Under the pieces are notes generated by a model. It did no database searches, was not told the DNA's origin, and was given only the letters and a program-made list of their open reading frames with translations. Shown in pieces: positions 1-32,000 of a stretch of DNA of 32,000 nt. The position numbers and the translations under genes were made by a program. Within the stretch, counting starts at the first letter, position 1, and each line of letters begins with the position of its first letter. The stretch comes from Candidatus Saccharimonadota bacterium (GTDB taxonomy: Bacteria; Patescibacteriota; Gracilibacteria; UBA1369; 2-02-FULL-48-14). The DNA is taken from assembly GCA_965230905.1 (NCBI GenBank), contig OZ246396.1, forward strand, positions 30,001-62,000. Reading direction: 5' to 3'.

Positions 1-51
1 GGACGCGAAACGCCTGTGGAATTGGATTTTGATCAAGTTAAGAAGAAGTAG
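1..51 (+). CDS. nusG: 3' end of transcription factor NusG (partial, runs off window start)
   Basis: Frame 1 reads GRETPVELDFDQVKKK then TAG at 49-51. This matches the conserved NusG KOW C-terminus (E. coli ...FGRATPVELDFSQVEKA), and the position upstream of rplK is canonical. Confidence 0.6.
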   Translation, partial: GRETPVELDFDQVKKK

Positions 52-121
52 TAAGATTGGATGGCTTCGCCACTTTTTAATAGGCACTAAAGTGCCTGGC
101 CTCCGCTACGCTGCGGTCTGC

Positions 122-745
122 ATGCAGAAACTCACCCTTTTTTCGGTTCTGCTTTCTATCTCCGTGATCCTCATCGTGGGAGACATTGTCTTTCATGACT
201 ATTTAAACGAGTTCGAAGCCACAAGCCCCGTGGAGGAAACTTCTGAAGTCGCACCTTTAGATGAAGAGGCGCCTGTGGATCTTTCGGAAGAAACGGAGCC
301 CACTTTGATTGAGTCATCGCTGAGTGCGGCGCTGTTCACGCAGGCTGGGTTTGTGCAACCGGTGCTCAAAGACACTATTTTTTCCGGCTTGGTATTCCAG
401 TTCATTTCTTTTGCCGATCAGGAAGAGGCCACGGTCTACCAATGGAACGTTTTTGACGGCGAGCAGTACGTTGGCAGCGTGTATGAGATGAAGTACCCTA
501 CCGAAACCGGCAGTTTTCAGGGTTATTTGGCTCTGCGGGAGCGCGCCATGAGTCTTATGGACTTGGGAAGCGTGAACGAAGTGAACAATTATGGAAACGC
601 GTCTTTCTACTTCAATCACAAGACCAAAGTTAAGACTGTGCACGTGGTGGTTCGCAGTGGGAATGACATTTATGGCTTTGAGTACGCACAGACGAATCAT
701 GAAAAGATGAAAAATGTGTTTGACAGCCTAAGCCCCCTTCTGTAG
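122..745 (+). CDS. hypothetical membrane-anchored protein
   Basis: ORF 29-745, with the start moved to ATG 122. [20 protein letters not shown] is an N-terminal hydrophobic helix, followed by an acidic E/P-rich linker. No family recognised. Confidence 0.5.
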
Positions 746-767
746 AATCGCCGGGCATTTCAAATTT

Positions 768-1196
768 ATGGCACCAAAAAAGATTCAAGCCATCGTCAAG
801 TTGCAGATCAACGCCGGTAAGGCGAACCCTGCACCTCCCGTAGGAACCGCCCTAGGTCCTCACGGAGTTAATCTTCAGGATTTCTGTGGAAAATTCAACG
901 ACGCTACCCGCGCCCTTGGAGAAACCGTGATTCCTTGTGTGATTACGATTTACGAGGATCGCAGCTTCAGTTTCATTACTAAGCAGCCTCCTGCAGCGAT
1001 CTTGATCAAGAAAGCCATCAGTTTGGAAAAAGGTTCAGCCGTTCCTCACAAGGATAAGGTAGGAACCATCAACCGTGCTCAACTCGAAGAAATTGCTAAA
1101 ATTAAGATGGAAGACCTCAACGCAAACGATATTGAGGCAGCTATGAAGATCATGGCTGGAACGGCTCGAAGCATGGGAGTTAAGGTAGAGTGGTAA
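768..1196 (+). CDS. rplK: 50S ribosomal protein L11
   Basis: 142 aa. The N-terminus [35 protein letters not shown] is the L11 signature. Confidence 0.97.
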
Positions 1197-1240
1197 CACT
1201 CGCCAAAGGCGAGCGCCCCTGTTTGTCTTAAATTTCAATA

Positions 1241-1280
1241 CGTGGGAGGTCTCGCCTAGCGCGGACCGTTTGAACCACAT
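1241..1280 (+). promoter_or_regulatory. candidate L1-binding autoregulatory leader (mimic of the 23S rRNA L1 stalk)
   Basis: The rplK-rplA spacer contains GUGGGAGGUCUCGCCUAGCGCGGACCGUUUGAACCAC. A bulged 7-bp hairpin (1248-1255 with 1261-1267) is preceded by GGGA. As I recall it, the string resembles the E. coli L1-stalk sequence GGUGGGAGGCU...GACCUUGAAAUACCAC. Confidence 0.45.
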
Positions 1281-1292
1281 AACCCTCTTTGT

Positions 1293-1991
1293 ATGAAACA
1301 CGGAAAAAAGTACCGCGATGCACTCGCGAAGGTAGACGCCAACAAGCGTTATTCTTTGGCTGAGGCCGCACAACTCGTTAAGGACACCTCTACTACTAAG
1401 TTCGATGGGTCTGTTGAGATCCACTTGAACCTGGGAATCGACATCACTCAAGCGGAACAACAACTCCGTTCAACAGTGAGCCTTCCGCATGGAACTGGTA
1501 AAACGGTTCGTGTGATCGCCATTGTGAGCGAAGACAAAGTGAAGGAAGCGAAAGCAGCCGGAGCTATGGAAGCCGGAGCGGATGAACTCATTGAAAAGAT
1601 TGAAAAAGGATGGCTCGACTTCGACATCGCGGTCGCCACTCCTGATATGATGAAGAACTTGGCTAAGGTTGCTCGTCAACTTGGTCAGGCCGGACTCATG
1701 CCCAACCCTAAATCTGGAACCGTTACGCCCGATATCGTGGCTAAAATTGGTGAAGTGATGAAAGGACAGGTTGAATTCCGTAACGATAAGCTCGGAAATT
1801 TGCACAACGTGGTAGGGAAAACTTCCTTCAGCGCTAAGCAAATTGAAGAAAATGCGGCAACTTACCTCAAGGCCGTGAATGAAAAACGTCCTGGAGCCAT
1901 TAAAGGTAACTTCATCAACTCAATTACCCTGGTTTCAACCATGGGACCTGGAATCAAAGTAACTGTGAACGAAACCCTCACCGCTCTGTAA
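1293..1991 (+). CDS. rplA: 50S ribosomal protein L1
   Basis: 232 aa. MKHGKKYRDALAKVD...FDGSVEIHLNLGID...LPHGTGK is typical of L1. Confidence 0.97.
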   Translation: MKHGKKYRDALAKVDANKRYSLAEAAQLVKDTSTTKFDGSVEIHLNLGIDITQAEQQLRSTVSLPHGTGKTVRVIAIVSEDKVKEAKAAGAMEAGADELIEKIEKGWLDFDIAVATPDMMKNLAKVARQLGQAGLMPNPKSGTVTPDIVAKIGEVMKGQVEFRNDKLGNLHNVVGKTSFSAKQIEENAATYLKAVNEKRPGAIKGNFINSITLVSTMGPGIKVTVNETLTAL

Positions 1992-2041
1992 AGAGAGGGT
2001 CGCAGACCCTCCGTGTCCCCCCTTACCGTACTTCCCTTGAG

Positions 2042-2073
2042 AGCCCTGCAGCAATGCGGGGCTTTTATTTTTT
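2042..2073 (+). terminator. rho-independent terminator after rplA
   Basis: 9-bp stem agccctgca/tgcggggct (one G.U pair) with loop gcaa, followed by ttttatttttt. Confidence 0.6.
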
Positions 2074-2655
2074 CGCGCGTTCGATCCTAAGGTCCAAGCT
2101 ATTGAGACTCAGTCCTACGTCAAAGTTTTCCAGGTCACACCCTCCCTGAACATAAACATCCAGGCGATCCAGTCCCTCTTGTTTATCATTACACATCGTA
2201 TGTATTGCACAAAATAGCTCTCCATCGTCGTGCGTGTACACATACAAGCCCGCAACACATTCATTATCCTCAAAAGTAAAATGGCTGTGGGGCCCTGGAG
2301 CTGCTAGCATATTCTTAGAATCATGGACCTCTCCATCTCCCCAATGGAAATCTGGACAAAAGGCAAAGGACTCCACCGCCTTTACAGCACCCCATCCCTG
2401 GGCTTTACCTAGATACACATTGAGTTTGCGAGTCAGCTCTTCGCCTAATTGATCACAAGAGGTATTGAGATTGTATCCAACTCCATCTCGCTCAAAAACA
2501 CAGCGCGTCTCATAGCGGATTCGTTCTGTCTGCTCTTCCACAGCTCTTTTAGCAAGCCCTTCAGATTCCTCCTGACAGTTCTTTAGGATAGCTGCACTGG
2601 CTATGGAGGTGCCTAAAATCCACTTGATCCCTACGCTTTGAAGATTTGAATTCAT
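2065..2655 (-). CDS. hypothetical Cys-rich secreted or membrane-anchored protein
   Basis: ORF 2065-2676, with the start moved to ATG 2655 (MNSNLQSVGIKWILGTSIASAAIL, a signal or anchor). About 10 Cys. No family recognised. Confidence 0.5.
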   Translation of the reverse strand: MNSNLQSVGIKWILGTSIASAAILKNCQEESEGLAKRAVEEQTERIRYETRCVFERDGVGYNLNTSCDQLGEELTRKLNVYLGKAQGWGAVKAVESFAFCPDFHWGDGEVHDSKNMLAAPGPHSHFTFEDNECVAGLYVYTHDDGELFCAIHTMCNDKQEGLDRLDVYVQGGCDLENFDVGLSLNSLDLRIERAKK

Positions 2656-2749
2656 GTGATTACCTGGATTATACAACTTTTAGAGTTTCCATCAAGTACT
2701 TCGGGGAGCTTACGTGTGTTTTTGCCATTCTTTTAGCTAAGATGCGCTT

Positions 2750-3190
2750 ATGCACGTTCGCATCCAAAGAATCGACAAGAGCCTGCCCCTGCCCGTTTAT
2801 GAAACGGCGGGAAGCGTGGGGTTTGATCTGGTGGCGAGGGAAACGGTCACCATTGAAGCGGGTAAAATTGAGCTGATCCCAGGGAATGTGATTGTAGAGG
2901 TGCCAGCGGGCTACATGCTGGCGGTGGCTTCGCGTAGCAGCACGCCAAAAAAGAAGGGGCTCACTCCCCCGCACGGCTTTGGCATCATTGACCACGATTA
3001 CTGCGGGCCCACCGATGAGATTAAAATTCAGGTTTATAACTTTTCGGAAGCGCCCGTGACCATTGAACGCGGCGAAAAAATTGCCCAAGGTGTGTTTGTG
3101 CGAGTGGACAAGTTCGAGTGGCAGGAAGTGGAGAGCATTCGCGAAGAAAGTCGGGGCGGGTTTGGGAGCACGGATACTAACGGCGCGTAA
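2750..3190 (+). CDS. dut: dUTP diphosphatase (dUTPase/dCTP deaminase superfamily)
   Basis: 146 aa. YETAGSVGFDL, GIIDHDYCG, the IAQGVF core and the C-terminal RGGFGSTD motif are present. Confidence 0.85.
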   Translation: MHVRIQRIDKSLPLPVYETAGSVGFDLVARETVTIEAGKIELIPGNVIVEVPAGYMLAVASRSSTPKKKGLTPPHGFGIIDHDYCGPTDEIKIQVYNFSEAPVTIERGEKIAQGVFVRVDKFEWQEVESIREESRGGFGSTDTNGA

Positions 3191-3911
3191 TCACGTCTTT
3201 AATCCAGATAGTATCTTCCCGTTGATTGAGATTGGTCTCTGGAGTGATTTTTTTGAAATGTGGCACATATTTTCCCAAAAGCAGCGCTTGTTTTATTTTA
3301 GCTGACTTTGGAGCCTGATGTGGGTGGCTATAAGCATTCGGCTCAGCCGCCCTTAGCACTGCTGATTGATGTGCCTCGAGAATCCTTCTTTCTTCCGCAG
3401 GGTTAATGCCCTGGTAAAAAAGCTCTTGAGCAATAGCCGTGGCTAAAAAAATTGAGTGATCTACATCTTCCATTCCATTATCCAAATATTGCACCGCAGC
3501 TCTTGAGATGGCTGGCCTTAAATGGGGATATCGCGTTAACTCCAACAAACCAGCGTTATAAGCTTCGGGAAAGCTATCTGGATGAAGTATCGCCGTATCA
3601 GGACGCGACCCACGGGCACAAATAAAGCGTGGACGGTTATCACGATGCAGTATATGAACACCTTTGTGGTCTACCACCCCCTCCTCTACTCTATTTTTAA
3701 GAGGCATGATCTTAGGCTCATACTCACCCTCATCTCCTAAAATAATATCCAAGACTAAAAAGTGTCTTTTTGCCAAGAGCGCCACAACGGGCTGAGGCAA
3801 TTGATCCGCTAATTCATTCATTTCATGTACAGTAATGGCCAGTGGCATCACCGATCCTAGTTCAGCGCTACTTTGCCTTGCTACATCACATTGTCCTGAC
3901 CAGAATCCCAT
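3177..3911 (-). CDS. hypothetical protein
   Basis: Uninterrupted 244-aa ORF with no competing ORF. It overlaps the dut end convergently by 14 nt. No family recognised. Confidence 0.5.
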   Translation of the reverse strand: MGFWSGQCDVARQSSAELGSVMPLAITVHEMNELADQLPQPVVALLAKRHFLVLDIILGDEGEYEPKIMPLKNRVEEGVVDHKGVHILHRDNRPRFICARGSRPDTAILHPDSFPEAYNAGLLELTRYPHLRPAISRAAVQYLDNGMEDVDHSIFLATAIAQELFYQGINPAEERRILEAHQSAVLRAAEPNAYSHPHQAPKSAKIKQALLLGKYVPHFKKITPETNLNQREDTIWIKDVITRR

Positions 3912-3994
3912 ATATAAATATAGATAGAAGCATATCCCAAGATATTTAAGTATGCAATCTTGTGGAAGCGAGTAAAAGACTTTACACTTGTGGC

Positions 3995-4588
3995 ATGTTC
4001 ATTACTCTGTACGGAATCAATAATATTGGGAAAAGCACACAGGCCAAGCGGCTGGTGGACCGGCTCAAGGCGGAGGGGCGAGATGCGGTGTACGTGAAAT
4101 TTCCAGTTTATGATGTGGAGCCCACGGGGCGCTATTTGAATGAATTTTTACGGAGCGGCGGAGCGCAGAGCATCACGGAGCAAGAATTGCAGATGTGGTT
4201 CACTTTGAATCGTTATCAATTTCAGCCCACGCTGCAGGAATGGCTGGCGGAGGGGAAAATTGTGGTGGCCGAGGATTACACGGGAACCGGGCTCGCCTGG
4301 GGAACGGTGAAAGGCGCGTCGACCGAGTGGCTCGAAACCTTGAACGATGGACTGGTTAAGGAGGATTTGGCGATTTTGTTGGATGGGGAGCGCTTTGGGC
4401 ATGCAGCCGAAAAAGAGCATATTCACGAAAGCAACGATGCGTTCATGAACCGGTCACGGCAGGTTCATTTGGAACTTGGGGAGCGGTACGGCTGGGTGAA
4501 AGTGCCCGTGCTTGGAAATGCAGAGGAAGTGGAGGAAAGAGTGTGGTCGGTGGTTTCCAGTTCTTTTCCGTTGCAAGCTAGGAGCTGA
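3995..4588 (+). CDS. tmk: thymidylate (dTMP) kinase-like P-loop kinase
   Basis: Start moved to ATG 3995. MFITLYGINNIGKST contains the P-loop GxxxxGKS. Length and layout fit Tmk-type kinases, and dut lies nearby. Confidence 0.7.
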   Translation: MFITLYGINNIGKSTQAKRLVDRLKAEGRDAVYVKFPVYDVEPTGRYLNEFLRSGGAQSITEQELQMWFTLNRYQFQPTLQEWLAEGKIVVAEDYTGTGLAWGTVKGASTEWLETLNDGLVKEDLAILLDGERFGHAAEKEHIHESNDAFMNRSRQVHLELGERYGWVKVPVLGNAEEVEERVWSVVSSSFPLQARS

Positions 4589-4932
4589 GCCTGGAGGTAC
4601 TCGTCTAAAAGTTTTTCGTGAAAAGCTCTTAAGCTTGCTAAGAAGATCTCCACTTCTGGATCTTTTAAATGGCAGGTTCCATCTAAAAAAGCTCCAGTGT
4701 TGTTTATCGTGGGCTGGAGGAGAGGCTGGACCGGGGTCGAGACTTTCATGACTTCCTTAAGTTCTTCATGAGTTTCTTCCTGAGTGACAAGTAATTCGCT
4801 AGGTACAGGTACAGGCACAGGTTCTGGTTCGGGAGCACTGTGATTTTCATCATAAGCATTTTTCGCCAAGACAAACGCTCCAACAAAACCAAGAGCCATT
4901 AGTTTTAACTGCACTGCTGATCCATTTTCCAT
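4465..4932 (-). CDS. hypothetical single-pass membrane protein with a PEPEPVPVPVP linker
   Basis: ORF 4465-4959, with ATG 4932 as the likely start. LKLMALGFVGAFVLA is a TM helix. No other ORF explains 4589-4930. The 3' 124 nt overlap tmk. Confidence 0.45.
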   Translation of the reverse strand: MENGSAVQLKLMALGFVGAFVLAKNAYDENHSAPEPEPVPVPVPSELLVTQEETHEELKEVMKVSTPVQPLLQPTINNTGAFLDGTCHLKDPEVEIFLASLRAFHEKLLDEYLQAQLLACNGKELETTDHTLSSTSSAFPSTGTFTQPYRSPSSK

Positions 4933-4942
4933 GCTTCGATTG

Positions 4943-4971
4943 TTGATTAGTGGTCGCATACAGCTTAGAAT
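4943..4971 (+). promoter_or_regulatory. candidate sigma70-type promoter for folD-purF-purD
   Basis: TTGATT (4943-4948), a 17-nt spacer, then TAGAAT (4966-4971), 22 nt upstream of the folD ATG. Confidence 0.35.
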
Positions 4972-4993
4972 AGAGCCCTCTTATAAAAAATCA

Positions 4994-5851
4994 ATGGCTC
5001 AAGTGCTCGATGGACGCGTGGTTTCTGACTCTCTGCTCGCTGAGGTGAGCGCTGAAATTGAGATGCTAAAAGCGAAAGGGATTGAGCCAAAATTGGTGGT
5101 GATTGTGGTGGGAGACGATCCGGCTAGTCAGGTTTACGTGGGTAAAAAAGAAGAAGCGTGTAAAAAAGTAGGCATGCTCAGCGAACGAGTGGTCCTGCCA
5201 GCTACGGCGACGCAGGGTCAGCTTTTGGAGAAAATCGAGGAATTGAATAAAGATGCTTCAGTAACGGGGATGATTGTGCAACTCCCCCTCCCTGATGGGA
5301 TGGAGGCGCCGGTGGTGATTAAAGCGATTGATCCGTACAAAGACGTGGATGGATTCCATGCCTACAACGTGGGGAAAATGTTTTTGAGCAAAGATTTTGA
5401 GGATTTGGCGCCGTGCACACCCAAGGGAATCACTAAGATTTTGGACTTTTATAAGATTGATGTGAAGGGCATGGACTGCGTGGTGATTGGCCGCAGCAAC
5501 ATTGTGGGCAAACCCATGACGGCGATGCTTCTCAACCGAGATGCCACCGTGACCTGCTGCCACAGCCGAACAAAAAACTTACTCAAGTATACGAGGGAGG
5601 CGGATTTGGTGGTGGTGGCCGTTGGTAAGGCGAGATTTTTGACAGCGGATATGGTTAAAGAGGGTGCGATTGTGATTGATGTGGGAATGCACCGCGGTGA
5701 GGATGGAAAACTCTGCGGAGATGCGGATTTGGAAGGTATGAAGGAAAAAGTTTCGGCGTACACTCCCGTGCCTGGCGGCGTGGGGCCCATGACCGTGGCC
5801 TGCCTTCTGATGAACACCGTGACAGCGGCGAAGAAACAAGCTAAACTCTAA
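4994..5851 (+). CDS. folD: bifunctional methylenetetrahydrofolate dehydrogenase/cyclohydrolase
   Basis: Start moved to ATG 4994 (MAQVLDGR...). VGDDPASQVYVGKK, VQLPLP, CTPKG, GRSNIVGKP and PVPGGVGPMT are FolD hallmarks. Confidence 0.95.
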   Translation: MAQVLDGRVVSDSLLAEVSAEIEMLKAKGIEPKLVVIVVGDDPASQVYVGKKEEACKKVGMLSERVVLPATATQGQLLEKIEELNKDASVTGMIVQLPLPDGMEAPVVIKAIDPYKDVDGFHAYNVGKMFLSKDFEDLAPCTPKGITKILDFYKIDVKGMDCVVIGRSNIVGKPMTAMLLNRDATVTCCHSRTKNLLKYTREADLVVVAVGKARFLTADMVKEGAIVIDVGMHRGEDGKLCGDADLEGMKEKVSAYTPVPGGVGPMTVACLLMNTVTAAKKQAKL

Positions 5852-5871
5852 TCTCTTTTCCCTCGGAAAAT

Positions 5872-7389
5872 ATGTGCGGAATCATCGGTATTCACTCCAA
5901 CTCCCCCGTCGCGCAAGAACTGTATGACGGACTCATGATGCTTCAACATCGTGGACAGGATGCGGCTGGAATGGCGACTTGTGAAGGAGAGCACATGCAC
6001 ATTAAAAAAGGCGATGGACTAGCGAGCGATGTATTTAAGGTAGAAGATTTGGAGAGGCTGAGTGGACGAACGGGAATGGCGCACGTGCGTTACCCCACCG
6101 CCGGAACTTATAGCAGCGCCGAGGCGCATCCTTTTTATGTAAACTCCCCTTTTGGGATCGCCCTGATTCACAATGGAAATTTGACGAATACGGCGGCGCT
6201 GCGCAAGGAAGTTATCGAACAAAATCATCGGCACCTCAATACAAGTTCCGACTCGGAAGTGCTGCTCAATGTACTTGCACATGAAATTGGCGAACTCGAA
6301 ACCCGCACTTTGACACCGGAAGATATTTTTAAGGCGATGGAGCAAGTTTATAAACGAGTGAAGGGTGCCTATGCCGTTATTGCACTCATTTCTGGACATG
6401 GGCTTTTGGCTTTTCGTGACCCGAACGCTATTCGGCCACTGATTATGGGAACACGACATGATGACCTCTACACGGATACTATTTTTGCGTCCGAGAGCGT
6501 GGCACTAGATGTGCTGGGCTATGACATAGTGCGTGATGTGAAGCCGGGTGAAGTGGTTTTTGTGGACATGCAAGGTCAGGTGCACAACAAGATTTGTGCC
6601 GAGAAACCTGTGTACACGCCGTGTATTTTTGAATACGTGTATTTTGCCCGTCCTGATTCTTTGATCGACGATATTTCCGTATACAAAACTCGTCTGCGCA
6701 TGGGAGAAAAACTCGCCAAGAAAATCAAAGCCGCGAACTTGGAAATTGATGTGGTGATGCCGGTGCCCAGCACATCGCGTCACTCCGCCGTTCCACTGGC
6801 GTATGAGCTTGGCGTGAAATACCGAGAGGGACTGGTGAAGAACCGTTATGTAGGGCGCACCTTTATTATGCCTGGGCAAGCTAAGCGACAAACCTCTATT
6901 CGACGGAAATTGAATCCGATTAAACTCGAAATTGAGGGGAAGAACGTGCTACTCGTGGATGACTCAATTGTGCGTGGGAACACTTCGCGCAAGATTGTTG
7001 AAATGGTGAGACAAATGGGCGCAAAGAAAGTTTACTTCGCTTCTTGTGCGGCTCCCCTTCGTCACCCTTGTGTGTATGGAATCGACATGCCCTCGCGCAA
7101 AGAGTTTGTGGCAAACAATTTAACCGTGGAAGAAACGGCTCGATCGCTGGGTGCGGATGGACTTTTCTACCAAGATCTCGATGATTTAGCGGAAGCCGTG
7201 CGTGAAGGGAATCCTGACATTGAACGTTTTTGTATGGCTTGTTTTGACGGCAAATACCCCACGGCTGATGTGACGGAAGAAGTTTTGCTTGCCGCAGAAG
7301 AAAGCCGCAGCGACGTTTACAAGGAAATTCGTAAGAAGGCAGAGCACGAAGAAGACGAGCAACAGCAGAACCAAATCCCCCTTATTTAA
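5872..7389 (+). CDS. purF: amidophosphoribosyltransferase
   Basis: The MCGIIG N-terminal nucleophile, RGQDAAG, and the PRTase motif VLLVDDSIVRGNTS are present. Confidence 0.95.
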   Translation: MCGIIGIHSNSPVAQELYDGLMMLQHRGQDAAGMATCEGEHMHIKKGDGLASDVFKVEDLERLSGRTGMAHVRYPTAGTYSSAEAHPFYVNSPFGIALIHNGNLTNTAALRKEVIEQNHRHLNTSSDSEVLLNVLAHEIGELETRTLTPEDIFKAMEQVYKRVKGAYAVIALISGHGLLAFRDPNAIRPLIMGTRHDDLYTDTIFASESVALDVLGYDIVRDVKPGEVVFVDMQGQVHNKICAEKPVYTPCIFEYVYFARPDSLIDDISVYKTRLRMGEKLAKKIKAANLEIDVVMPVPSTSRHSAVPLAYELGVKYREGLVKNRYVGRTFIMPGQAKRQTSIRRKLNPIKLEIEGKNVLLVDDSIVRGNTSRKIVEMVRQMGAKKVYFASCAAPLRHPCVYGIDMPSRKEFVANNLTVEETARSLGADGLFYQDLDDLAEAVREGNPDIERFCMACFDGKYPTADVTEEVLLAAEESRSDVYKEIRKKAEHEEDEQQQNQIPLI

Positions 7390-8708
7390 TGAAACGAATT
7401 TTGCTCATCGGCAACGGCGCACGCGAACACGTGATCGCCGAGACTTTGAAGCGCAGCCCGCAAGGCTGCATACTGGGCGTGTTTGCCAGTGCGGTGAATC
7501 CAGGCATTAAACCTATGGCGGCTTCGTATCACGTAACGGATTCGCTCTTGAATTTTGAGGCGCTGAAAACGTTTGCGAGCGAATTTAAACCTGACTTTGC
7601 TTTCATTGGACCGGACGACCCGCTCGGGGCCGGCGCCGCAGATGCTTTATTGGAAGTGGGCGTTGCGAGCGTGGGACCTTTGAAAGTTTTGGCGCAACTC
7701 GAAAGTTCAAAGGCATTCACGCGCGATTTGGTAAAAAAATATGGCATCGCAGGGAATCCACAGTTCCGCGTGTTCACTTCGGAAGAAGGCCTGCGTGAAT
7801 ACATGGAAGAACTCGGCGAATATGTGGTGAAAGCAGACGGGCTCATGGGCGGAAAGGGCGTACAGGTTTCTGGGGAACATTTGAAAACGTACGAAGAAGG
7901 CGTGGCCTTTGCAAAAGAGGGCATCGCGAAATTTGGCCGAGTGGTGGTGGAAGAAAAATTTGTAGGTGAGGAGTTTTCTCTCATGAGTTTTGTGGATGGC
8001 ACTCATGTGGTGGAAATGCCTGCAGTGCAGGATCACAAGCGCGCGTTTGAAGGCGACACCGGACCCAACACAGGCGGTATGGGAACTTACAGCGATGCGA
8101 ATGGCTCACTTCCCTTTTTGCAGGCGAGCGATATTGCTGCGGCACATGAGATCACGGTAGCCGTTGCGAAAGCTTTGCTGGAAGAAACTGGCAAACCCTA
8201 CAAAGGAATAATGTACGGCGGCTTCATTGCCACAAAGAACGGTGTGAAGCTGATTGAATACAACGCACGTTTTGGTGACCCTGAGGCAATGAACGTATTG
8301 CCACTTCTAAAGACGGATTTTGTTGCCGTGTGTGAAGCGATTATTGCCGGCACGCTCGACCAAGTGCCTGTGGAATTCGAACAAAAAGCTACCGTGGTGA
8401 AATACGTGGTGCCGGAAGGTTACCCTACTGAGCCGCGCAAGGGTGAAAAGATTGAAGTCGGTGCCGTGCCAACTGGAGTGCGAGCTTATTATGCCTCTGT
8501 GAATCAAAAAGAGGATGGCCTGTACCTGTCTGGTTCACGAGCGGTGGCGTTTGTGGGAATTGGTGAAAGTTTGGCGGAGGCCGAGGCGGCTGCGCAAAGT
8601 GGCGTGAGCCTTGTGACGGGGCCAGTGTTTTACCGCAAAGATATTGGAACCGAGGAGCTCATTCAAAAACGAGTGGAGCATATGAAAACGCTGAGAGACA
8701 CTTTATAA
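7389..8708 (+). CDS. purD: phosphoribosylamine-glycine ligase
   Basis: MKRILLIGNGAREH, the ATP-grasp core, and EYNARFGDPE are present. The start overlaps the purF stop (TAATG). Confidence 0.95.
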   Translation: MKRILLIGNGAREHVIAETLKRSPQGCILGVFASAVNPGIKPMAASYHVTDSLLNFEALKTFASEFKPDFAFIGPDDPLGAGAADALLEVGVASVGPLKVLAQLESSKAFTRDLVKKYGIAGNPQFRVFTSEEGLREYMEELGEYVVKADGLMGGKGVQVSGEHLKTYEEGVAFAKEGIAKFGRVVVEEKFVGEEFSLMSFVDGTHVVEMPAVQDHKRAFEGDTGPNTGGMGTYSDANGSLPFLQASDIAAAHEITVAVAKALLEETGKPYKGIMYGGFIATKNGVKLIEYNARFGDPEAMNVLPLLKTDFVAVCEAIIAGTLDQVPVEFEQKATVVKYVVPEGYPTEPRKGEKIEVGAVPTGVRAYYASVNQKEDGLYLSGSRAVAFVGIGESLAEAEAAAQSGVSLVTGPVFYRKDIGTEELIQKRVEHMKTLRDTL

Positions 8709-8711
8709 GTA

Positions 8712-9512
8712 TCAGCTTATTTTCTCTAAGATGTAAGCTTGTTCGTCAAACGGAGCCCTTTCTTTTTCTGGAAAGTCTATCTCTCTAAAATTTGCCTGAA
8801 ATTTATCCTTCTTTAAGACAGTCAAAACCTCCGAGTTGACTCCAAAAACCATAGATCCCACCCCAAGGGCACGATTTATTTCAACAGCTAGTTGGTGATG
8901 ATATCTAGAGCTACGAAGCACCCACGTATCAAAGCCGTTCACTCCAATATGGACCGGACTGCCATCGGGAATTCTTGATAGTGCTTCCAAATTATCTGCC
9001 TTAACATGAATCACCCTTCTCCCATCCCCTTCTCGGCGAGGATAAAATTGTTCATGACCGTTGTATCGCAATGGCTTGAAAAGTTCTGACTGTCGATCTT
9101 CAGTCCATGTATTTCTATTTTCACCAAGGTAACGAAACAGATCCACACCAATCAAAATGCGAGCCCTAGCACTCTCACCAATTGATTTTGTTCCCGTTGA
9201 GATTGGACCGCTGCTCAAGTCTATAAGCACGCCTCCTTCTATTTTCTCAATAAGGTACTGTAAGGCAGGTGGAAGTTTATCTCTTTCCTTTCGAACCTGT
9301 TTACCTTTTTCGTTATCCCAATCAATACCGAGGTGTCTTATCCATTCATTCCCATATTCTGAGTCTAAAGCACTCGAATCTCTTGCAAGTTCACACGTCG
9401 CCTTATGAACTGAATCTTTTGTTTCTTTAGAGACCAAACCAAGTTCTCGAGAAAAAATTTCCGCAAGAATAGAAGCGTTTTCTTTATCAAAATCTTTGAG
9501 ATTTTCTGACAT
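8712..9512 (-). CDS. hypothetical protein, possibly a degenerate class I methyltransferase-like fold
   Basis: 266-aa ORF in an AT-rich patch. GGVLIDLSSGP...ARILIGVDL...IHVKADNLEALSRIPDGSPVHIGVNGFD loosely follows SAM-MTase motif order I, II and post-II, but the glycine loop is degenerate. Confidence 0.5.
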   Translation of the reverse strand: MSENLKDFDKENASILAEIFSRELGLVSKETKDSVHKATCELARDSSALDSEYGNEWIRHLGIDWDNEKGKQVRKERDKLPPALQYLIEKIEGGVLIDLSSGPISTGTKSIGESARARILIGVDLFRYLGENRNTWTEDRQSELFKPLRYNGHEQFYPRREGDGRRVIHVKADNLEALSRIPDGSPVHIGVNGFDTWVLRSSRYHHQLAVEINRALGVGSMVFGVNSEVLTVLKKDKFQANFREIDFPEKERAPFDEQAYILEKIS

Positions 9513-9524
9513 AATGGGACTTGA

Positions 9525-10214
9525 TTAAGAAATTCGACTGAGCTTATCGTCGATGCAGTGGAAGCCTCGAACAACGGCACCATCGGTCCACTTTGGGAAA
9601 GCGGGTTGTTCCACAAGACAGTTGCGGACAATACTAGCGCCGCTGGTATAAATAAATTGTGATGGAATTGCACTACTCGCCCCAACCTGGATAAAAAAAT
9701 CTACCGAGCTCACGGGACCGGACTTCAAAGCTTCCCGAGCGGCCAAATCGATGTAGGCAGCCGCTAAACCTTTACAGATAGCCCGCCCCCCTTCTTTGTA
9801 AGCGGCACACACTCCTGCTTCGGTCAAAACCTCATTTTTATGCAGATTCATACTGTGTTCCACCAGTGTTCTTTCGGGAATCACTTTTAAGACACTGGAG
9901 TTCAGATTGTGCCTAGCCAAAGTTTCCATAATTGGAGCTCTTACGGGAGCGATCAAATCTTCCACATTCAGGATATCGGCATTTTCCCTTCGGCCTGTGA
10001 GCACTCGTTTACCTCCAATGTGATCGATTGCCGTAAACAGATGGGCGGGCAAACCTTGCTCGATCACTTGCTTGTAGACCTCACACGCTCGATTCAAAGC
10101 CTCTTCCTGAAAATCAAAGTTTTTTATTTTTCCGCCATTGTGGCCTTTTTTTGACTCTGTGAGGGCCTTATGGTTTCCTCCAAGGATGACGATGGAAGGC
10201 TTTAGACTGTTCAT
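9525..10214 (-). CDS. hypothetical protein
   Basis: ORF 9525-10238, with ATG 10214 as the likely start (MNSLKPSIVILGG...). It lies 12 nt upstream of the 8712-9512 gene on the same strand. No family recognised. Confidence 0.5.
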   Translation of the reverse strand: MNSLKPSIVILGGNHKALTESKKGHNGGKIKNFDFQEEALNRACEVYKQVIEQGLPAHLFTAIDHIGGKRVLTGRRENADILNVEDLIAPVRAPIMETLARHNLNSSVLKVIPERTLVEHSMNLHKNEVLTEAGVCAAYKEGGRAICKGLAAAYIDLAAREALKSGPVSSVDFFIQVGASSAIPSQFIYTSGASIVRNCLVEQPAFPKWTDGAVVRGFHCIDDKLSRIS

Positions 10215-10279
10215 AAGAGAGGTTATTGAACAGTGCAATATTACTGCTTATTGTCAAATATGTCAGTAAGACTAGCTTC

Positions 10280-10308
10280 TGGACAGTCATTCAAATCTGT
10301 TATATACT
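10280..10308 (+). promoter_or_regulatory. candidate promoter of the TrmB-like regulator gene
   Basis: TGGACA (10280-10285), a 17-nt spacer, then TATACT (10303-10308), 21 nt upstream of ATG 10330. Confidence 0.35.
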
Positions 10309-10318
10309 GTTGTCAGTA
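10305..10318. promoter_or_regulatory. palindromic operator-like site TACTG-N4-CAGTA
   Basis: tactgttgtcagta overlaps the -10 element and the expected TSS. A second TACTG...CAGTA pair lies at 10242-10246 and 10264-10268 in the same divergent intergenic region. Confidence 0.3.
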
Positions 10319-10329
10319 CTATTAGCTCT

Positions 10330-11094
10330 ATGGACCTTCCCAAGATTCTTCAAGGCATCGGACTCAGCGAAAAGGAATCTCGTGTGTACCTGGAATTGCT
10401 GAGCCTAAAAGAGGCTCTACCTAGCCAAATTTCCCGAAAAGCGGGTGTGAAGCGACCAACCACCTACTTGATACTGGAACAGCTGGCAAAAAAAGGTCTG
10501 GTGAGCCAGGTGAAGAAAGGTCGTTATGTTTATTTTCAGCCGGTGAATCCACATTCTCTGCTGGAAGATCAGTATGTACGCTTCAATAATCTGGAGAAGG
10601 CCATTCCTGAGCTGCTTTCCTTGCACCAGCAGTTTTCAGTTCAACCACAGGTGTCCTTTTTTCAAGGAAAAGAAGGAATCATACGGATCATGGAAGACAC
10701 GCTCAAAGCCTCCACCGAGTTGCTTTGTTGGGCAGATGTGAGCTTGGCGACTCAAACCCTTTTAAAGGCCTACTACCCCACTTACATTGCAAAAAAAGTG
10801 AAGCGAAAGCTATGGCTACGCGGTATCTTTTCTTACGACAAAGCAGCGCTGGAAGTTAAAACACGCGGAGAGAAGGAACTGCGTGAAGTATATTTAATTC
10901 CGAAAGAAGAGTTTCCATTTAAGAACGAAATCAATATTTACGACGACAAGGTCGCGATAGTTTCCCACGCCGATCAAATGGGAGTGATCATTCAAAATAA
11001 AAACATTGCTGACACACAGCGTTCCATTTTTAATTTCGCGTTTAAGTACGCAAAGCTTGCGGAGGCGGAACTTTTGAACGACCTTGAAAAATAG
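10330..11094 (+). CDS. TrmB-family transcriptional regulator
   Basis: The N-terminal winged HTH LGLSEKESRVYLELLSLKEALPSQISRKAGVKRPTTYLILEQLAKKGLV is typical of TrmB-like regulators. A C-terminal effector-type domain follows. Confidence 0.8.
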   Translation: MDLPKILQGIGLSEKESRVYLELLSLKEALPSQISRKAGVKRPTTYLILEQLAKKGLVSQVKKGRYVYFQPVNPHSLLEDQYVRFNNLEKAIPELLSLHQQFSVQPQVSFFQGKEGIIRIMEDTLKASTELLCWADVSLATQTLLKAYYPTYIAKKVKRKLWLRGIFSYDKAALEVKTRGEKELREVYLIPKEEFPFKNEINIYDDKVAIVSHADQMGVIIQNKNIADTQRSIFNFAFKYAKLAEAELLNDLEK

Positions 11095-11220
11095 GTTTTT
11101 AAGAACTTTTGCACATTTGCACCGTGAGAATTTTTCGTTTGTCATAAAAAATTCAGAATTATTTAAGAAATTTTTCAGGTTTTTGTCAGAACGGCCCAGT
11201 AAAGTTTTGGTTGTTCAGAG

Positions 11221-11292
11221 GGGCCCAGTCGTTGGCGACCTCAACAGGACTGTCACCCGTTGAGCCGGGTTCAACCCCCGGTGGGTCCACCA
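11221..11292 (+). ncRNA. tRNA-like element (tmRNA tRNA-like-domain style) with G3:U70 and encoded ACCA
   Basis: Folds by eye into a 4-way junction. Acceptor stem 11221-11227 with 11282-11288, including G11223.U11286. Arm 1 gtcg/cgac (11228-11239). Arm 2 of 9 bp with one A.C mismatch and the 7-nt loop ACUGUCA (11240-11264). T-arm ccggg-uucaacc-cccgg (11265-11281). Then A-CCA (11289-11292). Confidence 0.45.
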
Positions 11293-11308
11293 CTGAACAA
11301 GAGACAGC

Positions 11309-11339
11309 AAAAAGCCCTTCCATTATGGAGGGGCTTTTT
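11309..11339. terminator. bidirectional rho-independent terminator
   Basis: 10-bp stem 11313-11322 with 11326-11335 (one G.U pair) and a 3-nt loop. An A-run lies upstream and a T-run downstream. It can serve both the tRNA-like gene (+) and the maf-ytxH-DUF1543 operon (-). Confidence 0.6.
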
Positions 11340-11349
11340 GAATCGATCT

Positions 11350-11364
11350 CTCAACAGGACTGTC
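11350..11364 (+). repeat. exact 15-nt direct repeat of the tRNA-like element long arm
   Basis: ctcaacaggactgtc occurs at 11240-11254, inside the element, and again at 11350-11364, between the terminator and the stop of the convergent gene. Confidence 0.8.
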
Positions 11365-11376
11365 TAAAGTATTTTA

Positions 11377-11904
11377 TCATTTCAGCGGTATATACGCAAT
11401 CGTGAGCACGTTTTCTTTTGGCGTGGCGGAAGGTTTTAGTTCAATGCCCTTCATGGTTTCGCTGACACATAAAACGTCATCAATACCTTCATCGAGGGCG
11501 TGTTTGTCGTCGATGTGCGGCGCCGCGATGGGATCGAGCACGCGCCCTGGCTCTGTGAAGAAGGGGTCTTGTTTGGCTTTGGCTTTGGCGCTTGGTAAGT
11601 CGGGCGCAGTGAGCAGAATGCATTTATGAACTTCGCCGAATTGGCCTTCGCGGTAAGCGCCTAAATTCATGAACCAAAGTTTAAGTTCGGTAGGCATTGG
11701 CGCGGGCGAATGTGTGACACACACTTCGTAGCCGTCGACTTCGTTCACTTCCAAACACGTGTCAATATGCTGGGCGTAGGGGCGGGCGGCTTTGATCAAC
11801 TTAAAAGCCTCTTCTTTCGAAGAGGCAATTGAGAATACCGTGTCATGACCTTCGGTGTTCATCCCTTCCAGGCGAAACCCGATTTGGATCATGTAAAGTT
11901 TCAT
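11377..11904 (-). CDS. DUF1543-like protein (two tandem repeats)
   Basis: 175 aa. MKLYMIQIGFRLEGMNTEGHDTVF and LWFMNLGAYREGQFGEVHKCILL resemble the duplicated DUF1543 pattern (LY..LGG.....ElHD), as recalled from memory. Confidence 0.5.
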   Translation of the reverse strand: MKLYMIQIGFRLEGMNTEGHDTVFSIASSKEEAFKLIKAARPYAQHIDTCLEVNEVDGYEVCVTHSPAPMPTELKLWFMNLGAYREGQFGEVHKCILLTAPDLPSAKAKAKQDPFFTEPGRVLDPIAAPHIDDKHALDEGIDDVLCVSETMKGIELKPSATPKENVLTIAYIPLK

Positions 11905-12383
11905 TTCTTTTTCTTAGGGGAAGTTTTTTTAGCGGCTGGTTTTTTTGCAGCGGGCTTTTTTACAGAAGATTTTTTGGCAGGTTTCTTTGTTGCCTTTTTG
12001 GAAGATTTTTTAGCCATCCGTTCGTCCAAAACTGCCTTTTGTTCTTTAACGTATTTTGCAACGGCTGATTTGAATTCTTCTGCCTTCTGGTTTGCCTTAG
12101 TGAGCATGGCATCCAGTTCGGTTCGCTTCATGTTCGCCACATCCGCTGCCTTGTCTTTGGCTTTGTCTAAAGCTTCCTGCACAGTGGTGCTTTTTGAAAA
12201 ATCTACCACCATATCCTTCATTTCACTCCCCATGCTTTCTAAGTCCTTTAAAAGACCCTTCGCATCGCCTTTTGCGATTTTGCTGCGGAGGTTTTTACCT
12301 TCATCGGGCGCGAATAAAAGTCCTGTGAAAGCTCCGGTAATGAGTCCAAAACCGAGTGCGATTTTACCTGCTTTATGTCCCAT
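11901..12383 (-). CDS. YtxH-like membrane-anchored protein with a lysine-rich histone H1-like tail
   Basis: The N-terminus GKIALGFGLITGAFTGLLFAPDEGKNLR matches the YtxH pattern. The C-terminus is KKSSKKATKKPAKKSSVKKPAAKKPAAKKTSPKKKK. It overlaps the downstream gene by 4 nt. Confidence 0.7.
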   Translation of the reverse strand: MGHKAGKIALGFGLITGAFTGLLFAPDEGKNLRSKIAKGDAKGLLKDLESMGSEMKDMVVDFSKSTTVQEALDKAKDKAADVANMKRTELDAMLTKANQKAEEFKSAVAKYVKEQKAVLDERMAKKSSKKATKKPAKKSSVKKPAAKKPAAKKTSPKKKK

Positions 12384-12413
12384 GGCGTGGGTGAGTTAGA
12401 GATTGTTTTTACT

Positions 12414-12995
12414 CTAGTCGGTGAGCAGGTTAATGTCAAACTCCTTGAGCATGAGATTCAGGCGGTAGAGCGGCAAGCCAACCACGTTGAAATAATCACC
12501 ATCGATTTTTTGAATGAAGAGAGCTCCAATGCCCTGCGCCGCGTAGGAAGCCGCCTTGTCCATGGGCTCCCCCGTTTCTATATATGCGTGGATCTCTTCG
12601 TCGGTGAGTGGAAGGAACGTGATGTGCGTGGATTCAATGTGCGTTAGTTTTTTGGAGCCGTTCGTGAGGTAAAGGCCCGTGAGCACCTCATGAGTTTGGC
12701 CTTGGAGCATGGTGAGCATGCGGAAGGCATCGGCTTTGTCTTTGGGTTTTTCGAGCACGTGATCTTGGAAGGCCCCCACCGTGTCCACCCCCAGAACGAG
12801 CTCGCCGGGATGGCGGGTCGCCACTTCTTCCGCTTTTCCCTCCGCATTGATCAAAACCACCTCGTGGGCCAGGCGGGCGGAGGAGTCGATTTCTTGGAAA
12901 TTTTTGGCGGGATCAACCTGAAAAGTGAGGCCAATGGAGCGTAAAAGATCGGAGCGGCGAGGGCTTTGGGAAGCCAAGATAAGCTTTGTTTTCAT
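12414..12995 (-). CDS. maf: Maf-like nucleoside triphosphate pyrophosphatase
   Basis: LILASQSPRRSDLL, GKAEEVA and DKAASYAAQG are Maf family motifs. Confidence 0.9.
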   Translation of the reverse strand: MKTKLILASQSPRRSDLLRSIGLTFQVDPAKNFQEIDSSARLAHEVVLINAEGKAEEVATRHPGELVLGVDTVGAFQDHVLEKPKDKADAFRMLTMLQGQTHEVLTGLYLTNGSKKLTHIESTHITFLPLTDEEIHAYIETGEPMDKAASYAAQGIGALFIQKIDGDYFNVVGLPLYRLNLMLKEFDINLLTD

Positions 12996-13001
12996 TTTCC
13001 T

Positions 13002-13030
13002 TTGACATTATAAGGTTTCGCCCCTATATT
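13002..13030 (+). promoter_or_regulatory. candidate promoter of rpsT
   Basis: TTGACA (13002-13007), a 17-nt spacer, then TATATT (13025-13030). Confidence 0.45.
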
Positions 13031-13064
13031 TTACGGGCTAATTTTTAAATCACAAGAAGAGCTT

Positions 13065-13337
13065 ATGCCGATTATCAAATCAGCCAAGAAGGCCGCGAAG
13101 CAATCACTCGTAAAGCGTGATCGTAATTACTTGACCCGTACGGCTCTCCGTAAGGCGCTCCGTGCATTCAGTGATGCGGTTAAAGGAGGAAAGAAGGCTG
13201 AAGCTGAAAAGCTCATGAAGCCTGCTTACAAGATCATCGATACCGCTGCAAAGAAGAAAGTACTCGAGAAGAACACCGCTGCACGACGAAAATCTCTCCT
13301 TGCCCGAAACTTGGCAGGAATGGAAAAGAAGGCTTAA
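13065..13337 (+). CDS. rpsT: 30S ribosomal protein S20
   Basis: 90 aa. MPIIKSAKKAAKQSLVKRDRN... is a basic helical protein with the typical S20 N-terminus. Confidence 0.93.
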   Translation: MPIIKSAKKAAKQSLVKRDRNYLTRTALRKALRAFSDAVKGGKKAEAEKLMKPAYKIIDTAAKKKVLEKNTAARRKSLLARNLAGMEKKA

Positions 13338-13341
13338 GAAA

Positions 13342-14064
13342 CTACTCGGCTCCGCCAACAACGAGCATTCGAACTTCACCATTTAAATCCTGGACACTCT
13401 CCAGGATTTTTTGATTCTCGTAGGAGTAGCCCTCTCCTCGACTGGTTCCCGGATCATTGCTCAGGAAGTTTTCCCCTTCGTAGCCATAGATCAGCAGCAT
13501 GTGGAAAACGGGGCCGGGCTCGCCGTAATGAGGATTTTCCAGGTTTTGCACGGGCACGAGTAGAATGCTGCCCTGATCCAGGTGGGCCTGCATGGTTTCA
13601 CGGGTCACGTCGTAAGAAATTTGAGCCTGAAGCTGATAAAACTCGGTTAAAATGCGGAGGGTTTGGTCTAAATCAGAGTCTTGGTAGGCTCCCAGATTAG
13701 CGAGTTCCCAGTCACGCAAAGAAAGCAGGGCCTGTCCGGCAACTTCACCCGCGGGCTTTTCCAGGCCATTGACCCAGAGGTAGGCCATGTACGCGCTGGC
13801 TTCTTCCGCAAAACTCGCCCAAGGATCGATCCACACCCCATAAGGAGCTTGGCTGACAAAAGGGATGACTGTGGGGAGTTTTTCAGATTCGATGCTTGAA
13901 CTCATTTTTTGTTCGAATATGTCCTCCAGTACCACGGCGTTCACCGAAGGAGTCTCCCCTTCATCCTGGAACTGTTTGGCCACGAGCATTCCGTCCACAA
14001 AAGCAATGAGGACAATGAAGAGCGAAAGGTATTTATTCTGCCAGTCTTGAAGCATAGGGTTCAT
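13342..14064 (-). CDS. membrane-anchored peptidase C39-like (papain-fold) domain protein lacking any cysteine
   Basis: N-terminal TM helix. IPFVSQAPYGVW..FAEEASAYMA and FHMLLIYGYEGENFLSNDPG resemble the C39-like family pattern (..SQ.P..W...CEEAS..M ; H....GY.....NDP). The protein contains zero Cys. Confidence 0.5.
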   Translation of the reverse strand: MNPMLQDWQNKYLSLFIVLIAFVDGMLVAKQFQDEGETPSVNAVVLEDIFEQKMSSSIESEKLPTVIPFVSQAPYGVWIDPWASFAEEASAYMAYLWVNGLEKPAGEVAGQALLSLRDWELANLGAYQDSDLDQTLRILTEFYQLQAQISYDVTRETMQAHLDQGSILLVPVQNLENPHYGEPGPVFHMLLIYGYEGENFLSNDPGTSRGEGYSYENQKILESVQDLNGEVRMLVVGGAE

Positions 14065-14151
14065 TTAACCATATTTAAGATGCTCCGTCAAAGCCCTTCC
14101 TTTTGCAGTTTTTTGAGGAGTGGTAGACTTCAAAGCACTAACCTCGCCACA

Positions 14152-14691
14152 ATGACAACTCGCCTCCTCTCCCCTATTTTAGCTGGTATTTTGCTTTTTT
14201 CTGCTTGCAGCAGCGAGACCTACGAAAGCATTGATACCACTGTGGAAAACACGGCGGGCCTAGTGAGTGGCAGCCAGGTCGGCTACTCCATCAACTACGA
14301 TCCTTCAAAATGGTCCGCCATCCCCGGAGCGGCGGGTGAAGACGCCGAATACGAATTCGAGCACGTGGACGGAGACGTTTATGCCCTGGTGATTGCTGAA
14401 CGTGTTGAACTGGACTACGAAACCCTGAAAGAAATTGCCTTGGAAAATGCACAATCCGTTGCGCCCGATGCCTTGATTGTTTTTGAAGAAGAACGCACGG
14501 TTAATGAGGTACCGCTGCATGTTTTGAAGATCGACGGAACGCTGTATGGGATTCCGTTTGAATACTATGGCTACTACTACGGCGGCCCTGTTGGAACCAT
14601 CCAATTCATCACCTACACCAGCTCAAATCTCACTAGCGAATATGAGGCTGACCTCACGGAACTCTTGAATGGATTGACGATTACTGAGTAA
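14152..14691 (+). CDS. putative lipoprotein
   Basis: ORF 13909-14691 overlaps the opposite-strand gene, so the start is moved to ATG 14152. MTTRLLSPILAGILLFSAC has a signal peptide plus a lipobox-like FSAC. Confidence 0.6.
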   Translation: MTTRLLSPILAGILLFSACSSETYESIDTTVENTAGLVSGSQVGYSINYDPSKWSAIPGAAGEDAEYEFEHVDGDVYALVIAERVELDYETLKEIALENAQSVAPDALIVFEEERTVNEVPLHVLKIDGTLYGIPFEYYGYYYGGPVGTIQFITYTSSNLTSEYEADLTELLNGLTITE

Positions 14692-14713
14692 TTTAAAAAT
14701 TTAACACTAAAAA

Positions 14714-14741
14714 AGAGACCTTCGGTGGAGGGTCTCTTTTT
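14714..14741. terminator. bidirectional terminator between convergent genes
   Basis: Stem agagacc/ggtctct, flanked by aaaaa upstream and ttttt downstream. Confidence 0.6.
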
Positions 14742-14748
14742 AATCTAA

Positions 14749-15180
14749 CTATTCTTCTTCCTTATCTACGGGGGTAGCACTACGAATATTTGTTTCACCA
14801 ATAATCATAGGCCATTTGTAAGTGCTTACGTCATAAGTCGATCCAACGTCCAAGTTAATCGGTTCAAATTTTCCGAGGGCCCAGGCTGGTCTATCCTCAA
14901 GAGTCTCCCCATCGGTGGTCTCTACTGTTTTACCTTCTCCGTAGGTAAGCCCCCACAGATTTCCGAAATTCTTATTTTCAGGACTTACATTTTCTACCGT
15001 TATACGTTCGTGACTCTCTGTTAAATTAACGTAAGCCAAGACTACTGCCTCTCTAGCCGCTAAAACTCCAGCTAAGACCCCGCCAATTAAACCAACTCGC
15101 TTTATAGGGCTCATGGTATCTAAAGACTCGCGCATGTTCTCTAATGTGCTATCGGCTAGACTATTCATTTTTTTAAACAT
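14749..15180 (-). CDS. hypothetical membrane protein
   Basis: 143-aa ORF with the TM helix VGLIGGVLAGVLAA, in an AT-richer patch next to the tRNA-Ala 3' end. Confidence 0.5.
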   Translation of the reverse strand: MFKKMNSLADSTLENMRESLDTMSPIKRVGLIGGVLAGVLAAREAVVLAYVNLTESHERITVENVSPENKNFGNLWGLTYGEGKTVETTDGETLEDRPAWALGKFEPINLDVGSTYDVSTYKWPMIIGETNIRSATPVDKEEE

Positions 15181-15245
15181 AGTAGCGATGATTACTTAAG
15201 TTACAATAATACTATACTATAAATCTATAGTTATGTAAAGCAAGC

Positions 15246-15322
15246 TGGTGGACCCGATCGGAATCGAACCGACGACCTCTTCCATGCCATGGAAGCGCTC
15301 TAGCCAACTGAGCTACGGGCCC
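15246..15322 (-). tRNA. tRNA-Ala (anticodon GGC), CCA encoded
   Basis: The reverse complement is gggcccgtagctcagttggctagagcgcttccatggcatggaagaggtcgtcggttcgattccgatcgggtccacca. It forms a full cloverleaf with G3:U70 and the anticodon loop AU-GGC-AU. Confidence 0.95.
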
Positions 15323-15541
15323 GTAAGGAGCTGATGAAAAGTGTGGGCTGGTTAAGTATACGCAGGCTTTTGAGCTTTTCAATTGAGAAACGCCGAAATC
15401 GATGAATAGGAAACAAAATTCGTTTGTCCGCTGGTCAAAGTGACTGCTTCTGCTTGCTGGTGAGAAAGCTTCTTGCGACAATGATAAATCATTTTAAAAT
15501 TCTTTATGGAGCTTCTTCCCCGGATACCAGGAGGCCAGCAA

Positions 15542-16054
15542 ATGAAGGAAGTTTTAAAAATTGGGCGGGATTTAGCACTGCCTATTTTGTTAGCCATGGG
15601 CTGTGTGCGAGAAAATACTGACCCGGTGGCACATTGGATAGATCACGAAGGTGAAAGTTTTGACATTCGGATTCAATCGAGCGGAGAGGAGGTGACTGCA
15701 ATTCCCTACAGCCTGTTGGCGCTCATGCAAGATGGTGATGAAATCGACACCGATGGACATACAAACTTTGAGCTGCCTATTCGCACAGACCCAGACGTGA
15801 GTGAGGATGAGCAATTTGATCTGGAAGCAGAAGCCTTCAGCGTGCTTTATGTGAATGCCGAAACCTGGTGTAAAGCCCTGGACTGGCTCAGTATTTATAA
15901 GCTTTTTATAGTGGAACAAGACGGCTGCATTAGTGACCAAACGACTTGTGGAGAACAAACCTGTGACAAAGGCCGCCTGTGGACCGTTTACCAAGAAGCC
16001 ATAAATCCAGTGAAAGAAGATTCGGATACCAGTGAGGAAATGGAGGAGATTTGA
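15542..16054 (+). CDS. hypothetical acidic protein, possible lipoprotein
   Basis: The start ATG 15542 is preceded by AGGAGG, the only strong SD in the window. MKEVLKIGRDLALPILLAMGC is a signal with a Cys. Confidence 0.5.
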   Translation: MKEVLKIGRDLALPILLAMGCVRENTDPVAHWIDHEGESFDIRIQSSGEEVTAIPYSLLALMQDGDEIDTDGHTNFELPIRTDPDVSEDEQFDLEAEAFSVLYVNAETWCKALDWLSIYKLFIVEQDGCISDQTTCGEQTCDKGRLWTVYQEAINPVKEDSDTSEEMEEI

Positions 16055-16062
16055 GGACTAGT

Positions 16063-16473
16063 TTAGCTTGCCATTTGATCTCCGATTTGGCCGTGGGTAT
16101 TTTGCAATCTATCCTTTAATGCTGCGTCGGAGTGCAAAGCTGGCAACGCACCTGCATCCACCCATTCGACTTCGCCTGCAGAGGAGAAGAAAAAGTCCCA
16201 CTCTTCGCCCTCTACTTTGTCCTTAGTGAGCAATTTTTTGTCTATAAGGTACGCCTTGAGAGAAAGTTCAAAGATTTCGTCGTCTGCGCTTTCGGGCAAA
16301 CCGTTAAAAAGATCACTTATGACTTCTGAGCTCAGTTTTATATCGGATTCAAGCAGCACAGCGCGTATGGCTTCATACCAGTCGGCGAATTCCTGCGTTT
16401 CGAAACAGCGAACTCCGGCCTCTTCTATGAAGTTGAAAGATAACTTTACGGGCTCAAAAGGCACTAGTTCCAT
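16063..16473 (-). CDS. hypothetical acidic protein
   Basis: 136-aa ORF, 38 nt downstream of the PhzF-like gene on the same strand. No family recognised. Confidence 0.45.
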   Translation of the reverse strand: MELVPFEPVKLSFNFIEEAGVRCFETQEFADWYEAIRAVLLESDIKLSSEVISDLFNGLPESADDEIFELSLKAYLIDKKLLTKDKVEGEEWDFFFSSAGEVEWVDAGALPALHSDAALKDRLQNTHGQIGDQMAS

Positions 16474-16511
16474 TCTTTTTTATTTACTCGCTTAATACTA
16501 TAGCACAACTT

Positions 16512-17351
16512 TTAGGCTGAAACTGCATAGCCCTCGAGGTAAATCTTCTTTGAGTTTCCGCTGACTTCCATCCTTACAACAAGGTCACCCACCCCTTCCA
16601 GCCCAGGGCCGCAGCGTAGCAAAAATTCTTGCTGATTAGGTCTCAAGTGTTTTTGTAAATACTCAGCGAGAGCTACTGAGCCCACCCCGCAAACTAAATC
16701 CTCTTCATCCCGATTTGGGAAATGACGTGCGTGAGCGTCGAGTTTTTCTGCGTCCACTGTAAATGGAAAAAGTCCCGTGATTGGATCCGCCTCCGTTGAA
16801 TAACGAGTGCACAGTGCTCGAATCGACGTGAAGTCTCTCTGAATTTTAAGTAGATTCTCAAGTGTTACAGGAATCATAAGCTTCATTTTTCCTGGAGCCC
16901 CTACGAGTTGAATGGGCAGATCATCAAGAATTCGGTCAATGTGAAGGGCTTCGGACAGTTCTTCTTTTGGGATTTCTAAATCTCTAAATTCTGGAACAGA
17001 CTGGGTTTGAGAAATTTTGCCGTCGGGGAAACGAGTCACTTCGATTGTAGTTCCCTTTGTATTTACGAATTCTCCATGCACGGGTTGTTCTTGTGGCGGG
17101 AATGCAATGTGTGCGGCTGCCAAAGTAGCATGACCACAAGCAAAGGTTTCCGTTGCACCATTTTCATAGAGGAAACGGATTGGGATTGGGTTTTGGCGAG
17201 TATCAATAATAGCTGCGACCGCGCATTGGGCTTCCCTAACTAAGTTCATCGCCTCTTCTGAATCCAGAGGTGCATCAATAACAATAGCGGGATTTCCCAG
17301 CTCTGGATTTTTTGTGAATGCTTTGACAGTGATTGCTCGGAGCTTTTCCAT
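16512..17351 (-). CDS. PhzF-family isomerase-like protein
   Basis: 279 aa. AFTKNPELGNPAIVI and FACGHATLAAAHI are typical PhzF/YddE motifs. Confidence 0.8.
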   Translation of the reverse strand: MEKLRAITVKAFTKNPELGNPAIVIDAPLDSEEAMNLVREAQCAVAAIIDTRQNPIPIRFLYENGATETFACGHATLAAAHIAFPPQEQPVHGEFVNTKGTTIEVTRFPDGKISQTQSVPEFRDLEIPKEELSEALHIDRILDDLPIQLVGAPGKMKLMIPVTLENLLKIQRDFTSIRALCTRYSTEADPITGLFPFTVDAEKLDAHARHFPNRDEEDLVCGVGSVALAEYLQKHLRPNQQEFLLRCGPGLEGVGDLVVRMEVSGNSKKIYLEGYAVSA

Positions 17352-17361
17352 GACTCGGATT

Positions 17362-17970
17362 CTAGCAAAGTTTGGCTATTTTGACTAAAAGTCTGAGGTA
17401 AATTGTTTCCATAGGCTCATAGTTTTGAAGCATTCCATGCTTACATGCGTCAATAAATTCTTTGTCAGGGATTTTCTTGAAATCCACAGCTTCATATCCG
17501 ACATTCATCGTTAAAAGATCCAAAAATAAACGTAATGTACGTCCATTCCCCTCTCGAAAAGGATGGATAACATTGAGTTCACAGTGAATTGACGCGAGCT
17601 TTCTAGCAATTTCTTCTTTTGAGTCTTTCTCTATAAGCTTGTCCTTTTCGAATTCTGACTCGAATTGTTTTAGAGCACTTTCAATGTTTTGTGCTGGAGC
17701 AAAGAAAGCATCACCTTTCGAGATGTTCACTGTACGAATCTTACCTGCCCAGGTGTAGAGAGGCCCGAGGAAGTAGTCATGAAGTTCAAAAAATAGATCA
17801 AGGTTGAGCTTCAGTTTGTTTTCGCTTAAAAGTTGAAGGAAATGCTCATAAGCATCCGTCAAAAGAAGAGTCTCAAGATCTTCCAACTCTTTAGGATCTT
17901 TGATTCCAAGTTTGTTCTTCAAAATGTCTGCTTGGTCACCTCCTGTATTATATCGCGAAACCCCTACCAT
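17362..17970 (-). CDS. Fic/Fido-domain toxin (FicT/VbhT-like adenylyltransferase)
   Basis: The Fic active-site motif HPFREGNGRTLR is present, i.e. HxFx(D/E)GNGRxxR. The N-terminal ILKNKLGI and the Y.WAG..R segments are as in FicT-type toxins. Confidence 0.9.
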   Translation of the reverse strand: MVGVSRYNTGGDQADILKNKLGIKDPKELEDLETLLLTDAYEHFLQLLSENKLKLNLDLFFELHDYFLGPLYTWAGKIRTVNISKGDAFFAPAQNIESALKQFESEFEKDKLIEKDSKEEIARKLASIHCELNVIHPFREGNGRTLRLFLDLLTMNVGYEAVDFKKIPDKEFIDACKHGMLQNYEPMETIYLRLLVKIAKLC

Positions 17971-18103
17971 ATTTCTTTAATTTATTGATGGCGGTTTTAT
18001 TGTTCTTCGCTCGCTCAAAACTAATACCTTCTAACCTTGAAGAGGCGCTGACTACTCTATGAATCATCGCCTTTCTAGCCGCAGGAGTCATTACTGTTTT
18101 CAT
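17948..18103 (-). CDS. FicA/VbhA-like antitoxin (51 aa, absent from the supplied ORF track)
   Basis: Manual translation gives MKTVMTPAARKAMIHRVVSASSRLEGISFERAKNNKTAINKLKKYGRGFAI. SSRLEG fits the Fic inhibitory motif (S/T)xxxE(G/N) (VbhA has SQRLEG). It overlaps the Fic start by 23 nt. Confidence 0.65.
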   Translation of the reverse strand: MKTVMTPAARKAMIHRVVSASSRLEGISFERAKNNKTAINKLKKYGRGFAI

Positions 18104-18105
18104 GT

Positions 18106-18129
18106 GCCTATTTTACGTGAGAAATAGGC
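18106..18129 (-). promoter_or_regulatory. 8-bp perfect inverted repeat immediately upstream of the antitoxin start (operator or 5' hairpin)
   Basis: gcctattt (18106-18113) and aaataggc (18122-18129) are separated by tacgtgag. The repeat begins 3 nt from the antitoxin ATG. Confidence 0.35.
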
Positions 18130-18169
18130 CTTTTACTAGCAAACTTTTCGTGCTTTTTGAATTTTTTTT

Positions 18170-18246
18170 TGGTGGGCCCGGCTGGACTTGAACCAGCGAC
18201 CAAGAAGTTATGAGCCTCCTGCTCTGACCAACTGAGCTACGGGCCC
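18170..18246 (-). tRNA. tRNA with CAU anticodon (elongator Met, or Ile2 if lysidine-modified), CCA encoded
   Basis: The reverse complement is gggcccgtagctcagttggtcagagcaggaggctcataacttcttggtcgctggttcaagtccagccgggcccacca. The cloverleaf is complete. G1-C72 pairs and no 3xGC anticodon stem is present, so it is not an initiator. Confidence 0.9.
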
Positions 18247-18303
18247 CCGAAAACCAAAAAACCGGGCTTAGTTTAAAGGCAAAAAAGTGTTTGGGCAATG
18301 AGC

Positions 18304-18618
18304 TTATTTTTCTGATTCCACAGTATAAGTGCCGTCTAAAGGTGTTTCGTTATCTAAACCTGCTTCATCCCTGTTGGGCCACAGCTCAATGCCATTTTTA
18401 GTGATGAGTTTTGTAACATTATTTGTTACTGCCCACCCCTTCCAATCTTTATCTATCTCTTCAGATGGAACAAAAGCAGTTCTTAGGGTGACTACCTTAG
18501 GTTCTACACTAAGATTGACGGATTCGGCGTAGGGACCTCTGGGTTCTGAACCATCTGAGTAAGCCATAAGTGGTTGAAGTAAGTAGTAAAAAAATACTAA
18601 CCTGGCGGCTTTACACAT
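18304..18618 (-). CDS. hypothetical secreted protein
   Basis: ORF 18304-18666, with ATG 18618 as the likely start (MCKAARLVFFYYLLQPLMAYS, signal-like). Confidence 0.45.
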   Translation of the reverse strand: MCKAARLVFFYYLLQPLMAYSDGSEPRGPYAESVNLSVEPKVVTLRTAFVPSEEIDKDWKGWAVTNNVTKLITKNGIELWPNRDEAGLDNETPLDGTYTVESEK

Positions 18619-18707
18619 GTCAAACTTATTTTTTAAACTCCCATTTAAACCTGATGTATTTGCCAAGTTTCTCCTTTATAGGTATCTTGGTGTCCCACTT
18701 GACCACC

Positions 18708-19493
18708 ATGTTGCTCGACATTCAAAATCTACACATTTCGGCGCCCGATAAGGAGATCGTGCATGGGGTTTCCCTGCAGATCAAACCGGGCGAGATTCAC
18801 GCCATCATGGGACCCAATGGATCTGGGAAGAGCACGTTGTCGGCGACTTTGATGGGGCATCCTAAATATAAAGCGACTGAGGGAACCGTACAGTTTGATG
18901 GGAAAGATTTGATGAAGATGGACCCGAGCCAGCGAGCCGTTGCAGGTTTGTTTTTGGCCTTTCAGTATCCCAAGGAAATTCCGGGGGTGAACATGGTTTC
19001 GTTTTTACGCGCTTCGTACAACGCCATTAACAAGGGGCGCGACAAAGATTTTAAAGCGCTGCCTTTGTATAATTTCAAGAAACTTTTACAGGAAAAAATG
19101 GAGCTCGTTGGACTTTCCAAAGCTTTCATGACTCGAAATACGAACGAAGGATTTTCGGGAGGAGAAAAGAAGAAAGCGGAAGTTTTACAGATGGCTTTAT
19201 TGGAACCACGTTTGGCTATTTTGGATGAAACGGACAGCGGACTCGACATTGATGCACTGCGAACGATTTGTGGCGCGATTGAAGCCGTGAGAAAAGCTGA
19301 TCAAAGTCTCTTGATGGTCACCCACTACGAGCGCATGCTCAAATATCTGAAGCCCGACTACATCCACATCATGATGGACGGAAAAATTGTGATGAGCGGA
19401 GGCAAGGAACTGGCTGCTAAACTCGAAGAAGAAGGGTATGATTATGTTCGCAAGTTGCTCAGCGAAAAGAATCCCCTAAAAGTACTGAAATGA
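18708..19493 (+). CDS. sufC: Fe-S cluster assembly ATPase SufC
   Basis: Start moved to ATG 18708. Walker A GPNGSGKST, the ABC signature FSGGEKKK and Walker B ILDETDSGLD are present. Confidence 0.95.
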   Translation: MLLDIQNLHISAPDKEIVHGVSLQIKPGEIHAIMGPNGSGKSTLSATLMGHPKYKATEGTVQFDGKDLMKMDPSQRAVAGLFLAFQYPKEIPGVNMVSFLRASYNAINKGRDKDFKALPLYNFKKLLQEKMELVGLSKAFMTRNTNEGFSGGEKKKAEVLQMALLEPRLAILDETDSGLDIDALRTICGAIEAVRKADQSLLMVTHYERMLKYLKPDYIHIMMDGKIVMSGGKELAAKLEEEGYDYVRKLLSEKNPLKVLK

Positions 19494-20899
19494 CGGCACT
19501 CGATTATCTTGAAGATCTCGATCGGAGCGTCTTTGATGGCCACAATGAACAGGGCTATGCACAGAACGCACAAAAAGGTCTCTCGGAGGCTCTGATTCGA
19601 CGAATCGCGAAGGATAAAAACGAGCCGGAGTGGATGCTAGAACACCGGCTCAACAGTTTGAAAAAATGGTATGAGCTGAAATTGCCGACCTTTGGTGTGG
19701 AACTTGGACACATTGATTTTGACGACATCATTTATTACGCGGCGCCCAACGACATGAAGGGTTACGCGACCAAATGGGAAGATGTGCCGGATGATATTAA
19801 AAAAACTTTTGAACGACTGGGGATTCCCGAAGCCGAACGGAAGGTTTTGGCGGGAACAGGAGCGCAGTACGACTCTGTGAATGCGTATCACAAACTCAAA
19901 GAGGAATGGGAAAACGTGGGAGTGATTTTTGAAGACATGGACGTGGCGCTGCAAAAATATCCGGATTTGGTGAAGCAGTACTTTATGAAACTGGTGCCTT
20001 CGCACGACCACAAATTCGCGGCTCTGCACGGCGCCGTGTGGTCTGGAGGAACCTTTTTGTTCATTCCCAAAGGCGTAAAAGTGACGGCTCCGCTCCAGGC
20101 CTACTTCCGCATGAACGCCAAGAGCATGGGGCAATTCGAGCACACGCTGATTATTATTGAAGAAGGCGCGGAGGGGCATTACATCGAAGGATGCAGCGCG
20201 CCCAAATACGGCAGCACTTCCCTGCACGCCGGATGCGTGGAAATTTTTGTGAAACCCAATGCGAAGTTCCGCTATTCCAGCGTAGAAAACTGGTCACAAG
20301 ATACTTATAACTTGAACACCAAGCGCGCGGTGGTGGACGAAGACGCGACCATGGAATGGGTGGGCGGAAACTTGGGCAGCGGACGAACCATGCTCTACCC
20401 CTGCTCCATTCTGCGCGGACGCGGTTCTCACGCGGATCACCTGGGTGTTGCCTTTGCTAATAAGGATCAAATTCAAGACACGGGCGCGAAAGTCATTCAC
20501 CTGGCTCCCGATACGACTTCAACTGTTTTGACAAAGAGCATTAGTAAGGGCGGCGGACGCAATGTGTACCGTGGACTTTTGCAGGTTAATAAAGGTGCGA
20601 GCGGGGCGAAATCCCAAGTGCGCTGCGACAGTTTGATTTTGGATGATTTGTCGATCAGCGACACCTACCCCGTGATGCGCATCAACGAAGACGACGTGTC
20701 GATTGGGCACGAGGCGAGCACGGGCCGCATCAGCGAGGATCAACTCTTTTATTTACAAAGTCGTGGACTCAGCGAGGACGAAGCGCTGGCCATGATCGTG
20801 AACGGTTTCATCGACCCGATTGTGAAGGAACTGCCGCTGGAATACGCAGTGGAAATGAACCGTCTCATTGAAATGGAAATGGAAAAAGCTATCGCATGA
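19490..20899 (+). CDS. sufB: Fe-S cluster assembly scaffold SufB
   Basis: 469 aa. It has the typical SufB beta-helix core and the C-terminal LFYLQSRGLSEDEA. The start overlaps sufC through ATGA. Confidence 0.95.
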   Translation: MTALDYLEDLDRSVFDGHNEQGYAQNAQKGLSEALIRRIAKDKNEPEWMLEHRLNSLKKWYELKLPTFGVELGHIDFDDIIYYAAPNDMKGYATKWEDVPDDIKKTFERLGIPEAERKVLAGTGAQYDSVNAYHKLKEEWENVGVIFEDMDVALQKYPDLVKQYFMKLVPSHDHKFAALHGAVWSGGTFLFIPKGVKVTAPLQAYFRMNAKSMGQFEHTLIIIEEGAEGHYIEGCSAPKYGSTSLHAGCVEIFVKPNAKFRYSSVENWSQDTYNLNTKRAVVDEDATMEWVGGNLGSGRTMLYPCSILRGRGSHADHLGVAFANKDQIQDTGAKVIHLAPDTTSTVLTKSISKGGGRNVYRGLLQVNKGASGAKSQVRCDSLILDDLSISDTYPVMRINEDDVSIGHEASTGRISEDQLFYLQSRGLSEDEALAMIVNGFIDPIVKELPLEYAVEMNRLIEMEMEKAIA

Positions 20900-21645
20900 T
20901 TAAAACTCTCAAAAATCAGGACGTGTACAGCCTCCCCGAAGACGCTTCCGTTTCGCTGGTGATTGAAGCGGGTGCTGAGGTGTGGGTGGAAGCGAATGAC
21001 GCGGCTGCAAAAGTGGACGTGCGACTCATGCCCGGCGCTCATGTGCGTTGGATGACTTATCACGGAGGAAAATCGGAGAAAAACTTTGTGCTGGAGGAAG
21101 GCGCTTTGCTGGAATACTTCCACCACGTGCTAGGCGACAGCGAAGAAAATACTATTGTGACGCTGCAAGGAAACGAGAGTCGCGTGCTGAGCCAAACCAT
21201 TTTCTTTGGCCGCGAGAGCGATAAGCAAACCCTGCGCGTAGACCACATTCACCAAGGGAAAAATACGGTTTCTAAAATGATTTCGCGTGGCGCGGTGAAA
21301 GACAGTGCGTACGGACATTTTTATGGAAACATTCGCATGCTGCCCGGTTGCAGCGGCGGCGACGCGATGCTGGAAGAACACAACTTGCTGCTCAGCAAAG
21401 GCTGTAAAATTGAGGCGGTGCCGGGTCTGGAGATTCAGCACAATGAAGTGCAGGCTTCGCATTCCGCCACGCTGGAAAAAGTGGACGAAGAAAAACTTTT
21501 CTACCTGCAAAGTCGTGGACTGAGCCCGGAAGAAGGGCTGGAGCTTTTGGTGGAAGGATTCTTTTGGGATGCGCTGCAAAAGTGCCCAAACCTTGCTTTT
21601 TCGGAACGAATCTTTAAAGATATCCTTACATGTCTCTCCAAATAA
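20896..21645 (+). CDS. sufD: SufD-like protein (short form)
   Basis: 249 aa. The SufB/D C-terminal motif LFYLQSRGLSPEEG is present. The start overlaps sufB through ATGA. It is much shorter than the roughly 400+ aa typical of SufD. Confidence 0.8.
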   Translation: MIKTLKNQDVYSLPEDASVSLVIEAGAEVWVEANDAAAKVDVRLMPGAHVRWMTYHGGKSEKNFVLEEGALLEYFHHVLGDSEENTIVTLQGNESRVLSQTIFFGRESDKQTLRVDHIHQGKNTVSKMISRGAVKDSAYGHFYGNIRMLPGCSGGDAMLEEHNLLLSKGCKIEAVPGLEIQHNEVQASHSATLEKVDEEKLFYLQSRGLSPEEGLELLVEGFFWDALQKCPNLAFSERIFKDILTCLSK

Positions 21646-22841
21646 AAGACCGCTTCCCTATCTTCCAAAATCATCCTGATTTGGTGTATTTGGACAGTGC
21701 GTCTACGGCGCAGCGACTCGACGATTCGCTATTGGCGGAGCAGCGCTACTATTTGGAATACAACGCCAATGTGCACCGCGGGCTCTACCCCATGGCGGAG
21801 GAAGCCACCACGCATTATGAAAATGTGCGAGTGATTGCGCGAAAGTTTTTGAATGCCGGCAAAGACGGAGAAATTATTTTTACGCGTGGAACCACGGAAG
21901 CCCTGAATATTGTTGCGCATTGCTGGGGACGGAAATTTTTGCGGGCCGGGGATGAAATTGTTTTGAGCATTTTGGAGCACCACTCCAACCTCGTGCCGTG
22001 GCAGATGATTGCGAAGGAAACGGGCGCCGTGGTGAAATTTTGCCCCATTTTGAATACGGGAAATTTGGATTATAAGGCGCTCGAAAAACTCGTGACGAAG
22101 AAAACCAAAATTGTAAGCATCACCGGACTTTCCAATACCTTGGGGACGCTGATTGATTTGCCGGTGGTGGTGCGGCTGGCACGAAAAGTAGGCGCAAAAA
22201 TCTGTGTGGATGCAGCGCAACTGGCGGCACACATGCCTATTGATGTAAAAAAACTGGATGTGGATTTTCTAGCGTTTTCTGGGCACAAAATTTATGGGCC
22301 GACCGGATGCGGCGTGCTCTACGCAAAACGTGAAATTCTCGAGGCCATGGACCCTTGGCTGGGTGGCGGCGACATGATTCGTGAAGTGCACGAGGAATTT
22401 TCCACTTGGAACGATTTGCCTTGGAAATTTGAAGCGGGCACGCCAAACATCGCTCAAGTGCTTGGCATGGGAGCGGCCATGGACTTTTTGATGAAACTAG
22501 GAAAAAATGCGATGATGAAGCACGACCGCGAGATGCAGGAATACACGTTTAAAACTCTGAATGAGCTGCCTTTTGTGACCGTTTATGGGCCCAAGGGTTT
22601 TGACCAACATCGCGGAAGTATTTCTTTCACCGTGAAGGGCGTGCATCCGCACGATGTGGCAGCGATTTTGGGTGACGAAGGCATTTGTGTTCGAGCTGGC
22701 CATCACTGCACCATGCCACTTATGAAGGCACTCTGTCTCATTTCTACGGTGCGTGTGAGTTTTGGAATATACAATACCAAAAAAGACGTCGAGGCTCTGA
22801 GGGACGGCCTCAAAAAAGTGGCGACTATCTTTAAGTTATAG
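21630..22841 (+). CDS. sufS: cysteine desulfurase SufS (class V aminotransferase)
   Basis: YLDSASTAQ, the PLP-lysine motif SGHKIYGPTG, and the active-site RAGHHC are present. Confidence 0.93.
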   Translation: MSLQIKDRFPIFQNHPDLVYLDSASTAQRLDDSLLAEQRYYLEYNANVHRGLYPMAEEATTHYENVRVIARKFLNAGKDGEIIFTRGTTEALNIVAHCWGRKFLRAGDEIVLSILEHHSNLVPWQMIAKETGAVVKFCPILNTGNLDYKALEKLVTKKTKIVSITGLSNTLGTLIDLPVVVRLARKVGAKICVDAAQLAAHMPIDVKKLDVDFLAFSGHKIYGPTGCGVLYAKREILEAMDPWLGGGDMIREVHEEFSTWNDLPWKFEAGTPNIAQVLGMGAAMDFLMKLGKNAMMKHDREMQEYTFKTLNELPFVTVYGPKGFDQHRGSISFTVKGVHPHDVAAILGDEGICVRAGHHCTMPLMKALCLISTVRVSFGIYNTKKDVEALRDGLKKVATIFKL

Positions 22842-23079
22842 ATGGGTTCCGCCTTTTTGCTTCCTCAATCACTTCTTTGGGAATCATTTTGTAAGCTGCG
22901 AGGAGAAGCGACGGCAGAATGACTAAATCGTCTATTTGACCGAGCAAGGGTAGAAAATCGGGAAGCAGATCGAAGGGCAAAATGAGGTACGCCAGGGCAA
23001 TCCAGGGAAGCGCCTTAGAAACCCAGGGAGTTTTCCTGTGTTTGAGTAAGAAACGAAAGAAGTGAATAAATTTGCTCAT
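22831..23079 (-). CDS. DUF1232/YkvA-like small membrane protein
   Basis: Only the C-terminal 82 aa of ORF 22831-23385 are taken, starting at ATG 23079. ALAYLILPFDLLPDFLPLLGQIDDL is the DUF1232 pattern. The upstream part of the ORF is the antisense shadow of sufU. Confidence 0.6.
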   Translation of the reverse strand: MSKFIHFFRFLLKHRKTPWVSKALPWIALAYLILPFDLLPDFLPLLGQIDDLVILPSLLLAAYKMIPKEVIEEAKRRNPSIT

Positions 23080-23098
23080 GCTTGTATACTGCTTGGTG

Positions 23099-23458
23099 AT
23101 GGACCTGTACGCAGAACAAATCATAGACCTTTCCAAGAATCCGCTCAACCGCGGGGAAATGGCCGATGCTACCTTGACGCATTCCGGCGTGAACACCACT
23201 TGTGGAGACCACGTGCGCTTGTATTTGAAAACGTCAGCTGGGAAAGTGACGGATGCTTCGTGGGAGGGAGATGGCTGTGCCATCAGTTTTGCGGCGGCGT
23301 CGGTTTTGACAGAGGAAGTGAAAGGAAAAAAACTAGCAGATTTGGGCGGGCTGGCGAAGGAAGATTTGTACGAGTGGCTGGGCATTGATCACTTGGGACC
23401 GGCGCGGGTGAAATGTGTGACGCTGAGTTTGGAAACTTTACACGGAGCCCTAAAATGA
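23099..23458 (+). CDS. sufU: SufU/IscU-type Fe-S scaffold (NifU N-terminal domain)
   Basis: NPLNRG, TCGD, GDGCAIS and the C-terminal RVKCVTLS are present, giving the conserved Cys triad layout. Confidence 0.85.
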   Translation: MDLYAEQIIDLSKNPLNRGEMADATLTHSGVNTTCGDHVRLYLKTSAGKVTDASWEGDGCAISFAAASVLTEEVKGKKLADLGGLAKEDLYEWLGIDHLGPARVKCVTLSLETLHGALK

Positions 23459-24825
23459 AAGCCACTTTTCAAGATTATTTTCGAGCACTGATTGGCCCTG
23501 AAGATGCTGAACAATTTTTTAGTACAATAGAAGCAAAGCCGGTGGGGCCGAGGAGCATTCGCGTGAACACTTTGAAGATCAGCAAGGCGGATTTGACGGA
23601 GTGGTTTGTTTCGCAAGGTTACGAGGTGAAAAACAGCCAGTATTCGGCAGACGGATTGGAGCTCACGGGCGCGGGTCAGGAGTGGGCGCTCAAGCTTCCC
23701 TACCACGCCGGGTTCACGTATCCGCAAGATGCCGCATCCATGTTCGCGGTGGAGGTTTTGAATCCGCAGCCAGGTGAAACTGCGCTGGACCTTACGGCGG
23801 CGCCCGGCGGCAAGACCACGCACATTGCGCAACGTTTGGAGAACCGCGGAATTTTGTTTGCGAACGATATGGATACGCATCGCATCAAAGCCCTGAAATC
23901 AAACTTGAGTCGCTTGGGTGTGGTGAACGCGTACATAACGCGTATGAATGCCAATAAAATGGCCGAGCTTTATCCCGAAACTTTTGACCGGATTTTGCTC
24001 GACCCCTCTTGCAGTGGCGAGGGACTTTTTGTGACGAAGGAAGGGCAGCCGAATTACTGGAATAAAAAAGCGGTGAAGCATTTTTCTGGACTCCAATTTG
24101 GATTGCTGCGGCAGGCATTTATTATGCTGAAGCCAGGCGGGCGCATTTTGTACTCGACGTGCGCGCTGAATGGAATTGAAAACGACGGTGTGGTGGCGGA
24201 TTTTTTGGAGAAGACGCCGGAGGCCGCCATTGATGAGAGTGTGATGGATGAGCTGAAGGCTCGCGGCATTCACGTTCCTGAGCAAATTGCCGATCTGAAA
24301 GGCATTCGTTTCTGGCCACACAAAACCGGGACAAAAGGGTTTTTCTGCATCGCGCTTACTAAGACCGTTTCGCAGGGTATGGAGAGGCCCGACAGTAAAT
24401 TTTTCTTGAAAGTGCTCAAGGACGATGAACGAAAAATCTACGATGCTTTTTTGGAAGAGCGTTTCGGCGTTCACGCCCGGGCGTATGACTTGGTTCCTTT
24501 TGAGCATCATTTGTTCCTGGCGAGCACAGCTTTGAAAACCCTTCCCCCGCCCCCTGGTTTCTCGCTTTCTTTGCCCGCACTCAAAACCTATGAAGGAGAT
24601 GAAATGAAACCGAGCCACGAAGGGGTGATGTTCTTTGCCGGCCAGGCCACCAAAGGCGTGGTGCAGCTGACTAAAGAGCAAATGGAACACGCACTTAAAA
24701 GCCAGCCCGTGATTTTTGAAGGACTGGAGGAAGGCATGTACTTTGCTAAGTACCTGCAATTTCCGCTCGGGCTACTCAAAATAGGCAAGCAAAGAACGGA
24801 GCTGCTGGTACCGAAGATGGCTTAA
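23455..24825 (+). CDS. RsmB/RsmF-family rRNA cytosine-C5 methyltransferase
   Basis: IRVNTLK, YPQDAASM, the SAM motif DLTAAPGGKT and the catalytic DPSCSGEG are present. ATGA overlaps the sufU stop. Confidence 0.8.
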   Translation: MKATFQDYFRALIGPEDAEQFFSTIEAKPVGPRSIRVNTLKISKADLTEWFVSQGYEVKNSQYSADGLELTGAGQEWALKLPYHAGFTYPQDAASMFAVEVLNPQPGETALDLTAAPGGKTTHIAQRLENRGILFANDMDTHRIKALKSNLSRLGVVNAYITRMNANKMAELYPETFDRILLDPSCSGEGLFVTKEGQPNYWNKKAVKHFSGLQFGLLRQAFIMLKPGGRILYSTCALNGIENDGVVADFLEKTPEAAIDESVMDELKARGIHVPEQIADLKGIRFWPHKTGTKGFFCIALTKTVSQGMERPDSKFFLKVLKDDERKIYDAFLEERFGVHARAYDLVPFEHHLFLASTALKTLPPPPGFSLSLPALKTYEGDEMKPSHEGVMFFAGQATKGVVQLTKEQMEHALKSQPVIFEGLEEGMYFAKYLQFPLGLLKIGKQRTELLVPKMA

Positions 24826-25013
24826 TCATTATAGAAAGCCCAGCTTCCTGGTCCCGGGCTAGGGATGCCACCTTCGTCAAAATCAGACCAATTGCTGCCT
24901 CCAGTCGACGGTGGCACTTTCGTAGGTTTAACTCGCTTTGATGCTGCTTTGTCTGGAGCCTTCTGCTCTGCAGGAGCTTCGTCTTCTATCTCAGTCGTTT
25001 CAGGTTTTCTCAT
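24822..25013 (-). CDS. possible small disordered protein
   Basis: 63-aa ORF, 18 nt downstream of the rnc stop on the same strand. Low complexity, no family recognised. Confidence 0.3.
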   Translation of the reverse strand: MRKPETTEIEDEAPAEQKAPDKAASKRVKPTKVPPSTGGSNWSDFDEGGIPSPGPGSWAFYND

Positions 25014-25031
25014 TTCTTAAAGTGTTATGGC

Positions 25032-25736
25032 TTAATTCCACCCCTCGTTTTCCAGCGCACTTTTGGCGGCGGACTGTTCGGCTTCTTGTTTGGAAGGACC
25101 GTGGCCTTCGCCGGCGAGTTTTTTGCCGAAGTAGATGCCCATGACGAATTTTTTGTCGTGGTCGGGGCCTTCCTCGCTGAGGAGTTCGTAGGTAGGAGTG
25201 ACGTTGAGTTTATCCTGGCAGAGTTCTTGCACGCGGGATTTTGCATCTACGTTGAGACCCTTGGCGATGATGTCGTCGAGCATGCGCACGATGTGTGTGA
25301 GGATGAATTGGTTGGCGACTTCAAAACCTTGATCCAGGAAAATCGCGCCGATGAGCGCTTCGCAGGTATTGGCTAAAATGTATTCTTTTTCGCGGCCGCC
25401 AGAGAGGTCTTCCCCACGGCTGAGGAGCAAAAATTGTCCGAGCTCGAGGTTTTTGGAAACCTTGGCGAGGTTTTTCCCTTTCACCAGCGCGCTGCGCCAG
25501 TTGGTGAGCTGACCCTCGGGCTGAGAGGGATAATTGTGGTACAAAAATTGTGTCACAGAAAGTTCCAAAACCGCGTCTCCCAGGAATTCCAGGCGCTCGT
25601 TGTACTCTTTTTCTTCGGTGTGCTCGTTGATAAAAGACTTGTGTACAAAAGCCAGCGTGAGTAGATCTTTATTCTTAAACTCGAGTTCAATTTTCTTTTC
25701 GAGTTCGGCGATGTTCTTAATTTTTGCGGTCATCAT
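25032..25736 (-). CDS. rnc: ribonuclease III
   Basis: The RNase III signature NERLEFLGDAVLEL is present, plus a C-terminal dsRBD (GPDHDKKF...GEGHGPSKQEAEQSAA). Confidence 0.93.
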   Translation of the reverse strand: MMTAKIKNIAELEKKIELEFKNKDLLTLAFVHKSFINEHTEEKEYNERLEFLGDAVLELSVTQFLYHNYPSQPEGQLTNWRSALVKGKNLAKVSKNLELGQFLLLSRGEDLSGGREKEYILANTCEALIGAIFLDQGFEVANQFILTHIVRMLDDIIAKGLNVDAKSRVQELCQDKLNVTPTYELLSEEGPDHDKKFVMGIYFGKKLAGEGHGPSKQEAEQSAAKSALENEGWN

Positions 25737-26127
25737 ATAGTGAGCTTAATACACCGTTAACAAATTTTGAAGAGCTTTCTGTGCCAAATTCTTTTGCGAG
25801 TTCAATGGCTTCGTTGATTGCAACCAGGGCGGGCATATCGGGATCGAAGAGCAATTCAGCGGCCCCCACCTCCATAATGGCGCGGTCTATAGGGGCGATT
25901 TTATCCCAAGGCCATTCGGAAGCATACTTTTTGATGGCGTCTTTCACCGCCTCGCGGTTGTCCATGAGGCGTTTGAGCAGCAGCATGGCAAAACTCTGAT
26001 CTTCCAGCCCGTGTCCCCCGTTCACGAGGTTATACGACAAAATAGCTTCTGCATCGCCTCCACGGAATTCCCACGCAAACAGGGTTTGCATCACCAGGGC
26101 CCGGAGAGTGTGGCGCTTAGAAGCCAT
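25717..26127 (-). CDS. nusB: transcription antitermination factor NusB
   Basis: 136 aa. RALVMQTLFAWEF and VAINEAIELAKEFG..SSKFVNGVL are typical of NusB. Confidence 0.9.
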   Translation of the reverse strand: MASKRHTLRALVMQTLFAWEFRGGDAEAILSYNLVNGGHGLEDQSFAMLLLKRLMDNREAVKDAIKKYASEWPWDKIAPIDRAIMEVGAAELLFDPDMPALVAINEAIELAKEFGTESSSKFVNGVLSSLYDDRKN

Positions 26128-26180
26128 AAAGAGTTTTAAAGAGCGAGTGAGAACAGGAGCAAGCTCCGCTCCGCGGAGTG

Positions 26181-26420
26181 CTAGGCCTTGATCGTAGTGA
26201 TCTTAGCTTCTGGTTTCTTCTTGGTCATAACATCTTTTCCACGGTAGCTTCCGCAAGCAGCACAAACCTTGTGAGCAACCTTAGCTTCTCCACATTTTTC
26301 ACACTTAACGATCTTGGTCATTCCCTCAAGCTTCAAACGTGCCAGGTTTTGGAACGTGTGGTAGCGACGCCCGCTACGGGTGGTCGACTGTCTCTTTTTG
26401 GGAACTGCATGTTTTGCCAT
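26181..26420 (-). CDS. rpmF: 50S ribosomal protein L32
   Basis: MAKHAVPKKRQSTTRSGRR has a zinc ribbon, CEKCGE...CAACG. The gene lies directly downstream of a yceD-like gene, the classical pairing. Confidence 0.9.
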   Translation of the reverse strand: MAKHAVPKKRQSTTRSGRRYHTFQNLARLKLEGMTKIVKCEKCGEAKVAHKVCAACGSYRGKDVMTKKKPEAKITTIKA

Positions 26421-26494
26421 AAATTCGTTTTAAGATGGAGCCTTAGCTCGATTGCTACGGCATTTTAGACGATTTCAGGGGAAAATCAAGCGAA

Positions 26495-26968
26495 TTAGGA
26501 AAGCAGGTCCTTTAAACCTGAAAGTGCCTTCACCCCTTTGGGTTCCTCCAGCTTAGATTCCTCGAACTTTTTGCAGAGTTTTTTGCAGCGGGGCACGTGT
26601 TCCAGGTTCAGGAGCAAATCCTGGCGGATGGGTTCTTTTTCATCGAGTTCCAGGCGATGGGTGTCGAGCTTTAGCCATTCATTTTCGTCGTCGTCTTCGT
26701 GCGGGCTTTCTTCATAAAAAAGCCATTCAGATTGTTCGAAGTCCATTTTGAGTTTGAGAGGCTTGGCGCAGCGGGCACAAAAGGTTTCCTGGGTGGCGTC
26801 CACTTCGGCAATCAGCATCATGACTCCCTCCTCCACCCGCAGCAGTTGGCCCATGACCGTGATATCACCCTTGAGTTCAGGAATTTCAAAGTCGTCCGCC
26901 GTGAATTCGAAACGGAAAGGTTCGATGGTGCCGCTCGGGGCTCGGTAGATGGGGGCAATTTTAATCAC
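26495..26968 (-). CDS. yceD: YceD/DUF177 family protein
   Basis: 157 aa, acidic, with the CARC...CKKLC pairs typical of DUF177. It sits upstream of rpmF. Confidence 0.85.
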   Translation of the reverse strand: MIKIAPIYRAPSGTIEPFRFEFTADDFEIPELKGDITVMGQLLRVEEGVMMLIAEVDATQETFCARCAKPLKLKMDFEQSEWLFYEESPHEDDDENEWLKLDTHRLELDEKEPIRQDLLLNLEHVPRCKKLCKKFEESKLEEPKGVKALSGLKDLLS

Positions 26969-27632
26969 GAGAAGTGGCTCCGGTTAAGCGTAAAATAAAC
27001 ACGAAGAGATTGAAGATGTCCAGGTAAAGCGCCATGGCGGCGTTCATGGATTCGTCGGCGGGATAGGTTTTGAGGCGTTGAATGTCCACCATCGCGTAGC
27101 CCGCAAAAATCAAGATTCCGATTCCAGAGTAAATCATTTCACCAGTGTTTCCCCAGGGAATGAAGATGCCGATGATGGCCGTGATGAGCATCCCAATGAG
27201 ACCCAGGAACAAAAATCCGCTGAGGCCCTGGAAGGAGCGCTTGCTGGTGTGACCAATGAGTCCCATAGCCACAAAAGTAACCGTGGTGGCAAAGAGTGAG
27301 CGGTAAATGATGTCGAAGCCTCCGAACTCAGCGGCAAAGCTGGCGATGAGCGGCACTACCGTGACTCCGCTGCACAAGGTGAAAAGGCTGAAGAGGAAAT
27401 AGTTGAGGGGCTCCGTTTTGCTCCACATTCTGGAGGTGAAGATGAGGGCGATTTCCGCGATGAAAAACACGTACATGAGGAGCGGATTCTGAGCGAAGAT
27501 CGGCAACAAGTAGTTGAATCCAAGGTAAACCCCTGCCCCGGTGGCCAAAATGGCAAGACCGAACCAGCTGAGCACTTTATTATAAAAGTCGCTGGTCTGG
27601 GTGCGGGAAGCGACGGCTTCAAATTGGTTCAT
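26961..27632 (-). CDS. BAX inhibitor-1/YccA family membrane protein
   Basis: 223 aa with about 7 TM helices. The N-terminus FYNKVLSWFGLAILATGAG and the C-terminus ALYLDIFNLFVFILRL are typical of BI-1/YbhL. Confidence 0.85.
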   Translation of the reverse strand: MNQFEAVASRTQTSDFYNKVLSWFGLAILATGAGVYLGFNYLLPIFAQNPLLMYVFFIAEIALIFTSRMWSKTEPLNYFLFSLFTLCSGVTVVPLIASFAAEFGGFDIIYRSLFATTVTFVAMGLIGHTSKRSFQGLSGFLFLGLIGMLITAIIGIFIPWGNTGEMIYSGIGILIFAGYAMVDIQRLKTYPADESMNAAMALYLDIFNLFVFILRLTGATSRD

Positions 27633-27787
27633 GGCTGTTTGAATTAAAGGAGTTTTAGTTTAGCAAAAAGTGGCGGCGGGGGCAATTGGAGGGGTGTTGT
27701 TGGAACTTTGACAACGCGATTTTGATCGAGAGAGCTTGAATGGCGATTGGTAAAAATTTGAGGGCGGGCGTTAGACTTAAGCATGGC

Positions 27788-27827
27788 TTGCAATTTGTAG
27801 CCATGATTTATATAATGTAGCTACAAA
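27788..27827 (+). promoter_or_regulatory. near-consensus promoter with overlapping inverted repeat (TA operator)
   Basis: TTGCAA (27788-27793), a 17-nt spacer, then TATAAT (27811-27816). The inverted repeat tttgtagc (27794-27801) and gctacaaa (27820-27827) brackets the -10. The hicA ATG is at 27832. Confidence 0.55.
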
Positions 27828-27831
27828 CTGA

Positions 27832-28080
27832 ATGTCTAAGTTTGAGAAAAGACTCCTAAAATTTCTTCTGAACCCTCAATCTCTTGAGTACTTTGAGATT
27901 GAAAGCCTGCTCTTAAGATTTGATTGCGAAAAAATTCACGGCAAAGGAAGTCATCGCAAATTCACTCATAAGAAACTATCCTATCACTTAACCATCCCCC
28001 TTCATGGTCACGATTGCAAAACCATCTACAAAGTCAAAGCAGCCCATTTTATATACGCACTACGTGAGCTTAAACAATAA
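27832..28080 (+). CDS. hicA: HicA-family toxin (mRNA interferase)
   Basis: 82 aa. HGKGSHRKFTH...TIPLHGHD matches the HicA/YcfA pattern (GSH...H...P.H). Confidence 0.8.
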   Translation: MSKFEKRLLKFLLNPQSLEYFEIESLLLRFDCEKIHGKGSHRKFTHKKLSYHLTIPLHGHDCKTIYKVKAAHFIYALRELKQ

Positions 28081-28360
28081 GAAATATCCTTATTCTTTAA
28101 GACTGGTTGATGAAAATGTGAGCTGGGTGGAATGTGAAGGAGCTAAAATTGCTCAAGAGTTTCTCCACGAAGACATCCCTGCCCTGTTATTAGACCTACC
28201 CTATTTAATTGAGTCCACAAAAGAATATGAAAAAAATCAAGAAAATATGATCCGTTTTCGTATCTCCAATGAAGACAAAAAGGCCATTCAACAAAAAGCA
28301 GCCAAATTAGGCTATAAAAGTATCTCCAGCTACCTTCGCGACCTGGCTCTTCGTGATTGA
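28064..28360 (+). CDS. putative antitoxin in HicB position with a C-terminal ribbon-helix-helix domain
   Basis: ORF 28004-28360. MIRFRISNEDKKAIQQKAAKLGYKSISSYLRDLAL is a clear RHH. The start is uncertain: GTG 28064 is chosen, and ATG 28247 would give an RHH-only 37-aa product. Confidence 0.5.
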   Translation: MSLNNKKYPYSLRLVDENVSWVECEGAKIAQEFLHEDIPALLLDLPYLIESTKEYEKNQENMIRFRISNEDKKAIQQKAAKLGYKSISSYLRDLALRD

Positions 28361-28361
28361 T

Positions 28362-28390
28362 TTGCAGCTTAGAACCAGATTGGTTAGACT
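28362..28390 (+). promoter_or_regulatory. candidate promoter placing the TSS on the ftsA start codon (leaderless)
   Basis: TTGCAG (28362-28367), a 17-nt spacer, then TAGACT (28385-28390). The ATG at 28397 is 7 nt after the -10. Confidence 0.35.
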
Positions 28391-28396
28391 AGCGCC

Positions 28397-29650
28397 ATGT
28401 TTGGCTTAAAAAATAGTTTAGGTCCCAAGCGCGAACGACTGTTTACGGTCCTTGATATCGGCACGGAGTTCATCAAAGTGCTGGTGTGCATGGCTCAAGG
28501 TAAAGAAGTCGAGGTGCTGGGAAAAGGAATCAAACGGCAGAATAGTGGCGAGATGGAAAGTGGAACCATCACGGACATTGCCGGTGTGATCGAACGTTGC
28601 CACGAGGCGATGCGCGACGCCGAACGAATGGCGGGCAGCAGCCCCCAGAGTTTGATTTTGGGCGTGGCGGGCGAACTGATTAAGGGCGACACCTCCATGG
28701 TGACCTATAAACGAAAAGACCCGGGCAGCAAGGTGCAACAAGAAGAACTCAAAAATATTATTCACAAAGTGCAGTGGAAGGCTTTCGAACGCGTGCGCGG
28801 AAATTTGGCTTACGAAACGGGCTTCAACGAAATTGATGTGAAGCTGGTGCACGCCGCCATTGTGGACACTCGCATCGACGGTTATAAAGTTTCCAACCCG
28901 ATTGGGTTCCAGGGGCGTGAAGTGATGATGAGTGTGTTCAACGCGTTTTCTCCGCTGGTGCATTACGGCGCGCTGCAAACCATTTGCGCGGAACTGGATA
29001 AAGAGCTTTTAGCTATTATGGCCGAGCCCTACGCGGTTGGACGTTTGCTTGGTGGAACGGAACTCCAGGGTTACAGCGGAATCTTTATTGATGTGGGCGG
29101 AGGAACCACGGACCTTTCTATTGTAATAGATGGAAGCGTGATCGGGACCAAAATGTTCAACTTGGGCGGACGCGCGTTCACCAAGCGACTTGCACAGGCG
29201 CTCAACATTTCGCACGAAGAAGCGGAAGAAGTGAAAATTGCGTTTTCCAACAACCAACTCGAACACCAATCGCAGACCATTGTGGGAAAAGCGCTGGCGG
29301 GCGACACGGAAATTTGGCTTTCTGGAGTCTATTTCAGTCTTCAGGAACTTTCGGACATTGATTCCCTGCCGCCTACCGTTTATCTTTGTGGCGGAGGAAG
29401 TCTGCTCCCGCTGCTCAAAGACGGACTCGAAAGCTCCGATTGGTACAAAAACCTGAAGTTCCCACGCAAACCACAAGTGAAATACCTTTTGCCTAAGAAC
29501 ATCTCTCACGTTAAAGATTTGACCAAGCAACTCGATTCGCCTGCCGACATCACACCGATGGCTCTTGCCTCGGTGGGAATGGAGATTCTGAGTGAAGAAA
29601 AACTGCTGACCAAAATGCTGCAGAAAGTCGTCAGGCTTATGCAAGTTTAA
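28397..29650 (+). CDS. ftsA: FtsA-like actin-family cell division ATPase
   Basis: Phosphate 1 LDIGTEFIKV, phosphate 2 FIDVGGGTTDLS and the adenosine motif LCGGGS are present, with a C-terminal amphipathic KMLQKVVRLMQV. Confidence 0.8.
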   Translation: MFGLKNSLGPKRERLFTVLDIGTEFIKVLVCMAQGKEVEVLGKGIKRQNSGEMESGTITDIAGVIERCHEAMRDAERMAGSSPQSLILGVAGELIKGDTSMVTYKRKDPGSKVQQEELKNIIHKVQWKAFERVRGNLAYETGFNEIDVKLVHAAIVDTRIDGYKVSNPIGFQGREVMMSVFNAFSPLVHYGALQTICAELDKELLAIMAEPYAVGRLLGGTELQGYSGIFIDVGGGTTDLSIVIDGSVIGTKMFNLGGRAFTKRLAQALNISHEEAEEVKIAFSNNQLEHQSQTIVGKALAGDTEIWLSGVYFSLQELSDIDSLPPTVYLCGGGSLLPLLKDGLESSDWYKNLKFPRKPQVKYLLPKNISHVKDLTKQLDSPADITPMALASVGMEILSEEKLLTKMLQKVVRLMQV

Positions 29651-29666
29651 CCACCGGCCCGCCACC

Positions 29667-31421
29667 ATGTCCGAAAACATCAAGAAAATTTCCAAAAAGA
29701 AAATCCTCTTCGTCCAGATTGACGAGGAGCTCACCAGTATTTTTCAGCGCATCGAAAAGCTGCCGTACAAGGAAGTTTATTTGGTGGTGCCCAAGCGCGC
29801 GGTGCTGCTACAGAGCATTGTAAACTTGAAGATTTTGAAGCAGAAGATGGTGGAGATTGAGAAGGACATCGCCGTGATCACGAATGATTTGAATGGGATG
29901 AAACTGGCGCATCAAGCGGAGATCCGGGTGTTTGATCACTGGAATATTGATGAGAACGCCGAAGGTGAAAAATCAAAAAACGACCGTGACCCCGAGACGG
30001 CCCTGCTCAAACCCATTGCCGCCGCGCAAAACGAAGTGGAGGACGAACTGCCTTCCCGTCTGCCCAAGAAAAAATCGTCCATCTTTGAGGTGGTGCGAAA
30101 CATCAAAGGAAAAGAAAAAGGATTTTCGCTGCGCTCGTACTTGGCGGATCTCAAGCGAAATCGACTTCAAGCCCGCCCTCTGAATTTGTACCTCACTCCC
30201 GGAAAGAAACGTTGGATTTTTGGACTGCTCGGTTCCAGTTTGGTGCTGTTCTTCTTCATCGCCTATGTGGCGCTGCCCGGAGCCACCATTGAAATTGAAC
30301 CGGCTTCTAATGTGCTGACCAAAGCCGTGAATGTCACTTTGGAGCCCAGCCCCAGCGATCCGCTGAGCCTCAAGTCCTATGACATTGGGACGGAGGTGGA
30401 ATACACGCTCAGCCATCCGGCCACGGGACTGATTACGGACGACAGCAGCAACGCATCTGGGAATCTGACCATTATAAACATCAGTGGCGTAGACCGCCCG
30501 CTGGTGAAAGAAACGCGTTTCCAAACCGAGGACGGCGTTGTGTTCCGTCTGCAGGAGGAAGTGACGGTGCCCGCCGGCAATTCCACCAAGCCGGGGACCA
30601 CGGTGGCACGTGTGGTGGCGGATGCGTTGGACGCGAACGGTGTGGCCGTGGGAGAACGTGGAAACATTGGCGCGAGCAAATTTTTTCTACCGGGATTGCG
30701 TGAAGACACCCGCGATGAACTCTACGGCGAAAGCTACGACGCCATGACGGGCGGAGCCACCGTTTCCCGTGTGCAAGTCACCGAAGACGACCTCATCGCC
30801 GCTCAAGTGCAACTGGAAGAAGAGCTGAAAGGAAAAGTGATTTCTGCGCTGCGCAAAGAAGTGCTGACGCAGTCCAATACCCTGGGCGTAAGTTTGAAAC
30901 TTTTGGAGGTTTCGGAGGCGCTGGAATATGGCCCTGCGCTCATCGACCTTCCCTACAGTTTGGTGGGCACGGAACAAAGCAGTTTTGATGTGACGGGAAC
31001 CATGACCATTTCGGGCATCGCCTACAACCAGGAAGATTTGTTCAGCCTTTTGAAGGCAGAGATTGTGAGCACCAAAACGCCCGGCAAACTGCTGATTTCT
31101 GTGGACGAAAATTCCATGAGCCTGCAGATTCTGGAAGTGATCAATAATGCGTACAAAATCACCGCGCAAGTGCAAGGTATTGAAGAATACGAAATCGACC
31201 CTGAGTTGGAGGGTGGCAACAAGCTCGCTGAAAAAATCAAAGAGCACATCGCAGGCAAGTCCATTGAAGAAGCCAAGGCTTACATCCAAAATCTACCGGA
31301 AGTGAACAGTGTGGAGATCAAGGTGTGGCCCGTGTGGTCCCCCACTATTCCGAGTTTGTCGGAGAATATTAAGATCAAGTCGCTATCGGACGCTGAGGGA
31401 GCGGTTGAAGAAGAGCTTTAA
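29667..31421 (+). CDS. large single-pass membrane protein, function unknown (possibly baseplate J-like extracellular region)
   Basis: 584 aa. Cytoplasmic N-domain, a TM helix (WIFGLLGSSLVLFFFIAYVAL), then a beta-rich region beginning ATIEIEP. The resemblance to baseplate J/gp47-annotated proteins is from memory only. Confidence 0.6.
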   Translation: MSENIKKISKKKILFVQIDEELTSIFQRIEKLPYKEVYLVVPKRAVLLQSIVNLKILKQKMVEIEKDIAVITNDLNGMKLAHQAEIRVFDHWNIDENAEGEKSKNDRDPETALLKPIAAAQNEVEDELPSRLPKKKSSIFEVVRNIKGKEKGFSLRSYLADLKRNRLQARPLNLYLTPGKKRWIFGLLGSSLVLFFFIAYVALPGATIEIEPASNVLTKAVNVTLEPSPSDPLSLKSYDIGTEVEYTLSHPATGLITDDSSNASGNLTIINISGVDRPLVKETRFQTEDGVVFRLQEEVTVPAGNSTKPGTTVARVVADALDANGVAVGERGNIGASKFFLPGLREDTRDELYGESYDAMTGGATVSRVQVTEDDLIAAQVQLEEELKGKVISALRKEVLTQSNTLGVSLKLLEVSEALEYGPALIDLPYSLVGTEQSSFDVTGTMTISGIAYNQEDLFSLLKAEIVSTKTPGKLLISVDENSMSLQILEVINNAYKITAQVQGIEEYEIDPELEGGNKLAEKIKEHIAGKSIEEAKAYIQNLPEVNSVEIKVWPVWSPTIPSLSENIKIKSLSDAEGAVEEEL

Positions 31422-31452
31422 CTAAGATAAACTCCGCTTATACTTTTATTAG

Positions 31453-32000
<548 letters not shown>

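Follow-up and report, generated by a model that had tools for sequence, protein, structure and literature searches.

The 32-kb stretch of DNA analysed here (referred to as a whole as the window) carries, between purD and a TrmB-family regulator gene, two ORFs which, with moderate confidence, we assign to two evolutionary units and not to one cassette: the TrmB-like gene and ORF B make up one unit, and ORF A is separate from it. Folds, family memberships, the presence/absence pattern, composition and motif conservation were all established computationally. The first-pass annotation of this DNA had described two co-directional ORFs 12 nt apart, and the coordinates bear this out: ORF A (266 aa, as previously given; NCBI tag AAB383_05445) occupies 8712-9512 and ORF B (229 aa; AAB383_05440) 9525-10214, both on the minus strand, with a spacer at 9513-9524 (minus strand) running from the ORF B stop to the ORF A start. 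The length of 229-237 aa reported for ORF B reflects its ATG start and an alternative TTG start at 10238 (minus strand). The regulator gene (254 aa) lies on the plus strand at 10330-11094, and the 115-nt divergent region that it was said to share with ORF B indeed extends from 10215 to 10329 (unstranded) between both ATGs. On the other side, purD (7389-8708, plus strand) is the convergent neighbour, and in related genomes it directly adjoins ORF B.

Position and origin of ORF A

ORF A was absent from the orthologous loci of all three related lineages in which ORF B occurs. At L001-L005 and L007 the TrmB gene, ORF B and purD followed one another in that order, with ORF B and purD overlapping, and at L006 the order was TrmB gene, ORF B and TrmB paralogue; none of these loci contained ORF A. 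In each of the three lineages ORF B thus adjoins or overlaps its convergent downstream neighbour with no gene between them. Composition also set ORF A apart, with a GC of 0.411, a GC3 of 0.322 and the poorest codon-usage fit of 24 genes, as compared to a GC3 of about 0.37-0.69 (mostly 0.50-0.65) in the other genes checked. GC and GC3 were 0.475 and 0.474 for ORF B and 0.447 and 0.498 for the TrmB gene, with values of 0.517 for purD and 0.483 for the window mean. The AT-rich patch earlier attributed to both ORFs is thus a property of ORF A, but not of ORF B, which, like the TrmB gene, is near the window mean.

Because it is absent in three related lineages and low in GC3, ORF A appears to be a recent insertion, placed later between ORF B and purD and probably by horizontal transfer. 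IMG/VR scans and tblastn searches against a phage collection returned no relatives of ORF A or ORF B, leaving a phage vector without evidence. The relatives of ORF A were scattered singly in varied housekeeping contexts, and nine ORF A-family loci had no neighbouring gene in common, none of them carrying a relative of ORF B.

These results bear upon an earlier model in which ORF B, ORF A and the TrmB gene constitute one regulated accessory module, with both proteins acting in one pathway, for example as an enzyme and a methyltransferase tailoring its product. The 12-nt gap and the common direction, together with a spacer (9513-9524) in which no terminator-like site was found, suggest a single ORF B/ORF A transcript here, such that co-transcription is likely, and the control region would be shared within the putative module. 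Shine-Dalgarno sequences are uninformative on coupling of the two ORFs, as all 24 of the window's gene starts that were checked lack one. The one-module model is, however, largely refuted by the presence/absence pattern, as ORF A is missing in every other ORF B lineage and the nine loci of its family share no neighbour and include no relative of ORF B; its composition is also unlike that of ORF B. The co-occurrence check named in the first-pass annotation gave the same answer, with ORF A and ORF B together in no other lineage examined, and we now give a joint module very little credence. Lying 12 nt behind ORF B, ORF A would probably be read from the ORF B promoter, and the apparent ORF B-ORF A operon is probably an accident of insertion.

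Fold and family of ORF A

A Foldseek search of the PDB with the AF2 model of ORF A (pLDDT 84.6) resulted in 78 matches at E<=1e-3, and all 50 of the 50 matches listed were methyltransferases with a probability of 1.0; the predicted fold is confidently that of a class I SAM-methyltransferase, in agreement with the earlier impression of a methyltransferase-like protein with a degenerate glycine loop. At the level of sequence, searches of Pfam, NCBIfam, PADLOC and PHROGs gave nothing for ORF A with cutoffs relaxed to E<=1 to 10, no curated methyltransferase model of Pfam or NCBIfam scored above threshold, and a sequence search of the PDB returned only noise. The statement that neither ORF belongs to a nameable family therefore stands as regards Pfam and NCBIfam, but ORF A is no orphan: phmmer against 1.84 billion representatives gave 122 matches at E<=1e-3, which sets a minimum of 122 clusters (50% identity) for a still unnamed family. 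ORF A scored 148 bits against the leave-one-out family HMM, and most of the family motifs (DLGGG, YInVD, VKADMLDFxSRLPD, INGID, YHxALAxEIxR and FG) were kept in it. The family profile matched PRMT1 (E=8e-4), and 8 of 54 family members weakly matched Methyltransf_23, _11 or _25 (best E=1e-4). A narrow-pattern scan of GTDB genomes for the family yielded a single Saccharibacteria locus. The "hypothetical protein" of the annotation can now be described as a class I methyltransferase-fold protein of a definable family, whose clear signature motifs could seed a family model.

The glycine loop is atypical, reading DLSSG compared to DLGGG in the family and DLASG in the nearest relative (P0006). The most conserved glycine of motif I, which is Gly in 51 of the 54 members, is replaced (G100S), a change that could weaken SAM binding, and I194 is changed to F (family NG(I/F)D). 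Together with the foreign composition and the lack of an orthologue in close relatives, these replacements are consistent with a decaying or non-catalytic pseudo-methyltransferase that was acquired by chance and has lost its function. We consider this unlikely, as the 266-codon frame is intact and scores well against its family HMM, and as D98, D124, D173, N192, G193, D195, Y204, E211, R214, F223 and G224 are all kept. D124 (present in 45 of the 54 members) and D173 (51 of 54) would be the ribose-binding and adenine-binding acidic residues, respectively. In addition, P0006 carries Ala where ORF A has Ser, and small residues at the motif I glycine position are tolerated in many class I methyltransferases. 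ORF A is presumed to bind SAM and to be enzymatically active.

The TrmB-like regulator and ORF B

In a small clade of Patescibacteria, ORF B and the regulator are a conserved divergent pair, with divergent adjacency in all four lineages, including L006, in which the other flank is different. With purD 75-82% identical among them, the four lineages that carry ORF B are rather closely related, so the adjacency could be inherited synteny and not functional coupling; L006 is the only case of the pair surviving a rearrangement on its other side. The earlier assignment of the regulator to the TrmB family is confirmed by a PF01978 match of 60.2 bits (E=1.7e-16, cutoff 25.6). The protein, which is 69-90% identical across the four lineages, consists of an N-terminal winged HTH and a very conserved C-terminal domain without a Pfam model, the latter being more conserved than the HTH itself. 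Beyond residue ~133 there was no Pfam or PDB sequence match, and the sugar-binding effector domain of TrmB/TrmBL1 was not detected.

Repeated TACTG/CAGTA half-sites had been noted in the control region, and their abundance is well above expectation, with four pentamers (10242, 10264, 10305 and 10314) against 0.13 expected; this is the sole 115-nt stretch of the window with three or more. Two of them form the palindrome TACTG-N4-CAGTA (TACTGTTGTCAGTA; 10305-10318, plus strand), a candidate operator which overlaps the -10/start region of the predicted TrmB promoter and has no second copy in the window. Three of the four lineages share it, as it is identical and at the same position in L002 and L007 and absent in L006. 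The window contains two copies of the octamer TACTGACA, each of them inside the control region; the distal copy (10261-10268, minus strand) is specific to the window, and neither L002 nor L007 shows conservation of the distal half-sites. Promoter-like sites were recognized for ORF B (-35 CTGACA, 17-nt spacer, -10 TAATAT; 10238-10266, minus strand) and for the TrmB gene (-35 TGGACA, 17-nt spacer, -10 TATACT; 10280-10308, plus strand), although such sites are not enriched (5 compared to 3.3 +/- 1.8 in shuffles) and the promoter rules of the phylum are not established. An ATAATAT block is present in the window, L002 and L007 (ATAATGT in L006), and TTGAC in all four lineages.

We infer that the regulator most likely binds TACTG-N4-CAGTA over its own predicted -10/start region, which would result in autorepression, and it possibly controls ORF B as well, the predicted -35 of which falls within a TACTGACA repeat ~45 nt away. 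The recognition-helix residues G39-V40-K41-R42-P43-T44 and Y46-L47 are identical in L006, where the palindrome is missing, and the operator assignment is for that reason unproven. In L006 a different palindrome, ACCTATATCATAGGT, is placed equally far from the TrmB start; covariation of operator and regulator was rejected, as all four lineages have the same recognition helix.

Only three relatives of ORF B (P0003, P0004 and P0005) were found among 5.8 billion protein clusters, all three divergent beside the same highly conserved TrmB-like gene, making ORF B a four-lineage orphan family. No member of Pfam, NCBIfam, PADLOC or PHROGs matched ORF B, even at E<=1 to 10. PDB sequence searches with P0002, P0005 and the ORF B profile, as with ORF A, gave noise (serpin, kallikrein, CheB at E=0.16 and PAAR toxin at E=0.22), and JGI metagenome scans, automatic or with the degenerate pattern IDH[IK]GGxR[VG]LTG, gave only a chance out-of-frame match on a high-GC contig. 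ORF B evolves far faster than its neighbours, with identities of 60/36/47% as compared to 90/79/70% for TrmB, and the four-member alignment contains 58 invariant columns, among them N14-H15, H25-N26, D64-H65, R70, R76, E114, T116, H120, C147, R160, R197 and C220. Most of these invariant polar residues lie immediately past the predicted strands, in neighbouring loops or at the beginnings of helices. The AF2 model (pLDDT 85.9, pTM 0.87), for which the input was four sequences and the five models spanned pLDDT 68 to 86, is a Rossmann-like three-layer alpha/beta/alpha sandwich, consistent with the first-pass view of a Rossmann-like protein lacking a recognizable nucleotide-binding signature; a fold search of the PDB with this model gave no match at E<=1e-3.

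The predicted model and the invariant residues point to a small enzyme or a ligand-binding protein as the probable identity of ORF B. Given the Rossmann-like fold and the invariant polar residues, the most likely reading would be a soluble enzyme that binds a small molecule or a nucleotide and acts as a hydrolase or as a transferase. More specifically, and only tentatively, ORF B may represent a new clade-restricted enzyme family with a His/Asp/Cys/Arg active site on a Rossmann-like scaffold and no detectable link to described families. In that case, a TrmBL2-like regulator would govern its expression via TACTG-N4-CAGTA, and its rapid divergence would result from these episymbiotic bacteria adapting to their hosts.

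The strict pairing in four of four lineages would also be explained if ORF B were not an enzyme at all, but a partner of the TrmB-like protein with a ligand-sensing or regulatory role, such as an anti-repressor or nucleotide sensor. ORF B sits between two TrmB paralogues at L006, and its weak fold matches include the nucleotide-sensor folds USP and CARF/SAVED. Those matches, however, have probabilities of 0.1-0.5 and TM <0.35, the dense invariant His, Asp, Glu, Cys and Arg are a better fit to catalysis, and conservation is far higher in TrmB than in ORF B, unlike in co-evolving partners, all of which makes a sensor doubtful. Less probable still is that ORF B stands in, as a non-orthologous replacement, for a missing step of purine or nucleotide metabolism. 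ORF B is at the end of a tmk-folD-purF-purD block, that is, in a nucleotide-metabolism neighbourhood, it adjoins purD in three of the four lineages, and several of its invariant Arg could bind phosphate; on the other hand, ORF B and purD are convergent and hence share no operon, the neighbour at L006 is a TrmB paralogue instead of purD, purD evolves much slower than ORF B, and Pfam and PDB searches showed no likeness to PurN, PurT or other purine enzymes. The enzyme reading remains the one that we prefer.

Approximately half of the genes in such genomes are unannotated, and a specialist would therefore not be surprised by these ORFs. ORF B is a very rare, fast-evolving family linked, in a single clade of Patescibacteria, to a TrmB-like regulator of high conservation, and it would bear on a long-standing question only if it proves to have a new activity.

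Relation to known folds and families

Among known folds, ORF B was closest to DUF218/YdcF-like and HUP-class Rossmann-like domains, with a YdcF-family viral model matching at a probability of 0.94 (TM 0.36/0.44) and a 'VIL(A/G)GN' segment after strand 1 in common with YdcF of E. coli. Sequence profiles gave no support for membership in DUF218, as hhalign gave 0.9% against YdcF and 6% against E. coli YdcF/SanA/ElyC/YgjQ, and none of the four ORF B family members matched DUF218 in Pfam at E<=10. The best PDB probabilities were for HUP-class proteins (YcfA 0.63, UspF 0.47 and CysRS 0.41), with weak matches throughout (YcfA E=0.08, TM 0.30-0.34; the PDB maximum was a TM of 0.38 for CysRS); the alignment contains no SGGxDS (PP-loop), HIGH or KMSKS motif, and HUP-class membership was likewise not supported. 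Motif resemblances of ORF B to Pth, isochorismatase, the GATase nucleophile elbow, LmbE, creatininase and PurN were dismissed, as none of these was among its fold and profile matches.

The regulator is similar to TrmBL2 (5bqt, 5bpd and 5box) in its winged HTH and in its length (254 compared to roughly 262 aa). Unlike TrmBL2, it belongs to a Patescibacteria bacterium, and the TrmBL2 structures match its HTH only (residues 11-80, E=3e-4); the NCBIfam TrmB, TrmBL1 and TrmBL2 equivalogs scored 21-34 bits against cutoffs of 500-650.

For ORF A, the best structural matches were MnmM/YtqB (8h0s and 4pon), guanidinoacetate methyltransferase (3orh and 1xcj), MeT1 (6g80), Trm11 and RlmKL, and the best profile match was PRMT1 (8dur). 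ORF A is unlike these class I methyltransferases in its identity of only 11-16%, its DLSSG loop, its failure to reach any Pfam model at threshold, its N-terminal helical region of ~90 aa and its own invariant Y204, E211 and R214. What it has in common with them is the fold (Foldseek E down to 1e-5, TM 0.4 query / 0.6 target) and the order of the motifs, that is, the motif I loop, an acidic residue after beta2, an Asp after beta3 and a motif IV-like NG(I/F)D.

Gene layout and the setting of ORF A

The ORF list confirmed the arrangement described in the first-pass annotation, in which two co-directional ORFs 12 nt apart lie 115 nt from the start of a divergent regulator gene: ORF A (8712-9512, (-) strand, 266 aa), ORF B (9525-10214, (-) strand, 229 aa from its ATG, or 237 aa if a TTG at 10238 is used) and a TrmB-family regulator (10330-11094, (+) strand, 254 aa). 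Both ORFs have identical matches among NCBI hypothetical proteins (AAB383_05445 for ORF A and AAB383_05440 for ORF B) on a 1.3-Mb contig of a Patescibacteria MAG. Upstream of this region lie tmk, folD, purF and purD on the (+) strand, forming a co-directional block (3962-8708); de novo purine genes are frequently absent from Patescibacteria. The purD gene ends at 8708, with the ORF A stop codon three bases further on. Past the TrmB gene, a 282-nt gap carries a terminator-like hairpin at 11315-11332, followed downstream by genes for a DUF1543 protein (11377-11904, (-) strand) and a lysine-rich YtxH-like protein (11901-12383, (-) strand), which overlap by 4 nt. Of 24 gene starts examined across the window (e.g., 1293, 5872, 7389, 9512, 10214, 11904, 19490 and 27632), not one is preceded by a purine-rich Shine-Dalgarno sequence, and several instead have a C/T-rich patch (CCCT, CTCT, TCCCC) 5-14 nt before the ATG.

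The idea that ORF A and ORF B form a conserved pair did not hold, as an ORF A relative is absent from all three metagenomic loci that carry an ORF B relative, an outcome that the first-pass annotation had itself named as refuting the pair. At the junctions, ORF B and purD share a stop region in the relatives that have purD at this place, and it is there that the window has the ~0.8 kb of ORF A. The AT-richness earlier ascribed to the whole patch applies to ORF A (GC 0.411, GC3 0.322), whose codon usage is also deviant, but not to ORF B (GC3 0.474) or the TrmB gene (GC3 0.498), which are ordinary for the window. This absence, the junctions, and the unusual GC3 and codon usage together make recent insertion the best reading of ORF A. 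At nine loci of its family the gene stands alone in different, mostly housekeeping surroundings (YebC-x-RuvC, RNase J-x-RNase J, NusA-x-H+-PPase, beside an ABC transporter, or among hypotheticals), and an all-against-all comparison of neighbors within 4 kb recovered no partner that recurs between loci. One locus, L011, holds two family paralogues side by side (1304-2134 and 2138-3115, both (+) strand). At least one further member comes from a Saccharibacteria MAG, and no relatives were found in phage collections.

Family and predicted fold of ORF A

Scans of Pfam, NCBIfam, PADLOC and PHROGs returned no match for either ORF, in keeping with the first-pass view that neither could be placed in a named family. 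A word-indexed search with ORF A retrieved only ORF A itself; a phmmer search through all 1.84 billion representatives yielded 122 proteins (E<=1e-3), the top match, P0006, being 38% identical (E=1.8e-32). A 54-sequence alignment of the family has the signatures DLGGG, YInVD, VKADMLDFxSRLPD, INGID, YHxALAxEIxR and FG, whose order we read as that of motifs I-IV in the class I SAM methyltransferase superfamily. Generic Pfam methyltransferase models were matched weakly by 8 of the 54 members, and the family profile reached PRMT1 (E=8e-4) in the motif I-II region. The AlphaFold model (pLDDT 84.6, pTM 0.87) gave 78 PDB matches at E<=1e-3, with methyltransferases accounting for 50 of the 50 matches listed, and a family HMM built without ORF A scored it at 148 bits. 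The earlier guess of a methyltransferase is thus upheld at the level of fold by the PDB matches, the motif order and the HMM score, and ORF A can be classed as a protein of class I methyltransferase fold.

ORF B and the divergent TrmB-family gene

Only three ORF B relatives were found among 5.8 billion clusters, profile query included: P0003, P0004 and P0005, with 60, 47 and 36% identity, respectively. Each of the three comes from a short metagenomic contig on which a TrmB gene is divergent upstream and a convergent gene overlaps the ORF B stop; this convergent gene is purD in two lineages and a second TrmB paralogue in L006, where TrmB-family genes flank the ORF B homologue on both sides (351-1136 and 2028-2639, (-) strand), the second matching residues 54-245 of the window regulator at 44% identity. 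Between the window and the three relatives, identity is 90, 79 and 70% for TrmB and 60, 36 and 47% for ORF B, with 82 and 75% for purD. The order of divergence is incongruent: L007 (TrmB 79%, purD 75%, ORF B 36%) is nearer than L006 (TrmB 70%, ORF B 47%) by TrmB and farther by ORF B, which suggests lineage-specific acceleration or relaxed constraint. By these comparisons, ORF B is rare, evolves fast and keeps its pairing with TrmB.

The regulator matches PF01978 at 60.2 bits, in agreement with its initial assignment to the TrmB family. Across four lineages its C-terminal domain (residues ~100-254; 10630-11094) is more conserved than the HTH and nearly invariant, with long runs that include FPFKNEINIYDDKVAI and NIADTQR; no Pfam or PDB sequence match was found for this domain. 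From the identities and this near-invariance, the regulator therefore looks like a core factor of the clade, and ORF B like its variable partner.

In the alignment of the four ORF B sequences, 58 columns are invariant and many of these hold His, Asp, Glu, Cys or Arg, in segments such as GNH(K/R)A, GHNG, IDHxGGxRxLTGxRxN, PExTLxxH and CxGLAxAYxDxAxR, and by this measure ORF B is a real, constrained protein. Its model is a beta-alpha-beta sandwich (pLDDT 85.9, pTM 0.87), built on four sequences only, with five models spanning 68 to 86. Foldseek matched it to no solved structure at E<=1e-3, and the PP-loop, HIGH and KMSKS motifs are all absent. Matches to viral models included an unnamed protein (E=2.5e-4) and a member of the YdcF family (probability 0.94), both at TM ~0.36-0.45. 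Sequence profiles gave the YdcF/DUF218 lead no support: hhalign probabilities were 0.9% against E. coli YdcF and 6% against E. coli YdcF, SanA, ElyC and YgjQ together, and a VIL(A/G)GN segment is all that ORF B has in common with that set. The distribution of ORF B is narrow, and its family is unassigned.

Control region and competing interpretations

The repeated half-sites reported in the 115-nt divergent region are present: four TACTG/CAGTA pentamers occur against 0.13 expected, the sole such cluster in the 32-kb window, and both window copies of the octamer TACTGACA fall inside it. A consensus scan placed promoter-like sites for TrmB (10280-10308, (+) strand; TGGACA, 17-nt spacer, TATACT) and ORF B (10266-10238, (-) strand; CTGACA, 17-nt spacer, TAATAT). 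The palindrome TACTGTTGTCAGTA (10305-10318), unique in the window, overlaps the putative TrmB -10 and start region, a geometry that suggests autorepression. It lies within a 35-36-nt block adjoining the TrmB start that is identical in L002 and differs by one base in L007. Counting against autorepression, L006 lacks the palindrome while its recognition helix is identical, the distal half-sites are peculiar to the window, and the promoter-like sites show no enrichment relative to shuffles. We accordingly treat the palindrome as an operator by hypothesis.

In the composite picture that we hold to be somewhat probable, the TrmB-like protein would bind the promoter-proximal palindrome, controlling its own gene and, with less certainty, ORF B as well; ORF B itself would be a small protein of the cytosol, either an enzyme or a ligand binder, with an active site built from invariant residues after predicted strands; and ORF A would be an independent SAM-dependent methyltransferase that landed downstream of ORF B. 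The two ORFs are probably co-transcribed, since the 12-nt gap between them contains no terminator-like site. The weight of this picture falls mostly on what has been shown, namely folds, families, the insertion and the conserved pairing.

A true three-gene module would fit the compact layout, and it is the least probable alternative given that ORF A is missing at related loci; the first-pass observation was real, but its cassette reading is largely not supported. If ORF B were a partner of TrmB in regulation and not an enzyme, its constant company with TrmB would be expected; the invariant His, Asp, Glu, Cys and Arg positions are what a catalyst would show, and we think the partner role improbable. 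Hardly more credible than the module is ORF B as a purine-pathway substitute, with purD as convergent neighbor in two lineages and a TrmB paralogue in the third. It is similarly doubtful, to about the degree of the partner role, that ORF A is a dead methyltransferase: position 100, Gly in 51 of 54 family members, is Ser in ORF A and Ala in its closest relative, and D98, D124, D173, N192, G193, D195, Y204, E211, R214, F223 and G224 are retained.

The finding carries modest weight, because unannotated genes are very common in Patescibacteria. Among the elements, ORF B alone might prove new; ORF A and the regulator each belong to an already known kind of protein. The ORF A model resembles MnmM/YtqB, GAMT, MeT1, Trm11 and RlmKL (TM ~0.4 by query, ~0.6 by target), the regulator matches TrmBL2 structures in its HTH alone, and the solved folds nearest to ORF B are HUP-type Rossmann-like domains (YcfA, UspF and CysRS, at probabilities of 0.63, 0.47 and 0.41, respectively; TM <=0.38).

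Follow-up and report, generated by a model that had tools for sequence, protein, structure and literature searches.

A conserved gene for a tRNA-shaped RNA and a predicted antisense partner gene at one locus of a Patescibacteriota contig

Results

A tRNA-shaped RNA of 72 nucleotides

The window, i.e. the whole stretch of 32,000 nucleotides that was analysed, carries a 72-nt gene for an RNA with the shape of a tRNA and, converging on it from the opposite strand, a gene for a small partner RNA, both predicted from sequence signals (Table 1). The 5' part of the tRNA-shaped RNA reads GGGCCCA / GUCG-UUGG-CGAC / CUCAACAGG-ACUGUCA-CCCGUUGAG, with one A.C in the long arm, and the 3' part reads CCGGG-UUCAACC-CCCGG / UGGGUCC / A-CCA. 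Sequence and minimum-energy fold (−32.5 kcal/mol) agree in a four-way junction with zero junction nucleotides, as an earlier note on this DNA had claimed. The folding energy of a single 72-nt sequence is poor evidence for structure: compared with shuffles it gave z = −1.61, and 13 of 200 shuffled sequences were equally stable.

Table 1. Positions of the features of the locus, counted from the first letter of the window
Feature	Position	Strand	Basis or remark
tRNA-shaped RNA gene	11221-11292	+	sequence and minimum-energy fold
Acceptor stem	11221-27 with 11282-88	+	contains G3:U70
Small 'D' hairpin	11228-39	+	UUGG loop
Long arm	11240-64	+	loop ACUGUCA at 11249-55
T arm	11265-81	+	
A73; CCA	11289; 11290-92	+	
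Four phased (10-11 nt) TTCAGRA-like boxes	11152..11190	+	TTCAGAA, TTAAGAA, TTCAGGT, TGTCAGA
Candidate -10 of tRNA-like gene, TAAAGT	11200..11205	+	read from sequence, weak
5' leader strand, UUGUUCAG	11211..11218	+	inverted repeat and precursor fold
3' trailer strand, CUGAACAA	11293..11300	+	inverted repeat and precursor fold
Trailer motif GAGACAG	11301..11307	+	complementary to arm loop CUGUC; same as partner 5' end
Bidirectional intrinsic terminator	11308-11340	both	inverted repeat, 16-nt arms, 94% complementary, A-run/T-run flanks
Predicted partner small RNA, ~57 nt	11308..11364	-	promoter, complementarity at +1, terminator
Partner seed	11350..11364	-	15 nt perfectly complementary to 11240-11254
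Predicted partner -10, TAAAAT	11371..11376	-	6 nt before G11364
Predicted partner -35, TTGCGT	11394..11399	-	17-nt spacer; within last codons of DUF1543 ORF
DUF1543 gene	11377-11904	-	partner RNA lies in its 3' UTR region
RNase III gene	25032-25736		

The 7-bp acceptor, the 5-bp T stem with its UUCRA loop and the discriminator followed by CCA are features of a tRNA, and what is missing comprises connectors 8-9 and 26, the variable loop, and U33 with purine 37. The window loop has C at both position 33 and position 37, the family consensus is N-U-U-N-N-C-A, and a pyrimidine occupies position 37 in every member. Because of C33 in the window and the family-wide pyrimidine 37, the 7-nt loop is unable to decode. 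The YUNR U-turn motif is matched by Paceibacterota-type loops (CUUGACA, UUUGACA); the window loop and the loops of other Peribacteria do not fit it strictly. With this loop, and with 37 nt separating the acceptor from the T arm, the RNA has neither a decoding-type anticodon loop nor a tag ORF, and this part of the earlier description holds.

Searches with tRNA and tmRNA models gave the same picture of a genuine tRNA-like gene that is no ordinary tRNA. Neither ARAGORN nor Rfam at gathering score called the 72-nt RNA, and both found only the two true tRNAs of the window; RF00005 gave no match to it even at E<=10. The sole real Rfam match at that threshold was to mascRNA/menRNA (RF01684; 34.7 bits vs a gathering score of 42.5, E 2e-5), and the C4 model was absent among these matches. 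The permuted-tmRNA model gave 9.9 bits (gathering score 47), RF00023 did not match, and an ARAGORN tmRNA search returned none. ARAGORN calls one of the 23 other family members (L157, as tRNA-Ser; L numbers denote related loci), and none of the 14 related loci searched reaches an Rfam gathering score, the matches there being true tRNAs only.

Covariation in the family

Related loci were aligned as a set of 24 sequences from Peribacteria, Paceibacterota and unassigned metagenome contigs. Most of them came from a pattern search in which GGGC...GUCCACC was a fixed element, and metagenome counts are a lower bound, taken among the matches listed, so the census is incomplete and biased. Standard pairs occupy 92.7% of the pair cells in this alignment compared with 66.3% after shuffling, and 0 of 500 shuffles reached 92.7%; when the partners were slid, paired cells fell to 39-56%. 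Changes on both sides were registered in 18 of 25 pairs, covariation is present in all four helices, and compensatory changes span two CPR classes. The comparative alignment thus places the structure beyond chance, and G.U pairs in the helices identify the + strand as the RNA strand. A covariance model (R1) gives 81.8 bits for the window and 55-85 bits for family members, with true tRNAs at no more than 45. Judged by this alignment, 11221-11292 is no pseudogene but a genuine gene, conserved in relatives, whose RNA is shaped like a tRNA, and the compensatory changes refute the suspicion that it might be what is left of a decayed tRNA-Ala or ssrA.

Fixed across the family are G3:U70, A73 and the D/T elbow. 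The acceptor stem has six of seven pairs, G3:U70 included, in common with the tRNA-Ala of the window (15246-15322), which bears out their reported near-identity. Its alanine set (G3:U70, G2:C71, A73 and CCA) is invariant while neighbouring acceptor pairs covary, as expected from the alanine identity ascribed to the RNA earlier: G3:U70 occurs in 24 of 24 sequences while pairs 5-7 change. Since GGGC...GUCCACC was prescribed by the retrieval pattern, it is about five pattern-independent lineages that speak for a universal G3:U70; the set is also present in members found by synteny or by the covariance model (L001, L083, L067, L266 and L267). Because the acceptor/T minihelix, the elbow and the alanine set are kept, the 72-nt RNA is probably a substrate of AlaRS, i.e. 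probably chargeable with alanine.

Flanking signals of the tRNA-like gene

Phased boxes upstream of the gene recur in the orthologues L200, L129, L083 and L267, and L067, which is more distant, has them as TTTAGGA/TTTAAGA; they were not found upstream of the two true tRNA genes of the window. Probably they form a regulator-binding or promoter array. No good -35 accompanies the candidate -10, which received no score in a simple promoter scan. Leader and trailer pair in the precursor fold, lengthening the acceptor stem, and this GUUCAG/CUGAAC helix is kept, with G.U changes, in all Peribacteria orthologues. The strong downstream terminator described earlier was also found by a terminator scan, its hairpin lying 16 nt past CCA; it is conserved in orthologues and is common to the tRNA-like transcript (+) and the partner RNA (−). 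The GAGACAG motif of the trailer shifts together with the loop in L001 (AGACGA / UCGUC), an observation of uncertain significance.

An antisense partner that co-varies with the long arm

Just beyond the terminator lies an exact 15-nt repeat, of which 0.04 are expected per 32 kb even with 2 mismatches. Its minus-strand copy forms the first 15 nt of the predicted partner RNA, 5'-GACAGUCCUGUUGAG AGAUCGAUUC, followed by the terminator hairpin and a U-run, and the site complementary to this seed comprises the 5' strand of the arm and loop nucleotides 32-37. The earlier reading missed this decisive feature of the locus, a co-varying antisense partner gene next to the tRNA-like gene. All 20 lineages examined have, ahead of the partner, a -35/-10 pair with a score of 8/12 or more (9 or more in 18/20; 2.4% of shuffles), with 5-9 nt between the end of the -10 and the first complementary base; a terminator follows the partner in relatives. 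The same layout was seen in three further members found via DUF1543 synteny. Five high-scoring relatives had no partner within 400 nt (flanks incomplete in two of the five).

Arm and partner co-vary in 23 lineages among the matches listed and the synteny finds. The two genes occur in four arrangements (convergent, divergent, tandem upstream and tandem downstream), and in each of them the promoter lies on whichever strand gives rise to the complementary RNA. An exact arm match of at least 10 nt within ±300 nt was registered in 18 of 51 distinct compact elements among the matches listed, compared with 3 of 247 in the label-shuffled control, where none reached 11 nt. By this matching of sequences, arm complementarity is specific to its own locus. 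The duplex starts at partner nucleotide +1 (−3 to 0) and measures 15 bp in the window and 11-23 bp in relatives. Imperfections in the duplex cores comprise about 14 G.U wobbles (about 10 + 4) and one C.A mismatch (L269), the chance expectation being that 1 in 6 random differences is wobble-compatible; such wobble-type imperfections point to selection on RNA pairing rather than on DNA identity. In one case compensation is three-way: CUCAACAGG/CCCGUUGAG with partner ..GUUGAG in the window has as its counterpart in L267 CUUACCAGG/CCCGGUGAG with ..GGUGAG. In 19 of 19 pairs the predicted heterodimer is 11-29 kcal/mol more stable than the separate folds. Fold, signals of both genes and co-varying complementarity can thus all be read from the nucleotide sequence.

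Other uses of the repeated sequence were tried and rejected. A TTGACA/TTGTCA loop and its copy might be taken for a -35 mimic; the spacing from copy to -10 is inconsistent (4-14 nt), and the real promoter lies on the opposite side of the copy, reading into it. For the partner as an attenuator leader no antiterminator pairing was seen and, by eye, no co-directional gene follows its terminator in the window, L138 and L148; where the arrangement is tandem upstream, nothing but the tRNA-like gene comes next, apparently with its own promoter.

Distribution and gene neighbours

The unit is absent from some close relatives and is therefore accessory; rpsI synteny in Paceibacterota revealed seven related loci without the element. 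Neighbours include ArgRS, TspO, PurH, S9, FBPase, PNPase, SMC, radical SAM, TrmB and DUF1543, and no conserved protein neighbour that would point to a pathway was found among the loci examined. DUF1543 adjoins the unit in the window, L082, L266, L267 and L269, and a GIY-YIG ORF in L001, L082, L266 and L269. TrmB, adjacent in three lineages, was rejected as a conserved partner: it is missing from L267 and L269, which keep the unit. Viral contigs yielded only decoding compact tRNA-Ala genes and no partner copies.

Discussion

Based on these data one can assume that the locus encodes a two-RNA unit: a tRNA mimic, which tRNA enzymes would mature and which can probably be charged with alanine, and a dedicated anti-RNA that captures or switches it. 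We give this reading a probability of roughly 0.55. The transcript of the mimic would begin with a short leader, paired to the trailer, and would then be cut by RNase P at G1 and finished by 3' trimming or CCA repair. Its 9-bp 'anticodon' arm, with a weak spot near the loop, may serve as an antisense recognition hairpin. The partner, made from a sigma70-type promoter, would run for ~57 nt from 11364 to ~11308 of the minus strand and end at the common terminator. Its 5' end could nucleate on the arm loop and zip along the 5' strand of the arm, and the growing duplex would open the arm and displace its 3' strand. As an anti-RNA the partner may capture the mimic, refold it or mark it for RNase III, and thereby set the amount of free mimic, so that the two would work as an RNA and its anti-RNA, or in a sponge-like or toxin-antitoxin-like way. 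That the mimic is processed and alanylated, and that the partner antagonizes it, is what we infer. Still more tentative, and in our estimate possible rather than probable, is the proposal that the alanine-accepting mimic acts on AlaRS, EF-Tu, the ribosome or an aminoacyl-transferase and is gated by the co-evolving anti-RNA.

The tRNA shape might instead serve maturation or stability only, the 72-nt RNA being an RNase P-matured antisense regulator directed against a transcript with a complementary site, including the 3' end of the convergent DUF1543 mRNA in the Peribacteria clade, where such a site does lie between the DUF1543 stop codon and the common terminator. The precedents are C4 of phages P1/P7 and CI of the satellite phage P4, whose recognition sequences match complementary sites nearby in the locus and differ between heteroimmune relatives. 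Both are small antisense RNAs and natural substrates matured by RNase P, hairpin-like and without an equivalent of the T-loop (PMC5499578). The 72-nt RNA, in contrast, has a full T arm, a D/T elbow, G3:U70, A73 and CCA, finds no match in the Rfam C4 model, and stands among housekeeping genes rather than in a phage context. The phage RNAs act on mRNAs of the same operon, whereas the 72-nt RNA would pair with a tiny transcript that comes from a promoter of its own. In the three remaining arrangements this partner stands free and is short, with no linked ORF. Moreover, processing alone needs no persistent G3:U70 and A73. We consider this explanation unlikely, if the least improbable of the alternatives.

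Somewhat less probable still is that the RNA works as an alanine-charged effector, merely tuned by the partner, either as a minimal tmRNA-like rescue RNA or as a non-decoding donor of alanine to cell wall or lipid, for which the non-proteinogenic tRNA-Gly of Staphylococcus offers a comparison. Conservation of the identity set, the elbow and CCA speaks for it, as do tRNA-Ala(UGC) genes of phage tRNA arrays that have the same compact build of 72 nt (L212, L224, L206, L223, L226, L109, L195 and L124; 54-58 bits with model R1): they are called as tRNAs, therefore a fold as compact as this can work with the tRNA machinery. These genes resemble the 72-nt RNA in acceptor type, GU at 8-9, extended anticodon arm, T arm and a 4-bp D hairpin with a UGGG loop, and are likely its structural relatives or ancestors; they differ in keeping a CUUGCAA anticodon loop and short connectors, in being called by ARAGORN and in lacking a partner copy nearby. 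Like the tRNA-like domain of tmRNA, the 72-nt RNA has G3:U70, A73-CCA, a T arm and no anticodon, but its acceptor stem closes within 72 nt, and it lacks an mRNA-like domain, pseudoknots and a P2 helix between the 5' and 3' halves. The tmRNA flavour that the earlier note perceived is not supported: no tmRNA model or ARAGORN search matched, there is no resume/stop frame, and the T-loop and ACCA taken for tmRNA-style are generic features of tRNA-Ala. A split tmRNA with the partner as its message was also rejected, UAA being present in the terminator loop of the window and L200 and not in L129, L083 and L131, and the longer partners of L138 and L145 having no stop at all; reading by hand across six orthologues gave no conserved ORF, frame or stop in the partner. 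Against an effector in general stand the lack of linked Fem, MprF or SmpB genes at the loci examined, the patchy presence of the unit, and the co-evolution of a dedicated antisense RNA with the arm, which it leaves unexplained.

To the same small degree we credit the reverse assignment of roles, in which the partner is a working sRNA with distant mRNA targets and the tRNA-shaped RNA its stable sponge or decoy, comparable to the tRNA-spacer-derived 3'ETS-leuZ. The partner promoter is strong, and the seed sits accessibly at the extreme 5' end, the first 8 nt being predicted mostly unpaired. However, the seed drifts freely between close lineages, which fits a closed two-party pair rather than a seed tied to mRNA targets; no other seed match occurs in the 32-kb window, and the Peribacteria partner is little beyond seed and terminator. 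Very improbable, in turn, is a purely DNA-level origin of the repeat as an integrase attachment site, a target-site duplication or a duplicated protein operator. Genes for tRNA and tmRNA are classic integration sites, the unit shows presence/absence polymorphism, and a GIY-YIG ORF stands beside it in the four lineages named above. Yet the copies lie only ~100-150 bp apart and in both orientations, the promoter always transcribes the complementary strand from the first repeated base, and differences between copies are almost all wobble-compatible transitions; on this spacing, promoter placement and type of difference, integration site and target-site duplication were rejected, and 15 nt is too short for gene conversion to explain the concerted change. 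Hardly credible at all is a chance fold or a pseudogene left by decay of tRNA-Ala or ssrA: the modest single-sequence z and the closeness of the acceptor stem to that of the resident tRNA-Ala would agree with it, but not compensatory changes in four helices across two CPR classes, nor the conserved flanking signals.

For the preferred two-RNA unit several known systems provide partial parallels. In IS10 RNA-OUT/RNA-IN, hok/Sok and CopA/CopT the free 5' end of one RNA attacks a hairpin loop of its partner, and pairing then extends along the 5' strand of the stem, which has a mismatch or bulge in its upper part. The tRNA-shaped RNA and its partner have the same loop-to-5'-end geometry, kept by compensatory change, and of the loops the Paceibacterota type (CUUGACA) fits YUNR, that of the window not strictly. 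Those are overlapping cis-antisense transcripts controlling an mRNA, whereas here the genes do not overlap, both are non-coding, and the hairpin is an arm of a tRNA mimic. Type VIII toxin-antitoxin systems such as CreT/CreA, in which CreA needs Cascade, and the SdsR/RyeA pair consist of RNA only. With them the unit has in common a tightly linked non-coding gene pair, one near-consensus promoter, exclusive co-evolving specificity and patchy presence among close relatives. A compact cloverleaf that lacks junction nucleotides and combines a short D hairpin with a standard T arm is also found in mascRNA/menRNA. In vertebrates, however, mascRNA is released from the 3' end of an lncRNA, whereas the gene described here lies on a bacterial chromosome; neither the alanine set nor an antisense partner is present in mascRNA, and it is a structural analogue, not a homologue.

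No two-RNA unit of this kind was found in Rfam or in the literature searched. To our knowledge, no RNA-only toxin-antitoxin or sRNA/anti-sRNA pair uses a tRNA mimic; the tRNA mimics with a job known to us are few (tmRNA, viral tRNA-like structures, mascRNA, YrlA), none with its own antisense RNA, and we know of almost no regulatory RNAs described for CPR bacteria with their tiny genomes. The RNA described here appears to derive from tRNA-Ala, having lost decoding and kept the features that processing and charging enzymes read. With the partner next door, the former anticodon arm would have become a hairpin for RNA-RNA recognition, a programmable handle that matches the neighbouring mini-gene. 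About 23 natural compensatory variants make the pair directly testable and offer orthogonal RNA-RNA pairs ready for use. Were the tRNA shape needed for nothing but maturation and stability, the principle of phage C4 and CI would extend, in a much more tRNA-like form, to cellular genomes. A charged mimic that acts on translation, or that donates alanine elsewhere, would add a new layer of control made of translation parts. Should the more tentative proposal hold, in which the alanine-accepting mimic acts on the translation apparatus and is gated by its anti-RNA, a tRNA-built switch or toxin-antitoxin-like module consisting only of RNA, so far undescribed, would be scattered through the CPR (Patescibacteria).

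Fold and conservation of the tRNA-like RNA

The four-way junction without unpaired junction nucleotides, which the earlier note had read from the sequence, is identical to the minimum-energy fold of the 72-nt segment; the folding energy of this segment alone is unremarkable (z = −1.61; 13 of 200 shuffles were as stable). The acceptor stem differs from that of the window's tRNA-Ala by one pair and bears G3:U70, A73 and CCA, so that the near-identity and the alanine-type features noted previously both hold, and the downstream terminator was likewise confirmed. No ordinary tRNA was called here by standard tools: ARAGORN, in agreement with Rfam at gathering score, registered in the window only tRNA-Ala and tRNA-Met and no tmRNA. 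Among Rfam matches at E ≤ 10 the tRNA model was absent, the sole meaningful match being the vertebrate tRNA-like mascRNA/menRNA model (34.7 bits vs gathering score 42.5, E 2e-5), while the permuted-tmRNA model gave 9.9 bits vs 47 needed, and the tmRNA-like reading does not hold. Membership tests placed this RNA outside tRNA, tmRNA, mascRNA and C4/CI RNAs. The loop in the anticodon position, correctly described as unusual, has C37 (pyrimidine) throughout the family and C33 in the window, and decoding is therefore not expected.

Table. Features of the window

Feature	Position	Strand	Sequence or remark
purD-DUF1543 block	8712-11376		two hypothetical genes, TrmB, RNA pair
TGCAC-N4-6-TGCAC motif	11108-11125		TTTTGCACATTTGCAC
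TTCAGRA-like boxes	11152-11190		three to four, 10-11 nt phasing, running into TTGTCA
Partial direct repeat	11186-11200 / 11215-11229		TCAGAACGGCCCAGT / TCAGAGGGGCCCAGT
Leader/trailer helix (predicted)	11211-18 with 11293-11300		
tRNA-like RNA	11221-11292	+	GGGCCCA GUCG-UUGG-CGAC CUCAACAGG-ACUGUCA-CCCGUUGAG CCGGG-UUCAACC-CCCGG UGGGUCC A CCA
Arm 15-mer	11240-11254		CTCAACAGGACTGTC; long-arm 5' strand and loop nucleotides 32-37
Trailer motif	11301-11307		GAGACAG
Terminator hairpin	11308-11340		flanking A-run and T-run; 3' of tRNA-like gene; bidirectional, common to partner RNA
Arm copy	11350-11364		exact repeat
Partner RNA (predicted)	start ~G11364, end near 11308	−	5'-GACAGUCCUGUUGAG-AGAUCGAUUC-hairpin-U run; ends on bidirectional terminator
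Partner −10	11371-11376	−	TAAAAT
Partner −35	11394-11399	−	TTGCGT
tRNA-Ala	15246-15322		ARAGORN, Rfam at gathering score
tRNA-Met	18170-18246		ARAGORN, Rfam at gathering score

Orthologous loci recognized by synteny of TrmB (L001/L082, L083) or DUF1543 (L266, L267, L269) bear the tRNA-like element, and further lineages were gained by a metagenome pattern scan and a covariance model built here (R1), including L130 from Candidatus Paceibacterota; the element of L067 lies outside the retrieval pattern. In the alignment of 24 sequences fitted to the covariance model, standard pairs occupy 92.7% of pair cells vs 66.3% in shuffled controls (none of 500 reached 92.7%), and sliding of pairing partners drops this value to 39-56%. 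Changes on both sides were found in 18 of 25 pairs, including all nine of the long arm (the hairpin in the anticodon-arm position) and all four of the small hairpin. Invariant in this alignment, for most sequences of which the retrieval pattern fixed GGGC...GUCCACC, are G1-C72, G2-C71, G3.U70 and the three inner T-stem pairs; all five pattern-independent lineages keep G3:U70 and A73, with pairs 4-7 variable. The G.U pairs fix the plus strand as the RNA strand. Since UGG is kept in the small hairpin loop and UUCRA in the T loop, the D/T elbow, where RNase P, AlaRS and the CCA-adding enzyme make contact, is preserved. Conservation of pairing with compensatory changes across the 24 sequences excludes a pseudogene or chance fold, and the decayed tRNA-Ala or ssrA remnant considered in the earlier note goes with them. 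By this comparative evidence the tRNA-like segment is a conserved structured RNA.

The tRNA-like gene has no good −35. TTCAGRA-like boxes are present upstream of it and of the elements in L200, L129, L083, L267 and L067, were not found upstream of the window's true tRNA genes, and look like a direct-repeat binding array for a putative activator. The TGCAC-N4-6-TGCAC motif is conserved at the extreme upstream end of the intergenic region in the window, L129, L083 and L267, the latter despite the absence of TrmB. The leader end and acceptor 5' strand recur, as a partial direct repeat, in the promoter spacer of the window, and L083 has a comparable upstream echo (AGGGCT).

Predicted partner RNA gene

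The arm 15-mer is repeated exactly just past the terminator, about 0.04 such matches being expected in 32 kb. Arm and downstream copy change together in every orthologue (CTCAACAGGATTGTC, CGATAGGGCTGTC, TCAGGACTGTCACC, CCTCAGCGGAATTGTC, C(T/C)GAGACTCGTC, CTAGAGTTAACACCT), and more distant lineages have a same-sense copy upstream, or a reverse-complement copy up- or downstream. Among the matches listed, an exact match to the arm of at least 10 nt lies within 300 nt in 18 of 51 distinct elements; label shuffling gave 3 of 247, and none at 11 nt or more, which shows that the complementarity is locus-specific. Common to the four layouts is a sigma70-type promoter on the strand giving the arm's complement. 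Its −10 element ends 5-9 nt (mode 6) ahead of the first complementary base, at least 8 of 12 promoter positions match in 20/20 cases and at least 9 in 18/20 (shuffles, 2.4%), and a terminator follows 10-60 nt further on.

Additional complementarity was registered in some comparison loci. In the partner region of L067 (~5600-5625) UGGUGGAGG matches the mimic 3' end CCUCCACCA including CCA, the upstream region of L154 contains a ~15-nt patch antisense to the T arm, and the partners of L148 and L192 look as if the entire 5' half of the mimic had been copied in antisense and had then diverged. This suggests that partners may have originated by inverted duplication.

Selection on RNA-RNA pairing

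The mimic-partner duplexes are in register: all start at partner nucleotide +1 (−3 to 0) and extend for 11-23 bp. About ten differences between arm and copy inside the duplex core are transitions leaving a G.U wobble, with four more of this type in L266, L267 and L269 and a single true core mismatch, in L269; of 12 possible directed differences 2 yield a wobble. A DNA repeat, operator or attachment site would not be expected to show such a pattern, which speaks against these readings of the arm copy, so that selection most probably acts on RNA pairing. Relative to the window, L267 displays three-way compensation involving both arm strands and the partner. In 19/19 pairs the heterodimer is predicted to exceed the separate folds in stability by 11-29 kcal/mol, the first 8 nt of the partner are predicted to be mostly single-stranded, and the mismatch or bulge usual near the loop of the long arm (A.C in the window) is resolved in the predicted intermolecular duplex. 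The finding is larger than first noted: it is a conserved two-RNA module, a tRNA mimic and its antisense partner.

The trailer motif repeats the partner 5' end, is complementary to the arm loop and shifts with it in L001 (AGACGA); a possible role is to cover the loop while the RNA is still a precursor.

Genomic context and distribution

By its TrmB-like and DUF1543 proteins, which flank the unit, the window belongs to Candidatus Peribacteria/Peregrinibacteria (CPR, Patescibacteria); it is part of a ~1.3-Mb contig. Neighbours in the window are ordinary chromosomal genes (L1, Tmk, FolD, PurF, PurD, TrmB, DUF1543, YtxH, Maf, Suf system, RsmB/F, RNase III, FtsA). At least two CPR classes contain the unit; it sits in housekeeping neighbourhoods that are unrelated to one another, and no conserved protein neighbour was found across the loci compared. 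The tRNA-like element is missing from seven Paceibacterota loci syntenic with L130 and from this locus in the close Peribacteria relatives L260-262 and L263-265 (DUF1543 77-78% identical to that of the window), and is kept in L266, L267 and L269 (67-68%), with or without TrmB. With this patchy presence the unit behaves as an accessory gain-and-loss module, as would sooner be expected of a regulatory or toxin-antitoxin-like pair than of a core component of translation.

The purD-DUF1543 block is an indel relative to L260-L265; purD directly adjoins DUF1543 in L260-262, and in L267 the RNA pair alone is present. A small GIY-YIG ORF (~80 aa, homing-endonuclease-like) lies beside the pair in L001 (4757-5010), L082 (2207-2452), L266 (3328-3567) and L269 (3328-3573) and is absent from this place in the window.

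Possible mechanism and related systems

The predicted precursor combines the leader/trailer helix, the tRNA shape and the terminator. Since the acceptor/T minihelix and elbow are intact and CCA is encoded, the mimic would be matured by RNase P, with trimming of its 3' end, and is probably alanylated; AlaRS requires little more than an acceptor helix with G3:U70. Outside the U-U...C-A loop frame the long arm is hypervariable, and it is matched by the partner only, which is why it may be regarded as a recognition handle. The partner 5' end would nucleate on the loop and displace the 3' strand of the arm, pairing of the kind known for IS10 RNA-IN/RNA-OUT. Because the Peribacteria partner has little beyond seed and terminator, and could do hardly anything but bind the mimic, we take the partner as the likely antagonist and the mimic as the effector, with RNase III, encoded in the window, as a plausible executioner. 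The free mimic may titrate AlaRS, EF-Tu or RNase P, donate alanine non-ribosomally, or do something else. The main rival reverses these roles: the mimic, matured by RNase P, would act as an antisense regulator directed at the partner or at the 3' end of DUF1543. The partner promoter overlaps the last DUF1543 codons, and the 3' end of DUF1543 mRNA would therefore carry the same site.

Nearest in mechanism are loop-to-5'-end antisense pairs and the RNase P-processed C4/CI RNAs, but the latter have no T loop (PMC5499578) and target operon mRNAs. Nearest in structure are compact 72-nt tRNA-Ala(UGC) genes of phage tRNA arrays, which, unlike the mimic, truly decode, are recognized by ARAGORN and lack a partner; they are plausible ancestors. 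Such genes, observed in large phage-type arrays on viral and metagenome contigs (L212, L224, L206, L223, L226, L109, L195, L124), carry GU at positions 8-9 and a D hairpin of 4 bp capped by a UGGG loop; their anticodon lies at position 30, and they score 54-58 bits with R1. Soil metagenomes also contain a recurrent ~82-nt element (L094, L099, L107, L120, L123, L126, L127, L162, L175, L179, L190, L197), in which a conserved non-tRNA 5' part (GGGCGYTGTAAGTTGTTG.ATTTCTTAAT...) precedes an apparent tRNA-Ala(GGC) 3' half (..AUGGCAUGGAAGAGGUCGUCGGUUCGAUCCCGACCAGGUCCACCA); it may represent what is left of an integration site, or a further RNA derived from a tRNA. Rfam 15 holds no family for the two-RNA unit, and a full-text literature search found no description of one. 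Should the mimic turn out to be a charged effector, the two-RNA module would have a substantial chance of being categorically new.
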